DNA of 64,000 bases from Asterias rubens (GCF_902459465.1 NC_047081.1:1798001-1862000); one strand, 5' to 3'; counted from the first letter of the stretch, positions 1 through 64,000 are shown. A program made the numbers and translations. Notes: a model not told the origin generated them from the letters alone.

Positions 1-43
1 AACATTTTGTCAGTTACAGTGTAGTTGATTTGTAACAACTCAC

Positions 44-3000
44 CACAATTGACATCTCATACGTTTCCCTGGTCTCCCTGTCTAGGGTACCATTGACAAA
101 AAGCTGGTAGCCGTCACCATCGTCGGCAACTTTAACTCCAAAATCTGAAATGTAATTGAATAGCAATTTTAAGAACAAAGATTTATATTTTAAGAATTTT
201 AAAGTCAAGGAGATTTTTCTTTGCGTCCAGTGGTAAGCCTCCACACCCCCCCCCCCCAAAAAAAACACCCACAAATTTTTAACATGGATAAAATTGTCTT
301 TTTCTATTCGAGTGTGTGATACTTTTTTCTAAGCTTTTTTTGTGTGATTCATTTCTCTAAAAGCTTTAGTGTCTCACTCTCACTATCTGTTCTGGCAGAC
401 AGCTTGGCAGACAGCTTGGCAGACAGTCAAGCTCACTGGAGTCAAGCTCTGGTGTTTCTTATTCAGCAGAGTGTCGGTTCGAATCCAAGTTGTGACTCTT
501 GTGTCCTTAAGAAAAAACACTTGACCACTGCTTCATCCAGATGGGACGTAAAGCCGTTGGTCATTATAAAAGGGCATCGGCAACAAATGATCAAAACGCA
601 AGTTTTTTCTTACCTGTTTCATTTTGGATCACCAGCATAATTTGAGTGTTATCGGTGCCCGGCTCATCAGCATCAATTACCATGAACACAAACACTGAAG
701 TTCCAATCACTGCGTTTTCAGCCACTTCTAGACTGGTGCTGGAGCTTACAATAAACTCTGGGTTGTTATCATTGATGTCTGTTACGTTCACAATGACCTG
801 GAAGGTATAGAGAAGTCAGGGTACAACTCTTTTAAAGTCTAAGGCCGCGGCTGAAACGGTGACTCCGGCTACAGCTACGAATTGATCGGCGCATCTCCCT
901 ATTCGTCAACACCTGCAGACGCGCTGATCTAGCTGTAGCTGAAATCGCCATTCTGGACACGCCCTAATAACCTTTTAAAATTAGTTTTCAAATACTTTTT
1001 TTTTTGAGAAATCAAGCATTTTAAACTTATGCAAATAAGTTTTTTTCTTACTGTTGTTTCCGATGTAAATTTACCATCCGTTGCTATAACTACCAACATG
1101 ATCTCTTCTTTGGTCTCTCGGTCAAAAGTGCCGTCAACTGTGATCTCTCCGAACTGAAATGGTAGGATGTTGAAAATGATTAAGACTAGCAGAAAACAAT
1201 TTTTCTTATAATGGGTGCGTTCGCTTAGCTTCCCTGTGTCGACCCTTCGGTGCTCAATCGAGTGAGCACCTGACAAGAGCTAATCGAACGATCACTCACC
1301 CTCTCGTGGTGACGCCATGCACCTCGGGCCAGCGCCAAGTGACCCACTCCACAAGCAGGGTACTGGGGGCTGACCCGGGTGAGCCCCTGGAATGACGTCA
1401 AAGCTATTCAAACGTACCGGGAGCAGACTGGGGTCGACCCCGGGAAGCAAATCGAACGCACCCTATATATCAATCCTGTTGGACATAACCACTCTAGATT
1501 TTCAGCGATATATCAAAAAACGTTACCACCTTTTGGTATGAAATTTTCACAGGTTGATTTTATTGTATCTAATCTACATTTATACATATATGTGATTTGA
1601 GGCATTGCATGGCAAGGTATTGATTGTGGTAACACCAAATGTGTATAGACCATGTATAAGTATAAGATTTTATGTTTTCTTCCATTGTGCTGTGTACAAA
1701 TCATGCCTGCAGGAAGTCCAGGCTTGGTGGCTCTTTTGTAAACATGTGATGTCACTGGTCATCCACATCGTCTATATATATATAGGATTAAAACAATCAA
1801 AAGTTCCTAAAACTAAAGATATACTTTGCCTTTAAACAAAAATTTTGACCAAGAGTTAACAAATTTTGTTACGCAATTCCTCTACTGTTTACCTTGCTGT
1901 CGAGAAGTTGAAATCTGTCGTCCGATCCTTCCTCCAAAGAGAATGATATGTTTGCATCGATATCTTTATCCGTCACCGTGACCTGGTCGTAATAGTAAAA
2001 CAAATTTAAGTTAGACTTATCTATTTTTATTTCTTCAGCTGAGGTCTCGAAATCAATTCAAATATTTTATAGTGAGAAATTACTTCTTTCTCAAAACTCA
2101 TTACCGGTACTTTAGAGGGAGCCGTTTCTCACAATGCTTTATACTATCAACCATTGCTTGTTACCAAGTAAGTTTTTATGCCAACAAATATTTTGAGTAG
2201 TTACCACTAGTGTCCACTGCTTTAAGGACACAAGTAACACAAACGGGACTCTAACCCACACTCTACCAATCAGAAACACCAGAGCTTGACTCCGGTACCA
2301 TCATCCGCTCGACAATGACAATAAGAAAAAATAATAAAACAATTCCTGACCTCAAATGTTTCATTGGTCAATGGTTCTCCTTCCGGCAGCTCCCAAATAT
2401 AATCGTCCTCATCAAACATGGGTGGGTTATCATTCACATCCATAACTGAGATGGTCACGTTCACCGAAACATCCTGTCGTACCAAAAAAATAATTTTATC
2501 AAAACAAATATCAACAATAATTTTTCTAATAATCTAGATTAATAACTTTGTTGCATGGACCTAATTTTATAAAAACCATTTCATAATATTTTTTTGCTAA
2601 GCAAAACATGAAGTATGGATCCGGCCCACCAACCCGGGGGGCCGTACATTTCAGAGAATCTACAACAATTTGTTTTCCATTTTCTTCCATTGTTGTTACT
2701 TACGTTCTCGCCGTCAGAAACAGAAACAACCAGAATGTATTCTGATTGGCTGTCAGTAACATTGTCCACATCGAGCACACCAACCACGGACAAGCCACCT
2801 CTGTATAAATGAATAATTATGCAAATTAATCAATCTTACCACAGACTTTATTAAAAAGATTTGTTTTGTAAAAAGATCAAACATGAGAGCAAAATCAAAG
2901 GATCATTCTGCTTGTGAAGCATAGGCCCCTCAGAGAGTGAACTTAAACACAGTACAAGCCAAAAACTGGTCACCAAAACATGGAAGGAGAAACAGGGGAA

Positions 3001-6000
3001 GACAGTTATACAGATGTAGTTGCTAGGGACATTGGGGTGCTTCCAGCTGATCTTCCCAACCTAATGAGAGATAGACAGGGATGGGCGAGCCTCAACATGA
3101 TTCCGACCTGGGTCGACTAGAGAGAGAGAAAAAGAGAGCCAAAAAACTGACGAAGAAGGAAGTTTCAGTTTTCGATGTGAGGAAGGAAAACCCCAGAGGG
3201 TTATATCAGGGAAAACACAAGCAGCCTGTCAATTTACTTACTCAATATTGATTTTAAATGGAGAGTTTTCAGTTAACAGCGAATACTGTAGGACATCACT
3301 TGCGTCAGCATCTAAAGCCTGGGTGAAAGTTTACAAATTGAAAATTATCACTAAAAGTAAAAACTAAGAGGAAGAAGATCGGGGCGTAGAATTAAAAGGT
3401 AGATAAGTTGAATTTGATGACATTTTCACAGATTAGTTTGGTGTGTTCGCTGAGAACTGGAGTATGGGAATAAGTTTGTTGTTCAAAAAATTGTGTGGCA
3501 TGATGTCCAACTAGGTCATGAAGAAAACACCAATTAAGTTCCACCAAATTAAATTTCTTCATTCCATCAAGGGGATAGGGCAACAGTTTCTTATAATGAA
3601 CCATTAATGGCACTGGTGTATCCCAACATTAGCACAAATTACTCTCTATTGCTCGTTACCAAGTAAGCTTTTATGCTAACAATTATTTTGAGTGTCCGAT
3701 AGTGTCCAGTGCCTGTCAAATGTTTTGCCCAATAAATTCGTTTTCATTGAATCACAGTGCAAATTTAAGGAAAAAGGCCTCACTGAATATCTAAAACAGC
3801 CCATCCACACATTGTGCACAAGCTGGTGTGATGTGTTTTCGGACAACTTTTGTTGCCACTGTAATTATACAGAAACAGATACAGAAGCTCATTTTTGTCT
3901 TATGGGACATACCTTGACAGTAAAAATTGGGTCGTTATATCCGCTTTCAGGAATCACTTCTTCATAAGGAGTGTCTTCGAAGACAGGGGCGTTATCATTG
4001 GAGTCATTTACCGTTACGAAAACATACGCAAAGGAGACGCTGAAATAAAAAGGAGTTTTAAAAAAAAGCAAAAAACCAGAATTAGTTGTTGCCATCCAAA
4101 GGGATAAACGATATGAATGCAAACAAATTAGTTAGTGCCCGGAAGCTAGAATCTTTCTAACTTAGCCTGCAAAAAAGACTCTGCTAGGGTCGAAACAGCA
4201 GGCCACTAACAATTTTTCGTTTGGCAAAAATCAGGAAACGGTGAAATGTTGAAGACAACCGTCTATGCATAGTGCCATATAAATGTAATGATTCTGTTTG
4301 TAGGACATCAAAAAATAAACCACAAGGGAGACTGACTGGGTACATTTTAAATGTTTTGGGAAAACACCCCCAGAATTATTTTTATAAGAATTACCGACTG
4401 GGCTCCCAGGACCGGTCCATTGCCTCAATAAATAGAATAAATTCCTCTACTCGCTCGGCGTCCACTTCAACAGATGTCAGAAATATCTCGCCAGAATTCC
4501 GATCGACTTTGAAGAAACCCTCTCCGCCGTTTGTGGCTGACTTCAGGAAGTAACTGATTTTATTTGGCGCGCCAAGAGACACGGCAAAGACCTGTTAAAG
4601 GGAAGGTACATCTTTGGTTATTACATCGAGAAAAATTAATGACCTTAAAGGCAGTGGTTACTATTGGTAATTTCTCAAAATATTTATTAGCATAAAACTT
4701 TACTTGGTAACGAGTAATGGGGAGAGGTTGATAGTATAACAAATTGTGAGAAACAGCTCCCTCTGAAGTGACGTAGTTTTTGAGAAAGAAGTAATTTTCA
4801 ACGAATTTGATTTCGAGACCTCAGATTTAGAATTTGAGGTCTCGAAATCCACCATCTAAAAGCACACAACTTTGTGTGACAAGGGTGTTTTTTCTTTCAT
4901 TATTCATTATCTCGCAACTTTGACGCCCAATTGAGCTCAAATTTTCACAGGTTTGTTATTTAATGCATATGTTGAGATACACCAAGTGAGAAGACTGGTC
5001 TTTGACAATTACCAAACGTGTCCAGTGTCTTTAATGTAATGTTGATAAATGATTCAATTAGATTAAATTATATTACTCCTCTAAAAACTGAACTTACTGT
5101 TTCTATGGGGTCTATGCTTACGTAACCTTCTGTGATTTCGGTGTCGTACCTCTCCTGATTAAACCGCGGGGCGAGGTTTTGAACCGTAATTTTTACTGAT
5201 GCTCGCTCCACGGTGCAGTTGTCTGATGCCGAAACAGTGACCTTTAAAAAAAAAAACAGTCTTTTCATTGGGATCAATTGACTAGACTGGCTAGACTAGG
5301 TTTGTATTATTTTAAAAGCATACTTTGTGATACTACCGACCATGTTCTGTGTTTTTAAACCCAAATAATTTCTTTGTAGGTTACTAAGAGTAGCAAGTCA
5401 TGGTCATTTTCCCATGCTGGACCCACACTCTGGAATGACTAACCTCTTAAAATCAGCAATATTTCCAATCTCAATACTTTCAAGGTTAAGTTGAAAACCA
5501 CATTGTTTACTCTCGCTTATGTGTAATTGGTCTATTTGTCTTATTTTCCTTGCTGTGTGTGGTTCCCCCTCCTGTGCGCCTTGAGCACCTCATTTTGGTG
5601 GATTTTGGCGCCCTATAAATATTCTTTATTATTTATTATTAAATAAATAAATAAATAGATAACAAATAAATACCTGTAGGTTGTAGGTTTGGTTGATGGT
5701 CAGTACCGGCGAGCCAGTTACATTGAAGTACAGGGTGGGGGCCCCTTGTTCAGTTCCCTCCGTCGCAAGTCTGAACGGATGCTCATCCAAATCATGAAGA
5801 GTTAGGTTCCCTGAAAAAGTCTGCAAATCAATAGAAATTCATCATCATTTCATTACATTTCATTTCATTTCATATTGTGAAGCCGAGGACCTTCAGAAAT
5901 ATGATTTTAATCAAGAACCCAATGAAAAGAAGCCGAAGAGAAAAGTGTGGGTTTTAATGTCGGAGGAAAACCCAAGAGAATTATTTCACCCAGTCAGCGG

Positions 6001-9000
6001 AAAAACCCATGCAGTCAGGACCCAATTTCATGGCTCTGCTTACCGCCGAAGTGTACACTTTTGTGTAGATTGTAACATAATTTACAGTTGAGTGTATTTT
6101 CGTTACAATAGTTCAACTTGAAAACTACTGTCTTACCAAACTGAAAGATAGGATGAAATGAAACAAAACATTGGCAGCTGAATATATATCTTTCAATTTA
6201 CAAGTGGTGTGAAAAGGGCTTTTAGCAAACTCGGGTCTGCTTTTAATGGGTGACTCAAAGTAGTGAAAGAAGAATTACCGCATCGTCGTCAGTGACTTCT
6301 AGGAGCAACTTGTCCACTCCGTCAGCCTCGTAGACGAAGGCATCTTCTGGGTCTACTCTACCGGTCAACTCGGTGACAGCAAAGCCTGGACAATTAGTGT
6401 CAATGTCGCTGATGGTAAGGGTCAGAGTGGCCCTTGCGCTACGCTGATCATCGTCAACCTGTCTCGCCTAAAAATTACAAGAAATCACAATTTAGTTTAG
6501 TTGGGAGAGGATAATGTTGGTCTTTGGAAGAAATTATTAAGTTTTTTTTAATCTAAAACTAATTGTAGGAATCATTTTTTCTTCTTTTAAATAAGAAATC
6601 GCCTAACATCGCAGGGTTGGATGGCCACTTTAAATTGAGGGCTACACTTCGCTGATTTGGGCTGTCATTAATTAGAGTAATTACCAAAGGTACAGACACT
6701 TTAAATAAGTTTACAAAGTAAATAATTAGATTGTACAAATTAAACAAGCTATAATAATATGTACCGTTAGTTCAATGATGCACTGCCCAGCTTTCAGCCG
6801 CGTGTCGTTGACGCTGATGACTCCTGTATAGGCGTCGATTTCAAGACTGTCAGCTGGACAATCCCCTACAATGTCTGACACACGGAAGAAAAACAACAAA
6901 CAACTTGATCAATCAATCAAATTAATCAATCAATCAATCAATCAAATCCCAGCTACTGACCTATTTTTTGTAACACTTTTTCTTGTCTATTACTGATGTA
7001 ACTTTTCAGTTTTCTATGTTTTTTGTAAATTCTGTATATTTTCTGTATGAATAAAGTGTCTGCTTTGAAAAGTCAAAAGAAGTCAATCAAACAATCAATC
7101 AATCAAAACATCAATCAATCAATCAATGGTTAAATTTATACGGCGCCAATCCACCAATAGCGTTGTACAGTAGGCTTTCACCAAAAAAGGGCAGACTTAC
7201 ACAAAGTTTTGAAATTGGTTAATGAAGTAGATTGCCTGATGTTCTGAGGAAGATGATTCCACATCCATGGTGCTGCGATTGTGTTTGGTTCTTTAAATGC
7301 GAAAAACATAGCCAGACAATTCTCTACAGAACAAACTCTACCTGGCACATAATCATACACATGGTGTCACCACAAACCAAATATATATTATAAATACCTG
7401 TTATGCTGTAGGTTACAGCAACATTCAGGCCCAGATCTTGGTCGTAGGCACAGATGTCGGCTGGCATCACGGTGAGGTCTCCCACAGTCCCTTCTTCTAT
7501 GGTTGCTGCGTAATTCAGATGGGTGAAGACTGGGTCTTTGTCGTCGAGATCCTCAACAGTAATAATCAACGTGACTGATGAAATGTGGTCTTTGAAGACT
7601 CCATCTTGGGCGTCCTGTGAAAATTAAAAAAACAAGCCAAGTGTGAAGAAACTACAAATAAATAGTAAACTTGCGGGTACAACTACGAGTAAATCTCTTT
7701 TGTGTTGGCTCTGAAAAAGAGGTGGTGTGGTCTGGATATTTCGAACAATATGTTTTGCAGGAAATGGTGTCATGAGCAAGATTCAAACCCGCCCTCTCCT
7801 ACTTAAACACCAGAATTTAGGTCCGATTGACTAGACAGCTCCCCCCTGACCCATCAAAAAATTTGTTGATTAATGCCTTTACATGTTTTGTGTTGAGTAA
7901 CACTTTCAAATGATTCTTGTTTCAATAAAAATAAAAAAAAACGAAAACCCTAGGGCACATTTTCAAGAACCTCGGTCATTTTGCTTGAGTCCCCTCCCTC
8001 TCTACCCCACCCCCCCCCCCAGCAAACTTACCGTAACAGCCAGAGTCAAGTTGTACTGTCGGATTCGCTCAAAGTCGACGGCCGGAGGATTTTTTACCTT
8101 CACTTCGAACTCGATTCTACCATCGGCAGTAAAACTATCGTCTAGGTGGCTGACCTCAAACGGCACGTCCTGAAATAGTTTTAAATAAAATTGCTAATAA
8201 GCTTTTATTACTATAGACCTTATGCACATGATAGCATATCAGTAAGATGCCCTCAACTAGAGGTAAAAAAAGCAGCCATTTATTGGCCAAACCTGTGCCT
8301 TGTGCGTTCAAATCTGTGTATTTTTATTGTTTTGTCATCGTTTTACCTCTAAGTTGGCGGCTGGATGACATCAATGCAAACAGTCTATAATACTTCATAC
8401 ATACTCATGCCGAATAGGAATTACATGGAGATAACAGGTGTGAGTTGCCAGACATAAAGGATGTGTTATTTTAGCACCTTTCTTAAATTTTAGGAGCTTT
8501 CCTGTCCATGATCGCCTTCAATATGTGACAACGTTCGAAGAGCAATGATAATCCACTGGAACTATAGGCTTTTTTTTCAAACACTTCCGACTTTATAAAT
8601 AAAGTTTCTTACTTCTTCCGTTATCAAGTTGTAGGTAAGTTCCTTCCGCAGGCGATCCATGTCCTTCATCAGTATGATATCGCCGAAGTCGAGAAGAACT
8701 CCCGGCCTCGCCAACTGTGGATAGAAAGAAAAACAACAACAATAATTATTATAATCCAGTGGAACTCATATATAAGAAAATGAGTAGGTTTTAGCACGTT
8801 CACCGTTGGTATGGTCTTGCCACCAGATGCCCCCCGTATCTTCTGCAGTCACTGTACTGTCCGGGACACTGGACCATATTGGGTTTCTAGACTAGTATAA
8901 TACAATGATCCACACAAACATGCCTGGAAACTGCACGGTTTTCCTCTTACCTCGTCAACAAACACGGTCGGCCATTCATGACCGTATTAGTTTGCACAGT

Positions 9001-12000
9001 AAAAGGCAAACCACGAAGTTTCTAGGCATATATTTTGTATGGTTCATTGTTTTCTACTTTTAAAACATCTTTCCAACCATATGCATTTTATAACAAAACA
9101 GTTACAAACGCTTTTTATAGACCAAATCGTCCGATCCAAGGCAATGTTATCCTTTAATCAAGAAGGGGTCCCCTGAACAGGAGAGTGTTGGAATAAAGAG
9201 GAGCACTGAATAAAAACCTTACCTCTGGTATGGTTGCTTCGTACTCTGTCTTCCCGACGAATGTTGCTTTGTTATCGTTGGTGTTGAGTGTTGATACGAT
9301 CAGGGTCAGCTTTTGCTCCTGATCAAAGAAAAGAAATTATGAATAATTCACTGTCAAATAAAAAAAAAACAATAGTAAAAATGTTGCGTTCGTGACCTCA
9401 GAATTACAATTTTGAGGTCTCAAAATCAAGCATCTGAAACACCCAACTTTGTGTAACAAGGGCGATTTTCTTCCATTATTATCTCGCAACTTCCACAACC
9501 AGTTGAGTTCAAATTTTCACTGTGACAGCGCAAGTTCTATGTCAGAATTGATCAGGTCAGACCCAATTAGACAACCTTTCTCCTTTTGTGTTTAACTGCT
9601 CAAACAGACCTGGTCGGCTCTTAACACGTTTGGCGACCACTTGAATATTGATGCCACATACATGTAGCTGTTTTTGCTGCGGTAATTCGCAAAAAGTTGA
9701 GAACAGCTCAACTGTGGTGAATTATCCGTTGCGAATTTGTGATGTAAATTGTCGCTTTTTATTTGCAGGAAGTATGATCAGGGCTTTAAAGTTTAAAGGC
9801 ACTGGACACTATTGGTAATTACTCAAAAGTATTTTTGGCATAAAAATTACTTGGTAACAAGCAAAGGAGAGCTGTTTATAGTATTAAACATTGTAAGAAA
9901 TAACGTAGTTTTCAACGAATTTGGTTTCGAGACCTCAGAATTAGATTTTAGTCCATTGCACTTTTTCATCTCCACATGAAATTCTGTGAACTATTTTGTC
10001 TTCAATTTTTCCTTCACTTTGCTTTTAAAAATGCCTCGGAATAGACAACTTAGATTGGTGGCACTGAATCTACAAAATGGGATTTAACTTAAATTCTGCG
10101 TAATTTTGACCCATCGTGTCAGGTCCCAGTGCAAGACCTTGATTTTTGTCATTTCTGACTGGGAAACGTTTTAGGACACTTACGGTTCCTCCAGCAGGTG
10201 TGCAGCTGAACTCAATTACACCAAAAGGCAATTTATTTTTACCGCTGGGAAACTGGAAGAAAGGAAGAAAGATAACTTATTAGGGCTACATGTACCGATG
10301 ACAAACACATACTGACCAGTGTACCCCCCCCCCCCATAACACACATTAGTCAAAACAACTTTAAAGGCAGCGGACACTATTGGTAATTACTCAAAATAAA
10401 GGTTAGCATAAAAACTTACTTGGTAACAAGCAATGGGGGAGCAGTTGATAGTGTAAAACATTGTGAGAAACGACTCCCTCTGAAGTAATGGAGTTTTTGA
10501 GCGAAAAAAAAGGTAATTTCTCACTCAACTTAATAATTAAAGAGTTCAGCTGAAGCCTTTTATTGTGCATCTGAAAGCACACAGAGTAATGCAACAAGGG
10601 TCATGGTGTTGCAAATTTGATGACCAATAAAGTCCAAATTTTCACAGGTTTGTTATTTCATGCATAAATGTTGGTATAGGTCTACGCCAACCCCATTGGT
10701 AATTGTCAAAGACCAGTCTTCTCACTTGGTGTATCCCAACATATACACAAAATAACAAACCTGTGAAAATTTGAACTCAATTGGTCGTCGAAGTTGCAAG
10801 ATAATAATGGAAGAAAAAAACACCCTTGTCACAAAAAGTTGTGTGCTTTCAGATGTTATATTTTGGGACATCAAAATCTAATTCTGAAGTCTTAAAATTT
10901 ACTTCTTTCTTAAAAATTACGTAACTTCAGACAGAAGGAGCCATTTCTCACAAATGTTTTACACTATCAACAGCTCTCCATTGCTTGTTACCAAGTAAGA
11001 GTTTATGCTAACAATCAATTTGAGTAGTTACCAAACTCCCCAAAGGTGTCCAGTGCCTTTAATTTATTTTTAAGTTTAAAATTAAAATTAAATGACAATG
11101 TTTTTACTTACGTCTTCCATGTCCGGCATCTCACCTACAAAGGTGACGCTCTCATTATTCAGGTTATAGTATCCACATTCTGATATGCATTCTGAGGTAA
11201 TGGCCCCCGAGTCAACTACAGCGGTGTAAACACGACCTAATTATGCATGATCCAGATCATAAAAATGCTCACCATTAATAACATTATTAAAAATAGCCTA
11301 ATTTAATTATAGATATAATAGGCCCCTAGCCCTAGTAACAATCAATTGAGTTAATTAAATAAATAGCGCATCCCAATGATGAAATTTGGCCTTCGTTTCT
11401 TGGCCTGCCCAGCATGTTGCCCCTTCAAAAGTGGATAACTTTCCGTATGGCGCCACCACTTTTTCACTCATTTTTACAAAAAGTGATATATCAATCAGGT
11501 AAATTAGATACTATATTATTTTATTTCGAATGAAAAAGTGTCGGCGCTATACGGAAACTGTCCCCAAAAGTTTTCCCATTCTTTATAAATTAGAAAGTGC
11601 CCTCATGCAAAATGAAAATTAAATTGCCTTGCCCGTGTCCTTCCTTCATTATTCAAAACAAAGATGAAATTCCAGGCTGCAAGTCGCCGCAGGCGCAGGT
11701 TTTTCTTGTGCAAAGCATCACCGAATTTGCCAATCGCTAGTCTTTTACCCCAAGATAACTGTTACCTGAATAAAGTCACCATGGAATCACATAGAATCGT
11801 CGACTTCATCGGGTTCTGTACATCATTTCATTACTTTTGTACGAAGTTTGCTACCAAATCATTCGGACACACACAGACTTTGATGTTTGTAAACAAAATA
11901 GACAAGTACCGCTCATCTTATATACCGCCCTCTAGTGACACACGTGTACTAAAGCATTAGGCCCTTTTCGAAACCACTGTTTTGGCTCCAGACTCGGCTC

Positions 12001-13609
12001 AGGCAAGCTTGGCGCCTGCGGTTTTTTTGCGCAAGAACTTCGACGTTATGTGGTTATGTAAAAAGGTAGGCCTGTCTGTTGTTATACCCCAAAATTTGAA
12101 TCCGAACGCGGAAACACTAACGCTTCTTCTCAGATTGTGGTTTTTCTGTTCGAGTAGAGGATTTATTTTTGCATCGGGAACATGAACTCTGGGTTTTCTA
12201 AAGAACGGTGAACATAATATTATTTTGAAATGAATTGTTTACATAGCATTTTTAAAAAAACTGTTCCAAAAACCAAAGGTTCTTTGCCTTAAGTATGTAA
12301 AGCTTGTTTGAAAAGGAGACATTAATCAACAGGGCCCACTTTCATAGCGCTGCTTAGCGGCTGATTCGGTGCTTCATGTGCGATTTCTATAAATTTATTC
12401 CTTGAATTATTCCATAGCGCTGCTAACCGTAAGCACACAAAAAAGCATGCTAACCTTCCGGTGCTCACTGCACGAAAATAAATGACGTCACAAACCAACC
12501 CACGGTCATGGGCCGCCCAATTTGTTTGATACTCTGTGAAATACGCTTGCACCTTAGCAATTTTTCTGCTATAGTAAGCACGAAAACTTGCTTACCGTTA
12601 TTAAGTAGTGCTATGAAAATTGGGCTCTGTTCATTGGTTTTGATGGTTGAGTGGTTTTACCTGGTGAAGTTTCCTCGTAAAAATTACGCTCGACAAACGG
12701 CGCACCACATGCCGCAGAACCACACTGAAAGATGCACTCTAAACAGCACAAAATTTAATATTATGTTCATGGTTTGATTTTTATTTGAAAAGTTTTTTTT
12801 TTTTTACAATAGCCATAGGCCGAATTGCAGTCAAAAATACAAAGAGAATAACACATTTCAAAGAGTTAAAGACACGTGGCACAGTTGGTCATTGTCAACT
12901 TCTCACTTGGTGTATCTCAACATAATTATGCATAAAATAACAAACCTGTGGAAATTTTAGCTCAAATGATTGTCGAAGTTGCGAGATAATAGTGAAAGAA
13001 AGAACACCCCCTGACACACGAAGTTGTGTGTTTTCAAATGCTTGATTTCGAGACCTCAAAATCTAACTCTGAGGTTTCGACATTTAATTCGTGGAAAAAT
13101 ACTTCTTTCTCGAAAACTTCGTTGCTTCAGAGGGAGCCGTTTCTCACAATGTTTTGTTTGCTACTATCAACCTCTCCCCGTTACTCGTTACCAAGTAAGG
13201 TTTTAAGCTTACTGATAATTATATTGAGTAATTACCAATAGTGTCCACTGCCTTTAACAATACACGAAAACAATTATATTAATATAAAACACCAAAATAA
13301 AAAAATAAAATAAAAATACGAAAATGATTAAAAACTGAAGGGTACAAGAAGTTTCAAACCGAAACCGCCATTAGGACTACCAAAATCTAGGACATCGCAA
13401 TATTGACAGGCAAAAGAACTAATTAATCTCAGGTTTTAAAAATAAACTCAGGTAGGTTTACATACAAAAATAAAAATTAAACAGCAACTTGGACTCGAGA
13501 AAGAACAGTATTAACCTATTTATACCCGCGTGACAATACCTGTATGAATGACTTGCAGAGTTGAAGCCAGAATTATCAGCGTCAACAACAACTCTGTTGA
13601 GATGTTCAT
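44..13609 (-). CDS. Cadherin-related protein (CDHR2/CDHR5/PCDH15-like), multi-exon, 3' end lies beyond the left edge of the window
   Basis: Coding exons 13540-13609 (ATG + signal peptide MNISTELLLTLIILASTLQVIHT), 11112-11236, 10184-10252, 9223-9318, 8613-8714, 8032-8169, 7398-7614, 6765-6874, 6279-6467, 5674-5820, 5098-5241, 4395-4591, 3913-4039, 3242-3318, 2704-2800, 2351-2473, 1893-1982, 1052-1153, 614-797, 44-144. All have AG/GT boundaries and compatible phases (2505 nt, 835 aa). Cadherin motifs: DFE/DRE/DAE, DxND(N)xPxF, AxDxD. Subfamily assignment is inference; an additional exon in 11237-13539 cannot be excluded. Confidence 0.92.
1213..1463. mobile_element. GGGTGCGTTCG-family MITE in a cadherin intron
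   Basis: Same TIRs and interior (reverse complement) as 15802-16054. Confidence 0.78.
4649..5030 (+). mobile_element. Kolobok-like non-autonomous DNA transposon (about 380 bp), full copy
   Basis: Imperfect TIRs AGGCAGTGG(A/T)..CTATTGGTAATT / AATTACCA..GTGTCCAGTGTCT flanked by TTAA on both sides. TTAA TSD with RR termini is characteristic of Kolobok. Most abundant repeat in the window. Confidence 0.8.
5380..5645 (+). mobile_element. 3' end of an L2/CR1-type LINE
   Basis: Translates to SFSHAGPTLWND*PLKISNISNLNTFKVKLKTTLFTLAYV*, the typical ORF2 C-terminus, followed by GCGCCTTGAGCACC...TATAAAT and a (TTAT)n tail. Confidence 0.7.
7080..7320 (-). mobile_element. 3' end of an L2/CR1-type LINE with a (TTGA)n tail
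   Basis: AAPWMWNHLPQNIRQSTSLTNFKTLCKSALF followed by GGCGCCGTATAAAT and TTGA repeats. Short L2-like tails also at about 22440-22500, 23865-23940 and 35945-35995. Confidence 0.7.
10365..11058. mobile_element. Two Kolobok-like MITE copies in inverted orientation (about 10365-10680 and 10695-11058)
   Basis: Left copy starts ttaa|AGGCAGCGGACACTATTGG; right copy is the reverse orientation ending GTGTCCAGTGCCT|ttaa. Confidence 0.75.
11433..11563. mobile_element. About 130-bp MITE (GGATAACTTTCCGTATGGCGCCACCACTTTTTCA ends)
   Basis: Foldback structure; second copy at about 21219-21350 in opposite orientation. Confidence 0.7.
12870..13253 (-). mobile_element. Kolobok-like MITE, full copy
   Basis: ttaa|AGACACG...GTGTCCACTGCCT|ttaa; internal sequence is the reverse complement of the 4649 copy. 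Confidence 0.8.
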
Positions 13610-15619
13610 ATTATTTTCTTTTGAAGAACGAGTCTTCACATTGGCGTAGTTTGAAACTCTTTAACTCTGTGGGGGGAAATAATAAAACTTTTCAAATCTA
13701 GTGCATTTTCATTGTAATCATTGCATAAAATAACAAAGATTGAATTTGAGTAAGTTATACAACTTTTTTACATAGAGTAGGTCTATCAAAGGAAAGGATA
13801 TTTGGTAATCAGTCTCTTAAAATTGATGACAATAATATAACTTCTTGCGTTATGTTTTTTACTTTGAAGTAATGTGGTAATGGAAAAGAATCAGTTTTCA
13901 TGATCCCCGAAATTTGAATCTGAGAAGCGTGTATTCCAGTTACGGAGTATTCTTCCTGCCTCACTTCGGATTTCAGCCATCTCAAAAATTCTACCACCAT
14001 TTTGAAATTAAACTTTGACAGGCTAGTTTTATTGTAGGTCTTTAAGTTTTTTATACCACCAACCTCTCCCCATTACCCGTCACCAAGAAAGGTTTTATGC
14101 TAATAATTATTTTGAGTAACTACCAATAGTGTCCACTGCCTTTAAAAGGAATGTGGTTTGAAACAGAGGGATTCCAAAGCGTTTCCATCTGAACACATGT
14201 CAATCCCAAACAAATTAATTTGTCATGCATAAAACGTTTCTCCTGTATTCTTTTTACGGACAATTCTTCATGCATAGACATAGCCATTCCAAATTGTCTT
14301 CAATATCTCAACAACTCAACCACCTTTCGAAACAAAGTATACTCTGCATTAAGAGTCAACAATCTGTTATACAATAATTATTGGTGCTAGCTTTAAAACA
14401 ACGTTCCTATCGTACTTACGTTTTTAAGACAATGGTAACTCCAGGTTTGGTGATGTACGCATCAACGAATAGTGTACAATACAACAAGAGTAGTGCGGTA
14501 TGCAAATGAATGTCATGTATACTACTTACATTTCTACCTGCGTCTGGGTTGGGTCCAATGTCGCCAGTCCATGGAACAAACATGGGGTATTTATTTAGTA
14601 TCGTTTATGAACACCAGCTCCCGCGATAAAAACGATCAGAACAACTGATAAATATTGGAAGTTGACCCTCTTGGTCTGGTGTTTCCGAACTACACCCACA
14701 TGCATGATGGTGTGGGAGGTTTTTTAGTTTAAAGGCACTGGACACTATTGGTAATTACTCAGAGTTACTCTGCAGTTTCTGTGACATTGTGCACAGCAAA
14801 CAAACCCTTAAAGGCAGGCTCTTGGTAAAGACCAGTGTTCTCACTCTTGCACTGGGGCTTATTAATTGCTCATCGAAGTTGCAACTTAATAATATTATAT
14901 GAAAGGAAAGACTACCCTTTATGCAAATTTTGAACTTTCAGATGTCCGAAAATGGCTTCATTGCAAAGCCTTTCTCATTTTCGAAATTGTTGATAAAAAA
15001 ATCACCTTTCTCTAAAACCATCAATAAAGATGGGGTCGGTTTTATAACCACCAGCTTTCCGCGTTTTTTTTTAAGTCTATACCAAGAAAGTTTTCATGGT
15101 CATTCATTTTTAGAGAATAGTTCGAATTACCAAAGTCATAGACCCTCCCTTTAAACTCAACGACTGGTAAGCTGTCTGTAATAATACTCATTCCTTTTTA
15201 ATTATACAAGTAAAACATAATTAATAGGTTCTTTCCGGATCATGGGATAGTCTTTCTTGATAATCTGAGATTAGAGGTTCTTTACTGATAATCATTTGAT
15301 ATTATTTCTCGATAATCGGGAAGGTTCTTTCTTGATAATCTGTAAGGTTCTCTTCTGATAATGTTTTTTTGTCCCGCGAATTTTACAAACTTCTTCACCG
15401 AACGGACCTTTAAAAGGTGTTGTGCTTATACCTGCATTTTCAAATGCTATTTGATATCACGCAACCGGTGTGCAATTTGTGCCGCGTGAGTTCTTAATTG
15501 CACATGCGATCTGTCTGTTTATATTCAGGTCGTGTTTCCAATTCAATTAAAATGTACCAAAGAAGGTTCACAGTGTATATTATATGGTGCCATTCTGGTT
15601 GTTTTTGTGTGGAGAGTAT

Positions 15620-15779
15620 GGCCCTTTTCGAAGCCACGGCTTCGGCTTTGGATTCGGCTTCGGGCTCCGTCCTCTCTTCTGTAGCCGTGAGAGCACGTGC
15701 GCAGAACACGCGCATTATTTTGTCAATTTCAGTCGGGACCAAACTAGCCTGAGCACAAGCCATGGTTTCGAAATGGGCA
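15620..15779. mobile_element. GGCCCTTTTCGAA-family MITE
   Basis: TIRs and internal GGCTTCGGCTTTGGATTCGGCT block shared with 57069-57222 and 26585-26742. Confidence 0.75.
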
Positions 15780-15801
15780 TAATTATGTCTGATGCATAAT
15801 A

Positions 15802-16054
15802 GGGTGCGTTCGTTTAGCTTCCATGGGTCATCCCCGGTCTGCCCCGGTGCGTTCAAATAGCTGTTGACGTCATTCCAGGGGCTCACCCAGGTCAGCCCCC
15901 AGTGCCCTGCTTGTGGAATGGGTCACTTGGGGGCTGGCCCCAGGTAAACGACGTCACTACGAGAGCGGTGAGTGGTCGTTCGTTTAGCTCTTGTCAGGGG
16001 CTCACCCGAGTGAGCACCGCGGGGTAGACCCAGGGAAGCTAAACGAACGCACCC
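15802..16054. mobile_element. PIF/Harbinger-like MITE with GGGTGCGTTCG TIRs
   Basis: TIR GGGTGCGTTCGTTTAGCTTCC / GGAAGCTAAACGAACGCACCC, 3-bp TSD ATA. A second copy in opposite orientation at 1213-1463, and a shorter relative with a different interior at 19444-19595. Confidence 0.8.
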
Positions 16055-16873
16055 ATAATAGACCCTCCGTGACGTCACTAACAGCTCGTCTGTAGACTGG
16101 TCCCCTGTCCTTATCAGCAAAACAGGCACTTAGTCTTATCATTGCTCTATGGTCTTATACACAGGCCCAAATGAGTTCAGCGGATGAACTTGCAGTAGCT
16201 TTCAATTTCTGTGTTATGATTGGTCAGCTCCGAAGTGACGTAGTTTTTCAGCTACATACGCCAGCAGTTAACTGTATTTTCGATTGTCTGCTGCTGCGTT
16301 TAATTATGCTAAATGTTTGTAGGCCCCTATGCTGTTTGAATGACAAAGTTTGGTTGAATGGATGGATGGATGGATGGATGAGAGAAGGTCAAAGGTACAG
16401 CTGGCAGGCGCTAAAGACTGGTATTTGAAGTGTATTCACGAGCCTTGAAATGTGACGTCAGATGTTCAGGCTAAATCTGACACTGCATTCCACGGGGTGA
16501 ATTCGACTGTCCCAAAATGGCGCACCCAACAAAATATTTTTATTTTATTTTTATTGCGTCAGGTGAATTGAGTGAATATTTGCATAGTCATTGTTGACCA
16601 TTAGAAAAAAAACTACACTTAATAAGTATTCCTGTCTGCCGCATAAGTAAAGACGGTTACAACTTAATTAAATCCAAGTTTGTAATTAATTTTAATTAAT
16701 TGAGTACATTGGACCAACCCAATGTAGATTAATACAAAACAAACAATGGCTTGGTTCTTAAAGGTATCAAACAAGATTAGTATGGATACAAAACACCCTG
16801 TTCAATATTCAGCCCTGACTGGTGTTCTGGAAACACCGTAAAAAGGTACATTGCAGTAAATCTGAGCTCAAGA

Positions 16874-17371
16874 TAGACTTGGTTTCAAGATCGCGGCTAG
16901 TAAATCGATTTGCTCTCAACCACACCATGCTCCACGGGTTAGACACAAAACCACGACCACATACTTGGAATCAAGTCTAATGCCAATCCGGAGCCGGGTG
17001 CAAGCTGAGCATTGGGTAGACTTGATTTTAAGTGCTGAGGTTGTGGTTATATATTGCCGCCCACACAGATTAGCTATCACACGCCCAAACTTGCGATTTA
17101 TGTGATCGTAGGTTATTGGTGAGACGGAGGTTTATCAACAAGAGGGCGCTATTTCAAAGCATAAGATAATAGACCTTTTCGCAAATACCGGGGCGCGCGC
17201 GTAAAGCTTGGAATTAGGTGCATTGTGGTCTAGCTGGTATCCAAATTTGATCCATATATATCCCACAATGCACCTCATTCAACAGTCTGCGCTTGCGCAT
17301 TGGTATTTGCGATAAGGTCTATGGCTATCGGGTAGACTAAAACTACGATAACAGACTTGAAACCAAGTCTA
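16874..17371. mobile_element. TIR element with a nested 154-bp MITE (17169-17322)
   Basis: Outer inverted repeat TAGACTTGGTTTCAAG / CTTGAAACCAAGTCTA; inner inverted repeat ATAGACCTTTTCGCAAATACC / GGTATTTGCGATAAGGTCTAT. Confidence 0.6.
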
Positions 17372-17867
17372 AGGTGTGGGAAAGGCTCTTGACTTGACTA
17401 CGTTCAGTGTGCATCTCATCATTCTCCTGAAATAAACCTATTATGACTCATGCTTGGCCATACCTCAAAAATCTCCCCACAAGTTGTCTGAACAATTTTA
17501 CATAAAGGATATGACAGCTTCCGGAAGACAACTCGTGCATCGAAATTAGGTATGGATTACTTAAAGGGGAAAATTAAGTTTGCGATCAAACTTGGAAAAA
17601 ACGATCTCACTTTTTGAATATTTCAGAAACAAAGTGGACAAGATTGTCAATGTCGGAAGATGACTTCCAATAAGATTTTAAGCAAGACGTTTCCTTTGGG
17701 GAGGAACAGGCCCGGGGTCTTTGTCAGCAACCTGATGTAGACACGTTCACCTGTTTTCTATAATAGCTAGAGTAGTAAGCTGTGTTGTCTCGGGAACTCT
17801 GAGCAAAGCAACAGCCCACAGTCAAACTTTTGGTTAGCTAGTATTGTCACAACAGCAGTGAGCAACC

Positions 17868-19046
17868 ATGCCGTATCGGGGTTCTTTCTTCATCGGCTTC
17901 GCTCTGTCTTCCGCAATTTGGATTATCCTCGGAACATTAATCCTTCACCCGCCGATTTTGAAATTTCCTCCTAAAGGCACTGGGTCTATTGACGGGAATC
18001 TCTGCGCTTCGGAGACGCCTCCAAAAGGAAAAACTTGCATTCTAATCTTGGCCAGTTTACGGACAGGGTCGTCTTTCGTTGGCGAGCTCTTCGCTAATAA
18101 CCGAGATGTGTTCTATCTCTTCGAGCCTGGAATGGACCTTGGAAAGCGTCTCAATCACATCAGAGGAGGAAAGCAACTTGTAGAGAACGTTCTCTTGAGA
18201 ATGATTCAAGATCTGTTCAGGTGTGATTTCACCAACCTCCATTTTTATCTCCGGTGGCTCTCGAAGTTACCGGCTGATAAACTTTTGAAAATGGCGCCAA
18301 GATTGTATGAATACTGCCAGGAGAATTTGCTTCAAGGAACGTGCACCATAACAGAGAATGTTGCAAGGGTTGTGTGTCAGTCCAGCAGATACATTGCCAT
18401 CAAAACAATACGCATCCCGGATATGAGTCTGGTGCTTCCCATCGCCGAGCGTAACGCACTCAATCTGCGAGTGGTGCACTTGGTACGCGACCCACGTCCC
18501 ATGATTGCGTCACGATTCCTCGCCTTGACTCACAAGCGTTTATCTTCGGCCTCCTTCGCCAACACATCCCGAATCCTCCCGAACAGATCACGTGAGTTTC
18601 TATCCATCTACTGCAAGTACAACTGGCAGAACTTCGAGATTGGATCGCGTAACCCGACGCTAAAACAAAACTACATTTTCGTACGGTATGAAGACGCAGC
18701 TGTAGACCCATTAACGACTGTACAGAGACTATACCGATTTATAAATAAAACAGAAGTGCCATCAGCGTCGGTGCTGGAATGGATTGAGCTCAACACAAAT
18801 TGTGGCAACGAGAAGGGGTTGTACTCCACATCTCGCAACTCCACAGCAGTGTACCAACGGTGGCGGCGCACTTTGCCCTTTTGCCTCGCCAAGGAGATAG
18901 AGGGCGTTGGACAATGTCGTGACATGATGATAAGGATGGGCTATTTCCAAGTGAAAGATGAAGTCTATCTCAGAAATATGTCTTTGCCTCTTATCGGTGA
19001 CGCAGCAGTTATTAATCATCTAAAACATTCTTGGTTGTGGTTTTAA
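17868..19046 (+). CDS. Golgi carbohydrate sulfotransferase (CHST1/3/5-like Gal/GlcNAc-6-O-sulfotransferase family), intronless CDS, 392 aa
   Basis: N-terminal TM anchor (FFIGFALSSAIWIILGTLIL), 5'-PAPS motif SLRTGSSFVGELF, YLFEP, KTIR, 3'-PAPS motif VHLVRDPRPMIASR, VRYED; good start context accATGC. Confidence 0.92.
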   Translation: MPYRGSFFIGFALSSAIWIILGTLILHPPILKFPPKGTGSIDGNLCASETPPKGKTCILILASLRTGSSFVGELFANNRDVFYLFEPGMDLGKRLNHIRGGKQLVENVLLRMIQDLFRCDFTNLHFYLRWLSKLPADKLLKMAPRLYEYCQENLLQGTCTITENVARVVCQSSRYIAIKTIRIPDMSLVLPIAERNALNLRVVHLVRDPRPMIASRFLALTHKRLSSASFANTSRILPNRSREFLSIYCKYNWQNFEIGSRNPTLKQNYIFVRYEDAAVDPLTTVQRLYRFINKTEVPSASVLEWIELNTNCGNEKGLYSTSRNSTAVYQRWRRTLPFCLAKEIEGVGQCRDMMIRMGYFQVKDEVYLRNMSLPLIGDAAVINHLKHSWLWF

Positions 19047-20784
19047 ACATGTATTCATAGCCTTAACATCTGACGTCAAACTTCGAGGCTCGTGAATAAC
19101 GCCAAAGAGGCCGGGCCTTCATCCAGCTAAAGGTCATCCTCTCGTCCGTCCATCTTCACCTTCCACCTTCACTACCGCAATCGAAGCCAAGATTGGGGGC
19201 AATTCGGTCCGCCGGAGATTCGTTCCCCATATTGGGAAATGTATGGGCTGAAGGAGGAATTTCCAAAAGAGGGCGCTAGCAGAAGAAGTTTGTACACAGT
19301 TAATAGGGGACAGATTATCTCCGGCCGCGGGGGGGGGGGGGGCAGAATCTCATGCACCGGTCGTACTGTCCCCCAATGGGAAATTAAAATGGGGTGGAGG
19401 AGGCAATTCAAAAGAGGGCGCTATTAGACGTAGTTTTTACATTGGGTGCGTTCGTTTAGCTTCCCTGGGTCGACCCCAGTGTGTGGCGGGTTTTAATTCC
19501 AGGACGAACGTGGGTAATTATCTGCACACGTTCGTCCTGGAAAAAGAAAACGCCACACACCGGGGTGGACCCTGGGATGCTAATCGAACGCACCCACAGT
19601 TTGCCATTCTAGGGGACATAATCTCCGAAGAATTTCCTGTCACTCCGGCCGGTGTCGCATTCTATTAAGTCCTCTGTGCAATACTATCTGGAGGACATTA
19701 ATATTGCACATGCAGTTAAATAATATTGGATTGAATAAATCCTTCAATATTTTTGTTTATTTTTTTCGGACAGTGTGGTAACCACACTCTCTTTTATTTA
19801 ACTTTTTTTTTTACAGCTCCTGTGCCAGACTAACTATCTGAGACTGAGGATAACGAAATGCACATTAGAACAATCATTAACCGTTTAGTTCCAGTCTGCA
19901 CAACTCCCTCAATGGACGCCCTCTGTCGACAACAACCGTTATAATCAGTGACGTCATGGAAATGTGACTGATACGTATCTCATGAATATTTACATTTGGG
20001 TTACTCAGCGGTTCGCGGAATCACATTATTCGATACCACAAACCGATAATACGACAAAGCAATACTGACAACTAAGTTCATAGCTTTTTCTAATACGTAA
20101 CTTTGCTTTTGTAACAAAAATAACAACAAAGTAAAGATGATTTGGAAATGTGCACGTGAAGTCATGTTATTAAAAGAGAGAATTTACTTTCTGTGATAAT
20201 TTATTTTGTATTGTAAGCATTTAATAAATGTAATTTCAAGAAATTGTATTGGTTTTCTATAACAACAAAGCAGAAGTTAAAACAAAATAATTGTTCTTCT
20301 GGTATTAAAACTATTTAAAATTATTCTAGAACTCACACATTTATTTTTTTATTTTTTTATAAGCTTTTAGCTTTTTGCTTTATATCATTTAAAATTTAAC
20401 ATGTATAAAGTATAATTTGTTATCCATATTTAATTAATTGTTTATCTATTTATATATGTAATAAGAACATGTTTAAATGGAAATGCACATGGGGAATTGT
20501 TTTATTAAAAAGTCACTTGCTCATTATACTAAATTTGTTGGTGAAATTTAATTAATTTAATAGATGTTCGTTGTTGAATGCCGCGCAAGAGTCGATACTT
20601 TTTCTGCAGAAATCAAATTTGTATTTGCCTACGTACATCGAAATCGGTTAGTCGATCCTTGACACGACAGAGGCATGCAAAAACTGTGAAAAAAGGACGA
20701 AAGACAACCGGAGAAGGAAGTTGAAATCACCATTGTTCCATCCCTTTAGATACTTCTACACAAATATAAACACATTTAACAGAT

Positions 20785-27313
<6,529 letters not shown>

Positions 27314-30300
27314 TGAACCCCCTCCCCCACACAAGCTCCCACTACCCCCTCCCCCCTCCCCTCTAATACGTTCAAAGTCGGAGACTGCCAAACCCTTTGC
27401 AGTCGCAACCTGTCAATTGCACCTCCAACTTAAAAACAAATCTGTGTTATTGTTTTTGACAGTTGCTTTATTACCAATCACACAATGATCTGTTTTGCTA
27501 TGATTTTGATAACTTGACAATTTTGTTGTTTGAAGTACCCAGGTAATCTTTTTTTTATATGTGTAAAAAATATGTCATCGCTTTTTTCTTGGAGATGATT
27601 GTCAGTGCACACAACCCCTGAAAGGGGATGGATGGGAGACGTACTTATATGAGTTGGGGTTTTGGAATTAAACTTGCATCAAACTCCCAACCCAAGACTA
27701 AAAACATAATATACCATTAAACTGTACATTGGATGTAGCATAAGTGGAGGACTGTTACAAGTTTAAATAGTTTCACCCCTCCCCGACCACCAAGGTTGGT
27801 ATACATTATGAGTACTGCATCAACATTGGGTTCTACTCGCTCCAAATTGATCAACTTCGTTATCAAACTAAACATTGTTTGTACAAAAAGTTTGTTTTTG
27901 TTAATTATAATTTTCTTCTGTTTTGCCTTCTTTTCCCCCTCGACTGATAAACACATCTCTTATGTCCTTCTTAACAAAAATTTATACTTAGCTCAGAGGA
28001 ACAAAGAGTCGTTTCACTGATTTGATATACAAGTAGGTACATTTAATGTACGTATCTATTTATTTTTATTTTATTCTTTTTTTTTCTACCCCCCCCCTCC
28101 CCCAAAGCCAAATTCAAATCCTTAAGAGTTGCGTTTCATGATAGTGGAAAAGTGATCCCTGGAAGTTTTTCAAACAAAGGCAAAAATGGATACAACCCTC
28201 ACTAGCGTGTTGTTAATTTTCTTTCTTGTAATTCAGTACCGTAAATGTATGCCATCTGGATATATTTATTTCTAACGATGACAGTTATTAGCACTTTCTA
28301 AAGGTGACCCCCCCCCCCCAAAAAAAAAAAATTCTCTCCCCCCCCCCCTCCAAAATGTATCATACAAATTTGTTTGTTCGTACAAGAATTGTTAGCAGGT
28401 GTTATTATTCTGTTGCTGGAAATATGATTAAGATTTTGTTGCTTGCGGGGTCTTTGTTTCAGGGAACCTTGTTTTTCCACGTTTTATTTCATAAGAGGGA
28501 ACAAGGAAAAATACACTGGACGGCAGACCCTAGACCAGTGGTTTTAGTGTCGGGTCAGTAAACTTACATGCCTCAATTTAAATCCATGTCACTCACATCA
28601 TCTCAAATTCCAGCATCATTATAAACAAAAGACAACACCTAGGAAACAAACAAATGAGTGCGGTTCATATTTCCGGCAACAAAATGTTTCATATTTTAAT
28701 AGTTTCAAAGTAATGTTAAAAAATAAAACACAAAGACACCACATTTTGTTTTTAGGATGCATCTTTCACCAACTTGAGGCTTTATACACCGTTTAAAGAA
28801 AAGACAATCTATTCTCATGTTGATTGTGTTCAGTAAGTGTAATCGTGTAAATCAAATATCTCAGTAAAGCACGGCTGAACTTCTCACCCGACAAATGCAA
28901 AGCAAAATTTGGTAATGCAACAATCTGGATGCGTTGTTTTTCCAAAATTTTCTTCTTACGAAGCATTCCCAGGAATTATGAATCAGGTTTAGGACCACAT
29001 TAATTTCAAAAGGTGTCCTCGTTCGTCTTTTTAAAATTAAGCCGAACTTTTCCAAAATGGTGTTTACAGCCTTTATGCTGGCTTGCTTTAAAATCTATGG
29101 ATCTTAGATCAGAAATTCCAAGTTGCTTAACAATTTTCTTAGATTTGCTGTTTGGGGGCGAAAGTTTTTAAAGCCCAGTTTCACTCCTGTCATCATCTGG
29201 AGCCCAATTTTGTAGAGCTGCTCAGCAGCCGATTTTGTGCTTACTGTGCGAATTTCCATTTCGTAGCGCTGTTAACTGTAAGCACGCGAAAAGGCATTCA
29301 TACTCTATGAAAATGAATTATATTGCTCTCTGTGCCCTGATAAAAATGGAAATTGCACCCAGCAAAATTTGTTGTGTTTTTTTCCAGCTGGTGCTTACTG
29401 TGGGAAAACCATAGAGAATAATTAATGTGTTGAGTGGTTTTGCTGGTTGCGTTTTACTTGTGACCACAACAAATTGAAGACTTTCGTCCCCATGGCTTTG
29501 AAAATTTTTAGTCCCAAATTCTGTTTTTGTTTTCCTAGAGAAATTAAGGCAACGGAAGACCGGGCCCAATTTCATAAAGCTGTTAAGCAGCCTGTTTCTG
29601 CCCAAGCGAGACTTTTATGTTCTTAGCAAGCTTTTGTGCTTACAGGCTTTATGAAATTAGGCCCTGTAATATCAGTAGGGTTTAAGTGTGGCTTTCTAAA
29701 CTTGGCTTTTAAAAAAATTGTTACTCAGTCAAACCTGTTACAATGGCCACAAAGACCGTTTTGGTCATTGTGAACAATCGGGCAGAAATTGTGTTTAGGT
29801 TTTGGGTCACCTCCAAGCCTCGATATGGATTCAGTGTTTTTCAATACAGAAACAATTAAATGGCCGATCCAGGTTAAACAACAAGATCACCGGCCGTTAA
29901 ACAATACTCCTGAAATGGATGTCGGTTTTGATAAAAACTTACCCAAAGTGATAAAAGTTGTTTGTCATGCTGAAAGGCCTCCTTAGGGCCCAATTTCATT
30001 GCTCTGCTTACTGTAAGCAAAGATTCAATGCTTACGGACGCAGGGAATTCCACGCTTACATGTACATCAAGCATATTTCACGGGTTAGCAGGGTAGTTTT
30101 GCTTGTGCGTGTTTGCACAATACATTACAAGGCAGTCTTGGCTTACACAGCTTGCTAGCGCTTGGCGCTTGTTCAGTAAGCGATGAATGATGAACTTAAG
30201 CACAGAACTCGCGGTTAAGCAGAGCCATGAACTTGGGCCCTGGCCTCTTTAAACAGGTTGGGTGGCCACTGTATGCAGGTTTTGGCCGTCCAGGATTGCT

Positions 30301-32984
30301 ATAATGACTTTAATGGGTGATTCTTATTGTTTATGTGCACTGTTATGCGATATGCGTGTTTATTGAATGTACCAGTACCACTATTAATTAGTCTTTTGGG
30401 TTACTATCTTGCGTAGATTATATGAATGCACGTGACCCATTATCCAAAAAATTTAAAAAAATAAATGTAACATAAAAAAAAACTACAAATGGAATTTTGT
30501 GCGTGGTCGTTTGCTTTGGCTTGTTGTTTGTTTACTCAAAAGGGAATGTATACTTGGGTTTTTGTAAATATAGATGTTAAAGGCAGTGGACACTTGGTAA
30601 TTACTCAAAATAATTATTAGCATAAAACCTATTATGGTATAAAACATTGTGAGAAACGGCTCCCTCTGAAGTGCCATAGTTTTCGAGAAAAACTTTAAAC
30701 TAGCCCATACGGAATGTATTTAAATAACCCCATTGAATGGCCTCGTCTCCAGCTCCAGCGGCAAGATTCTACTATAAAGGAAGCCAGGAGCTTGGACAGC
30801 CCGACGGCGGCTCGTCAAAAGACTACTTCTTTTCGTCCATCATACCGCCCTCTTGTGTCTAGGTTGATTTAATTTTGTCCTTGTGTTTACGTGGCCTTGT
30901 TTATATCTTTGCGTGATGCAATTCTCGTCCACTCTCAGATAGTATACTATTTCCTGTGAGCTGGTTTAGGGGCCATTCTATCGTTTTTTACCAACATAGT
31001 ATGCACTGAAAAACAAAGTATTGTCTCAAATGAACTAGATAATATTTCAGATCATGTTTTTCTTTTTCATCAGGGATCACGGGGGGGGGGGTGTTCAAGG
31101 TCCTTGGGAATTTGTTTTAAAGCAATTTGTTCTGCTTTAAGCACCTCGATAGTATTATAAAATGAACTGGCCTGGGCCGAATTTCATTTAGCAAAAAACT
31201 TGCTTAGCAAAAGAAAAACTTGCTTAACAAAACTGGTTATAAGCCAAATTCCATAACGAGGGGTGCAAGCATGCACATGAAACTTGCAGAACACGAAAGA
31301 CTGTTACTTGCTTCTTATTGCAAAGGACCTTGCTAAGCAGATGTTTTCTACCATTCTACTAATATGGGCCCAGCGCAGGTCAGTAGACTTTGTATTTTCA
31401 TTAATAGTACACCTCCGTTGTAAGTTCCCATTGTGCAATACACTAGGCTTAGCATTGTCCCTGTTCGACCACGAAACAGCTGGCTGTATTTGCTCACGTG
31501 CACCAACATGCCCTATAAGGCAAAACAAACGACTGTGCATTGCCCAGTTAGTAGGAGATAACCCTGAAAACTAGCTCTGTTCGAGTGCAAGGATCAGACG
31601 GTAACGAAATGGCTACATCATCAGGTTTTTTCTCGGATGTGCAAACTTCAAAGCAAAAAAGTTAGTAAAACCACCTCCATGGTAAAACATATATTTTGTT
31701 TAGTAGGCCCCACTGCAACAGGACGTAGCATATAGAATGGAGGTAGAGATGATAACTATTATTTACGATTAGAATACAATCAATCCCCTAATTGCGAGTG
31801 AATAATGTGAGTGACATTGTATTGTAGTACGTGATCGAAGTCTTCCATGTGTAAACACGAAGTAGGCTACATGTTCGAACAGCGGTGCAGAGAGGCGAGG
31901 ACAATATCAATTGTTTCTAGTTTGATCTCTGTCCTTTCTCGTTGATCTGTGCACCTCCAACATGATCTGAACACTGGTAAGTAAATTATTACCTTCCGTT
32001 TGATGAATTGTATACAAACCAATATTCTCACTTGGTGTATAGGCTCTACCTCCATGTCCCAACATAGGCATTACAATAACAACCCTGTGAAAAGTTTGAC
32101 ACTCAACTGCCTTGGTCACTGAATTTGCAACAGAATAATGTAAATAATGTAAGAAAAAAAAACCCTTGTAATGTTGCATTACTTTGCGTGCTTTCCGGAT
32201 GCATAATAAAAGTTGTGTATAATTATATAATAATTTTGATTGAGAAATTACCTCTTAAAAACGAAAAACACGATTCATCAGAGAGGGAGCCGTTCATCAC
32301 ACTAATTTAATCTATCAACAGCTCTCGATCCGTTGTTTAAAAAGTAAGTGTATATGCTAACAATATTGTTGTAGTGTCAAGTGCCTCAGCTAGCTGATTA
32401 GCGATTGACCAAAATGATTTCATACCTGCTTGACATAAAAGAGACACATATTGTTCACCATGTTTACTATATTATTGACTATATACTTATGAATGTTTTC
32501 TACAGTTGTATTTTGAATTTATTTTGCAATTTTGCTGTTGTCTTTGTCTGGTTATGTGTGATCATTAGAGCAAGGAACAGATCAAGGGTCCCCCTGTGGG
32601 CCTACATGCGTGCCTGTGTTTTGGGTTTCCCTTTGTCACCCCACATGCACAGTGTATTTTGATGTGTCATAAATCACTCTAATATGCATAATGTACAAAA
32701 AAATAAACTAAACTTAACTTAACTAATTAGTGGTGTGACCGGGCATGCCCTGATGTGTTTAAAAGATATTGCGGGAACGGTGAAATTGTGCTTTGAAAAT
32801 GAACTTTCCTACCTTACGCTTTACAAAGCTCCAGTGCCCAACAGACATGTGGTAATGACACTGAAAATTAATGGCAACTTTGGTCAGAAAAGAAGATAGT
32901 CATAGCCTACAGCCGCTAGCTTTGGATACGATAAATATATACATTGAAACTTTTCACTTCGAGCAGCGAGTAATAATAATAATA

Positions 32985-33348
32985 TCGAAGTCTTAGCGCA
33001 CGTATCTACCAAACAAGGTACTCAAAGCGCTGAGATTCAAACTTTCAGAAAGATAGGTTATTGCAGTGATGAATTCTGAGACCCATTTTTTTAGCACCTT
33101 ATAATGGTTTACAAACAAGATGCAACGGTGCTTATATCAGCCACAGCCAGGAACACCGGGGCGAACCCCTTCTCTTTTAGATAAGTGCACTGGGTTCTTT
33201 TACATGCGTTATATATACACAACACATGGGACCAACGGCTTTACGTCCCATCCGAAGCACGAAGCAATGGTTAAGTGTCTTGCTTTAGGACACGAGTGTC
33301 ACGGCTGGGGATTCGAACCCACACTCTGCTGATAAGAAACACCAGAGT
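32985..33348 (-). mobile_element. tRNA-derived SINE, longest copy
   Basis: Head with B-box-like GGGTTCGAATCCC followed by a conserved body (GCAAGACACTTAACC...GGATGGGACGTAAAGCCGTTGGTCCC). 5' fragments of the same family at about 436-566 (+), 2225-2300, 23450-23545, 26870-26930 and 7765-7820. Confidence 0.7.
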
Positions 33349-33846
33349 ACTGCAGTTATGGAAAATACACTTGTTATCCCCTCCAAAAAGTAAATCTGAG
33401 AAGCGCCACTGTAGTAACGCTTCTCATGTAGCGTATCCCACTCACATAGTTCTTCCTGCTTGGACATTAATTTAATACCGCTCAAGCTTCAAGGTTTTCG
33501 GTAACATTTGGAAATCTTTACAACTTTTTCTAATTAAAGTTTCAAAGGTTAGATTTACTGTCATTTTTCTACGGTTTTATGCACTGTATAATTATCTACA
33601 CGTACTATAAATAGGACCATCAACAATAGAAAGATAGGACTGAAACAAACAGCTGTTATATTTACATCTACAGATAGTTTTAATTACCAAACGTATAACC
33701 TACAATTCCAGAGTAACTTTACATATAAATTTATACATTTAAATATGAATAATATTAACTAAATATAAATAGTAGACCTTCGGGTACAACCATGTGTAAA
33801 ATCTCTTTTGAGTGAGTGTTGGCTCTGAAAAGAGCCGGTCACTGGT

Positions 33847-33878
33847 CTCGACGTTTCGAACAGTATAATCTGCTCGTC
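33847..33878 (-). ncRNA. Minimal hammerhead-ribozyme-like remnant (Penelope-like/retrozyme family); 5' core truncated
   Basis: Minus strand reads GA-C-GAGCAG-attata-CTGTTC-GAAAC-GTC-GAG. Sister copy 59611-59641 retains CTC-CTGAAGA but has lost TTCGAAACG. Confidence 0.55.
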
Positions 33879-35537
33879 CAACTAAGGAGAAAACTTTTTA
33901 GCTACTTATTTTCTTCACAATCACACCACGCTAAGCTTCGAACACTAATACAATCCCTTCAACGTTCCCCACATAACGTATACTAGTTGCTATAATAGCT
34001 GAAGAACATTATGACAACTGTTATTGCACTCTGGTCCTTGCTCTCTGTTTGCACAGAGTAACGGTTTGCACAGAGAAAAATCCCAAGGGGTGATGGGTGT
34101 CATTCAGAAGGTCATGCCGTACCCTATGGTTTATGCTTAGAGCAATGGTTTATGCATGGTTTATGAGACATATGCAGCCTTCACCCGATGAACCCTTATC
34201 GTTGCAATTATGTTCTGGATGTCAAAATTAAAGATTATGTTTGTAGTGGCTAGTATACGACAACTATTTCTAGCCTGTGGATTTTGTTTCTTCACAGAAC
34301 TCTGGAAAAGGTATTAAGTGCTTTAATACACGTCGGTGTATAAGGGTAAAAACAAAAGCCTTGATGCAAAAAACTAAAATGTATTTCCAGCAACTTTCAA
34401 GAAGGTGGGTGCAACCACTAGAGAAAGGACAGAGACTATGGAGGAAGGTTTCCTTTTCCTTTCTCCATGGAGGTAGCTCCATTTCTACCTCCATGGTGCA
34501 GCCATCCATTGAGCTATGTAGGTTACCAATGGAGCTATTAGCCAAAGCTCCATTGTATTCAACTGTTCCTTTGTGTCCCGAGAAGTAAGATTGTACCCTC
34601 CCAGGGGCGTAACCAACCAGCCATGTTCATTGGGGGGGGGGGCATGCCGAAGCAAACACATAAAATAGGGTTATTTAATGTACGGAAACATTAAGTTGGA
34701 ACATTTTGTATAAGCTGTTGCAAACGACCCGTCTATTTTTATAATGGTATTATAATGTAAACAAGTATGTGTTTCTGAGCCTGAGGTTTTCTACCCTTTA
34801 GCAGAGTCTTTGATACGTGGGGGTCTTGAATGAAGGCTAAATGACAACTCAACACACACAAACAAGTAAACAAGCGTAACGGATGCATTGAAGTGGAAAT
34901 GTGTGAATAAAGATGGTGGCGGGGGAGCATGGGCTAGGTAGGCAGAAGCGTCACACAAGAGGGGTGGAGGGAAGGGGCTTGAACAAACGCAAAGGGGTTT
35001 GAAACGCACAGAAAATTAAATATTGGAAGAGGGAGAAAAGGTTATCTATTCCTCAAATTGGGCAGACTAAAAAGGATGCTATTTATGTGGGTTAAAGGAG
35101 AAGGCATAGACAAAACAGTTATTAGTCATTTTCCTCTTGGATGATCCATGAATGGTCATACCATTCAGTTGTGGTTTTTTCGAGGGTCCTGTATATTTCA
35201 TGTTTGGTAATGACTCTGGAAATTAATGACAATTTACCCGTAGGCCTACACAATGGAACTACACGAGTAAAGGCTGACTTTAATTTAAAAGGTAAATCTT
35301 TTTTTTTCTTTCGGTAATGTGCGCATGTTCAGAACTGCGTAAACAAGAAACTTTCCCTGGTAGGTCTGCGCCAGCCAGCGTTCGACCATGGTTCGACTAT
35401 CTCCCATTGCTCTGCCAGTTTTCATGTTATCAGCAGTTTATTGTGTAAGGACCGCATGCAGTGCATAGACGGCTGTAAATGTATTTTCCTTTGTGAGTGT
35501 GGCAAACTTTATACCCAAGAAGTATACATGTATAGTC

Positions 35538-35783
35538 CAGGGCCCAATTTCATAGAGCTGCTAAGCACAACAATTTGCTTAGCACGAAACTTCTTCCTTG
35601 ATAACAACAGGATTACCAACTAAATTTTCACATGATTTTCAAGATAAGCAAACAACAGCTGAATACCAGTAACAAGAAATATGCAACAAATGGAAATTTT
35701 GTTGGTAATCCTGTTTTTATCAAGGAAGAAATTTCATGCTAAGCAAATTTTTGTGCTTAGCAGCTCTGTGAAATTGGGCCCTG
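35538..35783. mobile_element. MITE family with CAGGGCCCAATTTCA...TGAAATTGGGCCCTG ends
   Basis: Long TIRs. Related copies at 12330-12629, 24444-24694 (nested in another repeat), about 25933-26128, 29200-29310, 29562-29668, 29984-30242 and 49270-49400 (partial). TSD not resolved consistently. Confidence 0.75.
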
Positions 35784-36409
35784 GTTTGAGCATGGAGGGG
35801 GTTCTTCCTCCATGGTTTGAGACGCTGTTTTCTTTTGTAGTATAATCACCGTTAGAGGGCGCAACATCGACTGGGAGGGACTGTGAAAGTCTACTTCAGA
35901 GCCGGATGTTTGTGTGATACAATATTAACCGGTAACCAATCACACTCTGCGCCTTGAACACTCAGCAGGGTGGATACGTGTACAAGTCTTCTTTTACCCA
36001 TCATTGCACTTGATTGTATTTGCTGCACCACGGAGCAAGGAGTCGGTCGCGACCGACTCCTTTGTGTAATAGTAAAACACACATTGAAGATAAAAAATTT
36101 AAACATAAACATTACACACCACCAACTTTGATCTGTTGGTTTAACTATTCCTCAAGCCATAATCAGGGGTCGATTTCACAAATATTTAGGACTACATGTA
36201 TCAGGACTAGTCATATGAGCTATTACAAACTTAAGGCCTTACTCGAGAGAAGACTAGTCTTAACTCTAAAATTCACTGGAACATTCATTTTTCTCTCTTC
36301 TTTAGAACCTCACAGATCGCCAAAATAACTGGGTCCTACACCAGCCTGTGCCGCATCTACCTCCATGTAGGCTATTGACGATCAACAACAGAGACTATAA
36401 TACCCGAAT

Positions 36410-39400
36410 ATGGAAACAATTGTTATTCAGAAGCGAAATAATGTCACCGAGACCTGGACGTACGGGAGAAAGCCGTCCGTCGCAAAGCGGTGCGGCTCGC
36501 TCTCGACCAGCGGCCGGGGTACGGTGCGATGGGGCCGGGTAGTGGTCTTCGCTTCGTTTATGACCTTACTTCTGAGTACGGGAGTCCTCGGCACACTGGG
36601 CATGTTCGTACCGATATTCCTGCGGGAGTTTAGCTTCGGATCCGGGGAGCTTGGCTGGGTTGCCAGCTCGGGAGTCAGCGTGGAGAGTTTTGCAGGTGAG
36701 GTTTGTTTCTTCTTATCTTCTTCCAGTCAGGTTTTCATCAAAGTTATAGAAAGAGGGGACCAAAGCTTTGCAAACTCTTAGCAAAACATCGGCACTCAAT
36801 GAATCAGGGCATTCTATATTATTTTTATGAAGATTTGGGGTTGCACAAAATAAAATAATTTGCAAGAGTGGGGGTTGAACGTGCGACCTCCGGATTTAAC
36901 GTGGCGGCGCTCTTCTAACAGAGCTATCTAGCCCTGTTGGCGGTCTCCCTATATACTTTGTCATTAGTATCTTTGTTCAGGGGTGTCATTCAGAAGCCAT
37001 AAAACCATTAACTGCCGTGTGTAGCCAGGGATTTGAACCAACGACCCCTGGTGATATGAAGTACCGCGGCGCTCTACAAACTGAGGTATCTAGCCCTCCG
37101 GTCTTCCTATACTATCGTTTCGGTAAAATTTCAGGGGTCCCACTCCAGTCAGAAGCCATACGCCGTTTAAACTGCCGTGTAATTTATCAACATGTCGAGT
37201 GAGAATAGTTGAAAGGTAGAACGTTTGAGACGTAATGTGCAAAAAATTTGTTTGGGGGGGGGGGGAGGGGCAAAGCCACAAGAAGAACAGGTGTATGTGA
37301 TGAGAGCATGACGGACAGGGTGAAGGGTTTTAGAATTGTTCAGTTTTCTTCGTCACGATATTAAAACTGCACCAAAACCATGAATAACCATGCATGACGC
37401 ATTGCTAAGATCACAAGCATACTTTGTTGCTTGTATATAGTTCTAAATTTTTGTACTGTATGCCATGTTTTAATAATGTCCATCTGTTATGTCCTTTATT
37501 GTTTCTTCTTAAATTGTGGCATCAGGAGATTAACTCGATAGTAATTTAGTTTACTTTTTTTCTCTCTCTCTCCTAATGTATGTGCATGTAATGTTTTCTT
37601 TACTATTCTTATTGTCTGTTCTTAAATTTTTACCTGTGAAATTAATAAACGAATGAATCATAAGCAAAGAATTCTGTATTTTTAGACTTCAAAATAACCA
37701 CTTTCGTTTCGCAAATCATGCAAATTTGTATTTGTTATTATTTTGAATTTGTTAGTATTTGTTGAAACAGAAAGTTATATTAATTATCTGTTCTCAATTT
37801 ATGTTCAAATATTTTGAACATGTCAACTCAAAGTGTGTTGGGGTATAAACCGTGGGGGGTTAACAAACTCCCAGGGCCTCCCCTGGGCTGTTTTCCATTT
37901 AAAAGAGAAAATGTGGGTTCAACGTGACCCCAAACCGCAAGAAACAGGTGACAGTTAGTAATAAAGATGAATTTGATTGCATTTGTTTGCTTTATGGGGA
38001 CTAAGTTCATGGTATACTAGCCTTGTCTCAAGCCTCTTTTAAGCATGCACCCGCTTTGAATTCACCGCGCATGAACAACAGTAGTGGCACGGCACTGAAT
38101 TCGCTCGTCCCCAGCGCCTTGCCTTAAATGCGCTGGGGATGGGCAAACGTATCAAGCACGCTCATTGGTCTGTCCAGAAAATGCTCAGTCTAGTCACATC
38201 ACGCATCACACTCATGCTGCAACCATAGAAATACACTGCACGCATGACGTACATCCTGGGCAAGAATCTGACCAAATTGATTAGCCCATCCCAGCGGTCC
38301 AGGTGAAGGTACTGCAGTAGGCCTATGCAGGATACCGTGGGGTCGAAACAGGTTTTTTATTCAACCTCGTACAACGAAGCCGCCACAGTATACATTTACT
38401 GTATATTAGGTACCCCCTGCACGAAGTACAGTGCAGTTCGTCGTTAAACGTGCGGTTCATGCTACCATGGTGAATTAAAAGCGTGGTGCTTGCGTAAAAG
38501 GGTTTCTAGACAAGACTAATGGTGTACGTGTGGGTCACATTTTGTTGAAGATAAAAAAAAAATCCCCTTGCCACACTGTACCCAAAAGGTTGTTTAAACA
38601 ATGAAACGTATATCACAAACAAAACACTGATACAATTGTTCGTATTTTGAACTTCAACATTCCATTGTCCAAGGCCAGAGAAATAAATATAAAATAAACA
38701 GATAATTATTGTGTTGGGCTTATCCCTGACCGAATATGGGAACCTAAGTTAATGTTTGTTTAGCCTCGGAATTTAACTTTGCGGGGGAAGGCCGTTTTAT
38801 GTTTCGTTCTGCAAAGAGCAGTTCCATTGCAAAATCTTCAAATACAGTATGGCAAAGTTTTGCAACTGGGTCGAGACCAAGGGCAACAGAGGCACCAGAG
38901 GCACTGGCATCGGTGGCCCAGGCCTGAATAAACTCGAAATTCCAGGCCTGTAACCTCATCTTTAAGAGGGCAAGGCCATTTTCATTTTGCGAAAGGCATC
39001 CCCATTGCAAAAATAATATTAAAGTCTTTAACGTTTTAAGAGGCACAATGCCAAGACCGAGGCATCTGTGGCTTCCGTGAAAACCAGGATGAACTGTAAA
39101 GGTACCTTTTCTCGACTTCCACGTCTTGGACCCCGGTTCGAATCCCGCCGTGGGATGGGCACTATTGGTTTTCAGTCCCTACACCAGCCTTCACATTCAG
39201 AATAAATGAAATGAAATGAAAAGTTTGATTCAAAATAAATGTACACAATGAAAACGCAAACATTATTTTTCTTCGAAGGACCAATTGGTAGTTTCGTGGT
39301 GAAGCGTATTGGGTGTCGACGTTCCATCATGCTTGGGGGAATTCTCATGGGATGTGGTACCGTCTCGGCGTCGTTCGCAACCACCGTCCTACATCTCTTC

Positions 39401-39653
39401 TTCTGTCTGGGTCTCGTGGCAGGTAAATACAATAAATTGTTTCGAGAAAAAAACGAGTGTAGAAAATACGCCAAATTGTACTGCTTATCGACAGAACGCT
39501 AACAATCACAACTTATTGTCGTATGTAAACGATCACCTACAGCAAAGTTCCTGTAAAAATACCATAGGTATGTTATGTGTTCTGTTTTGGTGGTTTGGGT
39601 TGGAAGCCCACCGCTGCCACTATGTAATATAGGTTTTTCTGGCGAATGTCAGC

Positions 39654-39694
<41 letters not shown>

Positions 39695-41483
39695 ACTCCT
39701 CAATTTAACAACCGGCTAACTAAATTTCGTTTGAAAATGATTGCCCCGATGGATCAGCATTCAAAAAAAGTCTTCTCAGATTGTGCTTCTCAGATGTATT
39801 CCTATAAGGGATTATTCCTCCGGCGTGGACTTTTTTTGCTCCTGATTTTCGACGGTATCAAAAACGCGTCTAGGGGCACGCCTGTTTTTTGTAATTCATC
39901 AAGCTCTGAAAACAAACGGCACAGTACAATGTACTTCAGTTAAGCTCTTCTCACTGCATAATTTCCTGCTATGATCAATTTTTCCCGCCAAAATCAGTCA
40001 AAAACGTTTGGTGTTTTGTTTTACACAGGTCTCGGTGCGTCAATGATTCACGTAGCAACCGTTGTCGTCATCGGTAAATACTACAGCAGACATTACACGG
40101 TAGCCAATGGCATGGCGTATTCGGGTCCCGGGGCCGGTGTCTTCGTCTTCCCACCTTTGGTCCAATACCTCAACGACACTTACGGCTGGAGGGGGAGTCT
40201 AGTCATCGAGGCCGCTATCCTCTCAAATGTGTTAGTGTTGGGCGCCCTCGTGCGGCCAGCGTCGAGGTTTAAATCGAACGTTCTTCATCGCAAATCCCTT
40301 GCCGTACGGGGAGGTGTCGTGGGGAGGAAATTCACAAGTTTTACCGGTGGTGGGGAGAGTAAAGAAAGCTGTAGTAGTGATGGATATTCTGATGACACAA
40401 GAAGCACTGCTGAAGAATGCAGTGAGACTCAACCGAGGGATTACTTAAAGGGCAGTGTAAACTATCAGGACGACTTGTCCATCAAGTCGGCCCCGAGTCT
40501 TTGGAGGCGCTTTCGGTTTTCCGTGAGCCATACTCACCCTCCAGCCGTCCTTGCCGTGTACAGTGTTTGTTTTTTCCACACTGCCGGTTACTCCAGCGTA
40601 TCAGTTCATCTCGTCAATCAGGCCATCTCGTCCGGTGTTACAGACTGGCAGGCATCGCTGCTACTCTCGTGCCTTGGTATAGGCAGCTTCATGGGTCGAG
40701 TTGCCCACAGTTGGTTCCTCACATGGAAACCCATCACGCCCTCGCGGTTGTTCACATTGGCCCTTGTGGTGTGTGCACTCACTGCCGCACTGATACCACA
40801 AAACACCACAGTTGGTGGAATGATGGCATCAGCAACGACTGTTGGGTTGTGCTGTGGTATTTGTTTCTCGCTGGTAGCCGTTATTCTACGAGACCTGGTT
40901 GGTATCACGTACCTGAGCTCTGCGTTCGGGTTCTCTTTATTCTGCTCGGGCATCGGCTCAACAATGGGAGGATATGTCACTGGTAAGTTATCTTTTAAAA
41001 AAGAAATGATATAAGATAATTTCTGGGTAAATTAATTGAGGGCGTTTTTTGTTTGTCAATTTCAAAGTTTCAAAGGCATGCTATGTATTTTTGTGTGTAT
41101 GTCCCATCACGGCTTCTTTTTTACATACTTCACGTTTTATGATGATGCCTTTGTCAAATTTTTCATTTTTCGAGTTAGAGGCTGTTTGCCATGGAAGGGC
41201 CACGTGGCTTAGCAAAAGCTGTCGTCACACAGGGCTGTTTTGTTTAAGTAACATAATTTAGCCTAAATAAAAATCACTAAATTTACTATGGTTTGTTCTT
41301 GTATGTTTTGTACTATCGTCAGGTGCTTTAAGGGATGCAACGGGAAGTTACGATGTACCGTTTTATCTAATCAGTGGGTTCTTCGCCATAGCTGCTCTAT
41401 CTTCTCTCTTACAGTCATTCGTTTACTGGCACCAAGAGTACAGACACCGCCACCTACCAGGTCCAGGTGCCACGCCCATCTGA
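36410..41483 (+). CDS. SLC16/monocarboxylate-transporter-family MFS protein, paralog A, 4 exons, 514 aa
   Basis: Exons 36410-36695, 39279-39422, 40029-40982, 41323-41483, all joined in phase 1 at GT-AG sites. Motifs WGRVVVFASF, GPIGSFVVKRIGCR, IGKYYSRHYTVANG, YGWRGSLVI, GALRDATGSYDVPFY. Confidence 0.92.
36860..37190 (-). repeat. Tandem array (about 2.3 units of about 170 bp) of a tRNA-like-headed repeat
   Basis: Repeated TTCAGGGG..CAGAAGCCATA...AACTGCCGTGT and degenerate A/B boxes (TAGCTCTGTTAG...GTTCAA). Similar head at about 26975-27040. Confidence 0.5.
38018..38518. mobile_element. About 500-bp non-autonomous TIR element in intron 1 of MCT paralog A
   Basis: Degenerate long TIRs TAGCCTTGTC...GCTTTGAATTCACC / GGTGAATTAAAAGC...GACAAGACTA. 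Confidence 0.55.
39653..39694 (+). repeat. (CAA)14 microsatellite in intron 2 of MCT paralog A
   Basis: Perfect trinucleotide run. Confidence 0.95.
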
Positions 41484-41707
41484 GGGCGTGTGCAGTACGG
41501 TTGATAACAGTTATTAATTTTATCAGAAGATAAGAACTTCCTACCACGCCCAAGTGCCACGCCCTTTTCAGTGTTTGCACATTACTGGCGAGACAGTAAT
41601 TGTTTTCAGACATAATAACTTCCCAAAAGGCCCCGGTGCCACGCCCCATGCAGTCATTAATGTTTTCAGGACATAATAACTCCATCCGAGGCCCAAGTGC
41701 CACGCCC
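41467..41707. repeat. Degenerate tandem repeat anchored on GTGCCACGCCC (4 copies), beginning in the last codons of MCT paralog A
   Basis: Motif at 41467, 41554, 41636 and 41697 with shared GACATAATAACT/GATAAGAACT spacers. Confidence 0.75.
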
Positions 41708-41747
41708 TTATATGACTCTACACTGATGCCTTCTTGAATTCCCTTAA

Positions 41748-42100
41748 AGACACTGGACACTAATGGTAATTGTGGTAATTGTCAAAGACCAGTCTTCTCA
41801 CTTGGTGTATCTGAACATAATTATGCATAAAATAACAAACCTGTGAAAACCTTAGCTCGATTGGTCGTCGGTGTTGCGAGATAACTATGAAAGAAAAAAA
41901 CACTCTTGTCACACGACGTTGTGTGCTTTTAGATTGTTGATTTCGAGACCTCAAATTCTAAATCTGAAGTTTCGTAATCAAATTCGTGAAAAAAAAATCA
42001 TTCTCTCTCGAAAACTACGTCACTTCAGAGGGAGCCGTTTCTCAAGTGAGGTTTTATGCTGACAATTATTTTGAGTAATTACCAATAGTGTCCACTGCCT
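41748..42100 (-). mobile_element. Kolobok-like MITE, full copy between the two MCT 3' ends
   Basis: ttaa|AGACACTGGACAC...GTGTCCACTGCCT|ttaa. Confidence 0.8.
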
Positions 42101-44039
42101 TTAAGCAGGCTAGTCGAAATATTGAGACCAATACATGTATTAAGAACTCACTCCGCGGCAGTAAAGTTAATGTAAACGAGAAGTCTCCTCGATCCACAAA
42201 AAGCTAGACTTGACTAAAATCCCGATTCCGTGCCATCGCTAGAAAACTGCTCTGCATTCCCCCCCCCCCCCCAAACCTGTTCCGCATGCGGGACTACTGA
42301 TAGCTATATGACTGCGGGTATGCTAGGGACCTCTTGCACGAGAACGGGACTTGAATCAAGTCTAACTAAAAGCTAAAGAAGTAATCCTAACCGAGTTCAT
42401 ACCTCCTGCCCAAGTAGCAGTTAATAGGCAAGACAGTTTGCTTTAGAACTTAGTAGTCTCCCGAATTTAGAAATCTACTCCGTGGCAGTGGAATAAATAG
42501 CAAGACAACTTTACAAAGAACAAATTTACACAGCAAATAGTTGGCTTCTAAATATGTTATTATATTGTATATTATTAAACACTTTTTATGAAAGATACAA
42601 AACATGGTGAGAGAAGTTTGTCAGCAATAATAATAAATCTCTATTACACATGGTGTATAATGTAATTATGTATCAAACAAATACCACTTTCCTGATATAA
42701 AAAAATACCACTTTTCTGATATATAACTTTGAACTAACATCTATAAAAACATTTTGAAATGTATGCGAGTTTATAAAATAAACATGTGGGTGACTTGTCC
42801 ATACAGGTATATACAGGTGTTGGTGGACGATACTGTTTCGTGTATATTAAATTCATAAAAAGAAATTGTGCATAAAGTTGTGCATAACAGGCAAGCAATT
42901 CTTGTTTGCCTTTTAACGTTTAAAATACATTATGTAGTTAAAATTAATATTGTATTCTCCTTATAAATTATTTTTTAAGAGGCTCTTTTTATGGTTAAAA
43001 AAATAATAATTACACTAAACTCCGAAGACTGTTTGATTTTATTTTGCCTGATGTTGTTATCGCTCAAAAAAGATGACTAATAACAACTTAAGGCACGTCC
43101 TAATAAAGGGTATATTCAGCCTCGGTAACATGACATTTTAAAAAAGGTATTGGAAAATATGTTAAAGGCACTTGACACTATTGGAAATTACTCAAAATAA
43201 TTGTTTGCATTACAAACTTACTTTGTCGGGAGCAATGTGTATGAGAAACGGCTCCCTTTAAAGAAGTAACGTAGTTTTTTTTTAGAAAGAGGTGTGCGCT
43301 TTGAGCGCTTTAAAGCATTTAAAAGCTTCGAAATAAATACGGTTGGACAGATGTCTTAAAACGTAGAAAATAATAATCAAAAGAGAAAAATAACCGTACA
43401 CTTGTTTAGTGCCGCCTTTTCAGAAAATCTCATTCAAGTCATTTCCTTTTTAAAATGGATTACTGAAGGCCTTAACTTCGAATTGCACCTTTAAGAATGC
43501 GTAGGCCGACACCGTGAACATTGGAGTAATGTTTGTAATATTATCAAGAAAGGACCCTGCACCCTGCCTATTTATAGTCAGCCTCAGTTTGAGTTCATTG
43601 CATAAATGGGGTTAAGTTACTAACATTATTATAAGGAGAATCCGAGCCTATAAAACGTTCAGCCTCGCTTTAGAAACATAAACTTGCATATAGAACTCAA
43701 ACACCATTATTGTGGTTAGGTCGTGAAGTTTGTAAAATTTAAAGGCACTTAGTGAATAATATTGCGACATGACAAGGCCAAGTTAAAAACACGCACATCT
43801 ATTAAACCCCAACTTAGGGGTTTCAATAGCGCAAAATAAACACAAGGGGTCACTGCTCCCGGATTTATATGTAGTTGTAAGTTATAGAGCAAGTTCGATT
43901 GCGGGACATAGTTGACCATTGTTCGCCGTTGGGCGATTTTGCCTTGTGCCCAGACTGCATGCATAGTAACCATGCTCACTGACTCGGGGTTGACAAAATG
44001 GTCGCTACTCGAACTTGTCTTTTGTTGTGTTTGTGTAGA

Positions 44040-44393
44040 TATCAAAACATGAAACAGCCGTGTACTCAAACCACTATTTCATGTGCAGGCTGCTCCGACT
44101 TGCCCTATTATTTTGTGTTGGTGTATATATCAAAACATGAAACAGCCGTGTACTCAAACCACTGTTTCATTGGCAGGCTGCTCCCAAGACATGAAACATC
44201 CGTGTACTTATACAACTGTTACATTGACAGGCTGCTCCCAAAACATTAAACAGCCGTGCACTCAAACCACTATTCTACGTGCAGGTTGCTCCGACCATCC
44301 GACTTGCCCTATTATTTTGTGTTTGGGTAGATATCAAAACATGAAACAGCCGTGTACTCAAACCACTGTTTCACGTGTAGGCTGCTCCGACTT
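44040..44393. repeat. Minisatellite: 5 units of a 54-bp core with an optional linker of about 33 bp; overlaps the stop codon of MCT paralog B
   Basis: Repeated ATGAAACAGCCGTGTACTCAAACCACT...GCAGGCTGCTCC. Confidence 0.85.
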
Positions 44394-47300
44394 GAGATCG
44401 ACGCGCAAGTCCTGTACGGACGATCGTTTCTTCTCAAAGAAACAGTCCATTATGAATACCGCCACGCCGAGCATGAAGACGAAACCAAGAAAGCAGTAGG
44501 CCAGGACGTAGTTTCCGGTGACGTCACGAATATAACCTTCAAAATAACATCGCCAATATAATACAGTTAGTGTTTTAATCTTTGATCAAAATAAAAGGAA
44601 ATATTTCCGTATCTGTAATTTTCGGCCGAAACTACAGTCTTCATCAATAGCAGGAAGATACGGATGTAGCATCCGTGACCTTTTTCTTGTGGACACGTGA
44701 TACCAACACGGGCGTTTTTTTTTAAGAAGAAAAGCCATTTCCAAGTGCATATGTTTGTCTTTGAGGAATGAATGAAATACATTGTTTGAAAATGACCCGT
44801 GTGCTCCAAAAGTGGTCCTTGTGCATGCACTGCAGTTGGTTGTCTCAAAGTTGCCTCGTGTGACAAAAAGGCCCTTCAAAAAAATATTTACTGTTAGTTA
44901 TCAACATCGGCTTACCTATAACAAAGCCCCCAGCAAGCGACCCGATCCCCTCAAACACCAATCCGTAACCATACGCAAGATGTAGCCTGGACTGCCCCAC
45001 GACATTCCTCAGTAGAACCTGCTGCAGCGGCAGGTACCACCCACTGCCGAGACCGGCAAAGAACGCTCCGGCTAGAACTCCGGGCATGGTGTCTACGACG
45101 GCGACTAGAACGGACGCACCCCCGGAGATGACCAGGGACAGGGCGTTGACTGTTCGCGGTGAGAGGATTTTACGGTCTAGAATCCATCCGTGTGTAATTC
45201 TGCCAGTTAAACTACCTACGCCTGTAAAAGAACATAACAAGAACATACAGAGTTTAGTCCAATTGGTTTCCAATCAGTGTGACAATCACTCATGGCGCCT
45301 TCATTTGAATCCTTCTCCTTAGCACATGTTAATTTCCCCATGTGGGGTACAGAATCCGCCCCCCCCCCCCCTTGTGGGATAAAAACGTGATGGAGAATGA
45401 TTCAAAAGAGGGCGCTATCAGAAGAAGTTTGTACACAGTTCGCCCTATTGGGTGGCAGAATCTCCTGCCACACCGGCATTGGCCTTGTACATTCATGTTT
45501 GCTGGAAAACCGACTTGAACTACGACTAACAAATAACTTTGAAAACAAACAGACAAGGAACAAGTTAAACTTGCTAAACAGCACAGAGAACAAGTTTATA
45601 AGAACATACCAAAGATTGACAGAGCCCATGTGGCTTGGCCTTCGGTCCCGCTAATCTCGCCACCCTTCGCGACGATATGAGCGAAGAACCCACCGTAGCC
45701 GAAGGTCTCGAAGACAAACACGGCGTAGATGAAGACCAAGGACGCCGCCGACACACCGCCACACTTCTGCCGGCACAGTCTCCGGAGACACTGCCAAGGC
45801 CCACGACTCCCACCGTCCAGGAATTGGTCTTCCTTCGCGAGGAACCTAGCCAGATTTTCCTCACTGGTGAACTTCGTCTGAACACCGACTTCTGTTAGAT
45901 GTACGATCGAGTCAACAGATGACGCAGTGGTGGACCCGGAAGTGTCATCGGACACGGTGTTTGATTCGACGGGTTCGTCAGGAAAATCAGTCTGTACAAC
46001 CTCGTCCGCAAACCTGCTGGTTGGCGTCTCTCCTCCTGGAACAGCCCTCGGTGGGTCGTCAAATTCGTCGGTGAATGTAGTCTGGTCGCTTTTATCTAAC
46101 ATATAATCTGACGGACGACTGTTTGAGGTTCGATTCTTTTCGGATACTTCTTCTGCTGTACAGTCAACGTCTTTTCGCGTGTCTCTCAGCCTTTGAAGTT
46201 GCGACTGGTTGTTGTTGACACGATCGCTAGGCTTCCGAACTGGTCTGTACAGAGACGCTGCTACTGATATGTGCAGAGTGAGGGCGCCCTGTATAAGCAT
46301 ACAGCCGCGCCAGCCGTACGTCTGTATCAACGTTTGGAGAATGGGCGGGAAAATCATAATGCCGATCCCCTGCCCCGTGTACGCGAAACAGTTCGCCAAG
46401 GCGTAGTGTCTGTTGAAGTATTGACCAACCACGACCGTTGCCGAGATGTGCGTCAACGAGCCACCAAAACCTGTATGAAAAATCAAGTATTAAACGGAGA
46501 AACTTTACCGTCTCAGCAAAACAGTGCTTTCAGCTAGAGGTGCCGAGTAGCGACAAACAAGCAAATGAAATTTTAAACTAGCTTTAGGCCTTTTGTTTAC
46601 CTGCTACGACGTCGGCAAACATAAACAGCTGTAGGACAGAGCTTGCAAACATCCCACAGACGAACCCTGAACACATGATAGCGCCCCCTATCATCGCCGT
46701 GGCTCTACATCCGATATGCTGCATGGTGTGTCCAGCAATTGGTGCTGTGGGTGAGAATAACAAGAAATACAAGTTTGGGATTTGACCCGTTGCATTGGCG
46801 AGGACTCGAGGGGCCAGAGGAGTTCCTTCCCAGTTGAGTTGAGACGTAGGTGGCAGCATACCTACCAGGTAAAATCCATTGTTCTCGGGCATATGCGCAC
46901 GCTCAGAACTACGTAAACAATGGAAATTTACCTGGTAAGTCTGCTGCCACCTAGCGTCCCAAGCTCCCCCATTAGGAACTTACTCGGCGGAAGTAAAGTT
47001 AGTAGGATGTCCCTCAATCAACTAAAAGTGAAAGCTGTAGTCCCGGCACGGCTTCCTACCATTCTGCCTCTCTTAATAGTTATGCATGACGTCATAATTC
47101 TCACCCAAAATGACGCTATGGGCTCACGTCCCCCATCACTTGCAGTGGCTGCGCCTCGTTTTGGATTAGCATTGTGACGTACCTCATGCATAAATATAAA
47201 GAAAGGCGTATAATATTATGGTACGCCCAGGTAGTGGTGGTTAACAACTTCCGGAGAAGGAATCGTGTTGGTTAGGGTTAGGGTTAGGGTTAGGGTTAGG

Positions 47301-50300
47301 GTTGTTAGGCAGAAGAGTTTTTTAAAGAAATTTATAGAGGTCTCTTGAATTCCGAAAATCTACACTGACTTGAAAACACCTATAGTCAATTGACTATACT
47401 AGATGTCAAATTTGCATCGGGGCTAACGAATATTCATTTGGTTTGTACCCATACACCGATGTGTGTTAGCATACTCAGTAAAGACTTTCCCGATTCTTGT
47501 GAAAAATATCACAGGCAAATTACTCGGGTACTGGTGGGATTCGAAGCCGCGACCCTTGCATTCATGTTACGCATTCCTTCCTTTATAAGTAACCGACTCA
47601 ACAGAATACTTGCAGTTCGCTGAGGCGTTTAAGGGTGTGGTGTTGAGCTATCCTGCATTGGCAGCGCTTGGCCCAAATCATTTCTGCACAAGAAGCGACA
47701 GCGGCAAGACTTTTTGTATCCTTCGTTCTATTTTGTACTTTTTAGTTGACTTATGTTCCGTCAACGAATCTAATGACACATAGCTCCATGCCACAGCCCG
47801 ACGAAACCAACTAGCATCATTGCAAGTTTCAGTAAGTTCCAAATTATTTTTAAAATACGGAAACTGCTTATTATTTGATAAACGTACAAATCGTTGAGCG
47901 TGCGGTCTTGTTTTTATTCTACTTAATGTTAGAAAATCAGACCTTTTCTGAAGACAGCCATTTCGGTTTTTATTGTTGTGTTGCCTGCCACTTGAATACA
48001 CAGGCAATTTCTAATAATTTTGTTTATGCCTGTAAAAAAATCCAGAAATCCGAAAAGTACTGAGTTTACAGTGCTTATACACACATTTTCGGTGTATTTG
48101 GTTGTCAACCTACCAAAATGAAATGTTGCCTGGGAGCATGTCCTTTCTCGATGCTTGGTTAGAGGTGTTTTAGCCCGTTCAAACAGTCATTACCAAACGT
48201 ACACAGACACTTGAAGGCACTGGACACCTTTGGTTATATTGTCTTAGACCAATCTTCTCACTTGTATCTCAAACTATATGCATAAAATAACAAACCTGTG
48301 AAAATTTGAACTCATTTGGCCGTCGAAGATGCGAGAGAGAATGATGGATGAAAAAAATACCCTGGTCGCATAAGATGTGTGCTTTCATAATGCTTGAATT
48401 CGATACCTCAGCTGTATGGGGTCTACAATTCAGTTTCGTGAGAAATTAATTTTTGTCTCTCAAAAACCACGTTACTTCAGAGGAAGCCGTTTCTCACAAT
48501 GTTTAATACTATCAAGAGCTCTCAAGTGTTCGTTACCAAGTAAGTTTTTTATGCTAACAATTATTACCAATAGTGTCCATAGTGCCTTTAAACTTCCACA
48601 GGCTTGTTATTTCAAGCTCAGTAGACCGATTACGTTTCCATCAAGTGTGAATAAATGGTCTTTGAAAATGACCAATGCGTCACATCATCGTTTCAGTGCT
48701 AGGTCGAACTACAACTGCATATACTCGAATACAATATTTTAAAAAAGTCGTAAAAGGGAATTAGGCTTAAGTTTGGTATTCACTCTTAAAATTAATGGCC
48801 ACAATAAAACTGTTGGTTTGACGCCTACAGTTTTCTTGGTTGAAATATATCAGATAGGGATTATTTTTCATGTTAGTTTTATTGTATGCATCTACATTTT
48901 AGGGATCAAAACAATCGAAAAAGTACCAAAAGGGCAACCAAAGCTGTACTTTGCTAAACGGTATACTTTGCTAAAGGTTTAGGCCTACGTTGTTAAAGGT
49001 ATACTTTGCCAAAGGTATACATTTTTCTAAAAGGTATCTTTGCCAAAGGTATACATTTTTCTAAAAAGTATACTTTGCTAAAGGTTTAGGTCTACTTTGC
49101 TAAAGGTAATACTTTGCCAAAGGTATACTTTGCTAAATGTAATACTTTGCTAAATGTTAAGGCCTACTTTGCTACAGGTAATAATTTGCGCAAGGTTTAG
49201 GCATCATTAAGGGATCATCCATCTTGTCTCGAAAAAAAGGCGTTACCGCAACAGGTGACTGTAACAACGGGCCCAATTTCATAGAGCTGCGTTAAGCAGG
49301 AATATATTGCTTACAAAGTTTCTACTAAGCAAACATTGGCAGTATACCAGTCACAGGTTGTACATGTTAAATGGCATTTCGGCTGGTAGCCATATCTTAG
49401 TAAGCATATCAATATTAATATTCTTTATCCCCGATGCAAATATAACATCTATTACATGTAATGCATATTGTTTTGTTGTTTTGAAACTGGCACACTGTAA
49501 AGAAATTTGGTTAAAAAATACCCAACTTTTTACCCAATTAAGGGCGAATAGTGAACTCCAATTTATGGGCAAAATATTACCCATCAAAGTTAGGCACTCT
49601 GATTGCCAAATAATTAATAATAATAATAGTTGGGTAATCAATAGTTGGGTATATTTTGGTTACCAACAGTTGGGTAATTTTTTTTGTTTACCCATTTTCT
49701 CGGGTATTTAATACATTATCAATAACCCACTTATTGGGCGATGATTTTATTAATGATTTAACCTTTTTCGGTGTTATCCAACAAATGGTGAATATATTTA
49801 ACCCTTTGATTTACAGTTTCTTTTGTGATACGTCATACAACCAGGCATAGAAGATATCTTTTCCACGATGGCAAACGGTAGTGAGATGTGACCTTGGCAT
49901 CTCTTTCAAAATCGAGAGGGTGCTCAGTGGTTTGTAGATGCTACGGAAGGTTGGTTTTTAACTAAACAGTTTGGTTCCTGTTCAGTTGTTGTACACAGTC
50001 GTGACAGTTGCAGCGCAAGCACACGCATACATGCCACAACCGTCGTTGCACATAATGGCATGTTAAAACTTAAACTAAAAACTGAAACTAATTCAACAGT
50101 AGTGTCACTTTCTTGCTCCCCTCTGCAACTGTCACGACTATGTACGACTGAATAGAAAACACAACTTCATATTTAGTTAAAAACTAACCTTCAAATTTGA
50201 TCTATATCTACTGGAAAACCCCGCTCGTCACAGCCACTCCTCCACTCGCCATGTTGGAAAATATCGTTATGTTTTTTCATACCTTGCCCAACTTTTGGCC

Positions 50301-51606
50301 AACTCTTTAATCGTAGTGCGCATGATCGGATTATTTTGACCAACTAATGTGCATCACTTTTACCAACAATCGAATTTAATTAAAATTACCAAAAAAGTTG
50401 CCCAATAAATAAGCAAAAGTGTAACCAACAGTTATGATAAATTCAGATTACGAATTATTTGCCCAACACTTGCCCAACTTTTGTTCCACTTTAAAAAAAA
50501 AAAAATGGCAAACAAAATGTTTGCCCAACAACACCAATTATTGGTTTTGTTGGACAATTATCGACCAATAATTGTTGAAGTTACTTTGCCCAACAAATGA
50601 TTTGACCAACGTTTTTGCAGTGCAGTGGAAGCTACGTAGGAGATCACCAACTGCACACCTAATGCAGAAAAAAAACTACGCATGTGCAAGAGGTGATAGT
50701 TGTAAAAGCGTCTAGTTAACCTCCAAGCATTTCCTACCTGTCCACGCTCCAAGGAAAGTGTGAACAAATTAGTGACAGTTTAGTTTTTCTTTCTCAACCA
50801 AGGAAAAAAAACACTGGGGTCGCACGTGAGTCACCTCGACATCGTGTGACACCCATCAGGCCTCAATGCAATAACTATTTTTCCAACCCGTGTTATTTCC
50901 GGTAGTTTCTTTCACCATAAGGAAACAAGTTTCCGTAAAGCCAATAGCCCTAAATATCACACCAGGGGGCCCTTAAATGCATCAAAGTGTATACCTTTGT
51001 TTTTGGAGCCATTCGATTGTTTTAAAGGCAGAAATAATTTCTCACTAAAATAATTGAATTGAATTCGAGACCTCAGCTGAGGTCTCGATTTTAAGGCATC
51101 TGAAAGCACCTAACTTGTGCGACAAAGGAACTGGAATTTTACAATTACCAAACTTTAAGGGGTTAAATCGATATAATGCATGTCTAGATGTGTACAATAC
51201 AACTAACATGTTGACATTTAATGGTCGCGTTTTTATAAATGCAAAAATAGCCTTCGAGAAAAAAAGGGTAAAAACTTTTGACTGGTTGTTTGAATGAATG
51301 AATGAATGATGAAAACTCACATGACAACGCAAGGACAGCGAAACACCCGCTGGAAATCCAACCGCCGATCCCAGCCCCAGCGTGAAACTCCTTCTCGATG
51401 TGTTCTAGATACACCCCCATGGAGACGATTATCCCCATCTGGGTCATAAGGGCAAAGAAGGCTGCCACGACGACCACGTAGCCCCATCCCCCCTCCGGGT
51501 AGTAACCAGCCACGGAGTTGCTACTGTCATCTTTGCCGTGCTTTGTCCGGCGGGTAGATTGTTGGTTCTTCAAACGGTGTCGACTTGGTGTCGCTATCTC
51601 GCCCAT
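44358..51606 (-). CDS. SLC16/monocarboxylate-transporter-family MFS protein, paralog B, 5 exons, 591 aa
   Basis: Exons 51321-51606, 46601-46744, 45610-46470, 44916-45221, 44358-44536, phase-consistent. Motifs PEGGWGYVVVVAAF, VGQYFNRHYALAN, YGWRGCMLI, GYIRDVTGNYVLAY. An acceptor (tatacgcag) just upstream of the ATG implies a further 5' UTR exon. Confidence 0.93.
47272..47303 (+). repeat. Interstitial telomeric repeat (TTAGGG)5
   Basis: ttaggg x5 + tt, inside intron 1 of MCT paralog B. Confidence 0.9.
48215..48587 (-). mobile_element. Kolobok-like MITE, near-full copy in intron 1 of MCT paralog B
   Basis: AGGCACTGGACAC...GTGTCCATAGTGCCT|ttaa; same internal body as the other copies. Confidence 0.72.
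48946..49200. repeat. Minisatellite of about 16-17-bp units AAAGGTATACTTTGC(T/C)
   Basis: About 14 degenerate near-palindromic units. Confidence 0.85.
49493..49818. mobile_element. Possible EnSpm/CACTA-like non-autonomous element
   Basis: CACTGTAAA ... TTTACAGT ends with many subterminal TACCCAA/TTGGGTA motifs; a related TGCCCAA-rich remnant ending TTTTGCAGTG lies at about 50280-50622. Confidence 0.45.
49981..50151. mobile_element. Small foldback element (MITE-like)
   Basis: Inverted repeat TTCAGTTGTTGTACACAGTCGTGACAGTTGCAG / CTGCAACTGTCACGACTATGTACGACTGAA. Confidence 0.55.
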
Positions 51607-51829
51607 CCCCTCAAGTGCCAGTGGATCTGCGTATAATTTTTATGTTATTAATTTTATTTACATAATGTTCTTTCATGACCATTTTGAAGGGCATCGAATC
51701 AACCTTTAAAGGAATACACGTTGTAGAATAATGATCCGCACCCAAAATGCCTCAAATTAGTTTTTCTTTATTTCGTCAAAATTTGACAGATGTCAAAAGA
51801 TCACAACAAATACACTCTTAGGCCAAAGA

Positions 51830-52560
51830 CGTTGAAAACACAACTTACCACGGGCCCTACTCAAGCCAAAAGACCATAGTAATTAAAGACACTGGACACT
51901 ATTGGTATAGTTGTCAAAGACCAGTCTTCTCCCTTGGTGTATCTCAACATTATGCATAAAATAACAAACCTGTTAAAATTTGAGCTCGATTGGTCGTCGG
52001 AGTTGCGGTATAACTATGAAGGAAAAAAAACACCCTTGTCACATGAAGTTGTGTGCTTTCTGATGCTTGATTTCGAGACAGCTCCCCATTACTCGTTACC
52101 AAATAAGGTTTTATGCTTATAATTATTTTGAGTAATTACCAAAAGTGTCCACTGCCTTTAAGCTCTATAGTAAAAGGCGTTTAAAATACAGCAAATAGCA
52201 AGTCCTAACTCTAGTCAACCACAGTTTTATGGTAAAATCGCCGTTAAAAACACAACCTACAACTGGCTCCAACTCAAGTAAAAAATACAGCTCCGTGGTA
52301 AAGTAATCGTTGAAAATAGAACTTTACCGCGGGCTTTAGCAAGTCAAATTACCACAAAATCGACGTTACTGCGGGCCCTAAAAACACATAAGTTTGATTA
52401 TACCACAAAAAGTACATCTCTTCAGATCTTTTGGAAATTCAACTTACCACGGGCTCCAAATCAAGTCAAATTGCCATAAAAAAGCAGCTCTTTGGTAACA
52501 AACTTAATTAATTTAATTAACTCTGACAAAATTACCACCAAAATACAGCAGCTCATACTA
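51830..52560. repeat. Degenerate tandem repeat (AACTTACCACGGGC(C/T)C...CAAGTCAAA units) upstream of MCT paralog B, split by a Kolobok-like MITE
   Basis: Recurrent motif on both sides of 51887-52157. Confidence 0.5.
51887..52157 (-). mobile_element. Kolobok-like MITE with internal deletion, inserted into a degenerate tandem repeat
   Basis: ttaa|AGACACTGGACAC...GTGTCCACTGCCT|ttaa; about 100 bp shorter than full copies. Confidence 0.75.
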
Positions 52561-52874
52561 ACCAAGTGCATTAGAAGTAGGCATATACTCCTCCAATACA
52601 GTTAAACAACACGGTGACTTGTTCACGACACCACTGGTCCACCGCGCCCTCTTAACCCGATGAACAAAAGCAGTTCGTGTCCGTTTTGAGAAAAAGCAAA
52701 CAATCCCTTCCAGGCCAGTTCTTTACCAACTTTTTTTTTTTTTACGTCACTTCTACCGAAGTAAAATCTACAATCCACATTAATTCTTCCTCCATGTTTA
52801 CACACACAGTCCTTGAACAGAAAGTTACGCATGCCGTGGCAAGTCAGTGGTTTGAAACCTAAAAGGTTGTTTAA

Positions 52875-53247
52875 AGACACTGGACACTATAGGTAATTGT
52901 CAAAGATCAGTCTTTACAGTTGGTGTATCTGAACATATGCATAAAATAACAAACCTGTGAAAATTTGAGCTCAATCGGTGGTCAAAGTTGCGAGATAATA
53001 ATGAAAGAAAAAACACCCTTGTCACACGAAGTTGTGTGCTTTCTGATGCTTGATTTCGAGACCTCAAATTCTAAATCTGAGGTTTCGAAATCAAATTCGT
53101 TGAAAATTACTTCTTTCTCGAAAACTATGTCAGAGGGAGCCGTTTCTCACAATGTTTTGTACTATCAACCTCTCCCCATTACTCGTCACCAAGTACGGTT
53201 GTATGTGAATAATTATTTTGAGTAATTACCAATAGTGTCCACTGTCT
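52875..53247 (-). mobile_element. Kolobok-like MITE, full copy
   Basis: TTAA at 52871-52874 and 53248-53251. Further partial copies occur near 2040-2225, 3645-3715, 9405-9520, 9795-9950, 14070-14145, 14730-14760, 30578-30690, 32020-32390, 43165-43290, 51050-51130, 55450-55500, 57800-57990 and 63085-63165. Confidence 0.8.
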
Positions 53248-54206
53248 TTAACATTTTGTGTCACTTATACACCTCATTATGTCAACATCCCAGTGCTAGA
53301 TTTGTCTGTGTCCTTCACTGTATATATGACCATAGAGCAAGACATAACAACATGTCATAACTATGTCATTTTGTCATAAAAACCCCAAATAATAGTTGCA
53401 ATTCTGATTTTGCTACGTTAGTAGCTGTTGTACATGAACAGCTAACAATATAAATAGACAACATTGACATCTGTAAATAATAATAACGGAAATACAGAAA
53501 ACATAATTCTCTAACCGTAGCACATTAACGCCCCATCAGCAAACAGAAGTCAAAGTGACTGGTACCTATAACAACAAGTGATACTGTACAATACTATTCT
53601 GTTATACCAACACCATAGGCAAAATTGCCGACTCGTTTCTATTCTACTGCCACTGAGACAGACGTACTTACCATCACAGAAAATCAATATAGTGAGAGCA
53701 TAATGGCACAAGCGACCATGTTGCTCAATCTCCCTCCGTAAACACAAGGCAGCTAACCCCAATGCCCTCTGTCTGCCTACCTCTGAGTAATGTCTGAACC
53801 ACAATAAAACAATACCATGAAGACTATGGGAATATAGTAAGGTCCTACACGCAATGGATCGTACCAACGCAGCAAGCAAATATCGCCACTGTACATGTTA
53901 TTTATTGACAATTGGTGTACTGCATAAGTGATTTTATTTCCCTCGCCTGGCCCCCCGCCATCCATGGTTCACTGGAGTCATCAATTGCGGGCCAAGGCCA
54001 GCTTTATTGTGCAATCACTTTCCTGCCATCGCTTTCTAAACACGTGACGGAATTGATCAGCAAGTTGAGACACACGGTCAAAGTTGCTCTATGGTCACAG
54101 TTCGCTTGCATCACGGGGAAGCCGGCGGGAGGAGGAGGTGAATTTGGCTAACTGTTGTGCTTTGATCATATAAACTAAAGTCATGTTTTCAACTGATGAA
54201 TAAACC

Positions 54207-54940
54207 TCACATCTCATACTCGTAGTATTCACACGACGTCTGATTTTTCAAGGTAGTACTCGCATCGTTGATCTTACACGGGTTCATCTGGCAGTCCAGG
54301 GTGTTGGTAAGGCTGAAAGAACGGCAGCTACACTCCTTTGCGCACGCCAGGCAACACTGCTTCCGACTCGTTACTTTCACGGTGTGGATCGGGTCGGGGC
54401 AGAGTCCACTGGGTTTCGGCATCGAGGTACATCTAAAAGGGCGAATGGTCCAACAGTAGCCGGTGCCTCGCATAGGGTGTGTTTCGGGAAGTTATCTTTA
54501 TCGCACACAGCTCCATACCATTTCCCGTCTGAGTGCCTCATTACCGCACACGTATTTTCAGTTTCGGGGTCGACTCAATTCCACCAATTGCGGTACTTCT
54601 TCCCGGGTGTATCACCCAGACACACCCATGCTCCGTTGGTGTTGTTACACCCAAGCCACATTTTGGTCACACCCTGCTCTTTCCCACCCACAGCGTCTTT
54701 GAACACACCCCATGCTATTTCATTCTCTTCGTCGGTCGTCGGGGCTGTTAACTCGGCACACTTGGACCGGCAGAGTTCTACAGCGGGCCCACGAGCTAGC
54801 TTCGAGTCCAGAAACAGGTAGCACGAACCGCTGCGTTGCTTCCAAAGATGGGGTTGCTGCAGCCTTGCGCATAAAAGTTGAGCTGATTGTAAAGTATCTA
54901 CAATCTTCCATACGAATACAAATCACACGAGTAGTTTCAT
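54207..54940 (-). pseudogene. Intronless signal peptide + C-type lectin + PAN/apple domain gene, copy 1, disabled
   Basis: ATG at 54940 (MKLLV*), in-frame TGA at 54923-54925 and 54575-54577, and a 7-nt deletion relative to copy 2 near 54435-54445 that frameshifts the PAN domain. CTLD motifs SCYLF, C..KCAEL, MWLGC, W..C. Confidence 0.85.
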
Positions 54941-56731
54941 TATGTACAATGTTGTTTGAGGATTGGGGAACTATCTTACAGAGTTTATCACAGTTCTTCA
55001 GTGAACAGTTTCAGCATCATTCTGAAAGATATTCAAGTTATCAGAATTTGGGGAGATTCAGTGCATCGCTGCGCTGTTGACCATTCGTGATGTGTTGTAC
55101 ATTAATTGGAAAGGACTCGTAGAAACGTCAAGTAGAAGACCAGTCATCGTTCTGATGTAACAGCAGCTCTGACTGCCCTTTGCGTTCCAAACTAATGGCG
55201 CAATCAGAGTTGGAGAGTGACCAATTGTTGGGAAATGAAAAGTAAAGGAGTCTCCATGTTGTTCAACAGCCAATGGAAACACAGCGAAATACATTGATTG
55301 CAATCACGATGTGGGTTCATAATTCAAAGGGCTAAAACAAACAAGCAAAACCCAAAGCAATCATTTTGCCTTAGAGAAGAAAAACAACCGTCAAATTGTA
55401 CGGAAGCGCGTGTGTTGTTATCGACTGTAATTTAGTATGACTACATTTTAAAGGCAGTGTATACCGTTGGTAATTGTCAAAGACCAGTATCCTAACTTGG
55501 TGCATCACAAGAGTAGGGCAAGGGGAGGGGGGGGGGGTTACAAAATGTCTGAGAATGGCTTCATGTTCTCTAATTCAAATTTGAGGGTGAAACATTACCC
55601 CTTTCTCTAAAACTATACATTTAAGGGACTGTCTTGGATCGGGCGAGTTTGTCTGTGAAAAGCATTCACTTTGAAACCGTTTGTTATGAAATGCATTATG
55701 GTTAGAAAGATGTTTATCACAGTAGTAATAACACATGCCTCGAAATTGCGTGGGTTTAAGTTTTATTTGCGAACTAACAAGGTCGGCCTTTTCGTGGAGT
55801 CTAAAATTTGACTCCACAAAATGGCGTATCGTGTTAGTTCACGACGTTAACGAGGGTAATTTCGAATGGTGTATTTTATACTATCACCAGCTCTCCAATG
55901 CTCTTTACCTAGTAAATTTTAATGGCCAGAATCTTTTGGAGTACTTTTATCGGATACAAACTCTCCTTTTAAGTCGTCTTCAAGTGTTCGTTAGAGACGG
56001 ACGATGTAGCAGATTCATTAAAATGTTTCCATCACATAAAAAGAAACCTTGAAGTCGAGTGTTTTGATAAAAGACATCATACTCGCAGTTTAATATAACA
56101 ATTGCAGTAAATGATGATAACTGTCTTTTTTCGGCACATTCTCAGTATTGCACGTGTAGATCATCTGAGCACGCGCATACTGAAAAGAACTTTCAAAAAT
56201 GACCGACCAAACGCCTCCCAATCAAGTGCAGTAACATGCTCGGAATGCCACGATCGCAATATGTTTACTCTCACTGTCTTTATATACATACAGTTATTCG
56301 GCAATAGTTTCAATTAAAGTCATGTTTTCAACTGATGAATTAACCTCACATCTCATACTCGTAGTATTCACACGACGTCTGATTTCTCCAGGTAGTAATC
56401 GCACCGTTGATCTTACCCGGGTTCATCTGGCAGTCAAGTGAGTGAGTTAGGCTGAAAGAACGGCAGCTACACTCCTTTGCGCACGCCAGGCAACACTGCA
56501 TTGGGCTCGTTACTTTCACGGTGTGGATCGGGTCGGGGCAGAGTCCGCTAGGTTTAGGCATCGAGGTACATCTAAGAGTTATGGGTGAGATTGGTCCAGC
56601 AGTAGCCGGTGTCTTGCAGAGTGTGAATTTGGGGTATTTTACATCGCATTGCGGCCCTTCCCATGTCCCGTCCGTGTGCCTCATTACCGTGCACGCATTT
56701 TCAGTAGAGGGTTCAACACCATCCAACCAAT

Positions 56732-56873
56732 AGGAGACTTTCCAACGCTAGGTGGCAGCAGACATACCGGGTAAGTTTCCATTGTTTACGTAGTTCTGAA
56801 CATGCGCATAATTCTGAGAACAATGGATTTACCCGGTAAGTCTGCTGCCCTCTATCGTCCCAGAAAGTCTCCC
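56732..56873. mobile_element. 142-bp MITE inserted in lectin copy 2
   Basis: Long imperfect TIRs (A/G)GGAGACTTT..CGCTAGGTGGCAGCAGAC / GTCTGCTGCCCTCTATCG..AAAGTCTCCC; 2-bp TSD AT confirmed against the empty site in copy 1. Other copies at about 46835-46969, 35325-35405 (partial) and 60715-60770 (partial). Confidence 0.82.
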
Positions 56874-57068
56874 ATTGCGGTATTTCATCCCGGGTGTATG
56901 ACCCAGACACACCCATGCTCCGTTGGTGTTGTTACACCCAAGCCACATTCTCTTGCTGTAGTTAAAATCTGGATCGACCCCGTCTTTAAACAAGTGCCAT
57001 ATTAGTTCATTCTCTAGTTCAGTAGTCGAGGTTGATAACTCGGCACACTTTGACCGGCAGAAATCTAT

Positions 57069-57222
57069 GGCCCCTTTCGAAACCACGGTTTTGGATTCGG
57101 CTTCAGGCCGTCTGAAGCCCTGATCACGTACACGCAAAGCACGCTCAAAATGTCAAAACAGTCGCGGGGCCAATCTAGCCTGAGCCGAATCCGGAGCCGA
57201 AGCCGCGGTTTCGAAAAGGGCC
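57069..57222. mobile_element. PIF/Harbinger-like MITE (154 bp) inserted in lectin copy 2
   Basis: TIR GGCCC(C/T)TTTCGAAACC / GGTTTCGAAAAGGGCC; 3-bp TSD TAT (57066-57068, 57223-57225); the empty site is visible in lectin copy 1. Other family members at 15620-15779, 26585-26742 and 11960-12010 (partial). Confidence 0.85.
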
Positions 57223-58199
57223 TATGGCGGGCCCGCGAGCTATCCTCGCGTCCAGAAACAGGTAGCACGAACCGCCATGTTGCTTCCAAAGATGGGGTTG
57301 CTGCAGCCTTGCGCATGAAAGTTGAGCTGACTGTAAAGTACCTACCATCTTCCACACGAAGACAAGGCACACGACGAGTAGTTTCATGGTGTACAATGCT
57401 GATTGAGGATTGGTGAACTATATTACACAGTTTATCATAACAGTACTTCAGCGAACAGTTTAATCATCAAGTGCATTCAAATTGAATCAGAACTTTGTGG
57501 GAATCTGTTTTCATCGCTGCGCTGTTGATCGAGTCCTTGAGTTGGAAAGGACTCGTTGAAACGTAAAGTAGAAATCAGCCATCATTTTAATGAACAATAG
57601 GCTCAATTAGTACCCCTTTGTTGGAGAGTGGCCAATTAAAAAACAAAAGAGTCTCCAAGTCGTTCAACAGCCAATGATAGCAGAGCAAAATGCATGCATG
57701 ATGAATATTCATAACTCGAAGGGCCAGCTGAGTTCAAAGGGCGAAGAACATGCGGGGTCTGTTTTGTATTCATATTTGATAATTGATATGACATTTTGGT
57801 AAATGTCAAAGACTTTTATACTTACTTGGTGTTGGCCTATACCAACATTTGAATGCATAAAATATGCAAACCTGTGATGTTCTGGGCCCAATTGATCATC
57901 GAAATTGCAATAAGTTATTAATAAAAGAAAACAAGAACCATCATGTTGCATTTAAACATTGTGTGCTTTCAGATGTCTGATACAGATTCGAATTTTGAGA
58001 TGAAACAAAATGATATCCTTTTCTAAAACTGGCGTTCTCATGGGGTTGTTTTTCAACAAAATAATCAGAAGCGGTCCTGTGCATACAAAATTTGCAATAA
58101 AATGTATAAGTCTAAGGAGTAATTTCCAAAGGCATCCTCTCCTTTTATTTTCCTCCAATTTCGATCCTTGAATCAAAACCCATTTGTCTCTTCTTGAAG

Positions 58200-60650
58200 T
58201 CACCATTTTGAATCCGCTGGCAGGGCTTGGAATAAGGGCTCCAGGAGCGTTTCCCGCACAGTGCGTGAAATATCGTCCCACGTGAATATCTTGACCCCTT
58301 CACAGTATTCAGGGTAGGGGTCAATGGGGTCCAAAGCAAACGGCTCGTCGTAGTCTTTGCTATAAAAAATCAAAACAAGACACACAGCCATTATGGTTAC
58401 TTAAAAAATGAAAAATGGGATGGGGGTGGACTGTATAGAGTAAAGCCATTCATCCAAAGTGTACTGTGTTGGTAGAGTCATATTCCTTTACATGCTAGAC
58501 TGGACCTCTCCACATATCCATAAGGGGACGGGTCTCAAATTGTTACTTTTATTGTTTATGTGTATTAATCTTTTGGTTTTTACCCATACACCGATGTGTG
58601 TTAGCACTGTATACTCAGTACTTTCCCGAGTCATGTGACCAAATATCACAGGCATGTTACTCGGGTGGGATTCGAACCCACGACCCTTGCAATTCTAGAG
58701 CAGTGTTTTACCAACTAGACTACCGAGGTTTGCCCGGTTGCTAGAGGCAGTTCGAATCCTATGTTTTGGCAGCGGGTACCACAACGATGTGGTTAAAACA
58801 TTTTTTACCAATAAACCATTTTGTTCTCAATTTGATGACTAAGCCATGCCTCAAAGTTAAATGACATGGGGAGTCATATTCATTGATATCCTAGACTTTG
58901 GACCATTCTACACATCTAAAAGGGGGTAGATCTCAGAGTTTTTTTTAAGGGACAGACAGCTATTTCAACTCATTTGTACTATGCACATTTTTAGCATGGA
59001 TTTATTGAGTTCACCCCTTACCCTTGTGAGCTTTCGAAAACAATATTTTCAACACCTTAAAAACATGTGAGTTTTCCTGCTCATAGTAATTTGTGTTAAA
59101 AAAAATGTTTTTTAAACCTTGCAAGAATCTTTCGCCATTTTTCATCTGATACTCGTCTCGGGTAGGCCCGCCGTTCACTCTCATCCCAGGTGATCTTGAT
59201 ATTCTTCCAGTCACTCAGCAGGAGTAGAACCTCCTTCAGCCCGGCAGCAAGCCCGAACCCCTCCCCGGCACCACTCCCCTCCCAACAGTGGACAACGAAC
59301 AACTCAAAGAACCGACCGTTGGGTTTATCCCTTCGGAGTCTGAGCCGATTCCACCTCCAGCACTTGATCATCAGAATCAAATCTTTTACATTTTGGGGAA
59401 GGCTCTGGTTGAAACGATGGCGGATGTCACCCAAGGTTGCCTGGTAGGGAAGCTTATCCGTGTCCTGCATGAACTGGCGGTACATTGTTTCTTTAACAGC
59501 TGTTGAAATGAAAGGATATATGAAGAGACTAGACATTAATAGTAAACTTTCGGGTTCACCCATGTTTCTCTTTTTGTGGGATTGTTGGCTCTGAAAATAG
59601 CCGGTGTGGTCTCGACAGTATACTCTGCTCGTCTTCAGGAGGAGTTGATATTTAATTCAAATTTTACCCCATTTGTCATGATGTGGGACTTGCTCAAGTT
59701 TATTGGTTGTTATGAGTGACGCACGTAGCCTGTGCTAGGAGCCGCCATGTTTGGCTGGAGCATAACATGACATGCATGTTGCAGTGGTTCAGAACTAACC
59801 AGGATTGACGCTCATTGACGTCTGGACGTCGCAGGTTCCAATCCCTTTCAAGTCAAAATGTGTCTTTGTTCCAAATCAACAACTATTTACTGGTGTACGA
59901 AATGATGTCTCTGTAATGAAACAATATAAAGGCAGACTCACATTTACTTGGATTCGCTCCGATGAGGTCCACAGCCGGCATGACCGTTCCGTCATACCAC
60001 TCGTTATTTACCATGATCCTGACTTGAACTGCCCCGTCCTTTAGGCTCTCCTGCCCCCGCAGTCTCACCGCGTCATGTACGCCTCCGGCCTTCAGGAGAT
60101 CTCTTGTTTGAGCCAGTACAGCCTGGATTCCCTTACGGTAGTCTCCAATACTCCGGAAATCTGACAGGTAGAGGGAAAGTTGGAACTCGACATCCTCTTG
60201 TGTCGAGGTCGTTCCCGAAACGAGGTCACCACTCTGCCGAAGAAGGAATGATTTAATTAACACAATGTCAAATAAGCCTGTTGTATGCACGAACAGACGG
60301 CTCCACTTATCAAAGGGTTGGATCTAGGTAAGTCTGTATAAATGGACATGGGATACTTATGTGCTAATAGTTTTTGCCACCTAAACACCCCTTTTAGATC
60401 ACGTGGAACAGTCCAGTTTGGGATATCAATGAATATGACTCCCCGGGTCATTACACTTTGGAGAACCATAATTCCTTACCACGGAGGTCCTGGCAATAGA
60501 GTACGATGCCTGTTTCGTGATGTAGAGAACGAGGTTGCGAAGCACCTGTGCAACCTCGTCTGCAAAATGGTCCCCGTGGCGTAGATGGGTGGACACGAAT
60601 GACGTCAGACCTTTGGGAGTCAATTCCCACGGGGAGGCCTCGCTGGTCAT
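58200..60650 (-). CDS. 2'-5'-oligoadenylate synthetase (OAS)-like protein, single OAS unit, 4 exons, 332 aa, catalytic motifs degenerate
   Basis: Exons 60480-60650, 59948-60233, 59118-59499, 58200-58359 (phases 0,1,2). OAS-like blocks: VMPAVD (cf. VLPAFD), VKDLILMIKCW (LKSLIRLVKHW), FELFVVHCWE (LELLTVYAWE), GLKEVLLLL, PFALDPIDP (PVILDPADP). The first intron sits immediately before the GGS-equivalent motif, as in vertebrate OAS1. An acceptor 7 nt upstream of the ATG suggests an unlocated upstream exon. Confidence 0.88.
58575..58790 (-). mobile_element. Second tRNA-derived SINE family, in OAS-like intron 3
   Basis: A-box-like TAGTCTAGTTGG and B-box GGTTCGAATCCC, followed by a body shared with about 47440-47580. 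Confidence 0.68.
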
Positions 60651-63187
60651 TGTCCTACTATAAATAAGTCAGTAAAAGATAGTTAGCCGGTAGAAGCATA
60701 CCAACTAAGATACTTTGGAACGCTAGGTGGCAGTAGACTTACCAGGTCAACTTCCATTGTTTACATTCTCACCTTTTCGAAACCAATGAACTAAACCACT
60801 CTAGTATGGTCCCGTAATAACAGCCTAAACCAAAATAACAAACATTTTGCGGCAACTCTTTTTCTAGCTTCAAAAGTTTACACCATCGAGGAAATTAAAT
60901 TGTCATCTTTTCATTAAAAGAAATTACCAAATTACGTGGACAAGTTTGCAAGTACGCTATAGTTTGATGAGAATTCACGTTTCGGAACTTAGTTCATAAT
61001 AAGGTCAATATTTGAAACTTCACAGCTGAAAAATGGTAACAAAGAAAAGAACACAGATTCAAATCTCTCAGCTTAATTTCTAAGCTGTTTTGTATCAACA
61101 CTCACCCCTAGATGTGTAAATCGCTCGCCGGCAGGAAAAACTCGAAAATGACGACTGTGGCTTTAAGGCGAAAAGCACAACTGACGTTTAGGAGTTGCTG
61201 TGATTTCCACAGCTCGTTTTAAAATAGTGGTTGATCATCAACACATAAACTACTTGTAACGAAACGAACGCTCTCCAAGTAAAGTAAACATTTCAGTTTT
61301 ATGAGTTAAACCAAGGTTAAACAGAACACTGGGGGAGAAAAACAGACAACGCAGTGTAATGTCTACTACGTGTCGTGTCGCATTTTGAACATTGAAAATC
61401 AACCTTCCCTAAAAAAATAAACTATTCCTACCTTTGACTATCACGTGGCCACTTCATAGTCTATTCCCTCCCATATTTGCCAGGAGTTAATAGCTTTTAA
61501 AGTCCACTCTAAACTCTCCAAACATCATAATGGGTAATGGATAAATACGGTCTCACAGAGACCCTGGCAACAGTAGACGCCATGTTAAGACCGCGTGTGT
61601 GAATCCAATACTACATAAATAAACCTCTGCACTTAATACACTCGGTACCGATTGTAATGCTTGCACTTTGGATTCAGACACTTGAACCGGACTAATTAAA
61701 CAGTTACACAAGTTCATAATTGTCTTACAACGACCTTTACATCGGTTTATACAAACAGAGGCTAAACGTCTGGCGTCACACTTCGTGGCACGCCATATTA
61801 TACCAGCCTAGGGATGCTTTTTTTTTTTTTTTTCTTTTTTTAACAGTGAGGGGTTTTATACTTTTTACCATTAGACATTCATTACGGTGTCGCCATCTTG
61901 ATTTTACTCCATTCCATATCATTGTTACCAAACTGAGGCTGGACGAAATAATAGTCTGGTGCCATGTTTATGCAATGAATATTAGCATTCATGGAAACAG
62001 GGAACACGACTAAGATGGTGTCAGCGTGATGACGGTCTATTCATTGCTTGAGTAGGAGACTACGTTGCGAGGGGCGAGGTGTACAAAACGGCGTTATAGA
62101 AACGTAGTCTGCACTCGAGATCGGAATTGGGTGTGTTACAGTGCAAAACCCCTCGTTGCGGTGTATCAAAAAAGGATGACCGGATGCTGCCAGATGTATC
62201 TTTGACCTCGCATTCATTTCACATGGAGATTTTTAGTAAATTCACATGTACATGTACCGGTCAAAACAATGGAGGACAAATATTACGCAGACGCTGCATT
62301 TTTATGGGCGGCCACATACAACTTAATGTTTACTATCTTCTGAACCGCGATATCTTACCCCCCCCCCCCCCCGAGTAACAGAAACGATAAGGCTTAAATG
62401 AAATAAAGTCAACACAAGTTGTAACTGTTAACATTATTTAATAACCAAATCATGCATACATATCAATTCTGAAGAAATAAAAATCACATTATTATTTATC
62501 ATACATAATTACTCTTTTCGGATATATTACATTTTTACAATTGGTTGGCACATGCCCAGAGATTTTAATCGGAAATATTGTGATGACAGATCATTCTAAT
62601 TTGATAAGAAATTGTATAACTTTATAGAATTTAAGGGAAACCTTTTGCTTATCAATGTTTCAATTTGCAATAATCAAAATTCAATTTTGAATAATAATGT
62701 AAGTAATCATATCTTTATTGGAAATTTTAAGTTAGTATCGGTTTTTTTTATTACATTTAATAAATGTATTAATCGTTATTATTGTTGTTTTTTGCTCTTA
62801 AAAATTCAAGTTTAAATAAATTTGTCAGATCTTCAAATTTGTGCGCACTTTTATATGAATACATTCGCAACTTGAGAAATTATTAAAGTTTTTTGCAGAA
62901 TTTTTAAAGATATTATACAGGGTGGATAAGGATAACAATAATCGTCATTGTTAAAAAATGTTTAGTCTGAAAGCTTAGTAGAAACTAAAGTTAATACCAG
63001 AAACATTTTTCCTATGAATTTGTATTCTTCCATTATTCTCTTGCAACTTATTGAGTCAACATTTTTCACAGATAAGTTTAATTTCATGCATGTTGGGATA
63101 CATCAAGTGAGAATACATTACTGGTCTTTGACAATTACTAAACGTGTTCATATAGCACCTTTAAGAAAACATGAACCAAAAGTTTTT

Positions 63188-64000
63188 TTAACGGCAACCA
63201 CATTCCTCAACCACCATGTCCTCGTGATGTTTCATAACAATGTTCCCGTGCTCCAGGTAGATCATACTCAACGCAGATAACTTAGTCGGAACACAGCACG
63301 GTTCCGGCGCCATGTCCGGTCTCCCTGTCGACCGCACCATGTTCTGCATAATGGCGTGGTTGCTCGGATTATCCGCGGATCCGAGCGGTCCGGCACATCT
63401 CCCGGCGCACCTGTACGCATTGAATCGTTTCGGGTAGACGATCCAGCTGGCCCAGCCACTGGTGTAGAAGTCCACATCCATCTTGACTCTCCTACAGGTT
63501 CCGGCGTCCCGGCTCTGAGCTATGATCTCACGTAGTAGTTTCTCCTGGATTAGTCGTTCCTGTTCCGCCTTGTTTGCTGAGCTGTAGTGATGTTTCTTCT
63601 CCTTCTTGTTCTTGCGTGATGATGCGCCCCGTTGAGTGCGGACTTTGACTGAGCTCTGAGCGTCGTCGATGATGTTGACCGGCTGCAGTGCACGTGAGAA
63701 GACTACCAGCGTGACATCCTCTAATCCACCGGTGCTGTCGACAGTTTCCTCTCTCTGTGGGATCTCACCAGAGCCGGTCGCTTCGTCGTCGAACAGTGAG
63801 AACGAGGATGAAGATGATGAAAGCGATGAAAACGAAGAGAGCTCTGCTTCGTCTGAGAAAGAGTTCACCGAGTCCTCCGAGCTCTCCGCACCATCACTCA
63901 CTGTGCGGATCTCAAGTTCGTATTTCCCGCGCAGAAAATTGTCCTCACGGAACCAGTGACGTAATCCCTCCGTGACGTCAAACACCTCACTTCCGTCGTA
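63188..64000 (-). CDS. nodal: Nodal (TGF-beta family ligand), 3' coding region: end of prodomain plus mature domain; continues past the right edge
   Basis: Frame open from 64000 to the stop at 63188. Cystine-knot pattern CRRVKMDVDF..GW..WIVYPKRFNAYRC.G.C...NHAIMQ...CCVPTKL..LSM.Y.EHG......HHEDMVVEECGCR is Nodal-typical; RTQR furin-type site upstream. Confidence 0.9.
   Translation of the reverse strand, partial: YDGSEVFDVTEGLRHWFREDNFLRGKYELEIRTVSDGAESSEDSVNSFSDEAELSSFSSLSSSSSSFSLFDDEATGSGEIPQREETVDSTGGLEDVTLVVFSRALQPVNIIDDAQSSVKVRTQRGASSRKNKKEKKHHYSSANKAEQERLIQEKLLREIIAQSRDAGTCRRVKMDVDFYTSGWASWIVYPKRFNAYRCAGRCAGPLGSADNPSNHAIMQNMVRSTGRPDMAPEPCCVPTKLSALSMIYLEHGNIVMKHHEDMVVEECGCR

What the first reader, a model, noticed from the sequence alone, without database searches (positions are those of the whole stretch)
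58200..60650. Intact OAS-like gene with a systematically dismantled nucleotidyltransferase active site (candidate pseudoenzyme sensor or regulator)
Seen in sequence: four exons splice in phase to an uninterrupted 332-aa OAS fold with canonical splice sites. Established: OAS1 needs the GS P-loop (GGSSGKGT) and D75/D77/D148, and Y230 contributes to nucleotide binding. My manual alignment gives SGDLVSGT (GS->GD, K->S), EFQLSLYL opposite DADLVVFL (D77->Q; an alternative register gives DVE), GTVMPAVD opposite FDVLPAFD (D148->T) and PNGRFFEL opposite PPQYALEL (Y->R). The structural C-lobe motifs and the K213 equivalent are kept. Inference: a retained but catalytically dead OAS in an invertebrate deuterostome. 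It would parallel vertebrate OASL but has no ubiquitin-like tail here, and could act as a dsRNA binder, decoy or scaffold.
Basis: partly seen in the sequence, partly recalled or inferred. Interest (0 to 1): 0.75.

Follow-up and report, generated by a model that had tools for sequence, protein, structure and literature searches.

The report
Conserved catalytically dead OAS in starfish
This starfish gene is intact and transcribed, and it encodes a relative of the antiviral enzyme OAS that has lost its catalytic residues yet has been kept by selection in sea stars and feather stars, so it most likely works by binding something rather than by making the 2-5A signal.

Summary
A 2.2-kb RNA contig reproduces every junction and adds a 5'UTR exon at 61106-61402.

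The C-lobe is a clear Pfam OAS1_C match. Three alignment methods place E73, Q75 and T140 at human OAS1 D75, D77 and D148, D60 at S63, S63 at K66, and R217 at Y230. K213 is kept.

It is not a decaying pseudogene as a family:
- Orthologues with the same intron positions exist in Patiria and Acanthaster, and more distant ones in two crinoids.
- They form a 100/100 clade apart from the many canonical sea-star OAS paralogues, nearly all of which keep every catalytic residue.
- Patiria-Acanthaster dN/dS is about 0.2 in both lobes.

The dsRNA-groove positions K60 and K199 are not basic in the sea stars and R195 is basic only in Patiria, so a classical dsRNA sensor is doubtful. There is no ubiquitin-like tail.

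Verdict: a new, independently evolved member of the known class of OAS pseudoenzymes. One caveat is a frameshift allele seen in one DNA run.

The parts
61106..61402 (-). 5' untranslated exon (its 5' end may lie further upstream)
   Evidence: X5 contig record 24 joins 61106 to 60657. The donor is GT and the acceptor AG. It has no in-frame ORF extension.
60480..60657 (-). Exon with the start codon (ATG at 60650-60648). It encodes residues 1-57, the N-terminal helices.
   Evidence: An in-frame stop lies three codons upstream of the ATG.
59942..60233 (-). Coding exon 2, residues 58-155: the N-lobe core with the degenerate P-loop and the former metal-binding strands
   Evidence: There is no NTP_transf_2 Pfam hit, and only a weak match to OAS3 domain I on its own.
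60210..60233 (-). P-loop remnant SGDLVSGT. D60 stands at OAS1 S63, and S63 stands at OAS1 K66.
60180..60188 (-). E73-F74-Q75, standing at OAS1 D75-A76-D77 (first and second metal ligands)
59985..59987 (-). T140, standing at OAS1 D148 (third metal ligand)
   Evidence: Human OASL has the same substitution, T152 (PMC4446440).
59118..59499 (-). Coding exon 3, residues 155-282: the C-lobe
   Evidence: Pfam OAS1_C, E 5.9e-12. PDB hits are OAS2, OAS1, OAS3 and OASL.
59363..59365 (-). K200, the retained equivalent of OAS1 K213
   Evidence: It is invariant in every OAS compared.
59312..59347 (-). Clade-specific basic stretch RLRLRR (206-211) up to R217, which stands at OAS1 Y230
   Evidence: The [RK]-L-x-L-R motif is found only in the echinoderm dead clade.
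58200..58359 (-). Last coding stretch, residues 282-334 plus the stop codon. It holds the DPIDP motif and the C-terminal helix. No ubiquitin-like tail follows.
57300..58199 (-). 3' untranslated region, continuous with the last coding exon. It extends about 20 nt beyond 57300.
   Evidence: X5 record 24 and X1 record 1 cover 57300-58359 without a break.

Best explanation
[quoted passage not shown] It keeps the whole two-lobe OAS fold, but it has lost the P-loop serine and lysine, at least two of the three metal-binding carboxylates and the Y230 equivalent. It therefore cannot polymerise ATP by the two-metal mechanism that every active OAS uses.

The loss is old. The same orthologous lineage, with the same kind of damage, is present in valvatid and forcipulatid sea stars and in crinoids. 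It sits beside an expanded set of catalytically intact OAS paralogues and has been kept under purifying selection.

Mechanism (inferred, not shown): it acts by binding, not by synthesis. The most likely role is as a regulator or adaptor of the active sea-star OAS paralogues, in the manner proposed for mouse Oas1b towards Oas1a. The classical dsRNA-groove positions K60 and K199 are not basic in the sea stars, R195 is basic only in Patiria, and the protein is not basic overall. RNA binding through a different, clade-specific basic patch ([RK]LxLR, K200) is nearly as likely.

I put about 0.8 on 'selected, non-catalytic OAS paralogue'. Within that, about 0.35 goes to protein-level regulation of active paralogues, about 0.3 to non-canonical RNA binding, and the rest to other binding roles.
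For: Shown:
- Intact 334-aa ORF with GT-AG introns.
- Spliced RNA contigs reproduce all junctions, and the start codon is fixed by an upstream in-frame stop.
- Pfam OAS1_C, E 5.9e-12.
- A profile of the clade hits OAS2, OAS1, OAS3 and OASL full-length at E 1e-48 to 1e-18.
- Key columns (Asterias/Patiria/Acanthaster/Anneissia/Antedon): S63 = D/D/D/S/E, K66 = S/G/G/K/K, D75 = E/E/E/H/F, D77 = Q/Q/H/N/D, D148 = T/T/T/N/T (K in a further sea star), Y230 = R/R/R/E/E, K213 = K in all. In contrast, 15 canonical OAS, and 16 of 19 further sea-star paralogues, keep S, K, D, D, D and Y.
- Conserved exon lengths and phases, 171/292-304/382/160-175, in three sea stars.
- The clade has 100/100 support, and its internal topology follows the species tree.
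- dN/dS for Patiria-Acanthaster is 0.18-0.21 with dS 0.72-0.84. The N-lobe is 0.21 and the C-lobe 0.16.
- The AF2 model of the Patiria orthologue has pLDDT 90.4 and pTM 0.90, with only the P-loop block weak.

Established knowledge:
- D75, D77 and D148 are the metal ligands required for 2-5A synthesis (PMC6019448, PMC4446440).
- S63 binds the donor triphosphate (PMC4446440).
- OASL is inactive partly because its third carboxylate is Thr (PMC4446440).
- R195E and K199E abolish RNA binding (PMC3961380).
- Inactive Oas1b may negatively regulate Oas1a (PMC3856407).
Against: - No assay has been done. Inactivity is a sequence inference.
- Sea stars keep a [DE]-x-E pair two residues N-terminal of the canonical D-x-D columns, and an acidic residue two positions before T140. 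K213 and much of the cleft are also conserved, so some nucleotide or metal binding cannot be excluded.
- The structure was predicted for the Patiria orthologue (53-54% identical), not for the Asterias protein. No residue-level superposition was available.
- One DNA run (X4, organism C) carries a 5-nt deletion at 58296 that frameshifts the last 33 codons.
- No protein for this gene from Asterias rubens or A. amurensis turned up in the protein collection, although their canonical paralogues did.
- dS to Asterias is saturated, so selection on the Asterias branch itself is not measured.
- The proposed partner or ligand is a guess by analogy.
Confidence: 0.75

Rival explanations
1. It is a dsRNA-binding sensor or decoy that uses the classical OAS groove (the reader's suggestion, like the OAS-like domain of OASL or OAS3 domain I).
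Against: The groove columns are not basic. K60 is V/V/V/M/V, where every full-length canonical sea-star paralogue has K or, in two cases, Q or R (P0080 is gapped there). K66 is S/G/G in sea stars. R195 is H/R/L/S/S. K199 is Q/Q/Q in sea stars. Single R195E or K199E changes abolish RNA binding in human OAS1 (PMC3961380). The pI is 5.3-7.7, against about 8-9.3 for most canonical relatives. The groove columns are also variable among canonical invertebrate OAS, so this test is not sharp.
Confidence: 0.2
2. It is still an enzyme, using a shifted or non-canonical set of acidic residues. In sea stars these would be D/E71 and E73 on strand beta2 and D/E138 before T140. It might make a different nucleotide product.
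For: The [DE]-x-E pair and the acidic residue at position -2 of T140 are conserved in all three sea stars, and by beta-strand parity they lie on the same face as the canonical ligands. K213 is invariant. The cleft motifs are replaced by clade-specific but conserved residues rather than random ones. N-lobe dN/dS is 0.21.
Against: The candidate replacements are not shared by crinoids, which have T at -2 of the D148 column and H or F at the D75 column. The D148 column varies (T/N/K) within the clade, as expected for an unconstrained site. The P-loop Ser is replaced by an acid that would repel a triphosphate, and K66 and Y230 are gone. Pfam NTP_transf_2 is found in many canonical paralogues but in no member of this clade. 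In the AF2 model, residue 71 lies in a helical turn before the strand.
Confidence: 0.07
3. In the genus Asterias the gene is a young pseudogene on its way out. It is still transcribed but no longer needed.
For: A 5-nt frameshifting deletion occurs in the last coding exon in one DNA run. No annotated Asterias protein for this gene was found in the protein collection. Three of the seven coding variants seen are non-synonymous.
Against: The window copy has a complete ORF with all splice sites. The RNA contigs of organism A carry no frameshift. The Asterias terminal branch (0.46) is only slightly longer than the path from the sea-star node to Patiria or Acanthaster (0.37 and 0.36). Three non-synonymous to four synonymous changes corresponds to roughly dN/dS 0.25. 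The family-wide constraint is clear.
Confidence: 0.05

Closest known systems
Human OASL, OAS-like domain (PDB 4XQ7)
   Different: OASL carries two C-terminal ubiquitin-like domains that are needed for RIG-I enhancement, and it binds dsRNA through a basic groove (PMC4446440). The starfish protein ends at residue 334 with no tail and lacks most of the groove basic residues. Its origin is independent: the starfish clade branches among invertebrate OAS.
Mouse Oas1b and other inactive single-domain Oas1 paralogues
   Same: It is a stand-alone, single-domain, catalytically inactive OAS1-type protein that coexists with active paralogues. Oas1b is proposed to act as a negative regulator of Oas1a (PMC3856407). 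NCBI's pipeline even named the crinoid orthologue 'inactive 2'-5'-oligoadenylate synthase 1B-like'.
   Different: Oas1b is a recent rodent duplicate that localises to the endoplasmic reticulum (PMC3856407). The starfish protein has no hydrophobic tail (sequence reading). It is also an old lineage shared by sea stars and crinoids. The NCBI name is an automatic best-hit label, not an orthology statement.
N-terminal pseudo-domains of OAS2 and OAS3 (PDB 9H1Z, 4S3N)
   Same: These are inactive OAS units with degenerate triads. OAS2 is the best sequence hit of the clade profile (E 1.3e-48), and OAS3 domain I is the only hit of the N-lobe exon alone.
   Different: Those units are covalently fused to an active domain and serve dsRNA binding and length measurement. 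This protein is a separate gene product.
Canonical sea-star OAS paralogues (e.g. Acanthaster P0042, Patiria P0064-P0078, Asterias rubens P0080)
   Same: They have the same fold and length, occur in the same genomes and carry the same Pfam OAS1_C domain.
   Different: Nearly all of them keep K60, S63, K66, D75, D77, D148, K213 and Y230, and many hit Pfam NTP_transf_2. They fall in other parts of the tree.

Membership tests
OAS family (2'-5'-oligoadenylate synthetase fold) | OAS1_C C-terminal lobe (Pfam PF10421) | tested here: met
   Exon 3 alone scores E 5.9e-12 and 46 bits against a cutoff of 19.9. The orthologues carry PF10421.
OAS family (2'-5'-oligoadenylate synthetase fold) | Full two-lobe OAS architecture, closest in structure to solved OAS proteins | tested here: met
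Catalytically active OAS (2-5A synthetase) | Three metal-binding carboxylates at the D75, D77 and D148 columns | tested here: not met
   E73, Q75 and T140 stand there. Only one acidic residue is left, and none at the second and third positions. The requirement comes from PMC6019448 and PMC4446440.
Catalytically active OAS (2-5A synthetase) | P-loop G-S with the following lysine (S63, K66) | tested here: not met
   The loop is SGDLVSGT: D stands at S63 and S at K66, with a one-residue insertion. The role of S63 is described in PMC4446440.
Catalytically active OAS (2-5A synthetase) | dsRNA-dependent synthesis of 2'-5' oligoadenylates | not testable with these tools
   This needs recombinant protein and an NTP incorporation assay.
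OASL-type pseudoenzyme | Incomplete catalytic triad | tested here: met
   The third ligand is Thr, as in OASL T152 (PMC4446440).
OASL-type pseudoenzyme | C-terminal tandem ubiquitin-like domains | tested here: not met
   The stop is at 58200-58202 inside the last exon, and the transcript contig continues as 3'UTR. The orthologues are 326-343 aa with only PF10421.
OASL-type pseudoenzyme | Basic dsRNA-binding groove | tested here: inconclusive
   The columns of OAS1 K60, R195 and K199 read V, H and Q in Asterias, and are mostly non-basic in the clade. No electrostatic surface could be computed, and the columns also vary among canonical invertebrate OAS.
Unprocessed pseudogene | Disabled reading frame or splice sites, no constraint | tested here: not met
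   The ORF and splice sites are intact. The mRNA is spliced. dN/dS is about 0.2 between orthologues. As a caveat, one frameshift allele was seen in run X4.

The most novel reading that the evidence does not exclude
The remodelled former active-site cleft is a ligand pocket. Its features are the retained K213, clade-specific conserved residues replacing the YS, Y230 and DPANP motifs, and an 'active-like' closed conformation in the model. On this reading, the protein would serve as a receptor or effector-adaptor for the nucleotide signal made by the active OAS or cGLR-type paralogues. Echinoderms fall outside the vertebrate lineage in which the OAS-RNase L pathway is thought to have arisen (PMC10400998).
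Probability: 0.07. Interest if true: 0.8.

Novelty: new member of a known kind. Interest (0 to 1): 0.45.

Why it matters
Catalytically dead OAS proteins are known and important in vertebrates: OASL, Oas1b, and the N-terminal units of OAS2 and OAS3. All of those are vertebrate inventions.

This finding shows an independent, much older case. It is a stand-alone dead OAS maintained since before sea stars and crinoids split, next to a large family of intact paralogues. Echinoderms are not reported to have the vertebrate effector RNase L (PMC10400998 places the origin of the pathway near jawed vertebrates).

That makes the protein a tractable entry point to two questions: what OAS proteins do in invertebrates, and whether non-enzymatic use of the OAS fold is an ancient theme. 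I found no paper describing it.

It is not a new kind of system, and its function remains inferred.

Tried and rejected
1. Getting the Asterias protein as a database object. The spliced protein has no single reference. Two word-indexed searches, one with the Patiria orthologue and one with an alignment that included the four Asterias exon translations, returned no Asterias entry. Structure prediction was therefore run on the Patiria orthologue instead.

2. dN/dS involving Asterias. dS is saturated (NG86 gives 3.4 or undefined), so only the Patiria-Acanthaster pair is usable.

3. A fourth sea-star orthologue on an ENA contig (L003). It has an apparent frameshift inside exon 2 in a '2x' low-coverage assembly, so I used it only for motif states and not for rates.

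4. Microsynteny. Patiria, Acanthaster and L003 have a 7tm_1 GPCR upstream. The window has none; the last exon of nodal lies upstream instead. Orthology therefore rests on the tree and the intron positions, not on synteny.

5. The P0003/P0058 fragments carry the clade's C-lobe signature, but their source organism could not be resolved because the sample was too large to fetch.

6. The alternative 'DVE' register was considered and rejected as the canonical alignment. All three alignment methods, with posteriors of 0.85-0.95 or higher, place E-F-Q at D-A-D. It is kept as a rival explanation.

7. The ESM Atlas look-up added nothing beyond 'OAS family'.

8. Not done: a residue-level structural superposition and an electrostatic surface, because the tools return no coordinates.

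Full report
**Observation**

I assembled four coding exons: 60650-60480, 60233-59942, 59499-59118 and 58359-58200. They total 1005 nt, all introns are GT-AG, and they encode 334 aa without an internal stop.

Public reads confirm the splicing. A 2227-nt contig of run X5 lies on the window as 57300-58359 | 59118-59499 | 59942-60233 | 60480-60657 | 61106-61402. An RNA contig of X1 joins 58359 to 59118. Shorter contigs of X1 and X2, the latter from a second species about 2% different, stop exactly at exon borders.

The mRNA therefore has an extra 5'UTR exon and a 3'UTR of at least 900 nt. An in-frame stop three codons before the ATG fixes the start. No ubiquitin-like tail is encoded. A tblastn of the protein against the window finds no second copy.

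**What it is**

Exon 3 alone is a significant Pfam OAS1_C match (E 5.9e-12) and hits OAS2, OAS1, OAS3 and OASL in the PDB. Exon 2, the catalytic N-lobe, has no Pfam hit and only a marginal match to the inactive domain I of OAS3.

An exhaustive HMMER search with exon 3 found only 56 relatives. The closest are a 339-aa Patiria miniata protein (54% identical) and, through it, a 342-aa Acanthaster planci protein. A profile search added two crinoid proteins (Anneissia, Antedon) and sea-star fragments from environmental assemblies.

That fits these relatives and the Asterias paralogues found later.

**Active site**

Three independent alignments agree on the register:
- phmmer of exon 2 against OAS3 domain I;
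- a clade profile and the Patiria sequence against porcine OAS1, with high posteriors at the motif columns;
- MAFFT L-INS-i with 15-27 canonical OAS.

In the order Asterias/Patiria/Acanthaster/Anneissia/Antedon, the columns of human OAS1 read:

| OAS1 column | Residues in the five proteins |
|---|---|
| S63 | D/D/D/S/E |
| K66 | S/G/G/K/K |
| D75 | E/E/E/H/F |
| D77 | Q/Q/H/N/D |
| D148 | T/T/T/N/T |
| K213 | K in all |
| Y230 | R/R/R/E/E |

One exception to the agreement is that the profile alignment places F rather than R opposite Y230.

A further sea star has K at the D148 column. By contrast, 15 canonical invertebrate and vertebrate-type OAS, and 16 of 19 additional sea-star paralogues, keep S, K, D, D, D, K and Y.

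The three aspartates are the metal ligands required for 2-5A synthesis (PMC6019448, PMC4446440), and S63 holds the donor triphosphate (PMC4446440). The former catalytic columns differ between lineages of the clade while the protein as a whole is conserved. That is the pattern expected when catalysis, but not the protein, has been given up. Human OASL is inactive in part because its third carboxylate is also a threonine (PMC4446440).

**Not a pseudogene at the family level**

Patiria and Acanthaster genes have the same four coding exons, with lengths 171/292-304/382/172-175 and the same phases. Their dN/dS is 0.18-0.21 at an unsaturated dS of 0.72-0.84, with 0.21 for the N-lobe and 0.16 for the C-lobe.

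In a maximum-likelihood tree the sea-star and crinoid proteins form a clade with 100/100 support. Its internal order follows the species tree. It is separate from the canonical echinoderm OAS, and the Asterias branch is not markedly long. The lineage therefore predates the asteroid-crinoid split.

Sea stars also carry many intact paralogues: at least ten in Patiria, and several in Acanthaster, A. amurensis and A. rubens.

**Structure**

The spliced Asterias protein has no single reference, so I folded the Patiria orthologue with a 27-row alignment that included the Asterias exon translations. The result was pLDDT 90.4 and pTM 0.90, with only the P-loop block (residues 61-70) weak.

|---|---|
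| OASL OLD | 28.8 |
| dsRNA-bound OAS1 | 28.4-28.5 |
| OAS3-DI | 27.8 |
| OAS2 | 27.6 |
| apo OAS1 | 25.6 |
| CdnC (next family) | 19.7 |

The model thus resembles the closed, 'active-like' state, as the constitutively folded OASL domain does (PMC4446440).

**How it probably works**

Synthesis of 2-5A by the canonical mechanism is excluded by sequence, so the protein must act by binding.
- The K60 column is V or M, where the canonical sea-star paralogues almost all have K.
- K66 is S or G in sea stars.
- R195 is H/R/L/S/S.
- K199 is Q in all sea stars. Single R195E or K199E changes abolish RNA binding by human OAS1 (PMC3961380).
- The proteins have pI 5.3-7.7, against about 8-9.3 for most canonical relatives.

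On the other side, K213 is kept. A clade-specific [RK]-L-x-L-R motif follows it. Several cleft motifs are replaced by clade-specific invariant residues rather than random ones: P172 and T176 in place of the 'YS..A' motif, D296 in DPxDP, Y301 and W252.

I therefore favour a regulator or adaptor of the active paralogues, by analogy with mouse Oas1b, which may restrain Oas1a (PMC3856407). Non-canonical RNA binding is a close second. Both are inference.

**Caveats**

- A DNA contig from run X4 (a differently labelled organism, about 1.6% divergent) has a 5-nt deletion at 58296. It replaces the last 33 residues by an unrelated extension.
- Of the seven coding single-base variants seen, four are synonymous and three are not. 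One of them, W204R, is present in every run laid, so the window carries the minority allele.
- No Asterias protein for this gene was found in the protein collection.
- dS to Asterias is saturated.
- Sea stars, but not crinoids, keep a [DE]-x-E pair two residues before the canonical columns and an acidic residue before T140. This keeps a small probability alive for residual metal or nucleotide binding.

**Comparison and novelty**

The protein is a member of the OAS family by sequence and fold. It fails the defining features of an active synthetase. It resembles OASL in its dead triad, the Thr at the third site and the best structural match, but it lacks the ubiquitin-like tail. It resembles mouse Oas1b in being a stand-alone inactive paralogue beside active ones, but it is far older and has no membrane anchor.

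NCBI's pipeline has automatically named one crinoid orthologue 'inactive ... 1B-like'. I found no paper that describes an echinoderm OAS pseudoenzyme, and two OAS evolution papers do not mention echinoderms at all. The OAS-RNase L pathway itself is thought to have arisen near the jawed vertebrates (PMC10400998), so the downstream biology of any echinoderm OAS is open.

I class this as a new, independently evolved member of a known kind, of moderate interest.

Noticed in passing
window 58571-58788 (intron 3): A tRNA-derived SINE lies here. ARAGORN calls a tRNA-Ser(aga)-like gene at 58656-58729 on the minus strand, and laid read depth there is 10^5 to 10^6, so it is a very high-copy element.
   Followed up: partly
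window 59467-59663, about 60660-60845, 61831-62027, 63013-63200: These are further very high-depth bins in the laid runs, so repeats. They lie in the introns and upstream region of the gene, and many spurious joints map to them.
   Followed up: no
window 63188-63985 (-): A 265-aa ORF ends in a TGF_beta domain (E 1e-31). The OAS-like 5'UTR exon begins about 1.8 kb downstream of it. In Patiria, Acanthaster and an ENA sea-star contig, the upstream neighbour is instead a 7tm_1 GPCR.
   Followed up: partly
window 58292-58300 (last coding exon): Run X4 (DNA, organism C) has a 5-nt deletion here that frameshifts from codon 302 and extends the ORF to 415 codons. RNA contigs of organism A do not carry it.
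   Followed up: partly
window 59351-59353 (codon 204): The window has TGG (W). X1, X5 and X4, the three runs with coverage at this site, read CGG (R), which matches the basic residue in Patiria and Acanthaster.
   Followed up: yes
P0079 (Asterias rubens) and P0081 (Asterias amurensis), not in the window: These two otherwise canonical Asterias OAS paralogues show N at the D148 column in the alignment. This may be a second, independent loss of the third metal ligand in the genus.
   Followed up: no
window 56346-56726 (-): A 126-aa ORF downstream of the gene has weak PAN-domain matches below the Pfam cutoffs. The 3'UTR of the OAS-like mRNA ends close to 57280.
   Followed up: no
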